Origin: Pirellulales bacterium | GTDB taxonomy: Bacteria > Planctomycetota > Planctomycetia > Pirellulales > PALSA-1355 | NCBI GenBank assembly: GCA_963733035.1 | Contig: CAVTBU010000006.1 | Coordinates: 128,001-192,000 of the forward strand | DNA: 64,000 nt | Direction: 5' to 3' | The notes under the pieces: model-generated | What the model was told of the DNA's origin: nothing | Databases searched by the model: none | What the model saw: the letters and a program-made list of their open reading frames with translations, nothing else | Shown here: positions 1 through 64,000 of the stretch, piece by piece | How the letters are laid out: each line of letters begins with the position of its first letter | Numbering within the stretch: position 1 is the first letter of the stretch | Made by a program: the position numbers and the translations under genes

Positions 1-2
1 GC

Positions 3-605
3 GTGGATTATTCGCTGTTGCTGTTCGGCGTGGGCGTGCTGTATGCGGGCCTGTCGATTGCGCGGCGATCGTTCGGCTTTGGTGTTTTGGCGGCCGTGGC
101 GGCCAACGGCGGCTTGTGGTACCTGCTCAATCGGCAGGACGGCTGGGGTTTTCTGGCGCACCCGCAGGTGTGGCTAATTCCACCCGCCTTGTGCGTGTTG
201 GCGGCGGCCTATCTCAACCGGCGGCAACTGACAGACGGGCAGATGACGGCCATCCGCTATTTTACTTCGATGGCGATTTACCTTTCGTCGACGGCCGACA
301 TCTTCTTGAACGGCGTCGCTCAGAATCCTTGGTTGCCGATGGTACTCGCGGTCCTGTCGATCGCGGGCATCCTGTCGGGCATCTTGTTGCGAGTCCGTGC
401 GTTTCTGTTCTTGGGCACGGGTTTCCTGGCGCTGGCGATCTTTACCATCATCTGGTACGCGGCGGTTGACTTGGATCAGACCTGGATCTGGTATGCAAGC
501 GGCATCATTCTGGGCATCCTACTGCTGGTGCTGTTTGCCGTCTTTGAAAAGAAACAACAGGACTTGCTCGAAGTGGTCGAGCGACTGAAGCAGTGGGAAG
601 GTTAG
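3..605 (+). CDS. C-terminal part of a multi-pass membrane protein (truncated at the window start)
   Basis: Open frame of 200 aa with 6-7 hydrophobic segments, ending LKQWEG-stop. Confidence 0.8.
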   Translation: MDYSLLLFGVGVLYAGLSIARRSFGFGVLAAVAANGGLWYLLNRQDGWGFLAHPQVWLIPPALCVLAAAYLNRRQLTDGQMTAIRYFTSMAIYLSSTADIFLNGVAQNPWLPMVLAVLSIAGILSGILLRVRAFLFLGTGFLALAIFTIIWYAAVDLDQTWIWYASGIILGILLLVLFAVFEKKQQDLLEVVERLKQWEG

Positions 606-667
606 CGTGGCGCCGCTGACCGACACCCGGCATGCACCACTTGGGAAGCGCGGCGACCGGGCGACTG

Positions 668-1690
668 TTAAAAGTGAGGTCGTGCGGGGTGATGGACCGC
701 GGTGGGCGCTTGCCGACGGTGTCGTGGCCGTACGACGTGCGTGGCCAACCCGCAGCGTTCTAACAGCCAAATGACCCAGAAGGTGCCGTCGAGTTCCCAC
801 CAGCGATGGGAATTCGTGGCGCTGGCCGGGTCGGCATGATGATTGTTGTGCCAGCCTTCGCCGCTCGTGATAAACGCCACAAACCAATTGTTGCGGCTGT
901 TTTCCTGCGTCTCGTAGGTGCGGTATCCGTGCATATGGCTGAGCGAGTTGACGCTCCACGTGATGTGCCAGACGCACACCGTGCGCAGGAAGACTCCCCA
1001 AAACAGGAAGCTCAACCCGAACTGCACACCACCCAGCGCCGTGCCGGTGCTGATCGAGCCGGCCACCAATCCCGCCGTGAAGTACAAGGCCGCGTGCCCG
1101 AGGTAGATGTACACGCCCAGCATGGTGCGCTGCAGCCGCATGTAGAACGGATCGCGCAGGACGTCGCGGGCGTAGCGGTCGTAGGCGCTGAAGCAGCGGA
1201 CGTCGTGATTCTCGACGAGCAGCCAGCCAATATGGCCCCACAAGAAACTCACCAACGGGCTGTGCGGGTCGGGGGTACAATCCGACTCGTTGTGGTGCAT
1301 GCGGTGGGTGGCGACCCAGCTTCCCGGCGCGTCTTCCATGCAGCACAGCGCGACGACCGTTAGGGCGTGTTCGAGCCACAGCGGGCATTGGAAACTGCGG
1401 TGTGTCAGCAGGCGATGGTAGGCAATGTTGATGCCCAGCCCGCCGTAAAAGTAAATGCCAGCGACGAGCAGTACGACGCCGGTCCAGCTAAACAGCCAGG
1501 GCCACAAACAAGCCAGTGCCAACAGGTGAATCGCGACGATCGGCACGGCATAGCGCCAGGCGATTCTCTTGCCGGTGGTCGACGGCCGCTCGAGCCTGGA
1601 CGTCCGCGGCGCTGAACCGAGTGCGTTGTGATTGACGGGCGCAACGGGACCTTCGGCCACGTTCGCCCGTGGGGCCTGCAGAGCATCCAT
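668..1690 (-). CDS. Membrane fatty acid (delta-9 type acyl-lipid/acyl-CoA) desaturase
   Basis: His boxes HRLLTH, HRMHH and HNNHH; GEGWHNNHH motif; TM segments. Confidence 0.92.
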   Translation of the reverse strand: MDALQAPRANVAEGPVAPVNHNALGSAPRTSRLERPSTTGKRIAWRYAVPIVAIHLLALACLWPWLFSWTGVVLLVAGIYFYGGLGINIAYHRLLTHRSFQCPLWLEHALTVVALCCMEDAPGSWVATHRMHHNESDCTPDPHSPLVSFLWGHIGWLLVENHDVRCFSAYDRYARDVLRDPFYMRLQRTMLGVYIYLGHAALYFTAGLVAGSISTGTALGGVQFGLSFLFWGVFLRTVCVWHITWSVNSLSHMHGYRTYETQENSRNNWFVAFITSGEGWHNNHHADPASATNSHRWWELDGTFWVIWLLERCGLATHVVRPRHRRQAPTAVHHPARPHF

Positions 1691-2032
1691 GTCTTGTGCT
1701 TTCGAGCAGCAGCCGTGCTCGGCGTCTGCAAAAAGATTGTTTGTTAGGCACGCCCCTCAAACTGCGATCATAGAGGACCGCTTGCTTGAGAGCGAGCACT
1801 TTGCGCACCGTGAGGGATCATAAGCGCCGCGTAAGTTGGCCGTGCCAACAACATGCTGGTCGCAATTCGCCCGCTGTTGGTGGCAGCAGTGTTTCCCTCG
1901 ATACCTCAGCTTCCCAGAGTGACGCAGATGGGGCAGGCGGGGTGGTTTGGGGGCTGAGATAAAAGCTCGCGTATGGAGCGCCGATCAAAATGACAAGTTT
2001 GTTACCAAGCTCGCTGCCGGCGCATTGGTGAT

Positions 2033-3061
2033 TCAATCCTCGTCAAAGAGCGACGCATCGTCGACGAGCGTTTGTAACTCTTGCCGCGCGGCGCGAGGGT
2101 CGCTGACCACGGCTAACATTAGCTGCTCGAGTGGTTCGGGTTCGAGCCGGGCGATGTGCATCAGCACTTCCGGCAGCGGGTGACCTGCGGGCAGAACCGC
2201 CAACAGCCGTCGCCACGCCTCGGGCCCGGCTTGCAACAGCCAGGTTTCGTATTCGAGCTGATCGGCTTCGTCCGTAGCTTGTTCGTAGGTTTCGTCGTCG
2301 AGTGCGTTCAGGCCGTGCAGGCAGATGAGCTCGGCCGTACCTTTTGAAAGCTCATGCAGCAACAACGGCCAACAAATGGCTTTGCCAACGACGTGAAAAC
2401 GGTCGCCGTCGCGCCGGACGCCTCCATAGCCGACCACCGCGGCCCGCGTGACGCGGCCCACCGCGGTGCGCGGCGTGCGCAAGTGTCCGAAGGCCACGGC
2501 GTGGGTGATTTCCGCCACCAGGCGATCTTCGTCGATACCCCAGATCATCGCGGCCGCGCGCTTGGCGACTTCGGCAAGCTCACGCTCATGACCTCGCTCC
2601 AGTCGCAGCATCTTGAGGTGCAGCCAAATCATCTGCACGTAGTGGAGCGGTGGAATCCCAATGATGCCCTTCTTCCAACCTCGCTGGCGAAGGTAGTGTT
2701 TTGAGGCCCTCGCCAGTTGACCTCCGTAGCAAGCGAGTAACGGATGACGATGGAACGGGTGCCGTGGACGTCGCGTGCGATGCCAGAACCAAAACGGCCA
2801 ACCGTAGAGCAGCGGAATGTCGCCGATGAAGTAATTGAGGTGAAAGGCGACAATTGTCTTGTCATACAGCTTTGTCAGACCGGGCTGGATCGCCTCGAGT
2901 TCGTCGGCCACCAAATGATGCGCGGTGAGAAACGTGTGAGCGGCCGCGCCTTGAATTAACAAATTGAGTGTGAGCCGCTTGTTGATCTGCTGCAAAAGTT
3001 CGTCGGAATAGGCGGCACGGCTTTCCGTTCTCCTCCCATCGCTGGAATCCGAATGTCGCAC
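2033..3061 (-). CDS. Uncharacterised protein with HELSKG motif
   Basis: 342-aa ORF with protein-like composition (INKRLTLNLLIQGAA...LLHELSKGTAEL...EYETWLLQAGP). Start uncertain: a GGAGGAG lies inside the 5' end before an out-of-frame GTG, suggesting a 1-nt error. Confidence 0.75.
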   Translation of the reverse strand: MRHSDSSDGRRTESRAAYSDELLQQINKRLTLNLLIQGAAAHTFLTAHHLVADELEAIQPGLTKLYDKTIVAFHLNYFIGDIPLLYGWPFWFWHRTRRPRHPFHRHPLLACYGGQLARASKHYLRQRGWKKGIIGIPPLHYVQMIWLHLKMLRLERGHERELAEVAKRAAAMIWGIDEDRLVAEITHAVAFGHLRTPRTAVGRVTRAAVVGYGGVRRDGDRFHVVGKAICWPLLLHELSKGTAELICLHGLNALDDETYEQATDEADQLEYETWLLQAGPEAWRRLLAVLPAGHPLPEVLMHIARLEPEPLEQLMLAVVSDPRAARQELQTLVDDASLFDED

Positions 3062-3070
3062 GGCGGTTTG

Positions 3071-3295
3071 CTAAGCCTTGGGTTGCGGCTCGGGGCGGCC
3101 CGTGGGCCACGTCGGATTGAAGGGATCCAGATCCGGTTTTTCCTTTGGCGGCGGATCGGGGGTTGCCGGTTCGGTGTCGGGCTCGACCTTGGGCGTTTCC
3201 GGCGGCGCCGACGGCGCGCTGCTCCCCAATCGGAAAAACGAAACCTGATTCCAAAAGGGAATCGGGGGGCGTGCTCGGTGCTGTATCATTTCCAT
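3071..3295 (-). CDS. Small proline-rich peptide ending PEPQPKA
   Basis: 74-aa ORF with ATG start, stopping about 10 nt upstream of the next co-oriented gene; Pro/Glu/Asp/Lys-rich. Confidence 0.6.
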   Translation of the reverse strand: MEMIQHRARPPIPFWNQVSFFRLGSSAPSAPPETPKVEPDTEPATPDPPPKEKPDLDPFNPTWPTGRPEPQPKA

Positions 3296-3510
3296 GGTCC
3301 GACCGTGTCGTGTGAGGGCCCTCGTATTCTAGCCCTTGTTAGCAACTCAGCCACACCGCTATAGCGGCGACGGGCTGCCAGGGCCGTGCCCGGTACTTGC
3401 TCCGCTGACGGGCATTTTGCTCGTTTCGGCGCGAACCTTCGCCATGTGCGATGACTCAGGCAATTACTTCATTTTCCCATACTTTGGATACGTTTTCCTG
3501 AGGGGCCGCT

Positions 3511-3978
3511 ATGGATCGAGATTTCATCGAACGTTACGCGGCTGGCGGCGACCAACTTCGGGCATCGATTGCCGGGCTGACGCCGGCCCAGTTGCAGGCC
3601 TTTCCCGTTCCTGGGACGTGGAGCCTTCAGCAGATCGTGCTGCACATGATGGACAGCGACCTGATCGGTGCCGATCGGATGAAACGTGTCGCCGTCGAAA
3701 AGCAGCCCCCCACGCTGATCGGCTATGATGAATCCGCCTTTGCGGGCGGTTTGTTCTACCAAGAGCTTGACCCGCAAGTGGCTTGCGATGTGTTTGAAAA
3801 GAATCGCCAACTCACGGCGGAAATCTTGCGGCGGCTACCGGCCGAGGCGTTCGAGCGCACGGGCCATCACGACGAACACGGTGAAGTGACGCTGGCCGAA
3901 CTGCTGAAGACCTATGTCGAACACCTCGAACATCACTTGCGGTATATCGAAAAGAAACGAGCGATGGTCGGCGGATAG
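3511..3978 (+). CDS. DinB/YfiT family protein (putative thiol S-transferase)
   Basis: GTWSLQQIVLH and EHLEHH motifs; GAGGGG RBS upstream. Confidence 0.88.
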   Translation: MDRDFIERYAAGGDQLRASIAGLTPAQLQAFPVPGTWSLQQIVLHMMDSDLIGADRMKRVAVEKQPPTLIGYDESAFAGGLFYQELDPQVACDVFEKNRQLTAEILRRLPAEAFERTGHHDEHGEVTLAELLKTYVEHLEHHLRYIEKKRAMVGG

Positions 3979-4004
3979 TTGCCGGATGGGAATCCGTGGG
4001 CCTG

Positions 4005-4924
4005 TCAAAACGCACTGCGGCACTCGTCTTGCCCGGGCGGATCGATTTGGATGGTGACGTGTTCGATGCTGAAATCGTCGTGCAGCATGACGCGCAAGTT
4101 TTCGAGCGCCGTCTGGTGATCTTGTCCTGGCTGAAGAACGACATGGGCCGATAGCGAGTCCAGGCCGCTGGTGATCGTCCAGATGTGGAGGTCGTGCACT
4201 TCGGATACGCCCGCGACCTTGGACATCGCGGATTGTACCGCGTTCAGGTCCAGGTGGCGGGGAGTGCTTTCCATCAAGATGGCGATGGCCTGTTTCACCA
4301 GGTCCCAGGAGGAATAGATCACCAGCACGCCGATTGCAATCGATGCCGCGGGGTCGGCCCAATTCCAACCAAAGGCCCAGATCAATCCGCCCGCTCCCAG
4401 CGCGGCGACGCTGCCCAGAGCATCGGTGAAGATGTGCAGCCAGGCGCCGCGGACGTTGAGGCTGGCATCCTTGCCGGCGTGCAGGATCATCAGCCCGATG
4501 ACGTTGATCACGAGCCCGCCGGCGGCGATCGACATCATGAGCGCCCCGGCGACCGGTTCGGGCTCGGCCAGCCGGCGAAACGCCTCGATGAAGACCAGGA
4601 TGGAAATTGCGATCAGGGTGGCGCCGTTGGCCAGGGCCGCAAGAATCTCGGCACGATGGTAGCCGTAGGTGAGTTTTGAATTGGGGGGACGCTGGCTGAT
4701 CCAGGAAGCAAACAGGCTCAAGCCGAGCGCCGCGGCGTCGGAAAACATATGTCCGGCGTCGGCCAACAGCGCGAGCGAATCGGCCAGGTAGCCGCCGACG
4801 ATCTCGGCGAACATGTACGTGATCGTGAGGCCCAGGGTCCAGGCCAGGCGCTGCGCCCCGAGGCCCGTCCGTTCTTGACGGCCTCGCGATCCAGTCCGTG
4901 CGGATGATGGTGGTGTTGGCCCAT
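4005..4924 (-). CDS. Cation diffusion facilitator (CzcD/ZitB-like), apparent frameshift near 4857
   Basis: SLALLADAGHMFSD, HIFTD and VHDLHIW motifs. The His-rich start MGQHHHHPH at 4924 joins the main frame if one G is restored in a G-run. Confidence 0.9.
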
Positions 4925-4934
4925 TGCCTGGCAA

Positions 4935-6028
4935 TCAATCTGGTCGGCGTGCTTCCCGGCTGCCGCCCTGCCGCAGCGCGGCACAAATCGGGTATCGTAG
5001 GCTCCGCGCACGTCGACGCCGCTGGGACTCATTTGTTTTGATTCGACCAACTGGTCGGCCAACTTTTGCCAACGCGCGTGAGACATCGTGCCGACGCCTT
5101 CCTGTTCGGCCACGCTGTCGAACACCAAGGGTTCCAACGTCTTGGCTCCATACGCGAGAATGTCGAGATCCATTTGCGGGTTGAGCTTGTGAATCAGGGC
5201 GTTCGTTTTATCGGGCGACTGCAAATACTTTTGCCAGCCACGGACCGAGGCCGCGACCATTTTTTGCACGAGCTCGGGGTTGTTTCGCACGGTCTCGTCG
5301 TTGGTGAACAACGTGCTGGTGTACGGATTGAAGCCTAGCTCGGAAAGCATCAACACGCGCGGATCGCCGCCGCTCTTGCGGGCGACAAACGGCTCGCTGA
5401 AGACGTAGCCTTGCTGGGCGTAGTTCTTGTCGCGCAAGAACTGCGCCACGTTGCCGGCATAGGGCACGATTTTCACGTTCTTCTTGTCGAGCTGGAGCTC
5501 TCGCCGCAGGAACTGCGTGAACGCGTTACTACTGGAGACGGCCAGCGTGATGTTCCGCAAATCATCAAAATTGCGGATGCCCGAACTCTCGTGTACCAAG
5601 ATGCAACGGGGGCTGATTTGCAACGGCGCCATCACGGCCACGATCGGGGCGTCTTGCGCCCGGCCAAACAAGACGTTGTCGCCGTTCACCACGCCAAAGT
5701 TGACGGTTCCGCGAGCCACCTGCTGCACGACGGGTGCATCGGGGCCGCCGGGCAGGATTTTGACGCTCAGCCCGGCGTCTCTGTAATAGCCATGGGCGAG
5801 CGCCGCGTAGTAGCCGCCATGCTCGGCCTCCGGAAACCAATTGAGCTGTAGCGTGACCGGAGTTAGCGAAGGATCGTCCCTTTCCGGGTTCGCTTCGCTG
5901 GCGTCCATTTGCGCACGCGGATCGGAGTTCGACGCGGTCCGCGACGAGGAACTGGCGCCGCATCCCAGTTGCCACAGTAGCGGGAGCAGGATCAGCACAA
6001 GGGCTGGCCGGGCAGCGAGTCGGGACAT
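4935..6028 (-). CDS. ABC transporter substrate-binding lipoprotein, NMT1/THI5 (SsuA/ThiY-like) family
   Basis: Lipobox LGC; LNWFPEAEHGGYYAA motif. 3' end inferred (TGA at 4935-4937 after a probable 1-nt deletion near 4980). Confidence 0.85.
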
Positions 6029-6042
6029 GGGGAAGAATCTCC

Positions 6043-6849
6043 TTATTCGGTATGAGTCGAGCCGCGCTGGTTCGTCACGTGCCAGCGAGCCAGGATCGTG
6101 ACTCCCAGCAGACTGACAGTAGCAAATATGACAATCGAAAGCAGCGTCGAACAGATGACGCCGGCAAACACGTAGGAAGTGTCCAAGTTGCCATTGGCAC
6201 GCGTGATCAGCGTGCCCAGGCCATACTGTTGACCTTGAAATCCGGCGTAAATCTCGCCGACGATTGCGCCGATGACCGCCAGTCCGCAAGAAATTTTGGC
6301 GCCGGTGACCAGGTAGGGCACGGCATTGGGCAAGCGCAGCTTGAGGAGGACTTGCCAGCGCGAGGCATTGTGAACAGCGAACAGTTCGAGCAAGTTCGGA
6401 TCAACCTGCGTCAGACCCGTCGTGGCGCTGGTAATGATTGGGAACAAGCTCAGGATGAACGATACGGCCACCACGCCCTGGAAACCGTATCCAAACCACA
6501 GGATGAGCAACGGGGCCATGGCCACAATCGGCACGGTCTGCAGAAAAATGGCATAAGGGTAAATGCTGCGCTGAATGATTCTTGATTGGGAGAAGACCAG
6601 ACCTAGTGCCGTCCCCAGCACGAGGCTCAGTAGAAAACCGGCCAGCGCGGCGGCTCCCGTGAGCGGCGTCGCCCGGCCGAGTTCCGCGGCATGATCCCTG
6701 GCGGCGTTCCAAACCCGCGCGGGACCGGGCACCAGATAGGCAGGCAGCTCCCACAGCATGGTGACCGCCTGCCAGAGAGCCAAGATCAACAGAAAGAAAA
6801 CGAGCGGCGGCAGTGCGACGCGCAGCAACCAACTTCCGGCTGACTTCAT
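6043..6849 (-). CDS. ABC transporter permease (SsuC/TauC/NitT type)
   Basis: QTVPIVAMAPL, KLRLPNAVP and GAIVGE motifs; GGAGG RBS; ATGA overlap with the ATPase gene. Confidence 0.9.
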   Translation of the reverse strand: MKSAGSWLLRVALPPLVFFLLILALWQAVTMLWELPAYLVPGPARVWNAARDHAAELGRATPLTGAAALAGFLLSLVLGTALGLVFSQSRIIQRSIYPYAIFLQTVPIVAMAPLLILWFGYGFQGVVAVSFILSLFPIITSATTGLTQVDPNLLELFAVHNASRWQVLLKLRLPNAVPYLVTGAKISCGLAVIGAIVGEIYAGFQGQQYGLGTLITRANGNLDTSYVFAGVICSTLLSIVIFATVSLLGVTILARWHVTNQRGSTHTE

Positions 6850-7619
6850 GTTGCCGCCTCCTCGAGCCGCGCCATGACCTCGCCGCACAGTCGCGCGAAC
6901 TCACCTTGCGAGCGCAACTCCATGCGCCGCGGATAGGGGAAGGGCACGGAAATCTCCGCCACCACGCGCCCCGGTCGAGGACTCATGATCAGGATGCGCT
7001 GGCTCAGGAACACGGCTTCGGCAATGTTGTGCGTTACGAATACACCGGTCCAGTTGCGCCGTTCCCACATGCGGATCAGCTCTTCATTCAGCTTCTGCCG
7101 GGTAATGTCGTCGAGCGCGGCAAATGGCTCGTCCAGCAACAGCAAGTCAGGTTCAACGACGAGTGCCCGGGCCAGCGAAACGCGCATCCGCATGCCGCCC
7201 GAGAGTTGACTGGGAAACCGCCGGGAAAACTCGGCCAATCCGACCAGCTCGAGCGCTCGGCGGGTTGATGCGCCGCGGTCGACACGCGAGCGACCGGCGA
7301 GCTCCAGCGGCAAGGCCACGTTGGCCTCGACGCGGCGCCAAGGAAGCAGCGTCGGGTCCTGAAAGACAAAGGCCAGCCGGATGTTGCGCCGCCGTGCCTT
7401 GGCAGGCTTTTCGCCAGCCAACGCGATCTGCCCAGCGGTTGGTTCCACCAGGCCGGCGAGCAGTCGCAGCACGGTGCTTTTGCCGCAGCCCGAGGGGCCG
7501 ACAATCGACAAGAACTGCCCAGCCGGCAGATCGAAGTCGAAATGGTCCAGGGCCCGCACGCCACCGCGGTAGGTGACGGCGAGCCCCTTGGCATGGACTA
7601 AAGCTTGACCTGAAATCAA
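6846..7619 (-). CDS. ABC transporter ATP-binding protein (SsuB/TauB type)
   Basis: Walker A GPSGCGKS, LSGGM, LLLDEPF and VTH motifs; TTG start after GGAGG. Confidence 0.92.
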   Translation of the reverse strand: MISGQALVHAKGLAVTYRGGVRALDHFDFDLPAGQFLSIVGPSGCGKSTVLRLLAGLVEPTAGQIALAGEKPAKARRRNIRLAFVFQDPTLLPWRRVEANVALPLELAGRSRVDRGASTRRALELVGLAEFSRRFPSQLSGGMRMRVSLARALVVEPDLLLLDEPFAALDDITRQKLNEELIRMWERRNWTGVFVTHNIAEAVFLSQRILIMSPRPGRVVAEISVPFPYPRRMELRSQGEFARLCGEVMARLEEAAT

Positions 7620-7834
7620 TTTAACGCCTCCCCGTGGCGGCCCGTTTGGCCGCCGCGCGGCCGCAGTATACGTAACGTTTGGGCAAAACGCGACGACAGT
7701 TCGTGGCGGGCGCGCCTCAGACAGCCAGACCCACTCCTCCGTGGCCATTTATTGCTTGCCGCTTGCCAGGAGGTATTATTCAAAGAGGGTTTTGAACCCA
7801 CGCTCGTCGAAATTGTCCCCGGGATTTCCAGCTC

Positions 7835-8836
7835 ATGGCGCATCGTCTGTTCTTCGCCACGCTGCTGCTGGCGGCAGTGTGTGGCTGTGGGCAAGATTCC
7901 GTTCCGACGGATTCGACGCAAGCCGCACTCCAGCAACTCCGGAGCGGGCAATACGACGACGCCATTGCCACGGCAACCGAAGCCATTCGACAAAATCCAC
8001 GGAATGCCGCCGCGTACCTGTATCGCGGACGAGCATATCACTTTCGCAATGCGATGGGCGATCATCAGTTGGCCGTGTCCGACTTGGGTGAAGCCATCCG
8101 TCTGGCGCCCGAATCGTCCGATGCCTACTACAGCCGGGCGCTGGTTTATCGAGATATCGGCCAAACCGACCTGGCGTCCAAGGACGAAACAAAGGCTCGC
8201 GATCTGGACGGGTTGCTCAAGGAGACCTACCGACATCTTCCTGACCTGACACCCCGCTCGACAATCGCCAAGGCGCGCGAACCAGACGGACGAACCAAGC
8301 AAGACGAGTCGAAGGTGGTCGGTGCTCTGCCGAAGGATGTCGACGAACAAAAGCAGCTATACGAGGAACTAAAGGACAAGTTCGAGCCCGGCTTTGGCGA
8401 GCTGCGTACACAGCCGCTTGATGGCTCGGCCGACGATGCGGGCAGAGAACACACCGAATCGCTCAGCGAGCGCTACCGCCGCCTGCTTGGGCAAGACGGA
8501 GCGACCGGCGAAGCCGCGCCGCGGGGCTTTGGCGGCCAGGTGCCGGATCAATTTGCTCAGCCAGCCGCCGAGCCGTCGACGACGCCTTCCGCGGCACCGG
8601 GGACAGCGAACGACATGGGAGGGAGCACGGCCGCGCGTCGGCCGCGTGGAAACCTGCCAGGTCCTTTGCAGCCACAGCCGATGCAATCGCCGTTTGCTCC
8701 GCGGAACGTGACGCAACCCGCCGCGCAAATGCCGCCGGGAGTGCGATCTCCCTTTCCGCAGCGAATTCAGGGTGCTACCGGCTACGTTCAGCCGGTGAAT
8801 CCGTTTGGTGCGCAAGCTGCGCGCAGCGGACGGTGA
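7835..8836 (+). CDS. TPR-repeat lipoprotein with Pro-rich C-terminus
   Basis: Signal peptide ending VCGC; three TPR-like repeats (AYLYRG, AYYSRA). Confidence 0.8.
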   Translation: MAHRLFFATLLLAAVCGCGQDSVPTDSTQAALQQLRSGQYDDAIATATEAIRQNPRNAAAYLYRGRAYHFRNAMGDHQLAVSDLGEAIRLAPESSDAYYSRALVYRDIGQTDLASKDETKARDLDGLLKETYRHLPDLTPRSTIAKAREPDGRTKQDESKVVGALPKDVDEQKQLYEELKDKFEPGFGELRTQPLDGSADDAGREHTESLSERYRRLLGQDGATGEAAPRGFGGQVPDQFAQPAAEPSTTPSAAPGTANDMGGSTAARRPRGNLPGPLQPQPMQSPFAPRNVTQPAAQMPPGVRSPFPQRIQGATGYVQPVNPFGAQAARSGR

Positions 8837-8930
8837 CGCGGCCGTTCACCACGCCCGCCAAGCCCGGCTTCTCGAATCCCGTGGTTCGGCCGCCGAATCC
8901 GCGCGACTATTTGCCGTAGGTCATCAGCCC

Positions 8931-10043
8931 CTAGGCGTCGAAGACCATTTCCGCGAGCTCTGCGCGGTGGTGCGCCGCGTCGCCGCAGAGAATTTCCAGG
9001 GCTTTGGAACGCTTGTAGTAGAGCTGCAAGTCGTGCTCCCAGGTGAAGCCGATGCCGCCGTGGACTTGGACGCCGCGGTTGGCTACTTCGCGCGAGGCGT
9101 CGGAGGTGTAGGCCTTGGCAATGCCGACCGCACGGGGCCTTTCGTCCGGGTTGGCATCGATGGCCCAGGCGGCGTAGTAGATCGCCGACCGCGAGCTTTC
9201 GGTCCACAACAGCATGTCGGCACACATGTGCTGCACGGCCTGGAACGAACCGATCGTCTTGCCGAACTGCTGCCGCGTTTTGGCGTACTCGACCGAGTCT
9301 TCGAGAATCCACTGCATGCCGCCAAGCATGTCGGCGCAAGCACACAGGGCGGCTACATCGAGCGAACGGGCCAAGGCGGCTTCAGCTTGTTTGCCTTCCG
9401 CTAAGATATCGTCACCAGCCACTTCGACGGCTTCGAACGTCACATCGGCAATCTTTCGCGTGGCGTCGAGTCCCGGCGTGGGATGGATCGTCACCCCGCG
9501 GGCGCTAGCCGGTACGCAGCCCAGCAAGAGTCCTTTGGGAGAACGGGCGACGAAAACCAGATGATCCGCGACGTTCGCATCGAGCACGAACGACTTGCGG
9601 CCGTTGAGCGTCCATGTGCCATCCACCAGCTTGGCGTCGAGTACGACGTCCGCCAGGTTCCAGCCGGAGTCAGGTTCGAGCAGCGCGACGGCCCCCTTAC
9701 TTTCGCCGTTGGTGAGCTTTTCGAGATGCGGGGAATTTGGGTTCGTGGCGGCGATTAAAGTTGCGGCCCAGACGGTTCCCAGGAACGGTCCGGGGAAGCA
9801 TGCCCGTCCCATTTCCTCGGCCACGACGGCCAATTCGACGGTGCCGAGGCCTAGCCCGCCGGCGGCTTCGTCAAGGTGAATGCCGAGCCAGCCTTGATCG
9901 GCCACGGCCGACCACAGCTCGGGGTTGAAGGCGGTTTCGGTGGCCATCAGTTCGCGCACGCGCTTGGGCGGGCACTCGCGAGTGAACAAGTCGCGGGCGC
10001 TTTTCTGCAACAGCCGCTGCGGTTTCGATAGATCGAATTCCAT
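8931..10043 (-). CDS. Acyl-CoA dehydrogenase family protein (short partner type)
   Basis: RQQFGKTIGSFQAVQH and QVHGGIGFTWEH motifs. Confidence 0.93.
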   Translation of the reverse strand: MEFDLSKPQRLLQKSARDLFTRECPPKRVRELMATETAFNPELWSAVADQGWLGIHLDEAAGGLGLGTVELAVVAEEMGRACFPGPFLGTVWAATLIAATNPNSPHLEKLTNGESKGAVALLEPDSGWNLADVVLDAKLVDGTWTLNGRKSFVLDANVADHLVFVARSPKGLLLGCVPASARGVTIHPTPGLDATRKIADVTFEAVEVAGDDILAEGKQAEAALARSLDVAALCACADMLGGMQWILEDSVEYAKTRQQFGKTIGSFQAVQHMCADMLLWTESSRSAIYYAAWAIDANPDERPRAVGIAKAYTSDASREVANRGVQVHGGIGFTWEHDLQLYYKRSKALEILCGDAAHHRAELAEMVFDA

Positions 10044-10096
10044 GATGCGGTCCTTTAACGTCGTTATGCGGTATTTTTTGTGTGATTGTTGACTGA

Positions 10097-11265
10097 TTAG
10101 TAGCTGCGCGGCAGGCCGAGCACGCGTTGGGCGATGATATTGCGCTGGATCTCGCTGGTGCCGGCTTCGATCGTGTTGCCGCGTGAGCGGAGATAGTTGT
10201 AGACCCAGCGGCCGTCGTCGTAATCCGTCAGTTGTGCGTAGGGACCGAGCACTTCCATGGCGATCTGAGCCATCCGCTGATTGAGTTCGCTCCAGTACAG
10301 CTTCTGAATCGAACCCTCGGGACCCGGCGCGCGGTCTTATTGAGCATGCTCAGCGAGCGGGTTGTGTTGAGCCGGAAAACTTCCAAGTCGACGAATGCCT
10401 GTGCGAGCCGTTGCCGGATGACCGGATCTTCAATTACTGGCCGGCCGCCGCGCTTGATTTTGCGCGCCTGGGCAACGACGGCGTCGAGGTTTCGCTTGAA
10501 CACGACATACAATCCGGTGCCGAGGTTGGCGCGCTCGTTAGCCAGGGCGGTGATGGCGACGTTCCAGCCTTCGTTGACCTTGCCGATCAGCGCGCTAGCG
10601 GGCACGCGAACGTCGGAGAAGAACATTTCGTTGAAGCCGGAGTCCCCCGACATCATTTTGAGCGGCCGCACGGAGATTCCCGGTGTCTTCATGTCGACCA
10701 GCAGCGCCGTGATGCCCTTATGCTTGGGAGCCGTCGGGTCGGTGCGAACGATCAACAAGCACTGCTGGGCGATGTGGGCGTAGCTCGTCCAGATCTTCTG
10801 GCCGTTGACGACGAAGTGATCACCGTCGAGAACGGCCTTGGTTTCGAGCCCCGCCACGTCGCTGCCGGCGTTGGGTTCGGAAAAGCCCTGGCACCAGATT
10901 TCCTCGCCCGAGAGGATTTTGGGCAAATAGCGTTTCTTTTGCTCTTCGGTGCCGACGGCGATGATCGTGGGACCGACCAGGCCTTGGCCAATGGTGCCCA
11001 TGCGTTCGGGAGCATCGTGCAGCGCCATCTCTTCCTGGAAGACAGCCTGTTCGATGAATGAGGCACCGCGGCCGCCATATTCCTTGGGCCAGGAAACGCC
11101 GGCCCAACCGCCGTCGTACAGCTTCTGCTGCCAGTCGGCCAGATATTGGTAGTAGGCCGTGGTGTTGTCGGCCGTTTTGACCATCTTGGGCGGCATGTTG
11201 GCTTTGAGCCAGGCCCGCAATTCGTCGCGAAACCTGGTTTCGCTTTCGGTGAGTCCCAGATCCAT
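10097..11265 (-). CDS. Acyl-CoA dehydrogenase, apparent frameshift near 10332
   Basis: WCQGFSEPNAGSD and NGQKIWTS; C-terminus (GPEGSIQKLYWSE...NTIEAGTSEIQRNIIAQRVLGLPRSY-stop) continues in the adjacent frame. Confidence 0.9.
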
Positions 11266-11307
11266 GACGTGCCTTTCTTAGTGGATGTACCGTTGGAAAT
11301 GCAGGGT

Positions 11308-13326
11308 TTATGAGTTCGCTGCGTCCGTGGCGGACGACGTGGGTTCAATTGCTTGCCAAAGCAGTTCGGCAACGTCCATGACCTTGACGTCGCGATCTCC
11401 CTTCTTGGCGTTGATGCCGTCTTCGAGCATCGTCATGCAAAACGGGCAGCCCACGGCCACGACGTCGGCGTCGGTTTCCAGGGCCTGGCGGGCGCGTTCT
11501 TGATTGACGCGCTGGTTGGGCGGCTCGTCGATGAAACTCATGCCGCCCCCTCCGCCGCAGCAGAATCCGTTCGAGCGGTTCTGTTCCATTTCGATGGGCG
11601 CGTCGCCGGTGGCGATTTGCACGACTTGCCGCGGGGCGTCGTACACGCCGTTGTGGCGGCCCAGGTAGCAGGGGTCGTGGAACGTGACTTTTTGATGGCT
11701 GGGCATCTGCCCACTGAGCTTGCCTTCCTCGACGAGTTTGGCGAGGTACTCGCTGTGGTGATAGACCTCGTAGTTGCCGCCCCACTGCGGATACTCGTTG
11801 CCCAGCGTATTGAAGCAGTGAGGGCAGCTGGTAACGATCTTTTTGACGTTGTGCCGATCGAGCGTGGCGATGTTTTCCTGCGCGAGCGTTTCGAACAGGA
11901 ACTCATTGCCGATGCGCCGGGCCGGGTCGCCGGTGCACTTTTCCTCGCGGCCCAGGATGGCGAACTTCACGCCGGCCTGCTGGAGCAGCTGGGCCAGGGC
12001 GCGGACGATCTTCTGATTGCGCTCGACCAGCGCGCCGCCGCAGCCGACCCACAACAGCACTTCGGCATCCTTGGCTTCTTCGACTGTGGAGATGTTGAGC
12101 CCGGCGGCCCAATCGACGCGACTGAACGCCGTGCCGCGCATCGGGTGACCGCGCGATTCAAGCGAACTGATGGCCTGCTGCATCGTCTCGGGGAACTCGG
12201 CGTCTTCCATTACCAGATAGCGGCGCGTATCGACGATCTTGGGCATCTGCTCGATCGACACGGGGCAGGCCTGCACACAGGCGGCACAGGTGGTGCATTC
12301 CCACATCGCCTCGGCACTCAAGGCCGGCGTGGCGCCGATATAGGATTGCGAGAAGTCGGCTTCGGGAGCGCGCATCTGGTGCTGCAAGTCGAGGATGATG
12401 TCGCGCGGCGAAAGGATCTTGCCGACGCGATTGGCGGGACAGACTGCCGTGCAGCGTCCACACTCGGTGCAGGCGTCGAAGTCGAGCAGGTCTTTCCAGG
12501 TGTAGCCGGCCAAGGTATTGATGCCGAGCTTTTCGTCGTGCTCGAAGTCGAGCTTCCGCAGTGAAGCGCCGATCGGAGCCAATCGGGCCGTGTAGATGTT
12601 GAGCGACGAGTTGAGCACGTGGGCCATCTTGCTGAAGGGGGCCCAGGCAATGAAGGCAAACACCAGCCCCATGTGCGTCCACCAGCAGGTGCGATGCGAA
12701 ACGAGCAAGGCTTCGTTGCTCATGAACGGCTTGGACGCTTTGGCCACCAGATTGCCGAAAGGCGACCAACTGGCCCAGGGGTCGTTGGTGGCCGCGATCC
12801 GCCAGCCTTCGACCAGGAAGCCCGTGATCAGCATCGCGAAAATGGCCAGCAGAATAAGGGTCGATTCGGTGGTGTAGACCAATTGTTTCGGCCGCAGAAT
12901 CCAGCGGCGCAAGCCGGCCATCGTCACACCAATGATGGCCAGAGCGCCGAAAGAGTCCACGAACAGCGATTGGAAATAGAGGTAGAATCGGCCCTTCATG
13001 ATCGGGATGCCAAAGTCGTAGTCGATCATCACCACCACCGTGGCGATGAACAGCACGACAAAGCCCCAGAAGATCAGGGCGTGGAACGTGCCGGGGTAGG
13101 CCTGCCGCCAGGTGCGGAGTTGCAGGCCGGCGTATTGTACGAGCAGCTTGATGCGCTCAGCCGGTCGGTCAAAGCGATTTTCCGGCGAGCCTTTTCGCCA
13201 GAGGCGGATGCGGCGATAGAAACCGTAGCCGCAGACGGCCACGGTCGGCACCAACAGCGCGTACATGATCCACACATGGTGGATGTTCCACAGAATTTCG
13301 CGGGTCGCGTTCTGAGGATCGTTCAT
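11308..13326 (-). CDS. fadF: Membrane Fe-S oxidoreductase, FadF/HdrD-like (NarI-like TM region, two 4Fe-4S motifs, two CCG domains)
   Basis: CTECGRCTAVCP, CTTCAACVQACP, SCPHC, HDPCYLGR and CCGGGGG motifs. Confidence 0.88.
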   Translation of the reverse strand: MNDPQNATREILWNIHHVWIMYALLVPTVAVCGYGFYRRIRLWRKGSPENRFDRPAERIKLLVQYAGLQLRTWRQAYPGTFHALIFWGFVVLFIATVVVMIDYDFGIPIMKGRFYLYFQSLFVDSFGALAIIGVTMAGLRRWILRPKQLVYTTESTLILLAIFAMLITGFLVEGWRIAATNDPWASWSPFGNLVAKASKPFMSNEALLVSHRTCWWTHMGLVFAFIAWAPFSKMAHVLNSSLNIYTARLAPIGASLRKLDFEHDEKLGINTLAGYTWKDLLDFDACTECGRCTAVCPANRVGKILSPRDIILDLQHQMRAPEADFSQSYIGATPALSAEAMWECTTCAACVQACPVSIEQMPKIVDTRRYLVMEDAEFPETMQQAISSLESRGHPMRGTAFSRVDWAAGLNISTVEEAKDAEVLLWVGCGGALVERNQKIVRALAQLLQQAGVKFAILGREEKCTGDPARRIGNEFLFETLAQENIATLDRHNVKKIVTSCPHCFNTLGNEYPQWGGNYEVYHHSEYLAKLVEEGKLSGQMPSHQKVTFHDPCYLGRHNGVYDAPRQVVQIATGDAPIEMEQNRSNGFCCGGGGGMSFIDEPPNQRVNQERARQALETDADVVAVGCPFCMTMLEDGINAKKGDRDVKVMDVAELLWQAIEPTSSATDAANS

Positions 13327-14288
13327 TTCGCGCTACGCAGCCGCTCGATCAGCGGACCGACGACCTTCTGATAGTCTTCCACTAGTCCGAAGCTGCAGTG
13401 CTTGAAGATGGGAGCGTCGGCGTCGCGGTTGATCGCGCAAATGACTTTTGAGTCGGCGATGCCCATGATGTGTTGGCTGGCGCCGGAAATGGCGATGGCC
13501 AGATAGAGTTGGGGCGCGACTTTTTTGCCGGTTTGACCAACTTGCCAGGAGGGTGGCACCCAACCGGCATCGCAAGCGGCGCGCGAGGCGGCCATTTGGG
13601 CGTTCATCGTGTCGGCCAGCTTTTGCAATTCTGCAAACGGTTCCGGGCCCCCCAAACCGCGCCCGCCCGAGACGATTACCTGGGCGTCCTCCAGCCGCGT
13701 TCCGCCCTTGGCTTCTTCGTGCCGCTCGACGACTTTGACTTGCGGCTCGGTGAGTTCGAGCGAGGCATGTTCCACATCGCCAACGCCGCGGCCGGACGCC
13801 TCCGCCGGCTCGATGGCCCGGGCGCGCACCCAGACGACGGCGGGCATATGCTCCAACTCGATGACGGCGGTGGCCTTGCCACCATAGACGCCGCGCGTCA
13901 CGCGGACCTTGCCCCCTTCCGCGTGAACCGCGACGGCGTCCCCCGCGGCACTTCCGCCCAAGCGATGGGCGAGCCGCGCCGCAATTTCCTGACCATAGGT
14001 GTCGTTGCCCAACAGCACGACCTGAGGAGCGAGTTGTTTACAAATCGAAGCGAGCGCCGTCAGATAGGTTTCTGGGTTGTAGTCGGCCAACAGCGCGTGA
14101 TCCGCCACGACGACCGCATCGGTTACGGCGCGAGCACCCGCGATGAGCGCTTCGTCGGCCGCGCCGACAAGGACGGCCCGCAGCTTGCCGCCTAGCGATT
14201 CGGCCAGGCGATGGCCGGCCCCGAGAATTCCCTGCGCCGCGCGATCCAGTCCGGCGCGGCCCCACAGACAACAAACAACATCTTGCAC
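13323..14288 (-). CDS. etfA: Electron transfer flavoprotein alpha subunit
   Basis: [26 protein letters not shown] and [10 protein letters not shown] motifs; GTG start inferred. Confidence 0.93.
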
Positions 14289-14319
14289 GAGACGGCCTCT
14301 TTCGGCAGCAACGGTGAAC

Positions 14320-15120
14320 TTACATGGAACGGAGAACGTCGGAGATTTGGCGGGCGAACGCGTCGATCTTGGCTTCCAGCGTGTCGCCTTCGATGAACTC
14401 GCACTGCGTTTCCTTGTGAGGAATGAAGAGCTCAACCACCTGCGAGTACTCGTGCGTCTTGCTCGGATCGGCGCCCAGGTCGGCCAGGTTCCATTTCTCC
14501 AGCGGTTTGCGATACGACTGCATGACGTCGCGGGTTTTGGGAATGCGCGGAACGTTCTTGTCGTGGTTGGTGACCGTAATCACCAGCGGAGTGGGGGCTT
14601 CGATCACCTCAAAACCGCTGTCGGTTTGACGCTTGACCTTGACGGTGCCGGAAGCCGAGCCCGGCTCGAAGCCTTCGGCAAATGAGATGCAGGGAATGCC
14701 TAGTTCCTCGGCCAATAGTCCCCCAGTTTGTCCCGCTCCCCAGTCGCCGGCTTCGCGACCGACCATCACAACGTCGTACTCGCCCAACTTGCGAACCGCC
14801 GCGGCCAGCGCCTGGGCCACGAAGAGCGGATCTGGATTACTATCCGCCTCGTTAACCACCAGCACCGCTTTGTCGGCTCGCAGGGCGAGTGCCTTGCGGA
14901 GCACGTCCTCGGCACCCTCGGGCCCGACGGTCACCGCGGTGATTTCGCCGCCCTGGGTGTCGCGGATTTGCAGGGCCGTTTCCAGCGCGTTCTCGCAAAA
15001 GATGTTCGTCACCAGGTTGGCACCGCCACGCTCGGCTTCGCGCTTGGCCGAGTCGACGCGGAAATCGCGGGCTGGAATCTCGGGATCGAGAATCTGTTTC
15101 AAACAAACGACAATCTTCAT
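14320..15120 (-). CDS. etfB: Electron transfer flavoprotein beta subunit
   Basis: MKIVVCLKQI start, GREAGDWGAGQTG motif; adjacent to etfA. Confidence 0.92.
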   Translation of the reverse strand: MKIVVCLKQILDPEIPARDFRVDSAKREAERGGANLVTNIFCENALETALQIRDTQGGEITAVTVGPEGAEDVLRKALALRADKAVLVVNEADSNPDPLFVAQALAAAVRKLGEYDVVMVGREAGDWGAGQTGGLLAEELGIPCISFAEGFEPGSASGTVKVKRQTDSGFEVIEAPTPLVITVTNHDKNVPRIPKTRDVMQSYRKPLEKWNLADLGADPSKTHEYSQVVELFIPHKETQCEFIEGDTLEAKIDAFARQISDVLRSM

Positions 15121-15133
15121 GCTGCTGTGAGTC

Positions 15134-15745
15134 CTAGCACTCGTGGCGGAGTAAGCCGCACGTGGCGATGCTGATGATTTCCTGGACGATCTGTTCGTGG
15201 TTCAACGTACCCTCGGGCCGATACCAGCGCGGCAGCCAGAGCAGCGTGCCGAACAGGCTGAAGGTGGCCACGGTGCTGTTCACATCGCGCAACTTGCCCG
15301 CCGCCCGCAAGGCCTCGAGCGTATCGCGGACAAAGTCCATGTAGACGCGTTTGCGATCGAGAATCTGTTTGCGATGTTTGGGTTTGAGACCTTCGATCTC
15401 ATCGGTGAGGATCGTGATCGATTTGTTCTTATCCCCTTCGGTGAGCAAGCGGGCATGCCGTGCGATGATGCTCTTGAGCCGCTCCTCGGGATCCTCGCAG
15501 GCGCGTGAGGGCTCGATGACCATCGTTTCGAGCTTCTCCATCGCGTAGTTCATGATCGCGTAAAGCAGATCCTCCTTGCTTTCGATGTAGTAGTAGAGCC
15601 CGGCCTTGGTCAGGTCGACGGCCGCGGCGATGTTGCTCATCGACGTGGCGTCGAACCCCTGCGCGTGGAAGATTTCGGCGGCCTTGGTGTAGATGTCGAT
15701 CGTACGATCGCATTCCGGGGCGATGGCGGGTTTTTTGGCACACAT
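15134..15745 (-). CDS. TetR/AcrR family transcriptional regulator (KstR2/PaaR-like C-terminus)
   Basis: HTH GFDATSMSNIAAAVDLTKAGLYYYIESKEDLL; WYRPEG motif. Confidence 0.92.
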   Translation of the reverse strand: MCAKKPAIAPECDRTIDIYTKAAEIFHAQGFDATSMSNIAAAVDLTKAGLYYYIESKEDLLYAIMNYAMEKLETMVIEPSRACEDPEERLKSIIARHARLLTEGDKNKSITILTDEIEGLKPKHRKQILDRKRVYMDFVRDTLEALRAAGKLRDVNSTVATFSLFGTLLWLPRWYRPEGTLNHEQIVQEIISIATCGLLRHEC

Positions 15746-15820
15746 ACAGGCGGCTTCTCGCTTGGGGGGAGTATCGCGGCAACGCGAGGAGATCTCGCCC
15801 GCCGGGACAGTGAGGGAATT

Positions 15821-15840
15821 CTACCGACCGTCCGGTTAGT
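15821..15840. promoter_or_regulatory. Putative TetR operator palindrome
   Basis: CTACCGACCGTCCGGTTAGT (ACCGnnCGnnCGGT) about 80 nt upstream of the TetR gene, just downstream of a minus-strand TTGACG at 15861-15866. Confidence 0.7.
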
Positions 15841-16332
15841 AAATCTCAAAAAATAGCGCCCGTCAAGGTCTGGGAGTAGCCGAGGCCCGTTGCCGAGCGA
15901 TTTGTTTCAGCCCGGGACGAGAAGGAATGCGTGTTTCGCGCCTTGCTAACGCGGGCTGGCTGCCGACCGATGCTGCCCAGGCAGCGGGACGAGGCGTCGG
16001 TAAGCCTGATTAGAGCCGCGCATGAGAAAGCCCGACTGCAGCGGAAACGACTCTGGCGACACTTAGAGCCCGCTGCACATCGGGCTTGGGATCGCGTCGA
16101 CTTTTTGGGGAGGACGCGTTCGCGCCAGAGACAATTCGCAATGCCTATGCCAGTCGTTTGATCACGACGAAGTGCGCAGAACGTAAGTTATTTAACAATA
16201 GCTATTTATGGCGTTACGGTGGCAGTCGCTTCATTTGCCACGCGGTGAGTTCCGTCGCAAAACTGCCATCGCTCTGACGACACCGCGCCGTCAAGGCGGT
16301 TGCGCATGGCATGAGATGCGGAGGCCTGAAGA

Positions 16333-16605
16333 TCAGGCGCTGCCGTCGGTGGGCCGCGGCGCGTTGCGAAGTTGCTCGAGTGAACGGCCCAGCCGCTTTT
16401 TCGGCTGTTTGCGCGCGGGAAGCTCACTGCTGAGCGAGATGGCCTTGGGGGCCGCGTCGTGGAGCACGGCCGCCAGTTGTGGGTGCAATTCCTCGCCCTC
16501 GGTGACTCCGCCGATTTGCTCCACGGCATCGGAAAAGCCCAACAGTACGCTGCGACGAACGCTATCGCGAATCCAGCCGAATACTCCCAAATTGCCGTTG
16601 CTCAT
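16333..16605 (-). CDS. Small hypothetical protein (planctomycete-type)
   Basis: MSNGNLGVFGWIRDSVRRSVLLGFSDAVEQIG...KRLGRSL; protein-like composition. Confidence 0.7.
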   Translation of the reverse strand: MSNGNLGVFGWIRDSVRRSVLLGFSDAVEQIGGVTEGEELHPQLAAVLHDAAPKAISLSSELPARKQPKKRLGRSLEQLRNAPRPTDGSA

Positions 16606-16742
16606 GTCGTCACCCGTCGAGTTCCGAAGTTTAGATTTCCAGCCGCGCCGCTGTCTTGCGGCGCGGGCCGCAGATAGTAATCGGCGTCGACCCGTCGGAA
16701 AAGACCAATCACCAACAACCAGCAAACAGCTCGGCGCACTAG

Positions 16743-16781
16743 AAAAAAACCAGCCGCGTCCCGAAGGGGCGACGCGGCTGG
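16743..16781 (-). terminator. Rho-independent terminator of the PEP-CTERM operon
   Basis: 11-bp stem CCAGCCGCGTC/GACGCGGCTGG followed by 7 T on the minus strand. Confidence 0.85.
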
Positions 16782-16819
16782 CAGCGTTGCTATCAATCGC
16801 TACGGGTTGCCAGGTTCGG

Positions 16820-17557
16820 TCAGGCGCGCGCCCGACGACCGTGCTTTCGCCAACCGAGCGTCCCTAGGCCAATCAAGCCCAGGAACATCAGGACGACCGC
16901 GCTTGGCTCCGGAACGCCGATCGCGGCAAACGCGGCGACGCCGTCGTTGAAGTCGGCACCGGAGATGCCGTTGGTGCCGATGGCGTAAAACACGTTCGAC
17001 GTACCGTACGTGGTCGAGCCAGTCGAACGGACCTCAAATCCAACGGCGTACAATCCAGCGAGCGCGCCCACGGGCAGGTTGACTGTCACGGCGTTGTGAA
17101 AGCCAAGGTTGCCGTTGTAACCACCACCCGCGGCCAGATCGCCACCGGTGACCAGCGTCGAGTCTTTGTCGACGTCGAATGCCACGCCACTGCGAACGAT
17201 GGTCGCAGTGACGGAGGCATCGGTGAAGCCGTCCACGGGATTCCAATACAGCAGAGGACCGATGATGTCGAAGCCCCAGGTCGAACCGATGTCGATGCCG
17301 TTTGGCGGATCGGTGGTGGCAAACGCGGCGGTGAACTGCAGCGAGTTGGTCGTCACGGAATTGATCGCGTAAGAACCGGGCTCGAAGACCGAGTCGTCTT
17401 GTCCGACCGGATCCAGGACCGGTCCGTAATAGACGCCTGCGGTGGAGGTGAAGTTGCCGGCGCCGTTGACGTAGAACGACTGGTGCAATCCGTGGGCAAA
17501 GGCGGACGTCGGTGCCGCGAGGGCAGCGCAGACCGCTAGCGCAGAACCAATATTCAT
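16820..17557 (-). CDS. PEP-CTERM sorting domain surface protein
   Basis: Signal peptide (AFA/HGLH); C-terminal VPEPSA, TM helix and RKHGRR. Confidence 0.9.
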   Translation of the reverse strand: MNIGSALAVCAALAAPTSAFAHGLHQSFYVNGAGNFTSTAGVYYGPVLDPVGQDDSVFEPGSYAINSVTTNSLQFTAAFATTDPPNGIDIGSTWGFDIIGPLLYWNPVDGFTDASVTATIVRSGVAFDVDKDSTLVTGGDLAAGGGYNGNLGFHNAVTVNLPVGALAGLYAVGFEVRSTGSTTYGTSNVFYAIGTNGISGADFNDGVAAFAAIGVPEPSAVVLMFLGLIGLGTLGWRKHGRRARA

Positions 17558-17621
17558 GGGAGACGCTCTCTGTTATTCAAAGTTTGTTGATGTTTTCAAA
17601 AACGTTGCGAAGCTGGAGGGC

Positions 17622-18344
17622 TTAGGACTTGCGCAGCCGCAAGCTCCGCAGGCCGTGAACCGCCAGGCCAATGCCGGCCAACAGCGCCAAGATGACACTC
17701 GATGGTTCCGGCACCGTGATGGCGGCCGCATACAACTGGCCGGCGATGATGGGCAGGTTGCCCACAGGCAGGCCGTTGTTGAAAACCGCGACAAACGGAT
17801 CGGACGGCGTGAATGGGTGGCCGGAGCTGTCGATACCCGTCAATTCCATCGCAACGGCATAGGTTCCGATGGGAACACCCGACGGCACGTCCCATTCGTA
17901 ATACAGTTGATGCTCATAGGTCCCGAGATTCGTTCCGTCGAATTCGCCGATGAGGAAGCCCGGTTGAAAGCCGGAACCACCCGTCACCGTGACTGAACCG
18001 GGGACCGAAATATCCTGCGGTGAGATGTTCATATCGACCGGCGAGGGAATTGGGGAGCCGCTGCCTACGGTGTACCAAAGTGGTCCCAGCACATCGAAGG
18101 TAATGCTTGCGCCGCCGCCAATGCCACTTTGCACATCGAAACCCGGATGGTCGGTGCTCTTGTAAGTGGCAGTACCCAGCAAGGCTTGCACCGTGTAAAT
18201 CGGCAGGCCGCCGGCAGCCGGATCTTCCGAGGTGAGGACCAGCTTTCCGTTGTCGTTACTGATCAAAAAGCCGTGGCCGTGGGCCACGTTGGCCGAGGCA
18301 GCGGTTACCGCGACGAGTGCGGCGAGGGTGAATTTATTCATCAA
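17622..18344 (-). CDS. PEP-CTERM sorting domain surface protein
   Basis: Signal peptide (AHG/HGF); C-terminal VPEPSS, TM helix and basic tail; AGGAG RBS. Confidence 0.9.
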   Translation of the reverse strand: MMNKFTLAALVAVTAASANVAHGHGFLISNDNGKLVLTSEDPAAGGLPIYTVQALLGTATYKSTDHPGFDVQSGIGGGASITFDVLGPLWYTVGSGSPIPSPVDMNISPQDISVPGSVTVTGGSGFQPGFLIGEFDGTNLGTYEHQLYYEWDVPSGVPIGTYAVAMELTGIDSSGHPFTPSDPFVAVFNNGLPVGNLPIIAGQLYAAAITVPEPSSVILALLAGIGLAVHGLRSLRLRKS

Positions 18345-18373
18345 AACTGTCTCCTAAATAATCGAGGATATTT

Positions 18374-19128
18374 TCATTCGTAGTTAATCATGGAGGCATC
18401 GGTTATGGGCATTGCAAAGTTGTGACCGGTCGTAAAGTTGGATTGCCTCCACGACTCGATGTCTTGCTCAACCCAGCGTTGGATGGTCTCCTTAGAGATC
18501 GTTTCCACGTGGCCGTCTCCGTAGAGGTAGTTGGCCGCTTCAGAGTGACGATCGATGTTGATCTCGGCCAGGATATTGACCCACACCACATCGTGCAGGA
18601 TGCGCGGCGCAAATACCACAGCGACGTGTGGACGTGCTCGGTCGAAATGTTCATGGGACGCTGATCGGATCCCTCGAAAATCATCAACAGCCGGTGCGTA
18701 TCCTGCGTGCGGTTGATGTTCGTCACACTGTCATCGACTTTCGGATTCGATACGTACTCGTTGATGACGTACGACGTTCCGGGTGGATCGGTCAACAGCC
18801 GGTCGTGACCGGTCAGGTCGTCCTGGCAGATCCGAATCGCGTCGACGCTCTCCAGAAAGGGAGCCAGCGTCGCTACCCAAGACTCGTTCTTGAGTACCGT
18901 GCCGTCCGCAGCGAAAACGTCCTGATGATACGTGAACGGAAACTGGCCGGCGTGCACGTCGACGAAGGTTTGGATTGCGATCCCGATCTGCTTCAGATTG
19001 CTGATGCAATGCGTGCGGCGCGCGGCAGCGCGCGACGCCTGAATGGCGGGCAACAACAGCCCGACGAGCACACCGATGATGGCGATCACCACCAGCAGCT
19101 CCACCAACGTGAAACCTCGACGATTCAT
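18374..19128 (-). CDS. DUF1559 prepilin-type N-terminal cleavage protein with H-X9-DG C-terminal motif, apparent frameshift near 18612
   Basis: [31 protein letters not shown]...[23 protein letters not shown] lies in the adjacent frame. Confidence 0.9.
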
Positions 19129-19303
19129 CGTGAGGACTCCCAATCCGTAAAGAAGGCCGGCAAGTCCGCCCTCCGACGAGGCAAGCGATGTGACGATCGG
19201 ACAGGACCCGAAAAATCAACATCGATTGACGCGCAGGTTCGCCGAAGCAAATCGTCCCGGCGACGCGGAATGCCATTGCGAAATGGCCACGCGAAAGATG
19301 CCG

Positions 19304-19948
19304 CTAGGCGCGCGGCGGCGGAACGGCAGGCAGATCGGAAAGGGAGAGGTGTGTATCGTCGGCGACGTCGACACGACCCGCCAGCGTCCACTCAAACTCC
19401 CACAGCGTGGGGATTTCAACGGGCAGATTCGCGCCGCTGCTCAGCCATAGCGTCGTCAAGCCTTGGCACTTCTGGGCTTGAATGCCGCTGACCCAGACGA
19501 TGCGAGCCTTGTTTGACGAGGTGGCCTGTTGATGTTCGTGTTGGTGGTCGGCCTTGTGAGCGCACGATCCGCCGTGGCCGCAGGCTTTGCAGTTTTTGGC
19601 CAGCTGTGATTTGTTCTTGCAGCAACTCTTTGCTGCCCGCGCGTCACGCCGCGCTTCGGCCTGGAGCGCCGCGATGGTGGAGGCGGTCAGGCGGATGCCG
19701 TGCTGGCGTACCCAGGCGAGCCGTTCGGCCGCCGAGTAACAACAGCAGCTGTCCCAGCATTGGGCCGCCGAATTGCAACCGCAGGCATGCCCTTGGCAGG
19801 GGTAGGGGGTCGAGGCGTCCTGAGCGACCGTGGGCATCGGGAGCGGATATCCCGTCATGCTCGCCACGTACGCCAGCAGCGCCAGGCCGGTGACCATCCG
19901 GCGGCAGCTTAGCGGCGAAAGCGAGAAAACTCGGCGGGAAAACATCAA
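19304..19948 (-). CDS. Cys/His-rich exported or membrane-anchored protein ending PAVPPPRA (DUF2946-like)
   Basis: N-terminal hydrophobic segment; PCQGHACGCNSAAQCWDSCCC, CC, CKAC, HQHEH and KCQG motifs; Pro-rich C-terminus. Confidence 0.78.
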   Translation of the reverse strand: MMFSRRVFSLSPLSCRRMVTGLALLAYVASMTGYPLPMPTVAQDASTPYPCQGHACGCNSAAQCWDSCCCYSAAERLAWVRQHGIRLTASTIAALQAEARRDARAAKSCCKNKSQLAKNCKACGHGGSCAHKADHQHEHQQATSSNKARIVWVSGIQAQKCQGLTTLWLSSGANLPVEIPTLWEFEWTLAGRVDVADDTHLSLSDLPAVPPPRA

Positions 19949-20154
19949 TGATCAGTCTGGGAAGTTTGGCCACGCATTCGACATGGGGGGTGTCGAACTG
20001 ACACGTGTAGCCATGGGAGAGAAAGAAGATCCTTCGACAAAGCCTCAAGCGTCCGTGCGGAGCGAAGCTTTTACAGAATCACGAGCAGTACTCGGTAGCG
20101 AAGGTTTCTTGTCGAAAGCAGACAGTCCGGCTCCAGGGGAGCCAGATTTCAAGC

Positions 20155-20183
20155 AACCTAGTCGTGGGCGATGCCCGTGTCAA
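20155..20183 (-). promoter_or_regulatory. Putative sigma70 promoter for the Cys-rich/DUF1559/PEP-CTERM operon
   Basis: TTGACA-17 nt-TAGGTT on the minus strand. Confidence 0.65.
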
Positions 20184-20458
20184 GCATTTCCCGTCGGGCG
20201 GACTTTGTCTGCCTGTCCGGTGATACCTGAGAGCTGGCCTGCTGGTTTCACGTTTGGGCCGTGGGACTGAGAAAGTCGTTCGACACCGCAGGTTTCGGGC
20301 GATTGCCAGTGCCTGGTGCGAACCGGTGTCGCCGGCCGATTGTCGGGCTGTACGACGGCTCTCCGGGCCGGGGAATTTGGCATGATATACTTTCTTGTTC
20401 GGGCCGGCGGCAACGTTGCCCGTCGTGGCCAACTTGCGTGTCGCTTGAGCTTTCCGGC

Positions 20459-21073
20459 ATGATTCTGCTGATCGACAACTACGATTCGTTTACCTACAAC
20501 CTCGTGCAGCGGCTGGGTGAGCTCGACCCGACGCTGGAGTTGGAGGTGCACCGCAACGATCGCATCACGCTGGATGAGATCGCGGCTAAGGCCCCGACGC
20601 ATTTGATCATTTCGCCGGGGCCGTGCACGCCGAGCGAGGCGGGCATCTCGTGTGCCGTGGTCAGTCGGTTTGCCGGCCAGTTGCCGATTCTGGGCGTGTG
20701 CCTGGGACATCAATCCATCGGCCAGGCCACCGGGGGGAAGATCGTCCGCGCCAAACGATTGATGCACGGCAAGACCGATTGGATTTATCACGATAATCAA
20801 GGGCTGTTCGAGGGGCTGGAAAATCCGCTGCAGGCCACCCGCTACCATAGCCTGGTGATCCAGCCCGACACGTTGCACGCGGACTTTGTCGTCTGCGCCT
20901 GGAGCGATTCGCCGGACGGCTCGCGCGAGATCATGGGCATTCGGCACCAGCGCTATCCGCTGTTTGGCCTGCAGTTTCATCCGGAAAGTTTTCTGACGCA
21001 TTCGGGTGCGAAGCTCCTCGAGCGGTTTCTCGCCACCGCGGTTGCGCCCGAGGCCAGCGCGCCACTTTCGTAA
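20459..21073 (+). CDS. trpG: Anthranilate/aminodeoxychorismate synthase component II (glutamine amidotransferase)
   Basis: MILLIDNYDSFTYNL, SPGPC, GVCLGHQ and QFHPES motifs. Confidence 0.93.
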   Translation: MILLIDNYDSFTYNLVQRLGELDPTLELEVHRNDRITLDEIAAKAPTHLIISPGPCTPSEAGISCAVVSRFAGQLPILGVCLGHQSIGQATGGKIVRAKRLMHGKTDWIYHDNQGLFEGLENPLQATRYHSLVIQPDTLHADFVVCAWSDSPDGSREIMGIRHQRYPLFGLQFHPESFLTHSGAKLLERFLATAVAPEASAPLS

Positions 21074-21084
21074 AGCCTGCCGAC

Positions 21085-22290
21085 ATGCTCAGCGTTTCCG
21101 AAGCCCTCGACCGCGTCTTGGCACGGGCCAAGCCGCGCCCGGCCGTCGGTTGTGCCAGTTGCGACGCGCTGGGGCTGGTGCTGGCCGAAGAGATTGCCAG
21201 CGACGTTGATTCGCCGCCGCACAATAAGTCAATCGTCGATGGGTACGCGGTCGTGGCCGCCGACCTGGCGGGCGGTCGCGCGGAGCTTGAAGTCCTGGAA
21301 GAAGTGACTGCCGGCGACGTGCCACGCCGCGCGGTTTGCTCGGGCACGGCCGTGCGGGTGATGACCGGCGCGCCGGTTCCCGAGGGAGCCGATGCCGTGG
21401 TGATGGTTGAGCAATCGGAGTTGATTGGCGATCGCGTGGTGCTGACGCCGCCAAGAGTGGCGGCCGGACAGAACATCATGCCGCGCGCCGCTTCGATGGC
21501 GCGGGGCGATCGCGTGTTGGCGGTTGGTCAGGCGCTGCGTGCCATTGAAGTGGGACTGCTCGCGGAGGTCGGTCGCACTTACGTGCAAATCATACCCCGA
21601 CCGCGGTTGGCGGTGTTGTCGACGGGCAATGAGCTCGTTCCGCCCGACGTCGTTCCCGGGCCAGGTCACATTCGCAATAGCAACAGTCCGATGCTCGTAG
21701 CCGCGGCTCGTACCGCCGGCGCGGCGAGTGTCGATTTGGGCATCGCCCGCGACGAGCCCGATGCGCTGCGCTCGATGATGGCGGCCGGCTTGGAAGCCGA
21801 CGTGTTGGTCATTTCGGGCGGCGTGTCGGCGGGCGTGCTGGATTTAGTGCCTGGGGTGCTCAAATCATTGGGTGTCGAGCAGGTGTTTCACAAAGTGTCA
21901 ATCAAGCCGGGGAAGCCGCTGTGGTTTGGAGTGCTGGCGGCCGAGGCGGGCGACAAGCTGGTGTTCGGTCTGCCGGGCAATCCGGTGAGCAGCCTGGTTG
22001 GTTTCGAGCTGTTCGTGAAGCCGGCGATTGCGGCGCTGGCCGGGCGAGCGACCGAAGCCAGCGCAATCGAGGCGACGTTGACCCAAGAGTTCACCCATCG
22101 CGGAGAGCGGCCGACGTATCATCCGGCCATTTTGCGGTGCGAAGAGGGGCGATGCGTGGTCGAGCCGCTACGGTGGCGCGGGTCGGGCGACCTGCGGACG
22201 CTGGCACGGGCCAATGCTTTGGCTTGCTTTGGCCCGGGAGACTACACTCGGGTTGCCGGTGAAACGGTCACCGCAATCCGGCTGGACTAG
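21085..22290 (+). CDS. moeA: Molybdopterin molybdotransferase
   Basis: DGYAV, MTGAPVP, STGNEL, SGGVS, KPGKP and GLPGNPVS motifs. Confidence 0.95.
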   Translation: MLSVSEALDRVLARAKPRPAVGCASCDALGLVLAEEIASDVDSPPHNKSIVDGYAVVAADLAGGRAELEVLEEVTAGDVPRRAVCSGTAVRVMTGAPVPEGADAVVMVEQSELIGDRVVLTPPRVAAGQNIMPRAASMARGDRVLAVGQALRAIEVGLLAEVGRTYVQIIPRPRLAVLSTGNELVPPDVVPGPGHIRNSNSPMLVAAARTAGAASVDLGIARDEPDALRSMMAAGLEADVLVISGGVSAGVLDLVPGVLKSLGVEQVFHKVSIKPGKPLWFGVLAAEAGDKLVFGLPGNPVSSLVGFELFVKPAIAALAGRATEASAIEATLTQEFTHRGERPTYHPAILRCEEGRCVVEPLRWRGSGDLRTLARANALACFGPGDYTRVAGETVTAIRLD

Positions 22291-22371
22291 CGAGCCGTAG
22301 TGCGTTCACCTCGATTGCGGCCGGGCGAGCCGGTCTGGGCAAATTCCGGCGATCCCCCTACGCTTAGAGAT

Positions 22372-24048
22372 ATGGGAACTGCCCAAGTCTCGCCCCGAGC
22401 CAAGAGCCGCGCCGCGCCGACTGTATCGGCGCCGGTAGACGCCGCCGAGCCTTGGTGGCGCCGCACGTTGGCCGTTGCGCTTTCGGGGCAGTTATTGCTA
22501 TGGGCCGCTTTCCCGCCGCTCAACCTGGCACCCTTGGCTTGGCTGGCGCCGGTGCCGTGGATTTGGCTCGTCCGCCGTGGGACGCTACCCGGCAAGCGGC
22601 CGTATCTCGCGCTTTGGTTTGCGAGCTTTGTGTTCCACCTGGCCGTGTTCTATTGGGTTACGTTGCCGCACTGGGCAACGAGTTTCGGCTGGCTGGCACT
22701 GGCGTTCTATCTGGGTTTGTATTTCCCGGTGTTCGTGGGCTTGAGCCGCGTCGCGGTGCATGTATTGCGCGTGCCGGTCATCGTCGCGGCGCCGGTCATC
22801 TGGACGGCCTTGGAGTTTGCCCGCGCGCATTTGCTCACGGGGTTCAACATGGGAGCGCTGGCGCACACGCAGTATCGCTGGCCCGAAGTGTTGCAGATCA
22901 GTGATCTGGCGGGTGGCTATGCAGTGAGCTTCCTGATTGTGCTGGTTGCCGCGTGCCTCGGCCGCATGCTACCGGTCGAATCTCACCGACGCGCGTGGTG
23001 GCCACTGGTGCCACTGACGGCGGTCGTGGCGGCGACGTTGGCCTACGGGCATTGGCGCCTGGGGCAGGACACGATCATGCCGGGTCCCAAGGTGGCGCTC
23101 GTGCAGGGGTCGATCGACATCGACATGAAATACGATCCGGAAGAGGAAGACACTATTTTTTCGCAGTACTTCGGTTTAACGAAGGATGCCGTCTGGGAAA
23201 ATACGGATCTCGACCTGATTGTCTGGCCAGAGACGATGTTTCGCGACGCGTGGCTGACCTTCGACGAAAGTTTTCATCCGCCCGAGGGGGCAGGTTGGAC
23301 TCCGGCCGAGGCAGAGTCGGCGTGCCAAGCGAGGATCGCTCGCATCCTCGCGCCACTCGACACGCCGGCGCTGATCGGGATCGACACCTGGAACTATCGA
23401 ACGGGTGGAGTGGACCACTTCAACACGGCGCTATTCACCGATCGATCGGGACGCGTGATAGGGCGCTATGACAAGTGCCATCTCGTGCCATTTGGTGAGT
23501 ACGTTTGGTTTGCCGATATATTTCCGTGGCTCTACAAGCTGACACCTTTGCATGGCGGTTCGCTGCCGGGCGACGGGCCACGTTGCATCGAGAGTCGCGG
23601 CGTACGTTATGCTCCCAACATCTGCTATGAGAACACGCTGCCGCACCTTATCAGCCAGCAGGTGATCGAGCTGCGCGATGCAGGTCAGGAGCCGGAGGTG
23701 CTGGTTAACCTGACCAACGATGGGTGGTTTTGGGGGTCGGCCGAACTGGACATGCACCTGGCCTGCGCGGTGTTTCGAGCCATCGAGTGCCGCAAGCCGT
23801 TTCTGGTGGCCGCCAACACGGGGTTCTCGGCGGCAATCGACTCGACCGGCACGATCAACCAACAGGGTCCCCGGCGCGACACCGCGGTGCTGATCGAGCA
23901 GGTCGGCCTGGACAACCGGCACAGTCCCTATCTGGTGCTGGGAGACCTGCCGGCGGGCTTGTGTCTGCTGGCAACCTGCGCGGTGGCCATCGTGGGCTGG
24001 CGGGCCGGCCGGAGGAGGCCGCAAAAGGGCGCGAAATCGGCCGACTAA
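22372..24048 (+). CDS. lnt: Apolipoprotein N-acyltransferase
   Basis: TM N-terminus; WPET, YDKCHLVPFGEY, ICYE, TNDGWF and ANTG motifs; start uncertain. Confidence 0.93.
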   Translation: MGTAQVSPRAKSRAAPTVSAPVDAAEPWWRRTLAVALSGQLLLWAAFPPLNLAPLAWLAPVPWIWLVRRGTLPGKRPYLALWFASFVFHLAVFYWVTLPHWATSFGWLALAFYLGLYFPVFVGLSRVAVHVLRVPVIVAAPVIWTALEFARAHLLTGFNMGALAHTQYRWPEVLQISDLAGGYAVSFLIVLVAACLGRMLPVESHRRAWWPLVPLTAVVAATLAYGHWRLGQDTIMPGPKVALVQGSIDIDMKYDPEEEDTIFSQYFGLTKDAVWENTDLDLIVWPETMFRDAWLTFDESFHPPEGAGWTPAEAESACQARIARILAPLDTPALIGIDTWNYRTGGVDHFNTALFTDRSGRVIGRYDKCHLVPFGEYVWFADIFPWLYKLTPLHGGSLPGDGPRCIESRGVRYAPNICYENTLPHLISQQVIELRDAGQEPEVLVNLTNDGWFWGSAELDMHLACAVFRAIECRKPFLVAANTGFSAAIDSTGTINQQGPRRDTAVLIEQVGLDNRHSPYLVLGDLPAGLCLLATCAVAIVGWRAGRRRPQKGAKSAD

Positions 24049-24117
24049 ACCACCGTGATGGGGGTCGCCGGATTTGGCCTCCCAAATCCCGCATCCTTCC
24101 GGAAATGAAACTTTTGA

Positions 24118-24147
24118 TTGACTTCTCAGCGAGCTCGAAATTATACT
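24118..24147 (+). promoter_or_regulatory. Putative sigma70 promoter upstream of the coiled-coil/mreB/pbp cluster
   Basis: TTGACT-18 nt-TATACT. Confidence 0.55.
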
Positions 24148-24351
24148 GAGTGTTCGTTCGTATGCGCTGAGTTATCTCCTGTCGCAGCACTGACTTGGCT
24201 CTCGCTGGAGCGGCGGACGAAGCAACTCTTTTCCAACGTCTGACCCTGACCAATTCCGTCGACCCCTTCAATCGGAAACGTCAAGCGCGGCTCAGCCCGA
24301 GACAGACAAGAGGCAAACCTTCTCGGCTAGTGTGCTTGCGGGAAACACGCT

Positions 24352-25182
24352 ATGAACTTCATCGGCAAGATCTTTGTGGTGCTCATCTTTGCGATGAGCC
24401 TGGTGTTTATGTCGTTCGCGGTCGCCGTGTACGGCACGCACCAGAACTGGAAGGAAAAGGCCGCCGCCGAGGCGCAGCGCGTGGCCAACCTGCAAACGAC
24501 AGTTGCCGAGCGCGAGACGGAGCGGGATCGGCTAAAAGCCGAACTGGAGACCGAACTTGCGGCACGTAATCAAGCGCTGGGAAAGCTGGAGGAAGAACGC
24601 AAGGAACTGGCCGTTCAGCGGGACGAGCTCGCCAAGGAGCGCAACGCGCTGTTGATCAAGGACAAGGCGGCGGTGGCCGCTTTGGACACGGCGCAGCAGA
24701 ACCTGGCCAGGCTGACCAAGGAGGTCGAGGGTCTGCGCGGCGAAATTCGCGATGCCCAGGGTAAACGCGACGAGCACTTCGAGCGGGTCGTCGAGTTGAC
24801 CGATCAGATTCATCAGGCTCAGGGAGAAGTCAAACGACTGGAAGAGCGGCGGATTCAACTTGCCGCGCAACTGGCCTCGGCCAACCTGGTGCTCGAGCGG
24901 AACGGACTGAACAAGGACATGCCGGTCGACGGCATACCGCCGCGGTTGCGCGGAAAAGTGCTGGCGATCAATCGCGACAACATGGTTGAGGTTTCGTTGG
25001 GTAGTGACGACGGTCTACGGGCCGGTCATACGCTGGAAGTGTTCCGCGGCAGCAAGTATCTGGGCCGCGTCGAAGTTTTGCACGCCACGACCGACCGAGC
25101 GGTGGGCAAGATCATTCCGGGTTATAAGAAGGGCATTATTCAGAAGGACGACGATGTCGCTACTCGGTTCAAAGTCAGCTAA
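24352..25182 (+). CDS. Membrane-anchored coiled-coil protein with C-terminal beta domain (MreC/FlgT-C-like pattern)
   Basis: N-terminal TM, about 150 aa of heptad-like sequence, then GKV...VEVSLGSDDGLRAG...YLGRVEV. Confidence 0.85.
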   Translation: MNFIGKIFVVLIFAMSLVFMSFAVAVYGTHQNWKEKAAAEAQRVANLQTTVAERETERDRLKAELETELAARNQALGKLEEERKELAVQRDELAKERNALLIKDKAAVAALDTAQQNLARLTKEVEGLRGEIRDAQGKRDEHFERVVELTDQIHQAQGEVKRLEERRIQLAAQLASANLVLERNGLNKDMPVDGIPPRLRGKVLAINRDNMVEVSLGSDDGLRAGHTLEVFRGSKYLGRVEVLHATTDRAVGKIIPGYKKGIIQKDDDVATRFKVS

Positions 25183-25456
25183 GAAGAAGAAGGGCGACGA
25201 CGCGGCCGCCGCCGCTTCGCCGAAGCCCAGCAAGGCGGACAAGAAGGCCGCGAAGGCCGAGAAGGCTGCCGCCAAAGCCTCGGCCAAAGCTGCCGCCGCC
25301 TCCGCGCCCGCGGCGGGTCGGGGCATTGCGGTCGAAAAGCCCAAAGCCAATATTTACACGGCCCTGTTGGTGCTGTCATTTGTGGCGATCGTCGTCGGCT
25401 GCATTTGCCTGTATGCCGAGATGAGCGCCTACCAGTTCGAATTCAAAGCGCGCTAA
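25154..25456 (+). CDS. Small Lys/Ala-rich protein with C-terminal TM helix
   Basis: MSLLGSKSAKKKKG...KPKANIYTALLVLSFVAIVVGCICLYAEM; AAGGA RBS. Confidence 0.75.
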   Translation: MSLLGSKSAKKKKGDDAAAAASPKPSKADKKAAKAEKAAAKASAKAAAASAPAAGRGIAVEKPKANIYTALLVLSFVAIVVGCICLYAEMSAYQFEFKAR

Positions 25457-25526
25457 CCAAGGAATCTTCAAGCCACAAGGACGTTACGAAGCGCGCCCCG
25501 TCCCAATCCTCCTACCGGGAGCAAGG

Positions 25527-26576
25527 ATGCTCCATCGATTGCTAGGACTACTCGGATCTGATCTGGCCATTGACCTGGGCACGGCCAACACGCTGGTGAG
25601 CGTGGTGGGCGAGGGGCTCGTGCTCAATGAGCCGTCGATCGTGGCCGTCGAAGAGGGGACCAGCCGAATCCTTTCCGGTGGATGTGCCGTCGGTCACCTG
25701 GCCAAGCAAATGCAGGGTCGTACGCCGCAGTCGATCTCCGTCGTGCGCCCAATGGGTGACGGCGTGATCCACGACTTTCAGCTTTGCGAGGCGATGCTCC
25801 GCTACTTCATTCGCAAGGCGCAGCGGCAGGGCTACCGTGCTCGTCCCCGCGTGCTGGTAGCGGTGCCTGGCTGCATTACGCCCGTCGAACGTCGGGCTGT
25901 GTTTAACAGCACGCAACGCGCGGGAGCGCGCGAAGTGCTGGTCGTTTCTGAAGCACAGGCCGCGGCATTGGGAGCCGGGCTACCCATTGCCGAACCCGTG
26001 GCCAGCATGATTTGCGACATTGGCGGCGGCACCACCGAGGTGGCCGTATTGAGTTTGGGCGAAATCGTCGCGCAACAATCGGTGCGCGTGGCAGGCGATG
26101 CCATGGACCGCGCGATCGTCGACTACTTGCGCCGGCACTACTCGTTGCGAATCGGCATGTCGGCTGCCGAGCAATTGCGAATCAGCATCGGCAGTGCGGC
26201 GCCGCTTACCGACGAACTATCCGATGACGTGCGTGGCGTCGACGCAATCAGCCGATTGCCGCGCCGCGCCACGATCACCAGCGAGGAAATTCGCGATGCC
26301 CTGGCTGGTCCGCTGGGGCAAGTCGTCGAGGCGATCAAAAACACGCTCGACGAATGCAGCACCGACCTGGTTTCCGATCTGGTCGACAACGGCCTGGTGT
26401 TGGCCGGAGGCGGGGCGCTGCTGCCCGGTCTCGATCAGTTTCTTTACGAACAAACAGGACTGCCGGCGCGGTTGTGTGGCGACCCCATGACGGCCGTCGC
26501 CCGCGGCGCGGCGATCTGTCTGGAGCACTTTCACCGTTGGCGCGGCGCCATGCAGTCGTTCGACGACGACGTTTGA
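25527..26576 (+). CDS. mreB: Rod shape-determining protein MreB (divergent)
   Basis: DLGTANT, EPSIVA, DIGGGTTEVA and GGGALL motifs. Confidence 0.92.
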   Translation: MLHRLLGLLGSDLAIDLGTANTLVSVVGEGLVLNEPSIVAVEEGTSRILSGGCAVGHLAKQMQGRTPQSISVVRPMGDGVIHDFQLCEAMLRYFIRKAQRQGYRARPRVLVAVPGCITPVERRAVFNSTQRAGAREVLVVSEAQAAALGAGLPIAEPVASMICDIGGGTTEVAVLSLGEIVAQQSVRVAGDAMDRAIVDYLRRHYSLRIGMSAAEQLRISIGSAAPLTDELSDDVRGVDAISRLPRRATITSEEIRDALAGPLGQVVEAIKNTLDECSTDLVSDLVDNGLVLAGGGALLPGLDQFLYEQTGLPARLCGDPMTAVARGAAICLEHFHRWRGAMQSFDDDV

Positions 26577-26658
26577 AGCCAGCGAGGATTCGGGAACGGA
26601 ACTGCGGGGCATTTCATTTGCCACGCGTTGATGGGATCAACAGGAACTTGTCGTCACG

Positions 26659-28842
26659 TTGCCGATGCCTTTCCAGCACTACGATATCGACTGGCATGCG
26701 ATCGCCGACGAGCAGCGCGATGAAAAGGCGGGCTCTCGTCCGCGGCATCGCTTGCGGTGGATACTCTCGCTCTACGCGGCGGCGTTGTTGTTGGTGCTCG
26801 GTCGCGCGGTGCAATTGGAGTTGAGCGGGGGCGCCGAGTTTCGCCGGATTGCCAGCCGTCCGATTGAGAAGCTGGTTCCGCTGCCGGCGGAGCGAGGCCG
26901 AATCTTGGCCCGAGACGGCACGGTGCTGGCCGCTGATCATGAGGCGTGGGCCCTGGCCATGCACTACCGCTACCTGCAATCGCCGCTCGATGCGCGCTGG
27001 CTGAGGCGTCAGGCGCGCAGCGGATGACCGGAGGGCGGCGGCGCGATCCGGCGGCCCTGGTCGCCGTGGAAGATAAGTTGCGAACCGAGATCCGGCAATT
27101 GCACCGCAAGCTGGCCGAGCTGTCTGGCGTCTCCGAAGCGCAGTGGAACCGGCGGACCGCGCGGATTGAGCGTCGCGTTGAACAGCTGGCCGAAAACGTC
27201 AACCGCCGTCGCCGGGAGAAATTCGTCGAACAAACTTCCACCGTACCCGACGAATCTCCGCTGGGCGTGGTCGGAATCGTGGCGGGCTTGTTTGCCCCAC
27301 CGGAGCAATTGCCGCCGGTCGAACTGATCGTCGCCGAACAGACAAGCTACCATCGCGTCGCCGATGAGCTGTCGCCACAAGCCGCGGAACAGATTCTCCG
27401 CGCCGGCTGCGTTTCCGGGCGTGAGGGTCGTGCGGTACACACGTCGCCACTATCCACACGCGGCATTGGCCGCGAACATCCTGGGTCATGTGGGTTCCCG
27501 TTCCGCGGCTCAGGCGACCGTAGTGGACTCCGAGCCGGCTGCGGAGGCTCGCGAGGCCGTTGGGCTGTTGGGCGTTGAAGGCCAGTTTGAAGCGCGCTTG
27601 TCGGGTACGAACGGCACTGAGCTGAGAATTGCCAGCCGCGGAGGTGAGTTGCTCGAGTCGCGCGTCCAGCGGGTGCCGATCACGGGGAGAGATCTCGTGC
27701 TCACGCTGGACGTCGAGCTCCAACGTTTCGCCGAACAGTTGCTGGATCGGTTCGCACGTTATCAAGACTTGCAGCCAGCCGGCGCGCCGGCGGCGGAGCG
27801 GGGGGGAGCCGTATTGGTGATGGACGTGCATTCCGGAGAGATCCTGACGGCCGCCAGTCAGCCTCGCTTCGATCCCAATTGGTTTGCCACGGGCGACGCG
27901 CGTGTCGAAGCGGTGCTCAACGATCCGGAGCGGCCCCTTTTCGACCGCGCGACACGGATGGCCATTCCGCCCGGATCCGTGTTCAAGTCGCTGACCGCGA
28001 TGGCGCTTATCGAACATCGTGTGGCCCGCCCGGAAACGGTCTTTACTTGCCAGGGCTACCTCGACGATCCAGACCGCATGCGGTGTCAAATCTTTCGCCA
28101 TCATGGCATTGGTCACGGTGACGTAACGATGGCCGATGCATTGGCGCAAAGCTGCAACGTGTACTTTTTTCATCATGCCAGGACGCTGGACCCCGAAACG
28201 TTGCTGCAGTGGGCCCAGCGCTTCGGATTTGGCAAGCAGGCAGCCACGGACATCGGCGAACTGACGGCCGGGCATCTGCCCACGGCCGGTGAACTGGCGC
28301 GGCCCGGGACCAGTGAGTACCTCGCGATTGGGCAGGGGACGCTGACCGCGACCCCGCTTGAGGTACTTCGCCTGTATGCGGCGATTGCCAACGGCGGGTA
28401 TCTACTTTCACCGCGATTTACTCGCACCGCGGTTTCCCCCCAGGCGAGTCCGTCTCCGGCGAGGGAAAGTCGCTTGCCCGGCGACCTTCGCGTTTCGGGG
28501 CTGGATCCGGCGACGCTGGCGGCGGTGCGGAAAGGACTCGAGCGCGTCGTGGAGGATCCGGCTGGCACGGCGTTCGACAGCGTGCGACTGCCGGACCTGG
28601 CGATCGCCGGGAAGACGGGCACGGCCGAGACTGGAAGTAGCGGACACGACCATGCCTGGTTTGTCGGATATGCTCCGGCCGAGGCTCCTCGCGTGGCATT
28701 CGTGGTAGTGTTGGAGCACGGCGGCAGTGGCGCGGAGACCGCCGGCCCCATCGCACGAAGTCTGGTTCAGCGGATGCGGCAATTGGACTACTTCGGGGTG
28801 TCTCGGACCGCCACCCGACCGTTCCCGCCAGGCAAGGGTTAG
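26659..28842 (+). CDS. Class B penicillin-binding protein (PBP2/MrdA-like), apparent frameshifts near 27022 and 27400
   Basis: RGRILARDG; PGSVFK (SxxK), SCN and KTG motifs; pieces lie in three frames. Confidence 0.88.
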
Positions 28843-29031
28843 GCTCTGCGTCGATCCGCACCTGGTCGAGGCGTCAACCACATGTTTTTGGGCCTCAAAA
28901 ATGGACGGCTGTAGAGCGAAAATCGGGCCTCGGAAAGCCGGCATTCTTGGCCGGTGGGTCGGCTTCGGTGCGTGTTGCGTAAGCTATTATTTGCTAGTGG
29001 TTTATAAACGCTCCTGGAGGCTCGTCGGCCA

Positions 29032-29060
29032 TTGTGAAAAGCAGCCTTGAACGGTATATT
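29032..29060 (+). promoter_or_regulatory. Putative sigma70 promoter of gyrA
   Basis: TTGTGA-17 nt-TATATT. Confidence 0.5.
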
Positions 29061-29167
29061 GACGGCTTCTCTTTGTGGGGCCGGCCAGGGCTTGAGGGCG
29101 GCCCCAAAATCGTTGGCCAGAACAGGCTGGCCAGACTGCTCCCGCGTGCCCTCCGAAAGGACTGAAA

Positions 29168-31966
29168 TTGGCCACCAACGGAAACGAGCCCCCTGACGAT
29201 TTTGCCCCACCTACCGATGGTGTCGGGTTGGGCGGCCGGATGATTGAGCTATCGATCGAGGACGAGCTTAAGGACAGTTATCTCATCTATTCGATGAGTG
29301 TCATTGTCAGCCGCGCGCTGCCCGACGTGCGTGACGGACTAAAGCCTTCGCAGCGTCGCATTCTGGTCGCCATGAACGACCTGAATCTCTCGCCGGGTGC
29401 CAGCCGCGTGAAGTGCGCCAAGATCTGCGGCGATACCAGCGGAAACTATCACCCGCACGGCGAAGCAATTATCTATCCCACGCTGGTGCGCATGGCCCAG
29501 GATTGGAACATGCGGCACGTGTTGGTCGACAAGCAGGGGAACTTCGGTTCGATCGCCGGTCTGCCGGCCGCCGCCATGCGGTATACCGAAGCACGGATGT
29601 CGTCGATCGCGGCGCTGATGCTCGACGATCTGAAGCTCGATACCGTTGACTTCATTCCGACATACGACGAGCGACACAACGAACCGACGGTATTGCCGTC
29701 GAGATTTCCAAATTTAGTGGTCAACGGTGCCAACGGAATCGCGGTTGGGATGGCCACTTCGATTCCTCCGCACAATCTGGGCGAAGTCTGCGACGCGCTG
29801 GTGCGACTGATCGACGACCCGAATATTTCAATCGACGAGTTGATGGAAGTCTGCCCTGGCCCCGATTTTCCGACGGGCGGCATCATCTGCGGTCGCAGCG
29901 GCATTCGCCGCGGCTATCACACCGGTCGCAGCACGATGGTGGTACGTGCCCGCGCGAATCGAAGAATTCGGCAAAAACCGTTTTCGCATCGTGGTTTCGG
30001 AGATTCCGTTCCAGCAGGCGCGAGACCGCGTCGAGGAACGGATTGCCGCGCTGGTGAACGACGACCGCATTAAGGGTATTTCGGCCATTCGCAACGAAAG
30101 CGATCTGAAAGAGCCCGTGCGGTTGATTCTGGAGCTAAAGCGTGACGCCGATCCGGAAGTCGTGCTGAACCAACTCTACCAGTTCTCCCCGCTGCAGGAA
30201 TCATTCTCGATCATTTTCCTGGCCCTGGTCGACGGCAAGCCGCGGACGTTGTCGTTCAAGGCGCTGCTCGAAGAGTTCATCCGCCACCGGCTGACGGTGA
30301 TTCGCCGCCGCACGCAGTTCCTGCTAGCCCGCGCCGCGCCCGCAAGCACACGGTGGAAGGATTGCTGCTGGCGCATGCGAACATCGACGAGATCATTCGC
30401 GTGATTCGATCCAGCGCGAACCAGGCGGAGGCCAAGGCCCGCCTGATGGGCATCGAGGCGCCAGCATCCATGATGAAACGGGCGCTCGGCGATGAGGGTT
30501 TTGCCGTGTTTCAGTCGGAACGGGGCGTGCGCGACACCTATACGCTCACGCCCGTGCAGGCCGAAGCGATTTTGCGAATGACGCTGGGGCAACTCGTCAA
30601 CCTGGAACAGGAAAAACTGGGGGGCGAGTACCGGAAACTCCTCGAGGAAATCATTGAATACCTGCGGATCTTGTCGGACGACAAGATCATTTTGGGCATG
30701 ATTCGCGACGATTGCGTCGAATTGAAGCGGAAGCACGCCGACGAGCGTCGGACCGAGATCAGCGGCGAGGAGATCGGGTCGATCGACCTGGAAGACCTGA
30801 TCGCCGAAGAGACAATGGTCGTGACGATCAGCACCAACGGTTACATCAAGCGTACGCCGGTCAGCGTTTATCGTGCTCAGCGGCGCGGCGGCAAGGGCAT
30901 GAAGGGGGCGAAGACGGAGGAGGAAGATCCGATCCGCCACCTGTTCGTGGCCAGCACGCACGACTACCTGATGTTCTTCACGAACCGAGGAAAAGTCTAC
31001 TGGCAGAAAGTCTACGACCTGCCGCAGTTGAGCCGCGACAGCCGCGGACGCGCGGTTGTCAACCTGTTGAATTTCGCCGAGGGCGAGCGTGTTGCCGATT
31101 GCCGCGCGGTTCGCGACTTCAACCAGCCCGATCACTACCTGCTGATGGCAACCCGGAGCGGGTTGGTAAAGAAGACGGAGCTGGCGAAGTTCAGTCGACC
31201 CATGAAAGGGGGCATCATCGCCATCAAGCTCCGCGAGGACGATGAGCTGGTCGACGTGGCGATCACGAAGAAGGGGGATGAAATCGTTCTGTCCACGGCC
31301 AAGGGAATGGCCATTCGCTTTAGCGAGGCCGACGCACGACCGATGGGCCGCAACACCAGCGGCGTGAAAGGCATCACCCTGGCTTCCGACGATCATCTGG
31401 TCGGCATGGTCGTCGCCGAACCCGATGCCACGCTGCTGACGGCTTGCCAAAACGGCTACGGAAAGCGGACGTTGTTCGGCGCGAATATTTCGACCACTGG
31501 CGAGGACGACGCGACCGAGGAAGAATTCGAGTCCGCAACCGCTGAGGCCGAGGGCGAGGAGGGCGAAGTTTCGTCTGGGAGTCGTTACCGCACGCAGCGC
31601 CGTGGCGGCAAAGGGCTGCGCGACATCAAGACCACGGACCGCAACGGCCCGGTGATCGGCGTGGTGAGCGTGCGGGATGACGACGAGATTCTGATGATGA
31701 CGGCGCGGGGCAAATTGCAGCGGGTCGTGGTCGGCGAGATCAGCGTCATTGGCCGCAATACGCAGGGCGTACGCATCATGAGCCTTGACGAAGGGGATAC
31801 ATTGGCGGCGGTTGTACCGGTCCCCCGCGAAGAATCAGAAAACGCCAGCGAGCTTGGTTCCGCCGGAGCCCCGGCCGTCGAGGGCGAACAGCCGACCGGG
31901 GATACTCCCGCGGCTAAGGATCCTCCCGCGGCTGAAAATGCCGAGGGTCAGCCCGACGCGGACTGA
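29168..31966 (+). CDS. gyrA: DNA gyrase subunit A, apparent frameshifts near 29955 and 30335
   Basis: [34 protein letters not shown] and GyrA box QRRGGKG; split over three ORFs. Confidence 0.95.
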
Positions 31967-32084
31967 AGTCCATCGCCGCCGGACTAGGAGTGTCGAACGA
32001 CCGAGTACTCGTGCCGCGGTGTTTCGCGTTGCCGTGGACTCCATGCTAGGCTTGGTTCGTAGTTAACACGTCTCAATCTGGGTC

Positions 32085-33404
32085 TTGGCTATCATGAAAA
32101 TTGCCGTCGTGGGCACGGGTTACGTCGGACTCGTAACGGGCACTTGTTTTGCCGAGAGCGGCAATCATGTGACGTGCGTCGATATCAATGCGGACAAGGT
32201 TGCCCGGCTGAACGCCGGTGAGATCCCCATTTATGAGCCCGGCCTGACGGAAATGGTCGAGCACAACACCGAGGCCAAACGGTTATTCTTTACGACCGAA
32301 TTGGCGACGGCGATCAAGTCGGCACAACTCGTCTTTCTGGCAGTCGGTACGCCCAGTTCAGACGACGGTTCGGCCGATCTTTCGGCGCTGTGGCGGGTGG
32401 TCGACGATATCGCGCCCCACTTGCCGACCGATGCGATCGTGGTCACCAAAAGTACAGTGCCCGTCGGCACCAACTGCGAGATCAACGAGCGGCTGAAACA
32501 ACGCACCGGCCGCGACTGCGACGTGGCCAGTAACCCGGAGTTTCTCAAGGAAGGCGCGGCGATTGACGACTTCATCAAGCCCGACCGGGTTGTCGTGGGT
32601 GTCCGCCGGCCCGAAGTGGCCGAGGTGTTGCGTGAACTTTACTCGCCGTTCCTGCGCACGGAAAAGCCCTTTTTGGTCATGTCGCCCGAGAGCGCCGAGA
32701 TGACGAAATACGTCGCAAACGCGCTGTTGGCCACGAAGATCAGCTTCATCAACGAAATGGCCAATCTTTGCGAGCGGACGCGTGCCGACATCAACGACGT
32801 GCGCCGCGGAATCGGCCACGATAGCCGAATTGGCTTTGCGTTCCTTTTTCCCGGCGCGGGATACGGCGGCAGTTGTTTCCCCAAGGACGTACGGGCGCTG
32901 GCCTCGACCGCTCGAACCGCGGGGGCTGAACCGGAGATCTTGGACGTCGTCGATCGGGTGAACACGCGACAGAAGTCGATCGTGCCGGACAAAATCGAGC
33001 GGCATTTCGGCGGCAAACTGGCGGGTCGAACCGTGGCGATTTGGGGTCTGGCGTTCAAACCACGGACGGATGACATCCGCGAAGCTCCAGCCCTGGTGCT
33101 CATCGATCGGTTGCTCGCCGGAGGAGCCAAGGTGCAGGTTCACGATCCAGAGGCAATGGAAAACGTTCGGCGGATCTACGGTGACAGGATTTCCTACGCC
33201 GAACAGCCGTACGGGGCGCTTGAGGGAGCCGACGCACTAGCGATCATGACCGAGTGGAAGGAATTCTTGCAGCCAGACTTCGCTCAAATGCGATCGCTGA
33301 TGAAAGCGGCAGTGATCTTTGATGGACGAAATCTCTATAGCCCGCGGCAAATGAAGGCGGCCAAATTCGTCTACTATTCGATTGGCCGGGCCACGGTCGA
33401 GTAG
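32085..33404 (+). CDS. ugd: UDP-glucose 6-dehydrogenase
   Basis: [25 protein letters not shown] and [11 protein letters not shown] motifs; ATG at 32094 is an alternative start. Confidence 0.95.
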
Positions 33405-33409
33405 GCGCT

Positions 33410-33841
33410 TTACGAATCCGCTGCCACGCGGCGAAATTCGGCCTCGTCGAGAAGCACCGCCTCACGCGTCAGTTGAAACACCAGCGGTGTCTCGGGCCAG
33501 CCGAGGGCCGTGAGCAGTTGGTCGAACCGTTCGGCAGGGCAGGAACCATTCGCCTCGACGAACAACAAGCGGCCCCGAAGATCGTAGAGATTCCCGTCGA
33601 CTTGCCAGGCGGACTCGCCCGGGGCGGATGTCCAGACGAACGATCCATCGGGTTCGCAAAACATTTGTTCGAGCACCGACAGCCGATCGCAGGCTGCCTC
33701 GAACGTGCAGTTCATCGGCGTGGCCGCCAGCTTTGCCTGCGGGACTTCGAGCGACCGCATCCTGCGGCCGCCCACGTTGAACTCGCCGCCGATCTTGATG
33801 TCGGCGGGGCGGGCGTGGATGGTGAGGAAGAAGCGATACAT
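33410..33841 (-). CDS. Hypothetical protein
   Basis: 143-aa ORF with conserved-looking FCEPDGSFVW, QVDGNLYD and LGWPE segments; co-oriented with cutA. Confidence 0.75.
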   Translation of the reverse strand: MYRFFLTIHARPADIKIGGEFNVGGRRMRSLEVPQAKLAATPMNCTFEAACDRLSVLEQMFCEPDGSFVWTSAPGESAWQVDGNLYDLRGRLLFVEANGSCPAERFDQLLTALGWPETPLVFQLTREAVLLDEAEFRRVAADS

Positions 33842-33859
33842 GCGGCGGTGGCTCGCGTC

Positions 33860-34189
33860 CTACTGGCGGTCTTTGGAGACTTCCGCCCGCAGCCATTGGG
33901 CATAGTCGGGTGACGCTTCGACAGCCTCAAAGGCCAGGACTTCGGGCACATCATAGCTGTGCAGTTCACGGATGGCGGCTTCAATGTTTCCGTAGTCGGA
34001 GCGGAGGCTCTTGGCGACGCACAGCCATTCCTGGCCGGATTCGATTTTACCCTGCCAGTGGTAAGTGCTCGTGATGGGTCCCAACACCTGCACGCACGCG
34101 GCCAGACGCCGGGCGACGAGCTGGCCGGCCAGCCGATCGGCCTCTTCGCGACTGGAGGTCGTGGTGACGACCTGGACGATTTCTGCCAT
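33860..34189 (-). CDS. cutA: Divalent-cation tolerance protein CutA
   Basis: RLAACVQ, STYHWQG and HSYDVPE motifs. Confidence 0.93.
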   Translation of the reverse strand: MAEIVQVVTTTSSREEADRLAGQLVARRLAACVQVLGPITSTYHWQGKIESGQEWLCVAKSLRSDYGNIEAAIRELHSYDVPEVLAFEAVEASPDYAQWLRAEVSKDRQ

Positions 34190-34250
34190 GGTCGATCGGT
34201 TACTGCACATGGTGGAAAGTCGAGATCGCGTGGCGGCGGCCTGGTGAGCG

Positions 34251-35441
34251 TTACTGGACTGCTGTGGCCGCGGCGGCCGAAGCGCTCTTACCCGTGTCGC
34301 CAGCCGGTCGCAGTTTTTCCAAGCTGCTTTTGACTTTGGCCAGTTCGTCGGCCAAGGCCTTGTCGTCGGGATGCGCGTCGACCATTTGTTGGCGCAGTTC
34401 GACCGCGCGCTCGTAGTTGGCGATTGCCTTGTCCGTTTGACCGTCGCGACGCTGCAAATTAGCAGCACCTACCAGAGCTTCGACCAATCGGGCTTGGAAG
34501 TCGGCATTCGATGGTTCGTCTCGTACCAGTGTCTCGAGGACGTCGCGAGCTTGAATCCAGGCGTTGAGCGCGAACGTAGCCCGGTCGGGTGCCATGGCTT
34601 GCAACGTCCCTGAAATTCGGAGCATGCCGGCCAAATCGTTGCGAAAGACTGTTGCCTGGGGATTTTTTGTGGCGAGGTCTTGAAGCGTGCCGATCGCTTG
34701 CGTAAAAGTGAACAACAAGCCGGCGATGTGCGCTTCCGTTTTGGCGTCTTTCACGAAAACCCAGTCCGTCGGCGCGGTCATCTTCAGGGCCGATTCATTC
34801 AAGCTCGGATAGCGGTCGATGTCGTAGCCGGCTTCCATCATTTTGCGCACCGCTTCCATACCGCTGCCTAAGCTGCTTACGCAAGCGCCGGCGCCAATCT
34901 TGGCCTGCAGGCCAGCCAGGTAATAAGATGCGGCTGCCGCCATGTCGAGCCTCTCGGGATCACCGTTGGTCGACTCCAGAATTTCTTGATAGCCCTTGAT
35001 CGCGGGGGCGAAGATCTCCTGACGTGCCTGGGCATTGGGCGCCCCTTTCAGCCGGCTACTATTGGCAGCCGCCAACACGGTGTCATCGAAAGCCTTGGTT
35101 GTGACCGCCAGACTCTCTTGAAGCTGGTCTCGACGCTTGATGGCCCGCGTCGCCACCATCGTCGAGCCAACGGCAATGGTAATGGCGCCGACGAACAGGA
35201 AGATGCCCAGCATGCGGTTGAGCGTTCCGCGCAGCCCGCCAATGGTTCGCTTGCTGTTCGCTTTGGTGGCCTTGGTTTGGGCTGAAGTCGCAACCTGGGC
35301 TTGGGGAACGACCGCCACGGGCGCGGCTTCGGTCATCGGCATTGCGGCCGCGGCCAGGAGGGCCCCACAGGCAGGACATGCTTCGAGGTCTTCGCCTTCG
35401 GTTTGAGGGTCGACAATGTGTTGGCAGGTCGCGCATTGCAT
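34251..35441 (-). CDS. Zinc-ribbon, TM and TPR-like helical repeat protein
   Basis: CATC...CPAC, one TM helix, C-terminal TPR-like repeats (AIANYERAVELRQQMV). Confidence 0.75.
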   Translation of the reverse strand: MQCATCQHIVDPQTEGEDLEACPACGALLAAAAMPMTEAAPVAVVPQAQVATSAQTKATKANSKRTIGGLRGTLNRMLGIFLFVGAITIAVGSTMVATRAIKRRDQLQESLAVTTKAFDDTVLAAANSSRLKGAPNAQARQEIFAPAIKGYQEILESTNGDPERLDMAAAASYYLAGLQAKIGAGACVSSLGSGMEAVRKMMEAGYDIDRYPSLNESALKMTAPTDWVFVKDAKTEAHIAGLLFTFTQAIGTLQDLATKNPQATVFRNDLAGMLRISGTLQAMAPDRATFALNAWIQARDVLETLVRDEPSNADFQARLVEALVGAANLQRRDGQTDKAIANYERAVELRQQMVDAHPDDKALADELAKVKSSLEKLRPAGDTGKSASAAAATAVQ

Positions 35442-35585
35442 GATGCTTGGCTCACACGCTGGGTTTGCCCGAGAGGAATGAAGAGCATCCATTTTCCTCG
35501 GGAGGTCAGCGGCAGTCAAATGGGTTGGGACTCAGGCAGGGCGTTGGCGTGAGAATTCGGATTGGCGGCCGTAAAACGGGCGCAT

Positions 35586-36272
35586 TCAGCCTCGACGAAT
35601 CTCGTAGATCGAGACGGTCAGTCTGGCTCCGGCGTCGACCGTTGGCACGCGGGCCACGCACTCGGCTTTGAGCCCCAATGGGGTGCAATGCGCGGCAAAG
35701 TCCTCGGCCGTTCGGCGACCGGGATCGGTGACGAGCGCCCGGCCCTCGGAGGACAGGCAGCTGGCGATAACGTTGGCCACCAGAGCTGCCTGTGGCTTTT
35801 CGTAGAGCACGTCGGCGGCGAGGATGGTGTCGAAAATGCCCAGATCGTCGGGCAGTTTGCGCCAATCGACCAGCCGGGTATCGACGCCACGGATGCCGTT
35901 CCGCTCGGCGTTGACCGCGGTGAATTCGAGGGCGTCTGCGTAATAGTCCGTTGCCAGCACCTCGAAGCCGGTCGCGGCGGCCACCAGCGACGGCAGACCG
36001 ATGCCGCAACCCAACTCCAACAGCGTCTTCCCTTGGTCGTCGATCGCGGCAAGACGTTCGGCAAGAACGCGGGCGCTAGGCCAGACGTCGGCCCAGTAGG
36101 GAATCCGTTCGTCGATGGCGAAATCTTCTTCGCTGATCAGGTCGTCGACGTTGCGCGGTCGCAAGAGTCGGTACTGGCGGCCGCCAACGGTCAGTTCGGT
36201 TTGGGCCAACTCGAAGCGGCGGCGCAATGACGCGGGCGCGCTAAATTCATTGCTGGAAGAACTAGCGGGCAT
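35586..36272 (-). CDS. Class I SAM-dependent methyltransferase (METTL21/nicotinamide N-methylase-like)
   Basis: PYWADVWPS, LELGCGIG and AADVLYE motifs. Confidence 0.88.
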   Translation of the reverse strand: MPASSSSNEFSAPASLRRRFELAQTELTVGGRQYRLLRPRNVDDLISEEDFAIDERIPYWADVWPSARVLAERLAAIDDQGKTLLELGCGIGLPSLVAAATGFEVLATDYYADALEFTAVNAERNGIRGVDTRLVDWRKLPDDLGIFDTILAADVLYEKPQAALVANVIASCLSSEGRALVTDPGRRTAEDFAAHCTPLGLKAECVARVPTVDAGARLTVSIYEIRRG

Positions 36273-36284
36273 CGTGCGAGCGGC

Positions 36285-36662
36285 CTATTGCTTGAGCCGG
36301 ACGGGCAACTCGTCGATTTTGGCCGCCAAAATGAAATCATTTTCGGAGAGTCCGCCAATGGCATGCGTATAAACTTCAATCCATACGTTGCGATAACCCT
36401 CCAGGTGCAAGTCGGGGTGGTGTCCCTCGTCCTCGGCCACGTCGGCCACGGCGTTAAAGAACTCCATGCCGGCCAGGAAATGTTTCACGACCCAGTCCTT
36501 GCGAATTCGCTCGCCACCGTGCGTCAAGTGCCAACCAGACAGCTTCTCTAGCTGTGCTTTGGCTTCATCGGCGGAATACTTTGGTACGCCGCCTTCGCAG
36601 GGAACGCACTTTTTCTTCGTCAGTTGTTCGGCGGTTTGGCTTTCCACGTCGGGCTCCTCCAC
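36285..36662 (-). CDS. Pterin-4-alpha-carbinolamine dehydratase
   Basis: CVPCEGG, EGHHPDL and THAIGGLSENDFILAAKID motifs. Confidence 0.93.
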   Translation of the reverse strand: MEEPDVESQTAEQLTKKKCVPCEGGVPKYSADEAKAQLEKLSGWHLTHGGERIRKDWVVKHFLAGMEFFNAVADVAEDEGHHPDLHLEGYRNVWIEVYTHAIGGLSENDFILAAKIDELPVRLKQ

Positions 36663-36818
36663 GAGCAGATCAGGATGACAAGACTTGTCGCCCCCTGTGC
36701 CGTATTATCTCGCTCGGATGCGCTGCGTCAAACCGGCGAATTTCACAAAACCGGCGCATGAAAAGCCCAGCGAAGCATCCCCCGGAGTTTTCCGAAGAAC
36801 GTTTGCTGTTGGGTTTGC

Positions 36819-37229
36819 TTAGACGGTGGTCAGATGCGGCCGGGGGGCGCGGCGAGTGCGCTCGACGAGTTCGACGAAGACCGGAGCATCGAACGGCTTG
36901 CGGAGATAATAGGTGCCGCCGGGTGTATCCGCACGGCGAATGACGTCGGGCGTTTGCATCGATGAGAGGAACATTACCGGCACGTCGTTCAGGTCGCAGC
37001 GCCGCCGCAGTTCATCGCAAAATGCCAATCCGCCGCGGCTGGCCAGGTTGGCGTCGGCAACAATCAGATCGGGCACGACCCGGCCGATGCATTCGGCCGC
37101 CTCGTCCATGTTTTGAGCCCGTTGGCAATCGTAGCCAATGCGGTGCATGATGCGGGCGATCTCGCTGAGCACCTCGGGATGGTTGTCGATGGCCAGGATA
37201 TTGATTTGCGCCGGACGATTCTCGTACAT
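36819..37229 (-). CDS. Single-domain response regulator (receiver)
   Basis: ILAIDN, PDLIVAD, PVMFLS and YLRKPF motifs. Confidence 0.85.
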   Translation of the reverse strand: MYENRPAQINILAIDNHPEVLSEIARIMHRIGYDCQRAQNMDEAAECIGRVVPDLIVADANLASRGGLAFCDELRRRCDLNDVPVMFLSSMQTPDVIRRADTPGGTYYLRKPFDAPVFVELVERTRRAPRPHLTTV

Positions 37230-37726
37230 GGCCTTGCCCCCTCACGGTTCCGCGGTTTTGCTCGCCTTCAAAACCCGCTCGTCCATGGCCGTCAAAGTTT
37301 GTGTTGCCGGCAGAGTGGGCTTCCTGGCATATATTCGACGCTGGCAGTCGATTTTCTTCACCGACACCGGAAAGCTTTTGCAGTCCGAGCCGCTTACCCG
37401 CGCGCCACCATCCGCCCAGCCGGTACAACCAGCTCGGCAGCAGCGCTTCGACCGAGTCGTTCGCAATGTGCGGAAGAATCGGTTTCTAGTGTTTACTACG
37501 CAGCGTGTGCGGCATCAGTGCGCGCTTGGTGTGGTTGAGAAGTGGCGGGCGAGTTACCGACTAACTGGTCGGTCGCCTGCGACACCATTGGCATCAATTG
37601 ACCCAATCGATGCGCGCGACGAAGTGGTGTAAGAGGGGCAGTCGTCCGCGAAGCAAACCACAGGTGTTGAACAAAACAGATCGGTGCCGATCCGCCTGGC
37701 GCGAACCGGCGTCCAGTGCCACCGGC

Positions 37727-39207
37727 CTACTTCCATGCGAAGTCGCCGGCGTTGACGCTGGGGAGGTTGCTGACGCCCATCAGGTGCTTGTCGACGGCTC
37801 GGGCGGCTTCGCGGCCTTCGTGGATGGCCCACACGACCAGCGACTGGCCGCGACGCATGTCTCCGGCGGCGAATACGCCGGCGACGCTCGACATGTAGTT
37901 GGCGTCACATTTCACGTTGCCGCGCGGGTCGAGCTCGAGGCCGAGCTGTTCGATCGCCCCTCGCTTTTCGGGACCGAGGAAACCCATGGCCAATAGGACG
38001 AGCTGGGCCGGCCAGACTTTCTCGCTGCCCGGCACTTCGCTGGGCGTGAGGCGGCCGTTGGCGTCCTTGTTCCACTCGACGCGAACGGTGCGGAGGCCTT
38101 GCAGGTTTCCGTCGTCATCGCCGATGAATTCCTTGGTCTCGATGCTGAACTCGCGATCGCAGCCCTCTTCGTGCGAAGTGCTAGTGCGGAAAATGACCGG
38201 CCAGTAAGGCCAGGGGCTGTTGGTCGGTCGCTCGGCAGCTCGCGGAAACTGGCCCACGTCGGGCGGGGCAGGGAACAGTTCGAATTGCGTCAGGCTGGCG
38301 CAGCCCTGGCGGTTCGAGGTGCCGGTGCAGTCGCTGCCGGTGTCGCCGCCGCCAATGACGATCACGTGCTTGCCGGTGGCCAGGATCTGGCCGTCGACCT
38401 TGTCGCCCTGGTTGACCTTGTTTTGCTGCGGCAGGAACTCCATGGCGAAGTGCACGCCCTTCAGGTCGCGACCAGGAATGGCCAGGTCGCGCGGCTGGGT
38501 CGATCCACCAGTGAGCAATAGCGCGTCGTAATTGTCGCGCAGTTCGTCGACCGAAACGTTTACTCCCACGTTGGCGCCCGTGCGGAACTCGACGCCTTCG
38601 GCCCGCATCTGGTCGATGCGACGCCAGACGCGCGATTTTTCGAGCTTGAAGTCGGGAATGCCGTACATCAACAGTCCGCCCGGACGGTCGGCCCGTTCGA
38701 ACACGGTGACCCAGTGGCCGGCGCGGTTGAGCTGTTGGGCCGCGGCCAGGCCCGAGGGCCCGCTGCCGACGATGGCGACTTTCTTGCCGGTGCGGGCCAG
38801 TGGCGGTTCGGGGGCGATCCAGCCCTCGTCCCAACTGCGATCGGCGATCGAGACTTCGATCAGTTTGATCGAAACCGGATCTTCGTTGATGCCCAGCACG
38901 CAGGCCGCTTCGCAGGGGGCCGGGCAGACGCGACCGGTGAACTCAGGAAAATTGTTCGTGGCGTGCAATCGTTCCGAAGCTTCGCGCCACTGTCCGCGAT
39001 AGACCAGGTCGTTCCAGTCCGGAATGATGTTTCCCAGCGGGCAGCCCGTGTGACAAAACGGGATGCCGCAGTCCATGCAGCGTGCCGCCTTGCGTCTGCA
39101 TTTCCTCGGGCGGAATAACGTTGAGGAATTCGTTGTAATGTTTGAGGCGTGCTTCCACGGGCTCTTTGGGCACGTAGTTGCGCGGATATTTCATGAAGCC
39201 GTTTATT

Positions 39208-39215
<8 letters not shown>
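37727..39215 (-). CDS. gltD: Glutamate synthase small subunit, apparent frameshift near 39088
   Basis: [10 protein letters not shown] start; [31 protein letters not shown] and [11 protein letters not shown] motifs. Confidence 0.95.
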
Positions 39216-43782
<4,567 letters not shown>

Positions 43783-43804
43783 GGCGGATTCCCTTACTCT
43801 TGCC

Positions 43805-44884
43805 TTACTTTGCCCTGACGCGTGCCATGCGTCGCGGCCGAGCGCTGGGGTCGTGTGATGGTTGGTTTTGCGGTTTGCTATCGGACACGGCTGCGGCGCC
43901 GTTGGTTCCATGGGGTGCATGACCGTTTGGCGCGTGCGTTGCGTTGCCGTTGGAATCAGCCACGGCCGCTCGGCACTCCTGGCACTCACTTGCCGTGCCC
44001 TGCTGCCCTTCGTTGCGCAATAGTTCGATGAAGCGGCGGGTCGTGCTACCTAGTTCTTTGCCGCGGCGATGGATGATGCCCAACGGACGCACGAGTTCAT
44101 CGCTGTCGAGCGGTACTTTAACCAGCGAGCCGGCTTCCACTTCGCGCAGCACGGTTGGCTCGGGCAGCAACGCCACGCCAGCATCGATTTCGACTGCGCG
44201 TTTGATGGTTTCGATGTTATCGAACTCCATCGCCACGCGAACCTCGACGTCGTGAAGCTGGAGGATACGATCGATCTCGCGGCGGATGGTCAAGTCGCTG
44301 TCGAAGCCGATCATCCGCTGGCCGCTAAGGTCCTTGAAGGCAATGGACTTGTAATTCCCGAGGGGATTCCCCGGAGCACAAACCAATACCATGGGCTCCT
44401 CGCGCCAGCCGATTGCTTCGATGGTGCGTGAAGCGCGAGGATAACTTACCAGCCCCAGATCGGCATGGTCCTTTTCGACCGCGTCGTAAACGCGATGCGG
44501 ATGTTGGTATTCCAGCCGGACGTTTGCCTTGGGGTATTGCGTCAAGAACTGTTGCAGGTAGCGGCTCATGTGGTGCAGGCCAACCGAATAGATCGATACG
44601 ACGCGCACCCGGCCGGCAACCTCTTCGTGCAGTGTGCGCACCTGGTCTTCGAGTGCGTCGTAGCGTTGCACGAGTTTGCGGCAGCCCTCGTAGAAAGTTT
44701 CGCCCTCGGGAGTGAGGACAAAGGGGCGCTTGGAGCGATCGATTAGCTTCACGCCCAGTCGGCGTTCCAGTTGATTGACGACCTGGCTGGCGCCGCTCTG
44801 GGAAATGCCGTTTTCGTCGGCAGCCCGGGAAAAGCTCCGCCAGCCCACGACGTCACAAAAGACCTTGAGGGATTTGAGGTGCAT
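43805..44884 (-). CDS. LysR family transcriptional regulator (CysL-like) directly upstream of gltB
   Basis: [35 protein letters not shown] motif. Confidence 0.92.
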
Positions 44885-44948
44885 AGGGGGCGGTGCCTAA
44901 TCAGAAATAGAAATAGAATGGCTTCACAGGATTTGAGGCGAACATAAT

Positions 44949-44977
44949 AAGCTAGACGTCCTGGAAAGGGGCGTCAA
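44949..44977 (-). promoter_or_regulatory. Putative sigma70 promoter of lysR-gltBD
   Basis: TTGACG-17 nt-TAGCTT on the minus strand. Confidence 0.55.
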
Positions 44978-45257
44978 GCAGTTTTTTGGGAGCCAAGTAG
45001 CTCGCGCACGGGTTGTTAGAATGCTAAATGTCGTTTGATATACGACGCGCAACATTTTTCTCCTAAATATTTTGTATCGATTTCGAAGCGGCATTGCGCG
45101 AGTGCGAATCATCAGTATTCGTTCTGCGGAGCGCAAAACATCGACAGCTCAGCTACGCGTCCGAGGGGGGCCCACGGGCGAGCTGACAGCACTCGCCGCG
45201 ACGTCGGTCGGGTAGGGCAGGTAGGGGGGTAATCTCGACCGCCGGAGGCGCAAGAAG

Positions 45258-45289
45258 CGGGCTCAGTTTCCGGGGGGAACCTGAGCCCG
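45258..45289. terminator. GC-rich hairpin downstream of the PPIase gene
   Basis: CGGGCTCAG...CTGAGCCCG stem; weak U tract. Confidence 0.45.
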
Positions 45290-45320
45290 GCGGAGAACGC
45301 TGGAACGGGCGGAGCCGCTG

Positions 45321-46424
45321 TCAATCGGGCCGCGTTACTGGCTTGTACGCGTGCGGCCGCTTAGAAACGACCGAGGCGGAAATGATCTTGTCCGGTTCGG
45401 GACGGCCCGGCACCCCCTCGGTGCGGTGAAGTTTCGAGAGTACGTCCATGCCTTCGACGACACGGCCGAACACGGTGTGTTTGCCGTCGAGGTGGCTCGT
45501 CGGCACAAAACAGAGGAAGAATTGGGATCCGCCGCTGTCGGGAGCCGCCGTCTTGGCCATGCTCAGGCTGCCACGGAAGTGTTCGCGGTGGTTACTCACT
45601 CCGACTTCGTCGGGAATGGTGTAGCCGGGGCCTCCCGAGCCGTCGCCGTTGGGGTCGCCTCCCTGAGCCATGAAGCCCGGGATGACCCGGTGGAACAGCA
45701 GTCCGTCATAGTATTTCTTGTCGACCAGGTTGACGAAATTGGCGACCGTGTTGGGTGCTTCGTTTTCGAATAGTTCGACGACGATGTCACCTTGCGAGGT
45801 GTGCAACCTGACCTTGGGGAGGTCTCCGGCAGCTTCCTCCTTTTCGCGGAGGGATTTCTCCCGAGCCCACTTTTCCTTGTACTGATCGGCCGATTCGAGG
45901 TAACGCAGTCCGTCTCGATTGATGGCGTTCTTGTCCTTGGCGGTCTGCAGGTGTTGTTTGGCGGCATCAAAGTCATTGGTGTTGAAGAATGCCACGCCTG
46001 CCAACAGGTCGAGATTCGGGTTATCGGCCTTATATTTCACGAGCGTCGTGGCGAGCTCGGAGGCCTTCTCGAAGTTGTCCGATCCGACATAGTCGGCCAG
46101 TGCCGCGACCAGGAAATCGGAGACTTCCTTGTTTTCGTTGGGTTTGGCGACGTATGCTTTTTCGGCTGCGTCCACGAGCGACGGCATCAGCTTTTTAACT
46201 TTCTCACTGAGTTCCTCGGCCTCTTGCTCGAGGGCCGTTTTGTTGGCCGATGCGTCGGTTTGATATTGCTGTCGCAATTGGACAAAACGAGCCAGATGCT
46301 GTTTCCACTGCGCAAACAACTTGGGAAAGTCCGCGGCCGTGACCGGAGCCGGCTGGTCGGCTGCCGATGCGAGCGAGCCCAACATCAGTAAGAGTGCCAA
46401 TGCAATCCAATGGCGGCGGTTCAT
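45321..46424 (-). CDS. Exported cyclophilin-type peptidyl-prolyl isomerase with N-terminal helical/TPR region
   Basis: Signal peptide; FHRVIPGFMAQGGDP, GSLSMA, GSQFF and HLDGKHTVFG motifs. Confidence 0.93.
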   Translation of the reverse strand: MNRRHWIALALLLMLGSLASAADQPAPVTAADFPKLFAQWKQHLARFVQLRQQYQTDASANKTALEQEAEELSEKVKKLMPSLVDAAEKAYVAKPNENKEVSDFLVAALADYVGSDNFEKASELATTLVKYKADNPNLDLLAGVAFFNTNDFDAAKQHLQTAKDKNAINRDGLRYLESADQYKEKWAREKSLREKEEAAGDLPKVRLHTSQGDIVVELFENEAPNTVANFVNLVDKKYYDGLLFHRVIPGFMAQGGDPNGDGSGGPGYTIPDEVGVSNHREHFRGSLSMAKTAAPDSGGSQFFLCFVPTSHLDGKHTVFGRVVEGMDVLSKLHRTEGVPGRPEPDKIISASVVSKRPHAYKPVTRPD

Positions 46425-46578
46425 GAGAAGTCCTGACAGGGGGTTCAGTTGGAGGGACGAAAAGCGTAACAATCAGATATATTTAGCATAACAGAATTTG
46501 CGGCACTGACAGCGGGGCCCGGCAGGACACGCCTCCTGGGAATTCGCCGCGGCCGTTCGTGATTTTTGAGGGCAGATC

Positions 46579-47209
46579 TTGGCGCGTCACCGGAAAAATC
46601 CCGCCGATCAACACGATCGCCATGCGCGGGGCGAGGCACCTAATTCTCTGCGGATCATCGGCGGCCAATTCCGCGGTCGCAAACTCATCTATACTGGTGA
46701 TCTACGCACGCGGCCGATGAAAGATCGCGTCCGGGAGGCAGTTTTTAATCTCGTCGGCACGGACGCCGCCGGAAAGCACGCTATCGATTTGTTCGCCGGA
46801 ACGGGCGCGCTCGGACTGGAGGCCCTCAGTCGCGGGGCCGCTCAAGCCACCTTCGTCGAGCAACACTTTCCCACGGCACGCGTGGTGCGGCAAAATGCCG
46901 CGCTCCTCGACGTCGCCGATCGCTGCCAGGTCGATGCCGGCAATGTCTTTTTATGGGTGCGGGGAGCGGAAATCGACGCCAGCCGACCGTGGCTCGTCTT
47001 TTGTTCGCCGCCGTTTTCGTTCTACGTCGAACGGCAACCAGAAATTCTGTCGCTTATCGGAGCATTGGTCGAAACGCGCACCCTCGGAAAGCGTGTTTGT
47101 CGTGGAATCCGACTCCCGATTCGATAACAACTTGTTGCCCGCAAGCCTGTCGTGGGACGTTCGACCCTATCCGCCCGCAGTCGTGGCGGTCGGTCGCAAG
47201 CAAAGCTAA
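46579..47209 (+). CDS. rsmD: RsmD family rRNA methyltransferase, apparent frameshift near 47073
   Basis: LRIIGGQFRGRKL, RVREAVFN, DLFAGTGALGLEALSRGA and SPPF motifs; C-terminus in the adjacent frame. Confidence 0.88.
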
Positions 47210-47276
47210 CGGCCCCGGACAAATTCGGCGGGCTATCGCGAAAGTGCCGCGGTCGAAAACCTGACGAGGGGGAAAA

Positions 47277-47642
47277 ATGGACATCCAGAATCGAGACCGA
47301 GTTCCAAGCTTCACGACGAAAGACGGGTCCGAGATCCGCGAGCTGCTGGCACATCGAAATTCGTGCATCGCAAAGCAAAGTCTCGCCGAGGCACGGCTAC
47401 CGGCTGGCGGCAGTACGACGCCACACTACCACCCCTTGACCGAAGAGATTTACTACATCCTCAGTGGCCAGGGCCGGATGCGGATTGGCGCGGAGGTAGA
47501 AGAAGTTGGACCCGGTGATGCCATTGCCATTCCACCTGGTCAACAGCATCAGATCACCAACACCGGGATGGAGACGTTGGTATTTCTCTGCTGCTGTGCA
47601 CCGGCGTACGAGCACGCCGACACCGTGCTGGTGGAAGCTTGA
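47277..47642 (+). CDS. Cupin domain protein
   Basis: HYHPLTEEIYYILSG, IPPGQQHQI and CCAPAY motifs. Confidence 0.9.
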   Translation: MDIQNRDRVPSFTTKDGSEIRELLAHRNSCIAKQSLAEARLPAGGSTTPHYHPLTEEIYYILSGQGRMRIGAEVEEVGPGDAIAIPPGQQHQITNTGMETLVFLCCCAPAYEHADTVLVEA

Positions 47643-47676
47643 GCCACCGCCGCGCCTGCCGATTCGCGAGACCCGA

Positions 47677-49062
47677 TCAAGGTTCGTCTGCGTTGCCGGC
47701 CAGTTTTTTGCGGAGCGTGGCCCGGTGAATGCCGAGCATGTCGGCCGCCGCGGCCCGATTGCCCGAGGTGCGGGCGAGCACGGTTTCGAACAGCGACGGC
47801 TCGACGCTGGTGAGAAACGCCTGATAAATCCGGCCAGCCGTGGAACCTTCGGTCAATTGCTGGCGTGCCCAAGTACGTACGGCATCGTGCAGCTCGACGC
47901 ATGGCGAAGGCTCGGGCTGCGTCGGCAGCGCCGGCGGCAGATGCTCGACATTGATCGCTCCGCCGCGGGCCAACAGCCTGCCGTGTTCGACGGCGTGCCG
48001 CAACTGGCGGACGTTCCCAGGCCAGGGGCGTCGGCAGAGTTCCTTCATCGCCTCGGAAGTGAAGTCGGGCGTTACTTGTGAATCTCGTGCGCGACGCAAG
48101 AACGCATTCGCGAGGAGCGGAATATCCTCGACGCGCTGCCTCAGCGGCGGCAGTTGGATTTCAAACGCCGCCAGGCGGAAGTACAAGTCGCGGCGAATTG
48201 TCCCATCGCCGTCGGAGTGCAGCTGACGGTTGGTAGCCGCGATCACACGAAACGACGTTGCGCGAGCCCGGGCACTGCCGACGGGCGTAACTTCATGTTG
48301 TTCGAGTACCCGCAAGAGTTTCACTTGCACGGCCGGTGGAATGTCGCCAGCCTCATCGAAGAACACAGTGGCTTCGTTGGCCAACTCCAACAGGCCCTGC
48401 CGCGCTTCCTCGGCGCCGGTAAACGCGCCGCGGACGTGACCAAACAATTCACTTTCGACGAGCGTGGGACTGAGCGATGCCAGATGGATGGGGACAAATG
48501 GTCGGCCGGCGCAACGAATGTCGATGAATAGCGCGGGCGACCAGTTCCTTGCCGGTACCGCTTTCGCCGACGATCAGTACCGAGGCGTCGGAGGGCGCGA
48601 CCAGCGCGATCCGCTTGAAGACTTCTTGCATGGCGGGACTCTTGCCCAGCAGTTCCTCGTGCGCGGGCGACGTTTCTTCCGTCCGGTGCTGCGGGGGCGT
48701 TTTTCCCTGCGCAAGGCGCGATCGATCACGCCAGCCGCCTGCTCGAGATCGAACGGCTTGGAGAGGTAGTCGAACGCACCGTTGCGCATGGCCGTCACCG
48801 CCACGTCCAGGTTGCCGAATGCGGTGATCACGACAATCGGCACTGGCCCGGCCCGCCGTTGCAAGTGGTCCATCGCCGTCAAGCCATCCATGCCAGGCAA
48901 ACGTACGTCGAGCACGATCAGGTCGGGCGATTTTCGCTCGGCTGTCTCGATCGCTGCCTCGGCGCTCGAGGCGAGGCTCACCTCGTGACCCGTCTCGGTC
49001 AGCAGGCGCTCAAGTCCCCAGCAGATGCTTTCTTCGTCATCGACGATTAACACATGACTCAT
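47677..49062 (-). CDS. Sigma54-dependent response regulator (NtrC family), apparent frameshifts near 48690 and 48502
   Basis: Receiver [31 protein letters not shown] and Fis HTH; split over three ORFs. Confidence 0.92.
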
Positions 49063-50495
49063 GGCTGCTTCTCGTATGCCTGCTCTGAAATGTCCGCGCC
49101 GCTTGTGAAGGAGTTGTCAGGTGTGGCATTCAATCGGGGGCTGTCCACGCCGGCCGGCAGTGTCAACTCAAAACATGTTGCCCCTTGTCGAATGTAACGA
49201 ATCGTACCGCCGTGCGCCTCGGCAATCTGGCGGACGACCGTCAGCCCGAGCCCGATGCCCTCGGGTTTGCCGGTCACGAACGGTTCGAAAAGCTTGCCAG
49301 CGACGTGTTGCTCGGGACCCGGACCGCTATCGAACACGCGCATGATGACCGAGCCATTGCTGCGCGCGGTCTCGACGCGAACCCAGCCGCCGGGCCCAGC
49401 CGCCTCGATGCCGTTGAGCACCAGGTTCATGAGCAATTGCCGCAGCAGTTCGGCGTCGGCGGAAAGGGCATGCCGCGCATCGTCCGCGCTCGGAAGTTGA
49501 AGGTCGACGTTGCGGTGTTTGCAAGCCGGTGTCACGAGGCCCTCGACGTCGGTGATGATCCCGGCGAGATCGCAAGGCGCCCGGCGCGGCGCGGTAGGTT
49601 GCCCGGCAGTTAGAAATCGTTGCAAGTGTGCTTCGGTCATGGACAATTGTCGTAGCGCGACCTGCAAGCTATCGTCATCCGCTGCCTGGCATCGTCGCCG
49701 GTGCAATTGCATGGCGATCCGCGCGCCGGTGACCGTGTTGCGCAATTGATGGGCAAGTCCGCCGCTGAGTTGTCCCAACAGAGACAATCGTTCGGAGCGT
49801 TTGATTACGCGGCGTAGTTCGGAAAGTTGATCGCCGAGGGAATTGACCGATCCGATCAGATCGCGCAGTTCGTCGTTCCGCTGCGGCAGGGGCAGTGGTT
49901 GAAAGTCGCCCTGGACGAGCCGGCCTAGTTGCCGCCGCAACTCGAGGATCGGTCGGCTCAACCTGCCGGCGATCGCGAATGCCAGCCCGCCCACGACCAG
50001 CAGCAACCCGCCGCCCACGACGAGCGGCGGGTAGGCGGCTTCCCAGCGTGCCAGGCGTAAGTTGTCCTGCGGATAGAAGATGTGCAGCAACAGGGTCTCG
50101 GTGGTCGTGCCGCGTGGCGCGATCTCCACCGTGGAATGCAGATATTCACGGTTCGCCAAGCGGACGGGTTGGCCAAGGTGAAATCCTTTGCCGCCATTTG
50201 CGGGGGGGATCGCCCGATCGCTGACGCCCGACAAGCTAGCAGCGCGAAGCTTTCCGTTCGTGTCGGTAAGGAGAAACTCAGCCCCGGAGAGACCCCGGGT
50301 TTGCTTGAGCACCGAATCGGTGAGCGGGAAAGTGGCTTCCTGAAGCGTGTGGGCCACTTCGCGCAATTGGTGTTCGATTTGCCGTTGACTGCGCCGGGCC
50401 GCCAGCACGGCATCGATCAGACTCACTCCCGCCACCACAGCCAGCATCACGCCGGCAAAAGGGAACAGGATTTGGTAGCGCAACGGCCAACGCAT
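49059..50495 (-). CDS. Membrane sensor histidine kinase with HAMP domain
   Basis: Two TM helices; AHQLRN H box, NLVLNG, DSGPG, FEPF and GIGLGL boxes. Confidence 0.92.
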   Translation of the reverse strand: MRWPLRYQILFPFAGVMLAVVAGVSLIDAVLAARRSQRQIEHQLREVAHTLQEATFPLTDSVLKQTRGLSGAEFLLTDTNGKLRAASLSGVSDRAIPPANGGKGFHLGQPVRLANREYLHSTVEIAPRGTTTETLLLHIFYPQDNLRLARWEAAYPPLVVGGGLLLVVGGLAFAIAGRLSRPILELRRQLGRLVQGDFQPLPLPQRNDELRDLIGSVNSLGDQLSELRRVIKRSERLSLLGQLSGGLAHQLRNTVTGARIAMQLHRRRCQAADDDSLQVALRQLSMTEAHLQRFLTAGQPTAPRRAPCDLAGIITDVEGLVTPACKHRNVDLQLPSADDARHALSADAELLRQLLMNLVLNGIEAAGPGGWVRVETARSNGSVIMRVFDSGPGPEQHVAGKLFEPFVTGKPEGIGLGLTVVRQIAEAHGGTIRYIRQGATCFELTLPAGVDSPRLNATPDNSFTSGADISEQAYEKQP

Positions 50496-50908
50496 AGGCA
50501 CGTCCAATCGAGGGTGAAAAGTCGACGCGTATCACCCATCTTAGGGTGCGGCACGACACGCTTCAATCGAGCACAGCGGCCCCTGTGAACGTAGCCACCG
50601 GGGCCGATTGGGTCCGGCCAGATCGATAAAGTCTTGCCAAGCTGCCGGCTTGCGACTCCATTTTGGCCAATGCATGCATCGGCCGCGTCTCGGGGCAACG
50701 CTTCCTTGAAAACAAACTTCCACTCGATCGCCTCGGCATACCGATCCTAGGGAAGTGGAAGGTCATGGGGTCATGTTGCGCCGGGCGGTTCCGGACCAGT
50801 TTTATCCCCGCGGTTGCAGGTTTGTTCGGGGCGACAACAGGCGGGCGGTTTTCAGGCCGGCAGGGGCTCAAAAGGATGTGAGCCTTTCGAGGGCTGCCCG
50901 CGAAAGGA

Positions 50909-53485
50909 GTGCGGCGCATGAGGAAGAAGCGAAAAAAGAGTCCGATCTGGCCCTATTTGGGCATCCTGGCGTGCCTGTTTCTGCTGAGCTTGACGGCGCC
51001 TCGGGCCTGGGATCGCCATGCCCGTCGCGAGCTGCCAGCCAGGACGGTTTGCGAAACGCCGCGTACGGCACCGATCGTCAATCGCGTGCCACGATTGCCT
51101 GCCGCGCCGGTGGTTCTTGAGTGTGAGGATGAATCGGAACTGACGCCGCGAGCGCCCGAATTCGATTTTGGCGGACCGCTCGAATCGCCGCCGTCCAAAT
51201 CGGAACCATCCGCCTCAATCGTGCCGCCGGCGCCGCAGTATGCCGAGGAAGTGCGCGAGGAGGCGGAAGTTGCCCGACTGCCGACGATGCTTGAATTGCC
51301 GCGGACCAAACCAACTGCCGAAGAGGCAGCCCCGGAACCGCCGCTACCTGCAGCCGAACCGACGTTGTCGCTTGACGAGCCTGAACAGCCGCGGCCGGAA
51401 TCACCGATTCAACCGAACACCGACCCGGATCCCCAAGAATCGACCGAGGCACACGAGCCAGCGCCGCCTGCGATTGTAAACGTTTGGCCTTTGCCGCGAA
51501 CGCTGCTCGAACAACTGACGAATCTCGTGCACGAGGACTCTCAACTCGTGTGGTCGCGTCTCGCGATACAGCGCGTGCACGAGCTGTGCCGCGACAGCAA
51601 TCCGCAAAGCCAGCGCGCGACGCTTGCCGAACTTCGCGCGGTGGTTGTCCACGATGCCCAGGTTCCGGCTGCCGATCCGGCGCTCCAACCGCAACTTGCT
51701 CGCGCCCGCTACGCCCTGACACGATGGCTCGACGTCTGGGATGCGGCGGTCGAACTTGACCCCTTGCCGCTGGACGTGCGGTCGGGGGCGACGTCAGCGG
51801 CGAAGGTGCGGGCTTGTCTGGACGATTTCGAAGCGATCGCCCGGCGGAATCCGGCTGGTCGCGTCTGGCGTGAGTACCTGAAATTAGACGAACTGCGCGG
51901 CGCCCTGGCGGATGATGCCAGCGAAGTGGAACGTCGTCAGGCGGCACGCGCGGTGCTCGATCGCCTGACGTCGCCGAAGCTATCACCCGCCCAACGGGAG
52001 TTTGTCAAACGGGGGTCGCTGGCAGCACTGCGCGATGCGTTGCGGTCGTGGGCCGTCGAACCGGTAGCAGTTGGCCAGGTGCTAGCGCATCTCGAACAGT
52101 TTGAATACAGCGGGCTTGGCAGCGACGCTCAGATGGTGGCCGAGGATTACCGCAATCTCGCTTGGTCGCCCGCGGAAGAGGCGAAATCGCTCGGGCAGCA
52201 TTTAGACACGCACTTTCGAAACGCCAATCTGCGCGTGGCCGTGAGCGGCGAACTGGCCAATCGGCTGGTTCCCCAACCAGAGCGAATTGACGCGCCCGTC
52301 CGCGACACCGTGGTGAATGTGCCCGTCCGGGGGTACAGCAGTACGTTCACGAAACTTTCGGTCCTATTTGTGCCAGACAACAAGCGGATTCGTATCGGGC
52401 TGGAAGCCCACGGCGTCGTCGATGCCAATACGATTTCGGATGCCGGTCCGGCGACCTTCCGCAACCGGGGGCAATCGACGTTCCTGGTGCGCAAGCTATT
52501 CGTACTCGGCCCACGTGGTCTGCATGTGTGGCCGGCGATTGCCGAGGCGGAGAACAACTTCAACTACCTGGTCTCGCTCGAAACCGACTACGACGGCGTG
52601 CCGTTGGTGGGTTCGCTGGTGCGAAATATCGCCCGCAGCCAGCACGATGAAATGCGTCAGCAGGCTCGCCGCCAGACCGAACAGAAAGTGGCCGTGCGGG
52701 CGCTTCATCAGCTCGATTCGGAAGTCGACACGCGGCTAGCTGAGGCCGAGCGGAAGATGCAGGAGAGTCAAGGTGCCACGCTCAGGCGTATGGGTCTGGA
52801 ACTGGTGCCCATCTCGCTGGCCACGACCGAAGAGCGCGTGGTCGCGCGAGTTCGCGTGGCAAGCGGCGAGCAGTTGGGGGCCCATACGCCTCGGCCGCGT
52901 GCCCCGTCCGATAGCTGGTTCAGCCTGCAAGTGCATCAATCGGCACTCAACAACGCCTTGGAGAACTTGGACCTCGAGGGGCGAACGTTTGAACTCTCGG
53001 AGCTGTTTACCTGGGTCGCTGACAAGCTGGGTCGACCGGAGCTGGCCGAGCAAGAGGAACTGCCCGAGGACGTGCGAATCACGTTTGCCGACCACGACGC
53101 CGTTCGGCTGAAATGCGTGGAAGATCGGCTCGAGGTCACTTTCTCACTGGCGGAGCTAAAGCACGCGGGAAGCCGCTGGCATGACTTTCAGGTTCGCACC
53201 CACTACGCTCCCGAGGCCGACGGCCTGTCGCCGCGCTTCACGCGCATCGACACGATTCATCTGGCTGGCGAGAGCCTGCGCGGCAAAATCGAGTTCAAGT
53301 TGCGGGCGATCTTTTCAAAAGTACTGTCGAAGAACCGCGACTTGCGACTGTTGGCCGATTCGGTGACGGGCGATCCTCGGTTCAAGGAGCTGCAGGTGAC
53401 GCAGTTTAAGCTCGAGGACGGCTGGGTCGCACTGGCGTATAGCCCCCGTCGCGTGTCGAGCAATGTGGCGCGGCGACCCAAGTAG
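50909..53485 (+). CDS. Large uncharacterised membrane-anchored protein
   Basis: 858-aa ORF: basic N-terminus and TM, Pro/Glu linker, helical region, beta-rich C-terminus; AAGGAG RBS before ATG 50918. Confidence 0.85.
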   Translation: MRRMRKKRKKSPIWPYLGILACLFLLSLTAPRAWDRHARRELPARTVCETPRTAPIVNRVPRLPAAPVVLECEDESELTPRAPEFDFGGPLESPPSKSEPSASIVPPAPQYAEEVREEAEVARLPTMLELPRTKPTAEEAAPEPPLPAAEPTLSLDEPEQPRPESPIQPNTDPDPQESTEAHEPAPPAIVNVWPLPRTLLEQLTNLVHEDSQLVWSRLAIQRVHELCRDSNPQSQRATLAELRAVVVHDAQVPAADPALQPQLARARYALTRWLDVWDAAVELDPLPLDVRSGATSAAKVRACLDDFEAIARRNPAGRVWREYLKLDELRGALADDASEVERRQAARAVLDRLTSPKLSPAQREFVKRGSLAALRDALRSWAVEPVAVGQVLAHLEQFEYSGLGSDAQMVAEDYRNLAWSPAEEAKSLGQHLDTHFRNANLRVAVSGELANRLVPQPERIDAPVRDTVVNVPVRGYSSTFTKLSVLFVPDNKRIRIGLEAHGVVDANTISDAGPATFRNRGQSTFLVRKLFVLGPRGLHVWPAIAEAENNFNYLVSLETDYDGVPLVGSLVRNIARSQHDEMRQQARRQTEQKVAVRALHQLDSEVDTRLAEAERKMQESQGATLRRMGLELVPISLATTEERVVARVRVASGEQLGAHTPRPRAPSDSWFSLQVHQSALNNALENLDLEGRTFELSELFTWVADKLGRPELAEQEELPEDVRITFADHDAVRLKCVEDRLEVTFSLAELKHAGSRWHDFQVRTHYAPEADGLSPRFTRIDTIHLAGESLRGKIEFKLRAIFSKVLSKNRDLRLLADSVTGDPRFKELQVTQFKLEDGWVALAYSPRRVSSNVARRPK

Positions 53486-53764
53486 GCGAACGCCGCATCC
53501 CATTGCCGCCATGTCGGCTGTCGACGCGCGAGCAGGCCGGAGCCCTTCTTTTTCGGCGAGGCGACCGCAGGTTGGATCCAAGCTGTAGGCCGCGCGCGAC
53601 TTGACGTGCTATCACGCACCCCGCTGTCCGCCTCGACGGGGTGGAAAACTTCGCATTCGGAGAAATCAACACAAGCGGAATCGGTGAGTTGGCCGATAAC
53701 GCCGATAAGCACGGTTTAGTACCGCTGTAGGGACGGCGGTAGAAATTCCTGCAAGCAAAGGAGT

Positions 53765-55066
53765 GTGGGCATGCTTCGCGCCACGAATTGGATCACCTCG
53801 TTGACGATCGGCCTTGCGGTGGCTTGTGAAGCATCGTTGCTCTTCGCGGCCGGCCAACCCCAGGAGCACGAGCCGACCCCTGCCGAAGCCAAGGCTTCGC
53901 GCCCGGTCGACTACGTCGCCGACCTGCCGGCGGATGACGAGTCACATACGGATGGTAGCTACAACTCGGACTTGTACGCCGCGCCGCAGCCGCTGGAAAC
54001 CGAGGCCGACGTTGCCCCTGGGGCCGGCGAGGGTGCCGTCGCCGACGACGAAATTGAAACGATCAAGGAACGCTTTCCCAACGGCTCGGTTCGCATCGAG
54101 CGACAGGTTACCCAGGACGCACTGGGCAACTATCTGAACCACGGCACCTGGAAGATGTGGGATGAGCGTGGCAACCTGCTCGCTCAGGGACAATACGAAT
54201 ACGGGAACCGCACCGGCGAGTGGATTCGCTGGTATCGCAGCCCATCGGAAGCCAGCATCCTGACGAAACCACCGTACGCGCAATTTGCCGGCCCGTTTAT
54301 CTCGCAGGCGACGTTCAAAAACGATCAACTCGACGGACACTGGACGATCTACGACGGCAAAACGCACAAGATCAGCCAGTGGACGTTCGAGGACGGCAAA
54401 CGCAACGGACCGTCGGTCTGGTGGTATGCCAACGGCAAGAAGATGCGCAAAGCGCAGTTCGTGAATGGTGACATGGATGGCGCGTACCTGGAATGGGCGC
54501 CGGACGGGTCTCTCAAGGTCAAGGAATCGTACGAATCCGGCCGCCGCTTGGCAATCAAAACCGCTTACCACAAAGGCAACGTGAAAAAGAGCGAAGGCAT
54601 GTACCTGTTTGCCAAGGACGTCGAACACGCTCCGGACGACTGGTGGAATTGCAAGCTCGTGACGACGGTCAAGACCGGCAAGGATGAGAAACACGGCGCC
54701 TGGACCAGTTGGTTTCCCAGCGGTCAGAAGCAACTCGAAGGTGCCTATGAACACGATCTGCAAGTCGGCAAGTTCACCTGGTGGCACTCGAACGGTCAGC
54801 GGGCGCTCGAGGGGAAATTCACTGCCGGCAAACAGGACGGCGAATGGACCTGGTGGCACGCGAACGGCCAGAAATCCATTCAGGGCGAATATGCTCACGG
54901 CAATCCGACCGGACGCTGGACCTGGTGGAAAGAGGACGGGCACGTCGTGCAGTCGGCCGACTTGTCGCAATCCGAGGGCGTCGTGATCGAAACGCCGCGG
55001 CAACTTGAAACGCCGCAAGTTCCTCGCCTCAGCACGCCGACCCGACGACAGCCGGTGAAACGCTAA
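53765..55066 (+). CDS. Exported MORN-variant (YwqK-like) repeat protein
   Basis: Signal-like N-terminus; many G.WTWWH.NGQK repeats; AAGGAG RBS before ATG 53771. Confidence 0.88.
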   Translation: MGMLRATNWITSLTIGLAVACEASLLFAAGQPQEHEPTPAEAKASRPVDYVADLPADDESHTDGSYNSDLYAAPQPLETEADVAPGAGEGAVADDEIETIKERFPNGSVRIERQVTQDALGNYLNHGTWKMWDERGNLLAQGQYEYGNRTGEWIRWYRSPSEASILTKPPYAQFAGPFISQATFKNDQLDGHWTIYDGKTHKISQWTFEDGKRNGPSVWWYANGKKMRKAQFVNGDMDGAYLEWAPDGSLKVKESYESGRRLAIKTAYHKGNVKKSEGMYLFAKDVEHAPDDWWNCKLVTTVKTGKDEKHGAWTSWFPSGQKQLEGAYEHDLQVGKFTWWHSNGQRALEGKFTAGKQDGEWTWWHANGQKSIQGEYAHGNPTGRWTWWKEDGHVVQSADLSQSEGVVIETPRQLETPQVPRLSTPTRRQPVKR

Positions 55067-55093
55067 CGGGCGCGATCGTCAAATTGACTTCAT

Positions 55094-55127
55094 CAGCAGC
55101 CTGGGAAATTCATTTCCCAGGCTGCTG
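55094..55127. terminator. Perfect inverted repeat, probable terminator
   Basis: CAGCAGCCTGGGAAAT-TC-ATTTCCCAGGCTGCTG, 28 nt after the stop codon. Confidence 0.75.
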
Positions 55128-55227
55128 TCATTTTGGGGAGAAGTGGCGGAAAGCCTCGCAAAACACGGGATAATTGCGATGCGAAACCGCCCTTGACCCG
55201 GAAAAACGATTCCCCTATTCTCCCGCC

Positions 55228-55475
55228 TCACGTCGGGGACATGACCGCGAGCCGCCGCAGGCTGAACGCCAAATGTGTCCGTCATGAATCGCGAACCAGA
55301 CAATCCATGTGGATGGGTCCGCACGGGAAACGACGCTCGACGGGGTGGCGTTTCTGCGGGCCGCGAAGCGGATTCCGTTGGCATGGATGCCGGCGGTTCG
55401 CTTCGAATACAGCGCGGCAAATGTCGCAAACCGAGGCCGTCCGCGAAGACCACGCGGTGGGCTGACTGCCGTCCA
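55228..55475. ncRNA. Candidate structured RNA, possibly 6S RNA
   Basis: Nested stems ACCGCG/CGCGGT, GCGAACC/GGTTCGC, ATCCATG/CATGGAT and GGTCCGCA/TGCGGGCC; flanked on the + strand by TTGACC-17-TATTCT and a terminator. Confidence 0.45.
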
Positions 55476-55481
55476 ATCGCT

Positions 55482-55543
55482 CCCGGAAAAGGTTGCTGTC
55501 CTCTGCCCCCCTGGGACACAGCCTTTCCGGGGGCCTTTTTTTT
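55482..55543 (+). terminator. Rho-independent terminator
   Basis: CCCGGAAA...TTTCCGGG stem followed by GCC and a long T run. Confidence 0.65.
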
Positions 55544-55647
55544 GCGCTCAGCTAGCCTGCTGCATGGGGCGCATGCAAATCTCACCTTCGCGCGGAAGGT
55601 TCGGTTTGCACCGCCGCAGCCAACACCGTGGCTCGACCGACCGCAGT

Positions 55648-56904
55648 CTAACGGTGCAGAGCTTCGGGCTCGATGAAATGATCGACGCCGTCGGCCTTGG
55701 CAATGACGACGACTCCGCCGTCGCTGACGGTGAAGCCGCGGGCCCGGTCATGTTCGTGATCGAACCCGATTTCGGTGCCTGGGGGGATATGCACGTGCTT
55801 GTCGATGATGGCCCGCCGCACGCGGGCATGACGTCCGATGTCGACGCCATCGAGCAGAATTGAATCTTGCACGTGGGCAAAGCTGTTGACGCGAGTATTG
55901 GTCCCGAGCAGCGATCGTTCGACGGTGCCGCCGGAGATGATGGAACCCTGGCAGACGATGCTGTCGAGGGCCTGACCCCGGCGCGCGTTGAAGCCCTCCT
56001 CGGCAAACACCGACTTGGGCGGCGGAAAGTTCGGCAGGTAGGTACGGATCGGCCAATGCTCGTCGTACATATTAAGCTGGGGATCGACCGATACGAGGTC
56101 CATGTTGGCTTCGAAATAGGCATCGAGCGTGCCCACGTCGCGCCAATAGGCATCCTGTTTGCGGTTTTCGTCGCGGAACGGAAAGGCAAACACGCGGTGT
56201 GTACCGATGACGGCCGGAATGATGTTGTGGCCGAAATCGTGGCGGCTGCCGGGCCGCGTCGCATCCAGGCAGAGCTGCTCGAACAGGAATCGGGCCGTGA
56301 AAACGTAGATTCCCATCGAGGCGAAGATGTGATCTGGATCGCCTGGAATCGTCGCTGGTTCGGCCGGTTTTTCCTGAAAGCCGTGGATACGCTGATCGCT
56401 GTCGGTTTGAATGACGCCGAAATGGCGGGATTCGCTGGCCGGGGCGCGCAGGGCCCCGACCGTCAGATCGGCTGCGTTTTCTTTGTGGTATTCGACCAGT
56501 CGGCCGTAGTCCATTTTGTAAATGTGATCGCCGGCCAGGATGACGACGTATTCGGGACGCTCTTTCTCGAGCGTGTAGATATTCTGGTAGACGGCGTCAG
56601 CCGTGCCCTGGTACCAGTGCTCGTCGATGCGTTGCTGGGGGGGCACCACGTCGATCCATTCGCCCAGTTCGCGGCAGAGCAGCCTTTGCCAGCCGAGGTT
56701 GATGTGTCGGTCGAGGCTCATCGCCTTGTACTGCGTGAGCACCAACATCTTGCGGAGTCCGCTGTTGAGGCAGTTCGACAGCGTGAAGTCGATAATCCGG
56801 TACGCTCCGCCGAACGGCACGGCCGGCTTGGCCCGATCTCGCGTGAGGGGCTCCAGACGTTCTCCCTTGCCTCCCGCCAAGACCACTGCCAAGACGTTTT
56901 TCAT
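55648..56904 (-). CDS. glgC: Glucose-1-phosphate adenylyltransferase
   Basis: LAGGKGERL, RAKPAVPFGG, WYQGTADA, GDHIYKMDY and YWRDVGT motifs. Confidence 0.96.
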   Translation of the reverse strand: MKNVLAVVLAGGKGERLEPLTRDRAKPAVPFGGAYRIIDFTLSNCLNSGLRKMLVLTQYKAMSLDRHINLGWQRLLCRELGEWIDVVPPQQRIDEHWYQGTADAVYQNIYTLEKERPEYVVILAGDHIYKMDYGRLVEYHKENAADLTVGALRAPASESRHFGVIQTDSDQRIHGFQEKPAEPATIPGDPDHIFASMGIYVFTARFLFEQLCLDATRPGSRHDFGHNIIPAVIGTHRVFAFPFRDENRKQDAYWRDVGTLDAYFEANMDLVSVDPQLNMYDEHWPIRTYLPNFPPPKSVFAEEGFNARRGQALDSIVCQGSIISGGTVERSLLGTNTRVNSFAHVQDSILLDGVDIGRHARVRRAIIDKHVHIPPGTEIGFDHEHDRARGFTVSDGGVVVIAKADGVDHFIEPEALHR

Positions 56905-57025
56905 CCCGCTGCTCCTCGCAAAGGTGCTCGATGGATCTGCCGATGCGCCGATCGATGCATCTTATCCATTCGGCAAGGCCTACCCAAGAGCTTTGCCGTC
57001 GGACAGAGGGATCGCTCTTTCCCTG

Positions 57026-58991
57026 CTATGCCGGTTTTTCGGCCGCGGCTGAGGCCGACAATGCCGGTGGCGCATGGCCGTCGATCCATTGCCGGTGCCA
57101 CAGTTCGAACACGAGCAACCCCCACAAGCGATACCCGTGGTCGATTGCTCCGCTTTGGTGCTCGTCGAGCAGCTGCTCAACCGCCCCACGGCGGAAGTAG
57201 CCACGCGCGGCAGATTGCTGATCGAGGAGTACATCACGTGCATAGTCCTTGAGCTCGCCCCGAAACCACGCGGCCAGCGGCACGCCGAAGCCCATTTTGG
57301 GGCGCCGGGCGACCTCACGAGGCAACAGGTCGGGAAAGGCCCGTCGGAGAATCGCTTTTCCTCGCCCGCGATGGAATTTGTATCGCAACGGCATTCCGAT
57401 GGCCAGTTCGACCACCCGGGGGTCAAGCAGCGGTGCGCGGCACTCCAGGCCGTTGGCCATTGAAGCAATGTCCACTTTCGTCATCAGGTCGCACGGCAAA
57501 TAGGTTACCAGGTCGACCAAGCTGGCCGCCGTCACCGCATCGCGATGCCGCACGCGGTCGAAGGCATTGGCCAGGAATTCGAAGGGGTCGTGGTTCGGCA
57601 ACCGGCTCAGGAAATCCTCGCTATACAGTTCCGCCCGACGGGCTTCGTTGAACATCGAAACCCATTCGAAATAGCGACGTTGAGGTCCGAACTGGAGCGC
57701 CTCGCCAAAACGGGCCAATCGACGCAGCATGGATCGGGGCGGCTGCCTCTGACCGATACGCTGAAGTCGGCGACTGTCGAGCGCGAACTTCGACCAACCG
57801 GGCATGTGGTCGAGCCAGGCCGCCAGCCGCACCGCCCGATAGCGGTCGTAGCCGGCGAAGAGTTCATCGCCGCCGTCGCCGGTGAGCGCCACCGTGACAT
57901 ATTGGCGACTCAGTTTCGACACGTAGTATGTGGGAATGGCCGAACTATCAGCGAAGGGTTCGTCATAATGCCAGACGAGCTTGCCCAGCACTTCGACCGC
58001 GCTGGGTTCGACACGGAACTCGTGATGCTCGGTGCCCAAGCGGGCGGCCACGCGCCGGGCGTAGGCCGACTCGTCAAAGGCCTGTACCGGGAAACCGATG
58101 GAAAAGGTCTTTACCCGCTCGCGCGACAGCCGCTGCATGAGCCCCACGATTAACGACGAGTCGACGCCACCGGAAAGGAACGCGCCAAGCGGCACTTCGG
58201 CCTCGAGCCGCACTCGCACCGCCGAGGTGACGAGTTCGCGGAGCTCTTCGACGTAGTCGTCGAGCGGGCGATCAACCTGTCGGTCGAGGTCGGGATTCCA
58301 ATAGCGGTGCGTCGAGAGCCGGCCGTCGCAAAAGACCGCATGATGGCCGGGCGGCAGCTTGCAAAAGCCCTCAAAAATCGTGCGCGGGTGTGGTACGTAT
58401 TGGAGCGTTAGATACTCGTCGAGCGCCTGCGGATCGATTTTGCGCGCTAGCCCAGGTACTTCCAGCAAGCTCTTGAGCTCGCTGGCAAACAGCAGTCGAC
58501 CGGCATCGATGCGATAGTAAAGTGGCTTCTTGCCAAGTCGATCGCGCGAGGACGAGACGCCGTTGCCGCGAGTCCCAGATGGCCACGGCGAACATGCCGT
58601 TGAGGTGCGTGGCAAAATCGAGCCCCTCGTCCTCGTAGAGATGCACGATCACCTCGGTGTCGCTGCCAGTGCGGAAGCAATGGCCGGAGCCTTCCAGTCG
58701 CTTGCGAAGCTCGTGGTGGTTATAGATCTCGCCGTTGAAGACGATCCAGATCGAACCATCTTCGTTGGACATGGGTTGGTGACCGCCCGCCACGTCGATG
58801 ATCGACAAGCGGCGATGTCCGAGGGCGATGCCTGGCGTTTGACCCTGGGCGGAGTTGAGTTTCAGATCGCACGCGTAGCTACCGGCGTCGTCCGGCCCGC
58901 GATGCGCGAGCACGCCGGTCATGCGGCTAAGAACCTGGGCGTCAATTGCCGCCAGCGGGTCGGTCCAAATCGCTCCGGTGATGCCGCACAT
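57026..58991 (-). CDS. asnB: Asparagine synthase (glutamine-hydrolysing) family amidotransferase, apparent frameshift near 58548
   Basis: MCGI, HRGPD, NGEIYN, LSGGVDSS, TGDGGDE and KMGFGVP motifs. Confidence 0.92.
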
Positions 58992-59053
58992 GCCAGGCCC
59001 AGCGAGACAGGGCCGCTCCAGCGCGACCCGAGGAAGTGTACTACACCATTATT

Positions 59054-60163
59054 TCACGCCAGCAACTGGCGGTACAGTTGCACATGTTTGGCGACCATTT
59101 TCTCCGCGCTGAAGTCCGTCAGAACTCGGTGGCGGCCGGCTGCGCCGAGCCGGCGGCGTAGCGCTGGATCCTCCATGATTTTGTAGGCATAACGCGCCAG
59201 TCCGGCCCGATCGCCCAGGGGTACGAGAAATCCACCTTGGTCGCGCGTCACCAAATCCCGTGTACCGGGGATATCGGTGGCTACAACAGGAACCTCCGAG
59301 ACCATGGCTTCCATGACGACATTCGGAAGTCCTTCGCAACTACTGGCCAGCCAGAGCAGGTCGAAATGCGGCATCAGGCGCATGACGTCGTTTCGCTGGC
59401 CGAGAAAATGAACTTTATCCTCGATCAGACAGTTGTCCCGAAATCGCTCCAGGTTTTCGCGCTGCGGTCCGTCGCCAATGATCAGCAGGTGCACGTCGTT
59501 GCGAATGACCTTAAGCAGGTCGGCCGCCCAGATCAGATCCTTGATCCGCTTTCGGTGGCACAGCCGGCCGACGGCGCCGATCAGCCGCGACCCGCGCGGC
59601 ACCCCCAATTCGTCGCACAACTGGCCGTGCGTGACGTTGCTGGGCGGCGGCGGGTTGATCCCATTTTCGATGAGGCGCAGTTTCGATACGGGCATGCCCT
59701 GCTGGCGATACAATTCCTCGACGCCGTGGCAATTGACGACGATGGCATCGGAATTCCGAGCCAGCCGGCGATCGATCGCCACGTGATGCCATGACTTCCA
59801 CGGGTCGACACAAAGTTCGCTGGCCACGAGGTGCCTTACTCCAGCCGCTCGGGCCGCCGTTCGGCCGTAGGTATTGGCCGTGAACTTCCAGCTGTGCACC
59901 AGATCGGGTTGCAAGCGAGCGATGTGCCGTCGCAGTTGCCACCAGGCAAGCGGATCGTACTTCCACTGTTTGCCAATCACGGTGAGGGGGATCTGGGCGG
60001 CGCGCAAGTCCTCGACAATCGGTCCGCCGCGCGTTAGCGCGCAAACGTGAACGTCGAACTCGTCGCGCGGCAGAGCCGCGGTAAGCAATGCGAGTTGTTT
60101 CTCAGCGCCGCCTCGTGCGAGAGTGGCGATGACGTGTAGAACGCGCCGCCTCATACCGGTCAC
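59054..60163 (-). CDS. GT4 family glycosyltransferase
   Basis: GGAEKQ, VGRL and EGLPNVVMEAM motifs. Confidence 0.92.
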   Translation of the reverse strand: MTGMRRRVLHVIATLARGGAEKQLALLTAALPRDEFDVHVCALTRGGPIVEDLRAAQIPLTVIGKQWKYDPLAWWQLRRHIARLQPDLVHSWKFTANTYGRTAARAAGVRHLVASELCVDPWKSWHHVAIDRRLARNSDAIVVNCHGVEELYRQQGMPVSKLRLIENGINPPPPSNVTHGQLCDELGVPRGSRLIGAVGRLCHRKRIKDLIWAADLLKVIRNDVHLLIIGDGPQRENLERFRDNCLIEDKVHFLGQRNDVMRLMPHFDLLWLASSCEGLPNVVMEAMVSEVPVVATDIPGTRDLVTRDQGGFLVPLGDRAGLARYAYKIMEDPALRRRLGAAGRHRVLTDFSAEKMVAKHVQLYRQLLA

Positions 60164-60717
60164 TCCATCTTACCTTCGCCCGCCGCGGCCTGGGGGGCCG
60201 CCAGATCCGCGTCTTCGAGTTGGGCAAGATAGGGCAGGTTTCGATAGGCATCCTGATAGTCGAGACCGTAGCCGACGACAAAGGCGTCTGGAATATCGAA
60301 GGCGACGTGATCGGGCCGCATGGCAACTTCCTGACGTCCCTGCTTCACCAGCAGCACGGCCGAGCGGATCGATCTCGGCTCGAGCAATTTCAGTTGTTCG
60401 ACAAGCGCCGCCAACGTGCGGCCGGTATCGAAGATGTCGTCGACCAGCAGCACGTCGCGACGCTTGATCTCGGGGAGCATCGTGTCGTTGATCTGCAGCT
60501 GGCCGGGTCGGGTTGCTCCGCCGCGGTAACTGCGAGTTTGAATCACGCCCACTTGGAGAGGCATCGACAACTGCCGGATCAGATCGGCGACCAGCACCAG
60601 GCTGCCGGTCAACACACCCAGGATCGTGAGTGGTCGACCGTCGTAATAACTGTTGACCTCCTTGGCGAGCGCTTGGACGCCGATGCGGATTTCATCTTCG
60701 CTCAACAGCGGTTTCAC
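60160..60717 (-). CDS. hpt: Hypoxanthine phosphoribosyltransferase
   Basis: LLVDDIFDTGRT and FVVGYGLDY...YRNLPY motifs. Confidence 0.94.
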   Translation of the reverse strand: MKPLLSEDEIRIGVQALAKEVNSYYDGRPLTILGVLTGSLVLVADLIRQLSMPLQVGVIQTRSYRGGATRPGQLQINDTMLPEIKRRDVLLVDDIFDTGRTLAALVEQLKLLEPRSIRSAVLLVKQGRQEVAMRPDHVAFDIPDAFVVGYGLDYQDAYRNLPYLAQLEDADLAAPQAAAGEGKME

Positions 60718-60975
60718 AGTGACGACTTCCCCTCAAGGCTCGCGATTCAGTATCAAACGCGGCCCATTGTAAGACTCGGCATCGGCACCGAACAGGCGAG
60801 AAACGACGCGTTTACCTGCAATTGTCGAGCACCGGCCGATTCACGCCCTCGGACTGACCGTGTTGGCGGCAGCCCGATCGGCTGCCTATAATCGGGGACC
60901 GACGCGGTGGTTTTTCACCGGGGCTAACCGCCACGCGACCCCGAGCCCGAACGGGCTTACGAATCGGAGCGGCAC

Positions 60976-61425
60976 GTGCAAGCGAAATTAGTTGTCGTGG
61001 GTGGCGAAGACCCGGCGCGGCAGTTCGAGCTGCGCTTGCCGGCCGTCATCGGCCGCAGCCGCAGCACCGACGTGACACTGGGCAATCCGCTGATCAGCCG
61101 CCATCACTGCGAAGTATTCGAAGCCGACGGTCTCTTGATGCTTCGCGATCTCGGCTCGCTCAACGGTACGTATGTTGGCGAGACGCGCTTGTCCGCCGAA
61201 CCGATTGCTCTGGAGCCCGGCGGACAGTTTTCCATCGGGCCCATTACGCTCAAGGCCGAATACCAAACTCACGAAGTGCGGAAGAAGGACGCTGGCTGGC
61301 AATCGGGTGGTCCGACAGTCGATTCGCCGCTTTCGAGCGTGCGCGAAGGAGCCGTCGGCCCACGTCCGGATTCGGGCGATGCACCGCGGTGCGAGAGCAA
61401 GCGTCTGCCCGGCTCGAACGAATGA
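60976..61425 (+). CDS. FHA domain protein
   Basis: IGRS, ISRHHC and DLGSLNGT motifs. Confidence 0.9.
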
Positions 61426-61469
61426 CTTGCTGCGCTCACTGGTGCTCTTGGCGGAAAGGATGCAAGGAC

Positions 61470-63482
61470 GTGCGGTTTATTCCAACTGTTCGCACTACCT
61501 CGACAGCAATTCTTTGCTGGTCGCTGATCTTTTCCACGGTGGTTTGCGCGGCCGAACCAGCGTCGGCGCCCCAGACCGCGGCCGAAAGTTCCACGCCGAA
61601 GCACACGAATCGGTTGGCGAAGGAAACAAGTCCCTATCTGCTGTTACATGCGCATAATCCAGTCGATTGGTATCCCTGGGGCGAAGAGGCACTGGCCCGA
61701 GCGAAGCGCGAGAAGAAGCCGATCTTCCTGTCGATCGGCTATTCAAGCTGTTATTGGTGCCATGTGATGGAACGCGAGTCGTTCATGGACGAAGAGATTG
61801 CTCGCAAGCTCAACGAGAACTTCGTGTGCATCAAAGTTGATCGCGAGGAGCGTCCGGACATCGATGAGATTTACATGCAGTCGTTGCATGTCTATCTGCA
61901 GCTGGTGGGCTCGAAGCAGGGGGGTGGCTGGCCGCTGTCGATGTTTTTGACGCCCGATGCCAAGCCGTTGATGGGTGGCACCTATTTTCCGCCGCACGAG
62001 AAGAACGGCATGCTCGGTTTTGGCACCGTGCTCGACCGTGTAAATGAGGCCTGGAACGCCGACCCCGAGAAATGGCAACGGACGGGCGATTCGCTGGCCG
62101 AATACGTGGCCGACAATCTTCGCCAGCGGCCCCTGTTGCGGGTGGTCAAATTCAACAAGGCGCTGCTCGACACGGTGCTGCGGGCAATGTCGGGGCAGTT
62201 CGACGACATTTATGGTGGGTTTGGTTTCGCGCCGACCAATCCGAAGCTGGCCAAATTTCCGGAACCGCCGAACCTGCGGTTTCTGATCGACTATGCCCGG
62301 CGAGCCAACGGTGGGCCGGCCGAGAAGATGCTTGCCCTGACGCTGGCGAAGATTTCTCAAGGAGGTATTCGAGATCACGTCGGGGGCGGATTTCACCGCT
62401 ACAGCACCGATCGCTACTGGCGCGTGCCGCATTTCGAAAAAATGCTCTACGACAACGGCCAGTTGCTTACCGTGTATGCACTGGCTTACGAGCTATCGCC
62501 GCGCGACGACTTTCGCCGCGTCGTCGAGGAAACGGTCGAGTTCGTGCTCCGCGAGATGACCGACGCCGGCGGTGCGTTTTACTCGGCCATTGATGCTGAA
62601 ACGAACGCCGAGGAAGGACGCTACTACGTCTGGGGTCGGGAGGAAGTCAAAAAGGTCCTGACGCCCGCTGAGTACGAACTGTGGGCGGCGGTGTACGGAA
62701 TTGTCGCCGAGCCGAACTTCGAGGGACACTATATTCCGTTGTTGGCAGCGCCGCTGGCCGCAACCGCCAAACAACGCAAGCTCTCCGAGGCCGAACTCGA
62801 CGCCAAGCTGCAGCCGATTCGAGCCAAGCTGCTCGTCGCGCGCAACGCTCGCCCTCGGCCGCTGACCGATACGAAGATCCTTACCGCCTGGAACGGCCTG
62901 ATGATCAGCGGGCTGGCCGAAGCGGGGCGGGTTCTCAAGCGGCCCGAATACGTCGCCGCGGCCGGTAAGGCGGCGGATTTCCTGCTCAACCACGCGCGTG
63001 ACGATGACGGTCGTCTAATGCGAACCTACGCGGCCGGAGCAGCCAAGATTCCCGCGTATCTGGATGACTATGCGTTCCTGGTTGACGGGCTGATCGCTTT
63101 GCACCGCGCGACTGGAGAGAATCGTTGGCTCGAAGCTGCTCGGAAGTTGACGGACGAACAGATCGATTTGTTCGCCGACGAGGCGGTCGGGGGCTTTTTC
63201 TTCACTTCCAAGCTGCACGACGAGCTCTTCGCCCGCAGCAAAGTGCCGACCGACACGGTGATGCCAGCGGGCAACTCGGTGTCGGCGAGCAACCTGCTGT
63301 ACCTGGCCGAGGCATTGGATCGGCCAGAGTATGATTCGGCTGCCGAAGGCTGCCTGCGAGCGGGGAGCCCGCTGCTCGACGAACATCCGGCCGCCGTACC
63401 GCAGCTGGCCGTGGCGCTCGCGCGTTGGCTCGAGCGGCATCCTGGCGATGGGGCGAAGCGGAACGAAAAGCCCGCCAAGTGA
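61470..63482 (+). CDS. YyaL/DUF255 thioredoxin-domain protein with probable signal peptide
   Basis: [36 protein letters not shown] and [10 protein letters not shown] motifs; GTG after AAGGA. Confidence 0.92.
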
Positions 63483-63504
63483 TGCCCGCAGGCAGATTTC
63501 CAGC

Positions 63505-63891
63505 ATGCTGCTTTTCAAGAAGAAGTTCCTGGAGGCAATTCGGGCCGGCGAAAAGACGCAGACGATTCGGCTTTGGAAACACCGCCGGATGAGAGCAGGG
63601 CAGCGAAGCTATATACCCGGCGCCGGATACATTCGCGTGCTCGCCGTCGAGCCCATCGACATCCAGCGATTGACCGACGACGACGCGCGACCGGATGGAT
63701 TCGCATCCGCCGAGTTGTTGCGCGCGGAGTTGCATGCTCTGTACGCAGAGCAGCTCGCCGCGGGAGATCGAGTTTATCGCGTCCGCTTCAAGCTGTTCTC
63801 GCCCGAGGAACAACTACGGGCGCGGGCTGAACGGCAGGCGGCCAAGCCATCGGTGGAACGGCGGCAAAAGAAACGCGCGAAGTCGTCGTGA
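63505..63891 (+). CDS. ASCH domain protein
   Basis: MLLFKKKFLEAIRAGEKTQTIR...DARPDGF motif. Confidence 0.85.
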   Translation: MLLFKKKFLEAIRAGEKTQTIRLWKHRRMRAGQRSYIPGAGYIRVLAVEPIDIQRLTDDDARPDGFASAELLRAELHALYAEQLAAGDRVYRVRFKLFSPEEQLRARAERQAAKPSVERRQKKRAKSS

Positions 63892-64000
63892 GATCGCTAC
63901 GGATGCAGCATCCGCTCGATCCCCTGGGCAATCGTTTGCGGATCGTCGACGACCCAAAAAGCGAGCCCGGCCAGCATCATGGCGCCTGTGAGCAGCATCC

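Follow-up and report, generated by a model that had tools for sequence, protein, structure and literature searches.

What would a Cys-rich open reading frame (ORF) be doing at the head of genes for a pilin-like protein and two surface proteins, and does metal connect them? Within a 64,000-nt stretch of a Pirellulales genome, referred to here as the window, the minus strand carries in order a promoter, a Cys-rich leader ORF, a DUF1559 prepilin-like gene, two His-first PEP-CTERM genes and an intrinsic terminator (Table 1). As far as comparison of sequences can tell, this four-gene unit is real and conserved in planctomycete bacteria. On balance, we favour reading the leader as a CruR-like nascent-chain metal sensor that controls envelope metal-capture proteins and would switch them on when the metal is scarce.

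An earlier note on this DNA had described a single minus-strand unit between a TTGACA-17-TAGGTT promoter and a terminator, and its coordinates were confirmed. A consensus scanner called neither signal; conservation and folding revealed them. TTGAC-N18-TAnnnT is found in 14/14 orthologous loci carrying the 5′-UTR element, so the promoter is more than a chance match, and the same pattern recurs in 10 aligned upstream regions, where inspection by eye found no evident conserved palindrome around it. The terminator hairpin has a folding energy of -27.7 to -29.1 kcal/mol.

Table 1. Features of the unit, in the direction of transcription (window positions)
Feature	Position	Strand	Evidence
Sigma-70-like promoter TTGACA-N17-TAGGTT (TTGACA at 20183-20178, 17-nt spacer, TAGGTT at 20160-20155)	20155..20183	-	read directly; orthologous loci
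Conserved 5′-UTR element, candidate cis-regulatory RNA	20018..20108	-	alignments, covariance model
Leader/upstream ORF, 213 aa, predicted ribosome-arrest sensor	19304..19945	-	homolog alignments, ruler spacing
175-nt intergenic region, predicted leader/DUF1559 coupling site (Rho-type termination or other)	19129..19303	-	length survey
DUF1559 prepilin-like gene, short HxH subtype, H-X9-DG tail	18374..19128	-	profile matches, orthologs
PEP-CTERM protein 1, predicted beta-sandwich	17622..18341	-	homolog alignment, AlphaFold
PEP-CTERM protein 2, distant paralog of protein 1	16820..17557	-	profile match, alignment
Intrinsic terminator, GC-rich hairpin then T7	16743..16781	-	read directly; folding

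The leader has 14 Cys and is laid out as a hydrophobic segment (around residues 17-33; weak, mean 1.38), a seven-Cys cluster (C50-C69), a variable Cys/His linker, the invariant C160 and a terminal PAVPPPR. Its relatives, 190-260 aa long, share this plan of hydrophobic segment, seven invariant Cys, variable linker, eighth Cys and terminal PxxPP. The N-terminal domain is well conserved in alignments, and a hydrophobic N-terminal stretch is present in 142/150 homologs as judged by hydropathy only, without SignalP. At E<=0.001 the family comprises 2,544 cluster representatives and spans several classes. No Pfam or NCBIfam family matched the leader. The PF11162 (DUF2946) profile had no match at E<=1 in the leader and 33 family members, and when searched against the genome it matched other loci and not the leader locus of the window; alignment of the leader with DUF2946 was confined to the hydrophobic segment (probability 36%). 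By these comparisons the leader belongs to a separate eight-Cys family without a name and is not a DUF2946 member. Thus, of the earlier proposal of a DUF2946-type leader, the CruR/CutF-like upstream ORF stands and the family membership falls, with no HMM match and CxxC in 0/148 leaders. Similarly, the Cys clusters and HQHEH (residues 134-138) singled out before are both present, but HQHEH finds no support as a functional motif: 0/176 homologs keep it, and the looser HxHxH occurs in 2. A PDB sequence search with the leader matched nothing, and complex prediction for residues 40-100 and 146-190 with Zn gave no answer (score 0.03). Atlas look-alikes of the leader, to be taken as leads only, were DUF6769, DUF8199 and DUF6660 (0.85-0.86). 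A literature search mostly without subscription journals turned up no paper that describes the leader family or a control of DUF1559 by metal.

The most telling property of the leader is a distance. In a first set of 72 leaders, reduced to 66 by dropping 6 that were broken or truncated, the distal Cys lies 49-54 residues before the last PP (49-52 in 65/66, sd 1.0). The linker before this Cys varies from 29 to 125 residues (sd 27.7), and the spacer itself has a median pairwise identity of 14%. A second set of 150, chosen by profile score and hence biased, included 2 without the full Cys cluster; the remaining leaders have a Cys at 49-52 in 148/148, versus an average of 13% for other 6-residue windows. 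All 148 also carry PxxPP(R) near the end, a motif that is not RAPP itself, with R directly after PP in 129, and at the ruler position a single invariant Cys takes the place of CxxC (0/148). The spacer scored as a membrane helix in only 5/150. In planctomycete DUF2946 members the first Cys of CxxC precedes PP by 49-50 residues (12/12), and in CruR C90 and P141 are 51 residues apart (PMC9426467). The loci compared are related, not independent; with that proviso, the aligned sequences give the eighth-Cys-to-PxxPP distance the same register as the CxxC-to-RAPP ruler in arrest peptides of the CruR/DUF2946 type.

The company of the leader is similarly constrained. The synteny check across planctomycetes suggested previously found gene order conserved: a prepilin-motif gene lies within 650 nt 3′ of the leader in 90/107 unique loci, a number that rises to 101 when the distance is extended to 3.5 kb, and the whole 6.6-Mb genome holds 25 prepilin motifs. 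Other neighbours are DUF4198 (12 loci), PepSY_TM (8), AhpC/TSA (6), Met/His-rich PEP-CTERM-like proteins (5), outer-membrane barrels (4), CCP_MauG (1), choice-of-anchor M (1) and a weak YcnI-like match; those of the DUF4198, PepSY_TM, AhpC/TSA and YcnI-like types are largely as in CruR operons. Further, 5/12 DUF2946 matches sit 5′ of DUF1559 genes, and the second pair of HxH-subtype DUF1559 and His-first PEP-CTERM genes in the genome is headed instead by a CxxC...RAPP ORF. The leaders therefore appear interchangeable, an eight-Cys leader or a CxxC...RAPP ORF preceding a similar gene pair. A third C..PP candidate from the genome scan, on contig C9, looks like a chance ORF. One relative (L238) lacks the leader but retains the promoter, the UTR element and the genes for DUF1559 and PEP-CTERM; either that locus can do without a leader or its assembly is at fault.

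The DUF1559/N-methyl gene (PF07596, E 5e-11; PF07963, E 2e-8) is one base short at ~18612 in the assembly, a frameshift missed by the earlier note, and its H-X9-DG tail (TIGR04294) lies in another frame that ends at 18374. Orthologs are intact and the genome-wide indel rate is about 1 per 2,800 codons; the frameshift is probably an assembly error. The EHVH noted previously was located at residues 164-167. HxH, H-X9-DG and two Cys are invariant in 15/15 intact orthologs, and HxH is found in 17/17 proteins of this subtype versus 0/57 other leader-linked DUF1559 proteins. A His-first PEP-CTERM homolog is present at 17/21 HxH-subtype loci; on this count the short HxH subtype travels with His-first PEP-CTERM proteins. 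AlphaFold modelled the subtype at low confidence (pLDDT 55), and its only match in a PDB sequence search was the pilin helix. The idea that DUF1559 stands in for a TonB-dependent receptor holds for gene position only; no evidence points to transport, and proteins of the prepilin type are not barrels of the outer membrane.

Both PEP-CTERM proteins are predicted to begin, once mature, with His-Gly, as had been claimed: their predicted signal peptides end just before it, and protein 2 would start His-Gly-Leu-His. The N-terminal His is conserved in 37/39 homologs of protein 1, which also keep His in DHPG and EHQ (30 and 31 of 39), and A-x-[AG]-His-Gly occurs in 22/24 ORFs homologous to the His-first PEP-CTERM. 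Such a His after signal cleavage is a mark of metal chelation (PMC12537917). Comparison across loci supports the metal-ligand features pointed out before, HQHEH apart. Protein 2, 28% identical to protein 1 over 200 aa, scores above the PEP-CTERM profile cut-off (21.5 versus 20.7 bits); protein 1, in which the motif is plain to see and whose homologs carry a PF07589 annotation, falls just below it (18.8 bits). Protein 1 was modelled with a pLDDT of 93, and fold searches returned only generic Ig-like, fimbrial adhesin and beta-sandwich matches (best Z 7.5), under the Z of 8 that the tool regards as specific. The suggested parallel with ZepA (All3515) was not supported: neither protein has the H-X2-9-H-F/Y-H zinc motif or matches a ZepA-type NCBIfam family. 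Choice-of-anchor M (NF038134) had no match among window proteins; with a member of that family from another locus (L029), the PEP tail alone aligns. An Atlas look-alike of protein 1, a lead only, was a 'metallo-mystery pair four-Cys' cluster (0.88).

Two untranslated stretches of the unit could take part in control. The 5′-UTR element consists of a closing helix (CTTCG/CGAAG), a GCYnRTGA loop, a second hairpin and then a pyrimidine tract. Its covariance model matched 12/33 family genomes, once each, and 8/150 order genomes, placing the element almost only in one family, versus several classes for the leader. Support for its structure is weak; the small helix alone has no covariation signal, and no Rfam 15 family matched over the element (window at E<=1; 8 loci at E<=5). 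Weak RNA-model matches in unrelated contexts (L230, L231 and L239) were taken as chance. The gap between the leader and the next gene has a median of 189 nt (range 60-554; 99 loci). When a hairpin hiding the downstream Shine–Dalgarno (SD) sequence and opened by a stalled ribosome was looked for in fold predictions, SD access was gained in 5/94 loci and lost in 1, and in the window it went from 0.51 to 0.43 with the ribosome stalled; an SD-sequestering pairing in one window fold (z -0.7) did not hold across the 94 loci. Post-stop C-G was 0.024 versus a baseline of 0.007, and a search for a C>G bubble (rut) at the leader end found nothing beyond the skew caused by Pro codons.

From the anatomy of the leader, the fixed Cys-to-PP distance, its first position in the unit and its gene neighbours, we infer the following sequence of events. 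During translation the N-terminal hydrophobic segment would thread the seven-Cys cluster towards the periplasm. The proline-rich terminal motif likely stalls the ribosome, which would pause at PxxPP once the eighth Cys, ~50 residues upstream, just clears the tunnel and translocon. Metal binding by the eighth Cys and the N-terminal cluster, replacing the CxxC of CruR, may alter the pause. As in CruR, a paused ribosome would keep the operon expressed and release would lead to Rho termination in the intergenic region, a direction that we think quite probable; the long intergenic regions and the rho gene in the genome fit the CruR mode. The HxH-type DUF1559 and His-first PEP-CTERM beta-sandwich proteins would then bind and hold metal in the envelope. 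Copper would be a more likely signal than zinc, with the identity of the metal split because the DUF4198 proteins encoded at some leader loci bind Zn or Ni (PMC12663993, PMC12537917). Against this reading stand the lack of CxxC and RAPP in a leader larger than CruR or CutF, the alignment with DUF2946 in the hydrophobic segment only, the weakness of that segment in the window's own leader, and the L238 locus, which keeps the UTR element and downstream genes without a leader. A more elaborate version, which we regard as doubtful, would be a two-tier switch of 5′-UTR RNA and eight-Cys nascent-chain sensor, its metal site completed periplasmically by the Cys 50 residues before the arrest motif, controlling TonB-independent metal capture in which DUF1559 HxH pseudopilins collect metal from His-first PEP-CTERM surface proteins.

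The leader might instead be an arrest-peptide sensor of periplasmic disulfide-forming capacity, in which the eighth Cys pairs with the odd Cys of the cluster and the pull releases the ribosome. Eight invariant Cys allow four disulfides, AhpC/TSA genes do lie downstream, and the available parts of two sources report arrest peptides encoded ahead of the genes for thioredoxin and DsbA (PMC12992588) and propose that CutF Cys form disulfides without Cu (bioRxiv 2025.02.05.636593). We nevertheless consider this explanation unlikely: CruR operons also contain AhpC/TSA genes (PMC9426467), and the recognisable downstream products are mostly of metal-binding types (DUF4198, His-first, Met-rich, YcnI-like, choice-of-anchor M). 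Metal sensing and redox sensing by the leader are not exclusive.

We hold it similarly improbable that the leader is a plain Cys-rich protein of the operon, anchored in the membrane to bind metal or act as a chaperone and with a structural proline tail, regulation falling to the UTR element or a Fur-family repressor. Its size and conserved N-terminal domain, the persistence of the UTR element where the leader is lost and the two Fur-family genes of the genome would suit such a protein; a length-fixed, sequence-free 50-residue spacer in the DUF2946 register, an unvarying first position and a wide gap before the next gene would be unexpected of it, no conserved palindrome was seen by eye around the promoter, and the UTR element is far narrower in distribution than the leader. 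Finally, we consider it very unlikely that the unit is a surface or adhesion cassette of a generic kind (pilin-like plus Ig-fold PEP-CTERM), its His/Cys motifs unrelated to metal supply. The fold matches are indeed to fimbrial adhesins and generic beta-sandwiches, and DUF1559 (25) and PEP-CTERM (~120) genes abound in these genomes, but those matches are below the specific level, the N-terminal His is nearly invariant, and two different Cys/PP leaders each head a pairing of the HxH subtype with His-first proteins.

So far two metal-sensing arrest peptides have been characterised, both from proteobacteria and both with sites of the CxxC type. If the metal-sensor reading is true, a family of ~2,500 clusters keeps the ribosomal ruler yet splits the ligands between a single distal Cys and the seven-Cys cluster far from it, which would widen the arrest-peptide mechanism and help to probe how Cys chemistry couples to stalling. 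Among the dozens of DUF1559 paralogs in a planctomycete, the leader picks out those that are likely metal-regulated. It offers a testable role for one branch of this large, function-unknown pilin-like family, and the HxH subtype, defined together with its partner surface proteins, makes the long-open question of DUF1559 function testable in planctomycetes that are in culture and genetically tractable.

Among the closest known systems is CruR (Bp2923, DUF2946; Bordetella pertussis cruR-bfrG/crtA-crpH; PMC9426467; PMC12992588; PMC13038864). CruR shares with the leader the first position in the operon, an export-type N-terminus, a Cys at a fixed spacing of ~50 residues before the terminal PP and a long intergenic region, and the wider CruR family shares PepSY_TM, YcnI-like, AhpC/TSA and MbnH-like genes downstream. 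Unlike CruR, the leader combines one distal Cys with a separate seven-Cys cluster, has neither CxxC nor RAPP, is 190-260 aa long and unmatched by PF11162, and is usually followed by a DUF1559 prepilin-like gene rather than one for a TonB-dependent transporter; the supplements of PMC9426467 list one planctomycete DUF2946 protein, with no DUF1559 neighbour. With CutF of Rhodobacter capsulatus and CutF-like proteins (PMC9973294; bioRxiv 2025.02.05.636593), the leader has in common a terminal PPPR-type motif and predicted Cys ligands carried by a nascent chain that is exported, but it exceeds the 150-aa limit of the published CutF-like survey, shows no conserved hairpin that would mask the SD sequence until a ribosome stalls (access gained in 5/94 loci) and precedes genes that look like capture rather than detoxification.

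The surface proteins have parallels of their own. ZepA (All3515) of Anabaena, a PEP-CTERM protein that binds Zn and is repressed by Zur (PMC10957091), resembles those of the unit in its signal peptide, mature N-terminal His, beta-sandwich, PEP-CTERM anchor and about three conserved His; the unit differs in lacking the ZepA motif and family match, in having no Zur box evident by eye and in its predicted control via an upstream ORF. The DUF4198 proteins Zcp (PMC12663993) and IsDUF4198 (PMC12537917) are likewise His-first exported beta-sandwiches, and they are metal binders. By Pfam both window PEP-CTERM proteins are unrelated to DUF4198, which is absent from the window, but in 12 loci sharing the eight-Cys leader it is a DUF4198 gene that fills the slot after DUF1559.

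On balance, we favour the reading that the Cys-rich leader heading this operon belongs to a new eight-cysteine family and senses a metal as a nascent chain, in the manner of CruR, to control metal-binding proteins of the envelope. The operon is real and conserved: as the earlier note had described, a promoter and a terminator bound one minus-strand unit, and the promoter pattern is kept in 14 of 14 orthologous loci bearing the 5′-UTR element, though a consensus scanner missed both signals in the window. Directly past the terminator lies a small ORF of ~90 aa without a family match (16333–16605, minus strand), conserved in several relatives (L016–L020) and preceding a TetR regulator and an etf/Fe–S oxidoreductase operon.

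Features of the operon and related loci; plain positions refer to the window, others to genome:contig:position (G000, the window's own genome)
Feature	Position	Strand	Basis or content
Promoter TTGACA-N17-TAGGTT	20183-20155	minus	read in sequence
5′-UTR element, ~90 nt, conserved	20018-20108	minus	alignments, covariance model
Leader ORF, Cys-rich, 213 aa	19945-19304	minus	read in sequence
DUF1559 gene, prepilin-like	start 19128	minus	read in sequence, profile matches
PEP-CTERM gene 1	18341-17622	minus	read in sequence, profile matches
PEP-CTERM gene 2	17557-16820	minus	read in sequence, profile matches
Terminator, hairpin and T7 run	16781-16743	minus	read in sequence
L238	G006:C121:1416-3014	+	promoter, UTR element, HxH-type DUF1559, His-first PEP-CTERM genes
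L240, second cassette	G000:C8:384592-387216	+	His-rich CxxC...RAPP ORF, HxH-type DUF1559, His-first PEP-CTERM
L066/L241	G000:C7:393474-396396	+	true DUF2946 leader, then long ORF
Short leader loci of families f46/f97	L047-L054, L056, L057, L059, L061, L063, L064		

In the window assembly the DUF1559 gene lacks one base near 18612, its N-terminal 172 codons and its H-X9-DG tail lying in different frames; its orthologs are unbroken. A check of 158 test proteins against two same-genus genomes (79 orthologous enough for scoring) gave 14 frameshift junctions in 39,764 residues, or about 1 per 2,800 codons across this genome. Because several of these sites appear against both references, the errors belong to the window's assembly, and assembly error is the simplest reading of the DUF1559 frameshift. 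With indels this frequent, a split gene in this genome needs support from reads before it is called a pseudogene.

Matches to the leader family come from 22 of the 31 relative genomes and from 29 of 301 across the phylum; cluster representatives number 2,544 at E ≤ 0.001 and 923 at 1e-30. None of 33 members scanned fits a Pfam or NCBIfam family, and a search of solved structures gave no match for the leader. Its invariants are C-x4-C-G-C-x5-C-x3-CCC, a single distal Cys and a terminal PxxPP. The HQHEH motif, previously proposed as a metal ligand, falls in the variable linker and recurs in 0/176 homologs, and so is not supported as a functional motif. Among 66 intact leaders (72 sequences less 6 broken ones), the distal Cys lies 49–54 residues before the last PP (sd 1.0), the linker ahead of that Cys spans 29–125 residues (sd 27.7), and the spacer between Cys and PP shows a median of 14% identity in pairwise comparisons. 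In a further set with intact clusters, ranked by a profile that contains the spacing and so biased towards this result, a Cys occurs at 49–52 in 148/148 proteins, compared with 13% for other windows; none of the 148 carries CxxC there.

The 5′-UTR element, which lies about 45 nt past the promoter and has an invariant GCYnRTGA loop, is probably structured and specific to the leader operon. Scanned with a covariance model, 33 family genomes yield a single copy in each of 12, seven of these being training loci and two weak matches being unrelated; the new strong matches all lie between promoter and leader operon. The four proposed helices are 76% paired versus 73% in shuffles (5/500), and covariation is weak, the three compensatory pairs being a number reachable by chance among related sequences. 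Rfam gave no match for the element; its loop resembles the 3′ half of the fluoride riboswitch. At L238 the element directly precedes an HxH-type DUF1559 gene and the leader is missing, either deleted naturally or lost to faulty assembly.

Of 153 unique leader loci, 107 lie outside the planctomycete families f46 and f97 with at least 700 nt of downstream sequence. A prepilin-motif gene directly follows the leader in 90 of these and occurs within 3.5 kb in 101; the whole 6.6-Mb genome of the window holds 25 such motifs. A short DUF1559 subtype with an invariant HxH (17/17 versus 0/57 other leader-linked DUF1559 proteins, complete tails only) occupies 21 loci, 17 of which also carry a gene homologous to the His-first PEP-CTERM genes. 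Hence the full four-gene order of the window is a minority form, found mostly within its own family and order. DUF1559 itself is called function-unknown, with 68–74 paralogs per genome, in the text consulted (PMC2754498, PMC10632474). Its proposed replacement of a TonB receptor agrees with gene order but goes no further; G000 has one TonB-barrel match.

Pfam scanning covered 156 downstream ORFs, comprising the majority of 212 candidates and a small number of additions, with some read in the wrong frame; it found DUF4198 in 12 loci, AhpC/TSA in 6, PepSY_TM in 5 and CCP_MauG in 1. A separate scan, run on 24 selected ORFs, contributed 3 further PepSY_TM loci, 4 with Phenol_MetA_deg outer-membrane barrels and a YcnI-like DUF1775 match below threshold; NCBIfam placed choice-of-anchor M in 1 downstream ORF. 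Met/His-rich PEP-CTERM-like proteins follow the leader at L024, L187, L190, L191 and L195. Shorter leaders in f46/f97 precede YcnI-like and barrel genes, not DUF1559. These are small-genome families whose leaders measure 144–175 aa; the YcnI-like proteins or barrels are His-first, and several genomes carry two copies. According to the sections consulted, CruR operons list PepSY_TM, YcnI, AhpC/TSA and MbnPH-like genes (PMC9426467), and DUF4198 binds Zn (PMC12663993) or prefers Ni (PMC12537917). Judged from neighbour genes alone, there is an even chance that copper is the metal sensed; zinc is less likely, and nickel or cobalt improbable.

G000 has only one close paralog of the HxH subtype, at about 385,500 on contig C8. 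It likewise precedes a His-first PEP-CTERM gene, but the heading ORF is of the CxxC...RAPP type with spacing 48 and scores under PF11162 and NCBIfam thresholds. The PEP-CTERM protein of this cassette belongs to another family, with an HxH motif. The long ORF of L066/L241 encodes a DUF1559 prepilin-like protein in its second half, and some 14 kb beyond stands a gene of the Fur family. At L077 (1847–3220, plus strand) a DUF2946 leader stands ahead of a COG0523/CobW-type GTPase, judged by eye, which suggests a zinc-linked DUF2946 member.

PEP-CTERM protein 1 has 33 database matches, itself included. In an alignment of 39 sequences, 37 have His at the predicted mature N terminus; two more His are kept in 30/39 and 31/39. 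AlphaFold predicts a confident beta-sandwich (pLDDT 93), with which fold searches returned generic matches only. Since neither PEP-CTERM protein carries the zinc motif of the Anabaena protein ZepA (All3515), as the portion consulted describes it (PMC10957091), the likeness to this Zur-repressed protein drawn in the earlier note reduces to an analogy.

Coupling between the leader and DUF1559 was compared with the CutF and CruR modes. Folding predicts stalled-ribosome release of a Shine–Dalgarno sequence in only 5 of 94 loci, and this lack of conservation argues against a CutF mode. A CruR mode is therefore the preferred candidate, by exclusion and because the cargo looks capture-like. A canonical rho is present in G000; a second, shorter rho-like gene (G000:C8:67039-68124, 483 bits) falls under the cut-off. 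The C>G skew near the leader end is accounted for by proline codons. The intergenic region measures 175 nt in the window (median 189 nt, 99 loci), similar to the 162 nt of CruR.

The published CutF-like survey, in its consulted sections, left out proteins >150 aa (PMC9973294), so most of the leader family would fall outside it. Profiles of the leader and DUF2946 align solely in a hydrophobic segment; the leader thus has DUF2946-like geometry without family membership. That geometry is shared: in planctomycete DUF2946 proteins the distance is 49–50 from the first Cys of CxxC (12/12), and in CruR, with CxxC at 90–93 and RAPP at 139–142, it is 51 (PMC9426467, sections consulted). The same source reports that a five-residue insertion impairs regulation by CruR, for which in vitro arrest has been demonstrated (PMC12992588, likewise in part).
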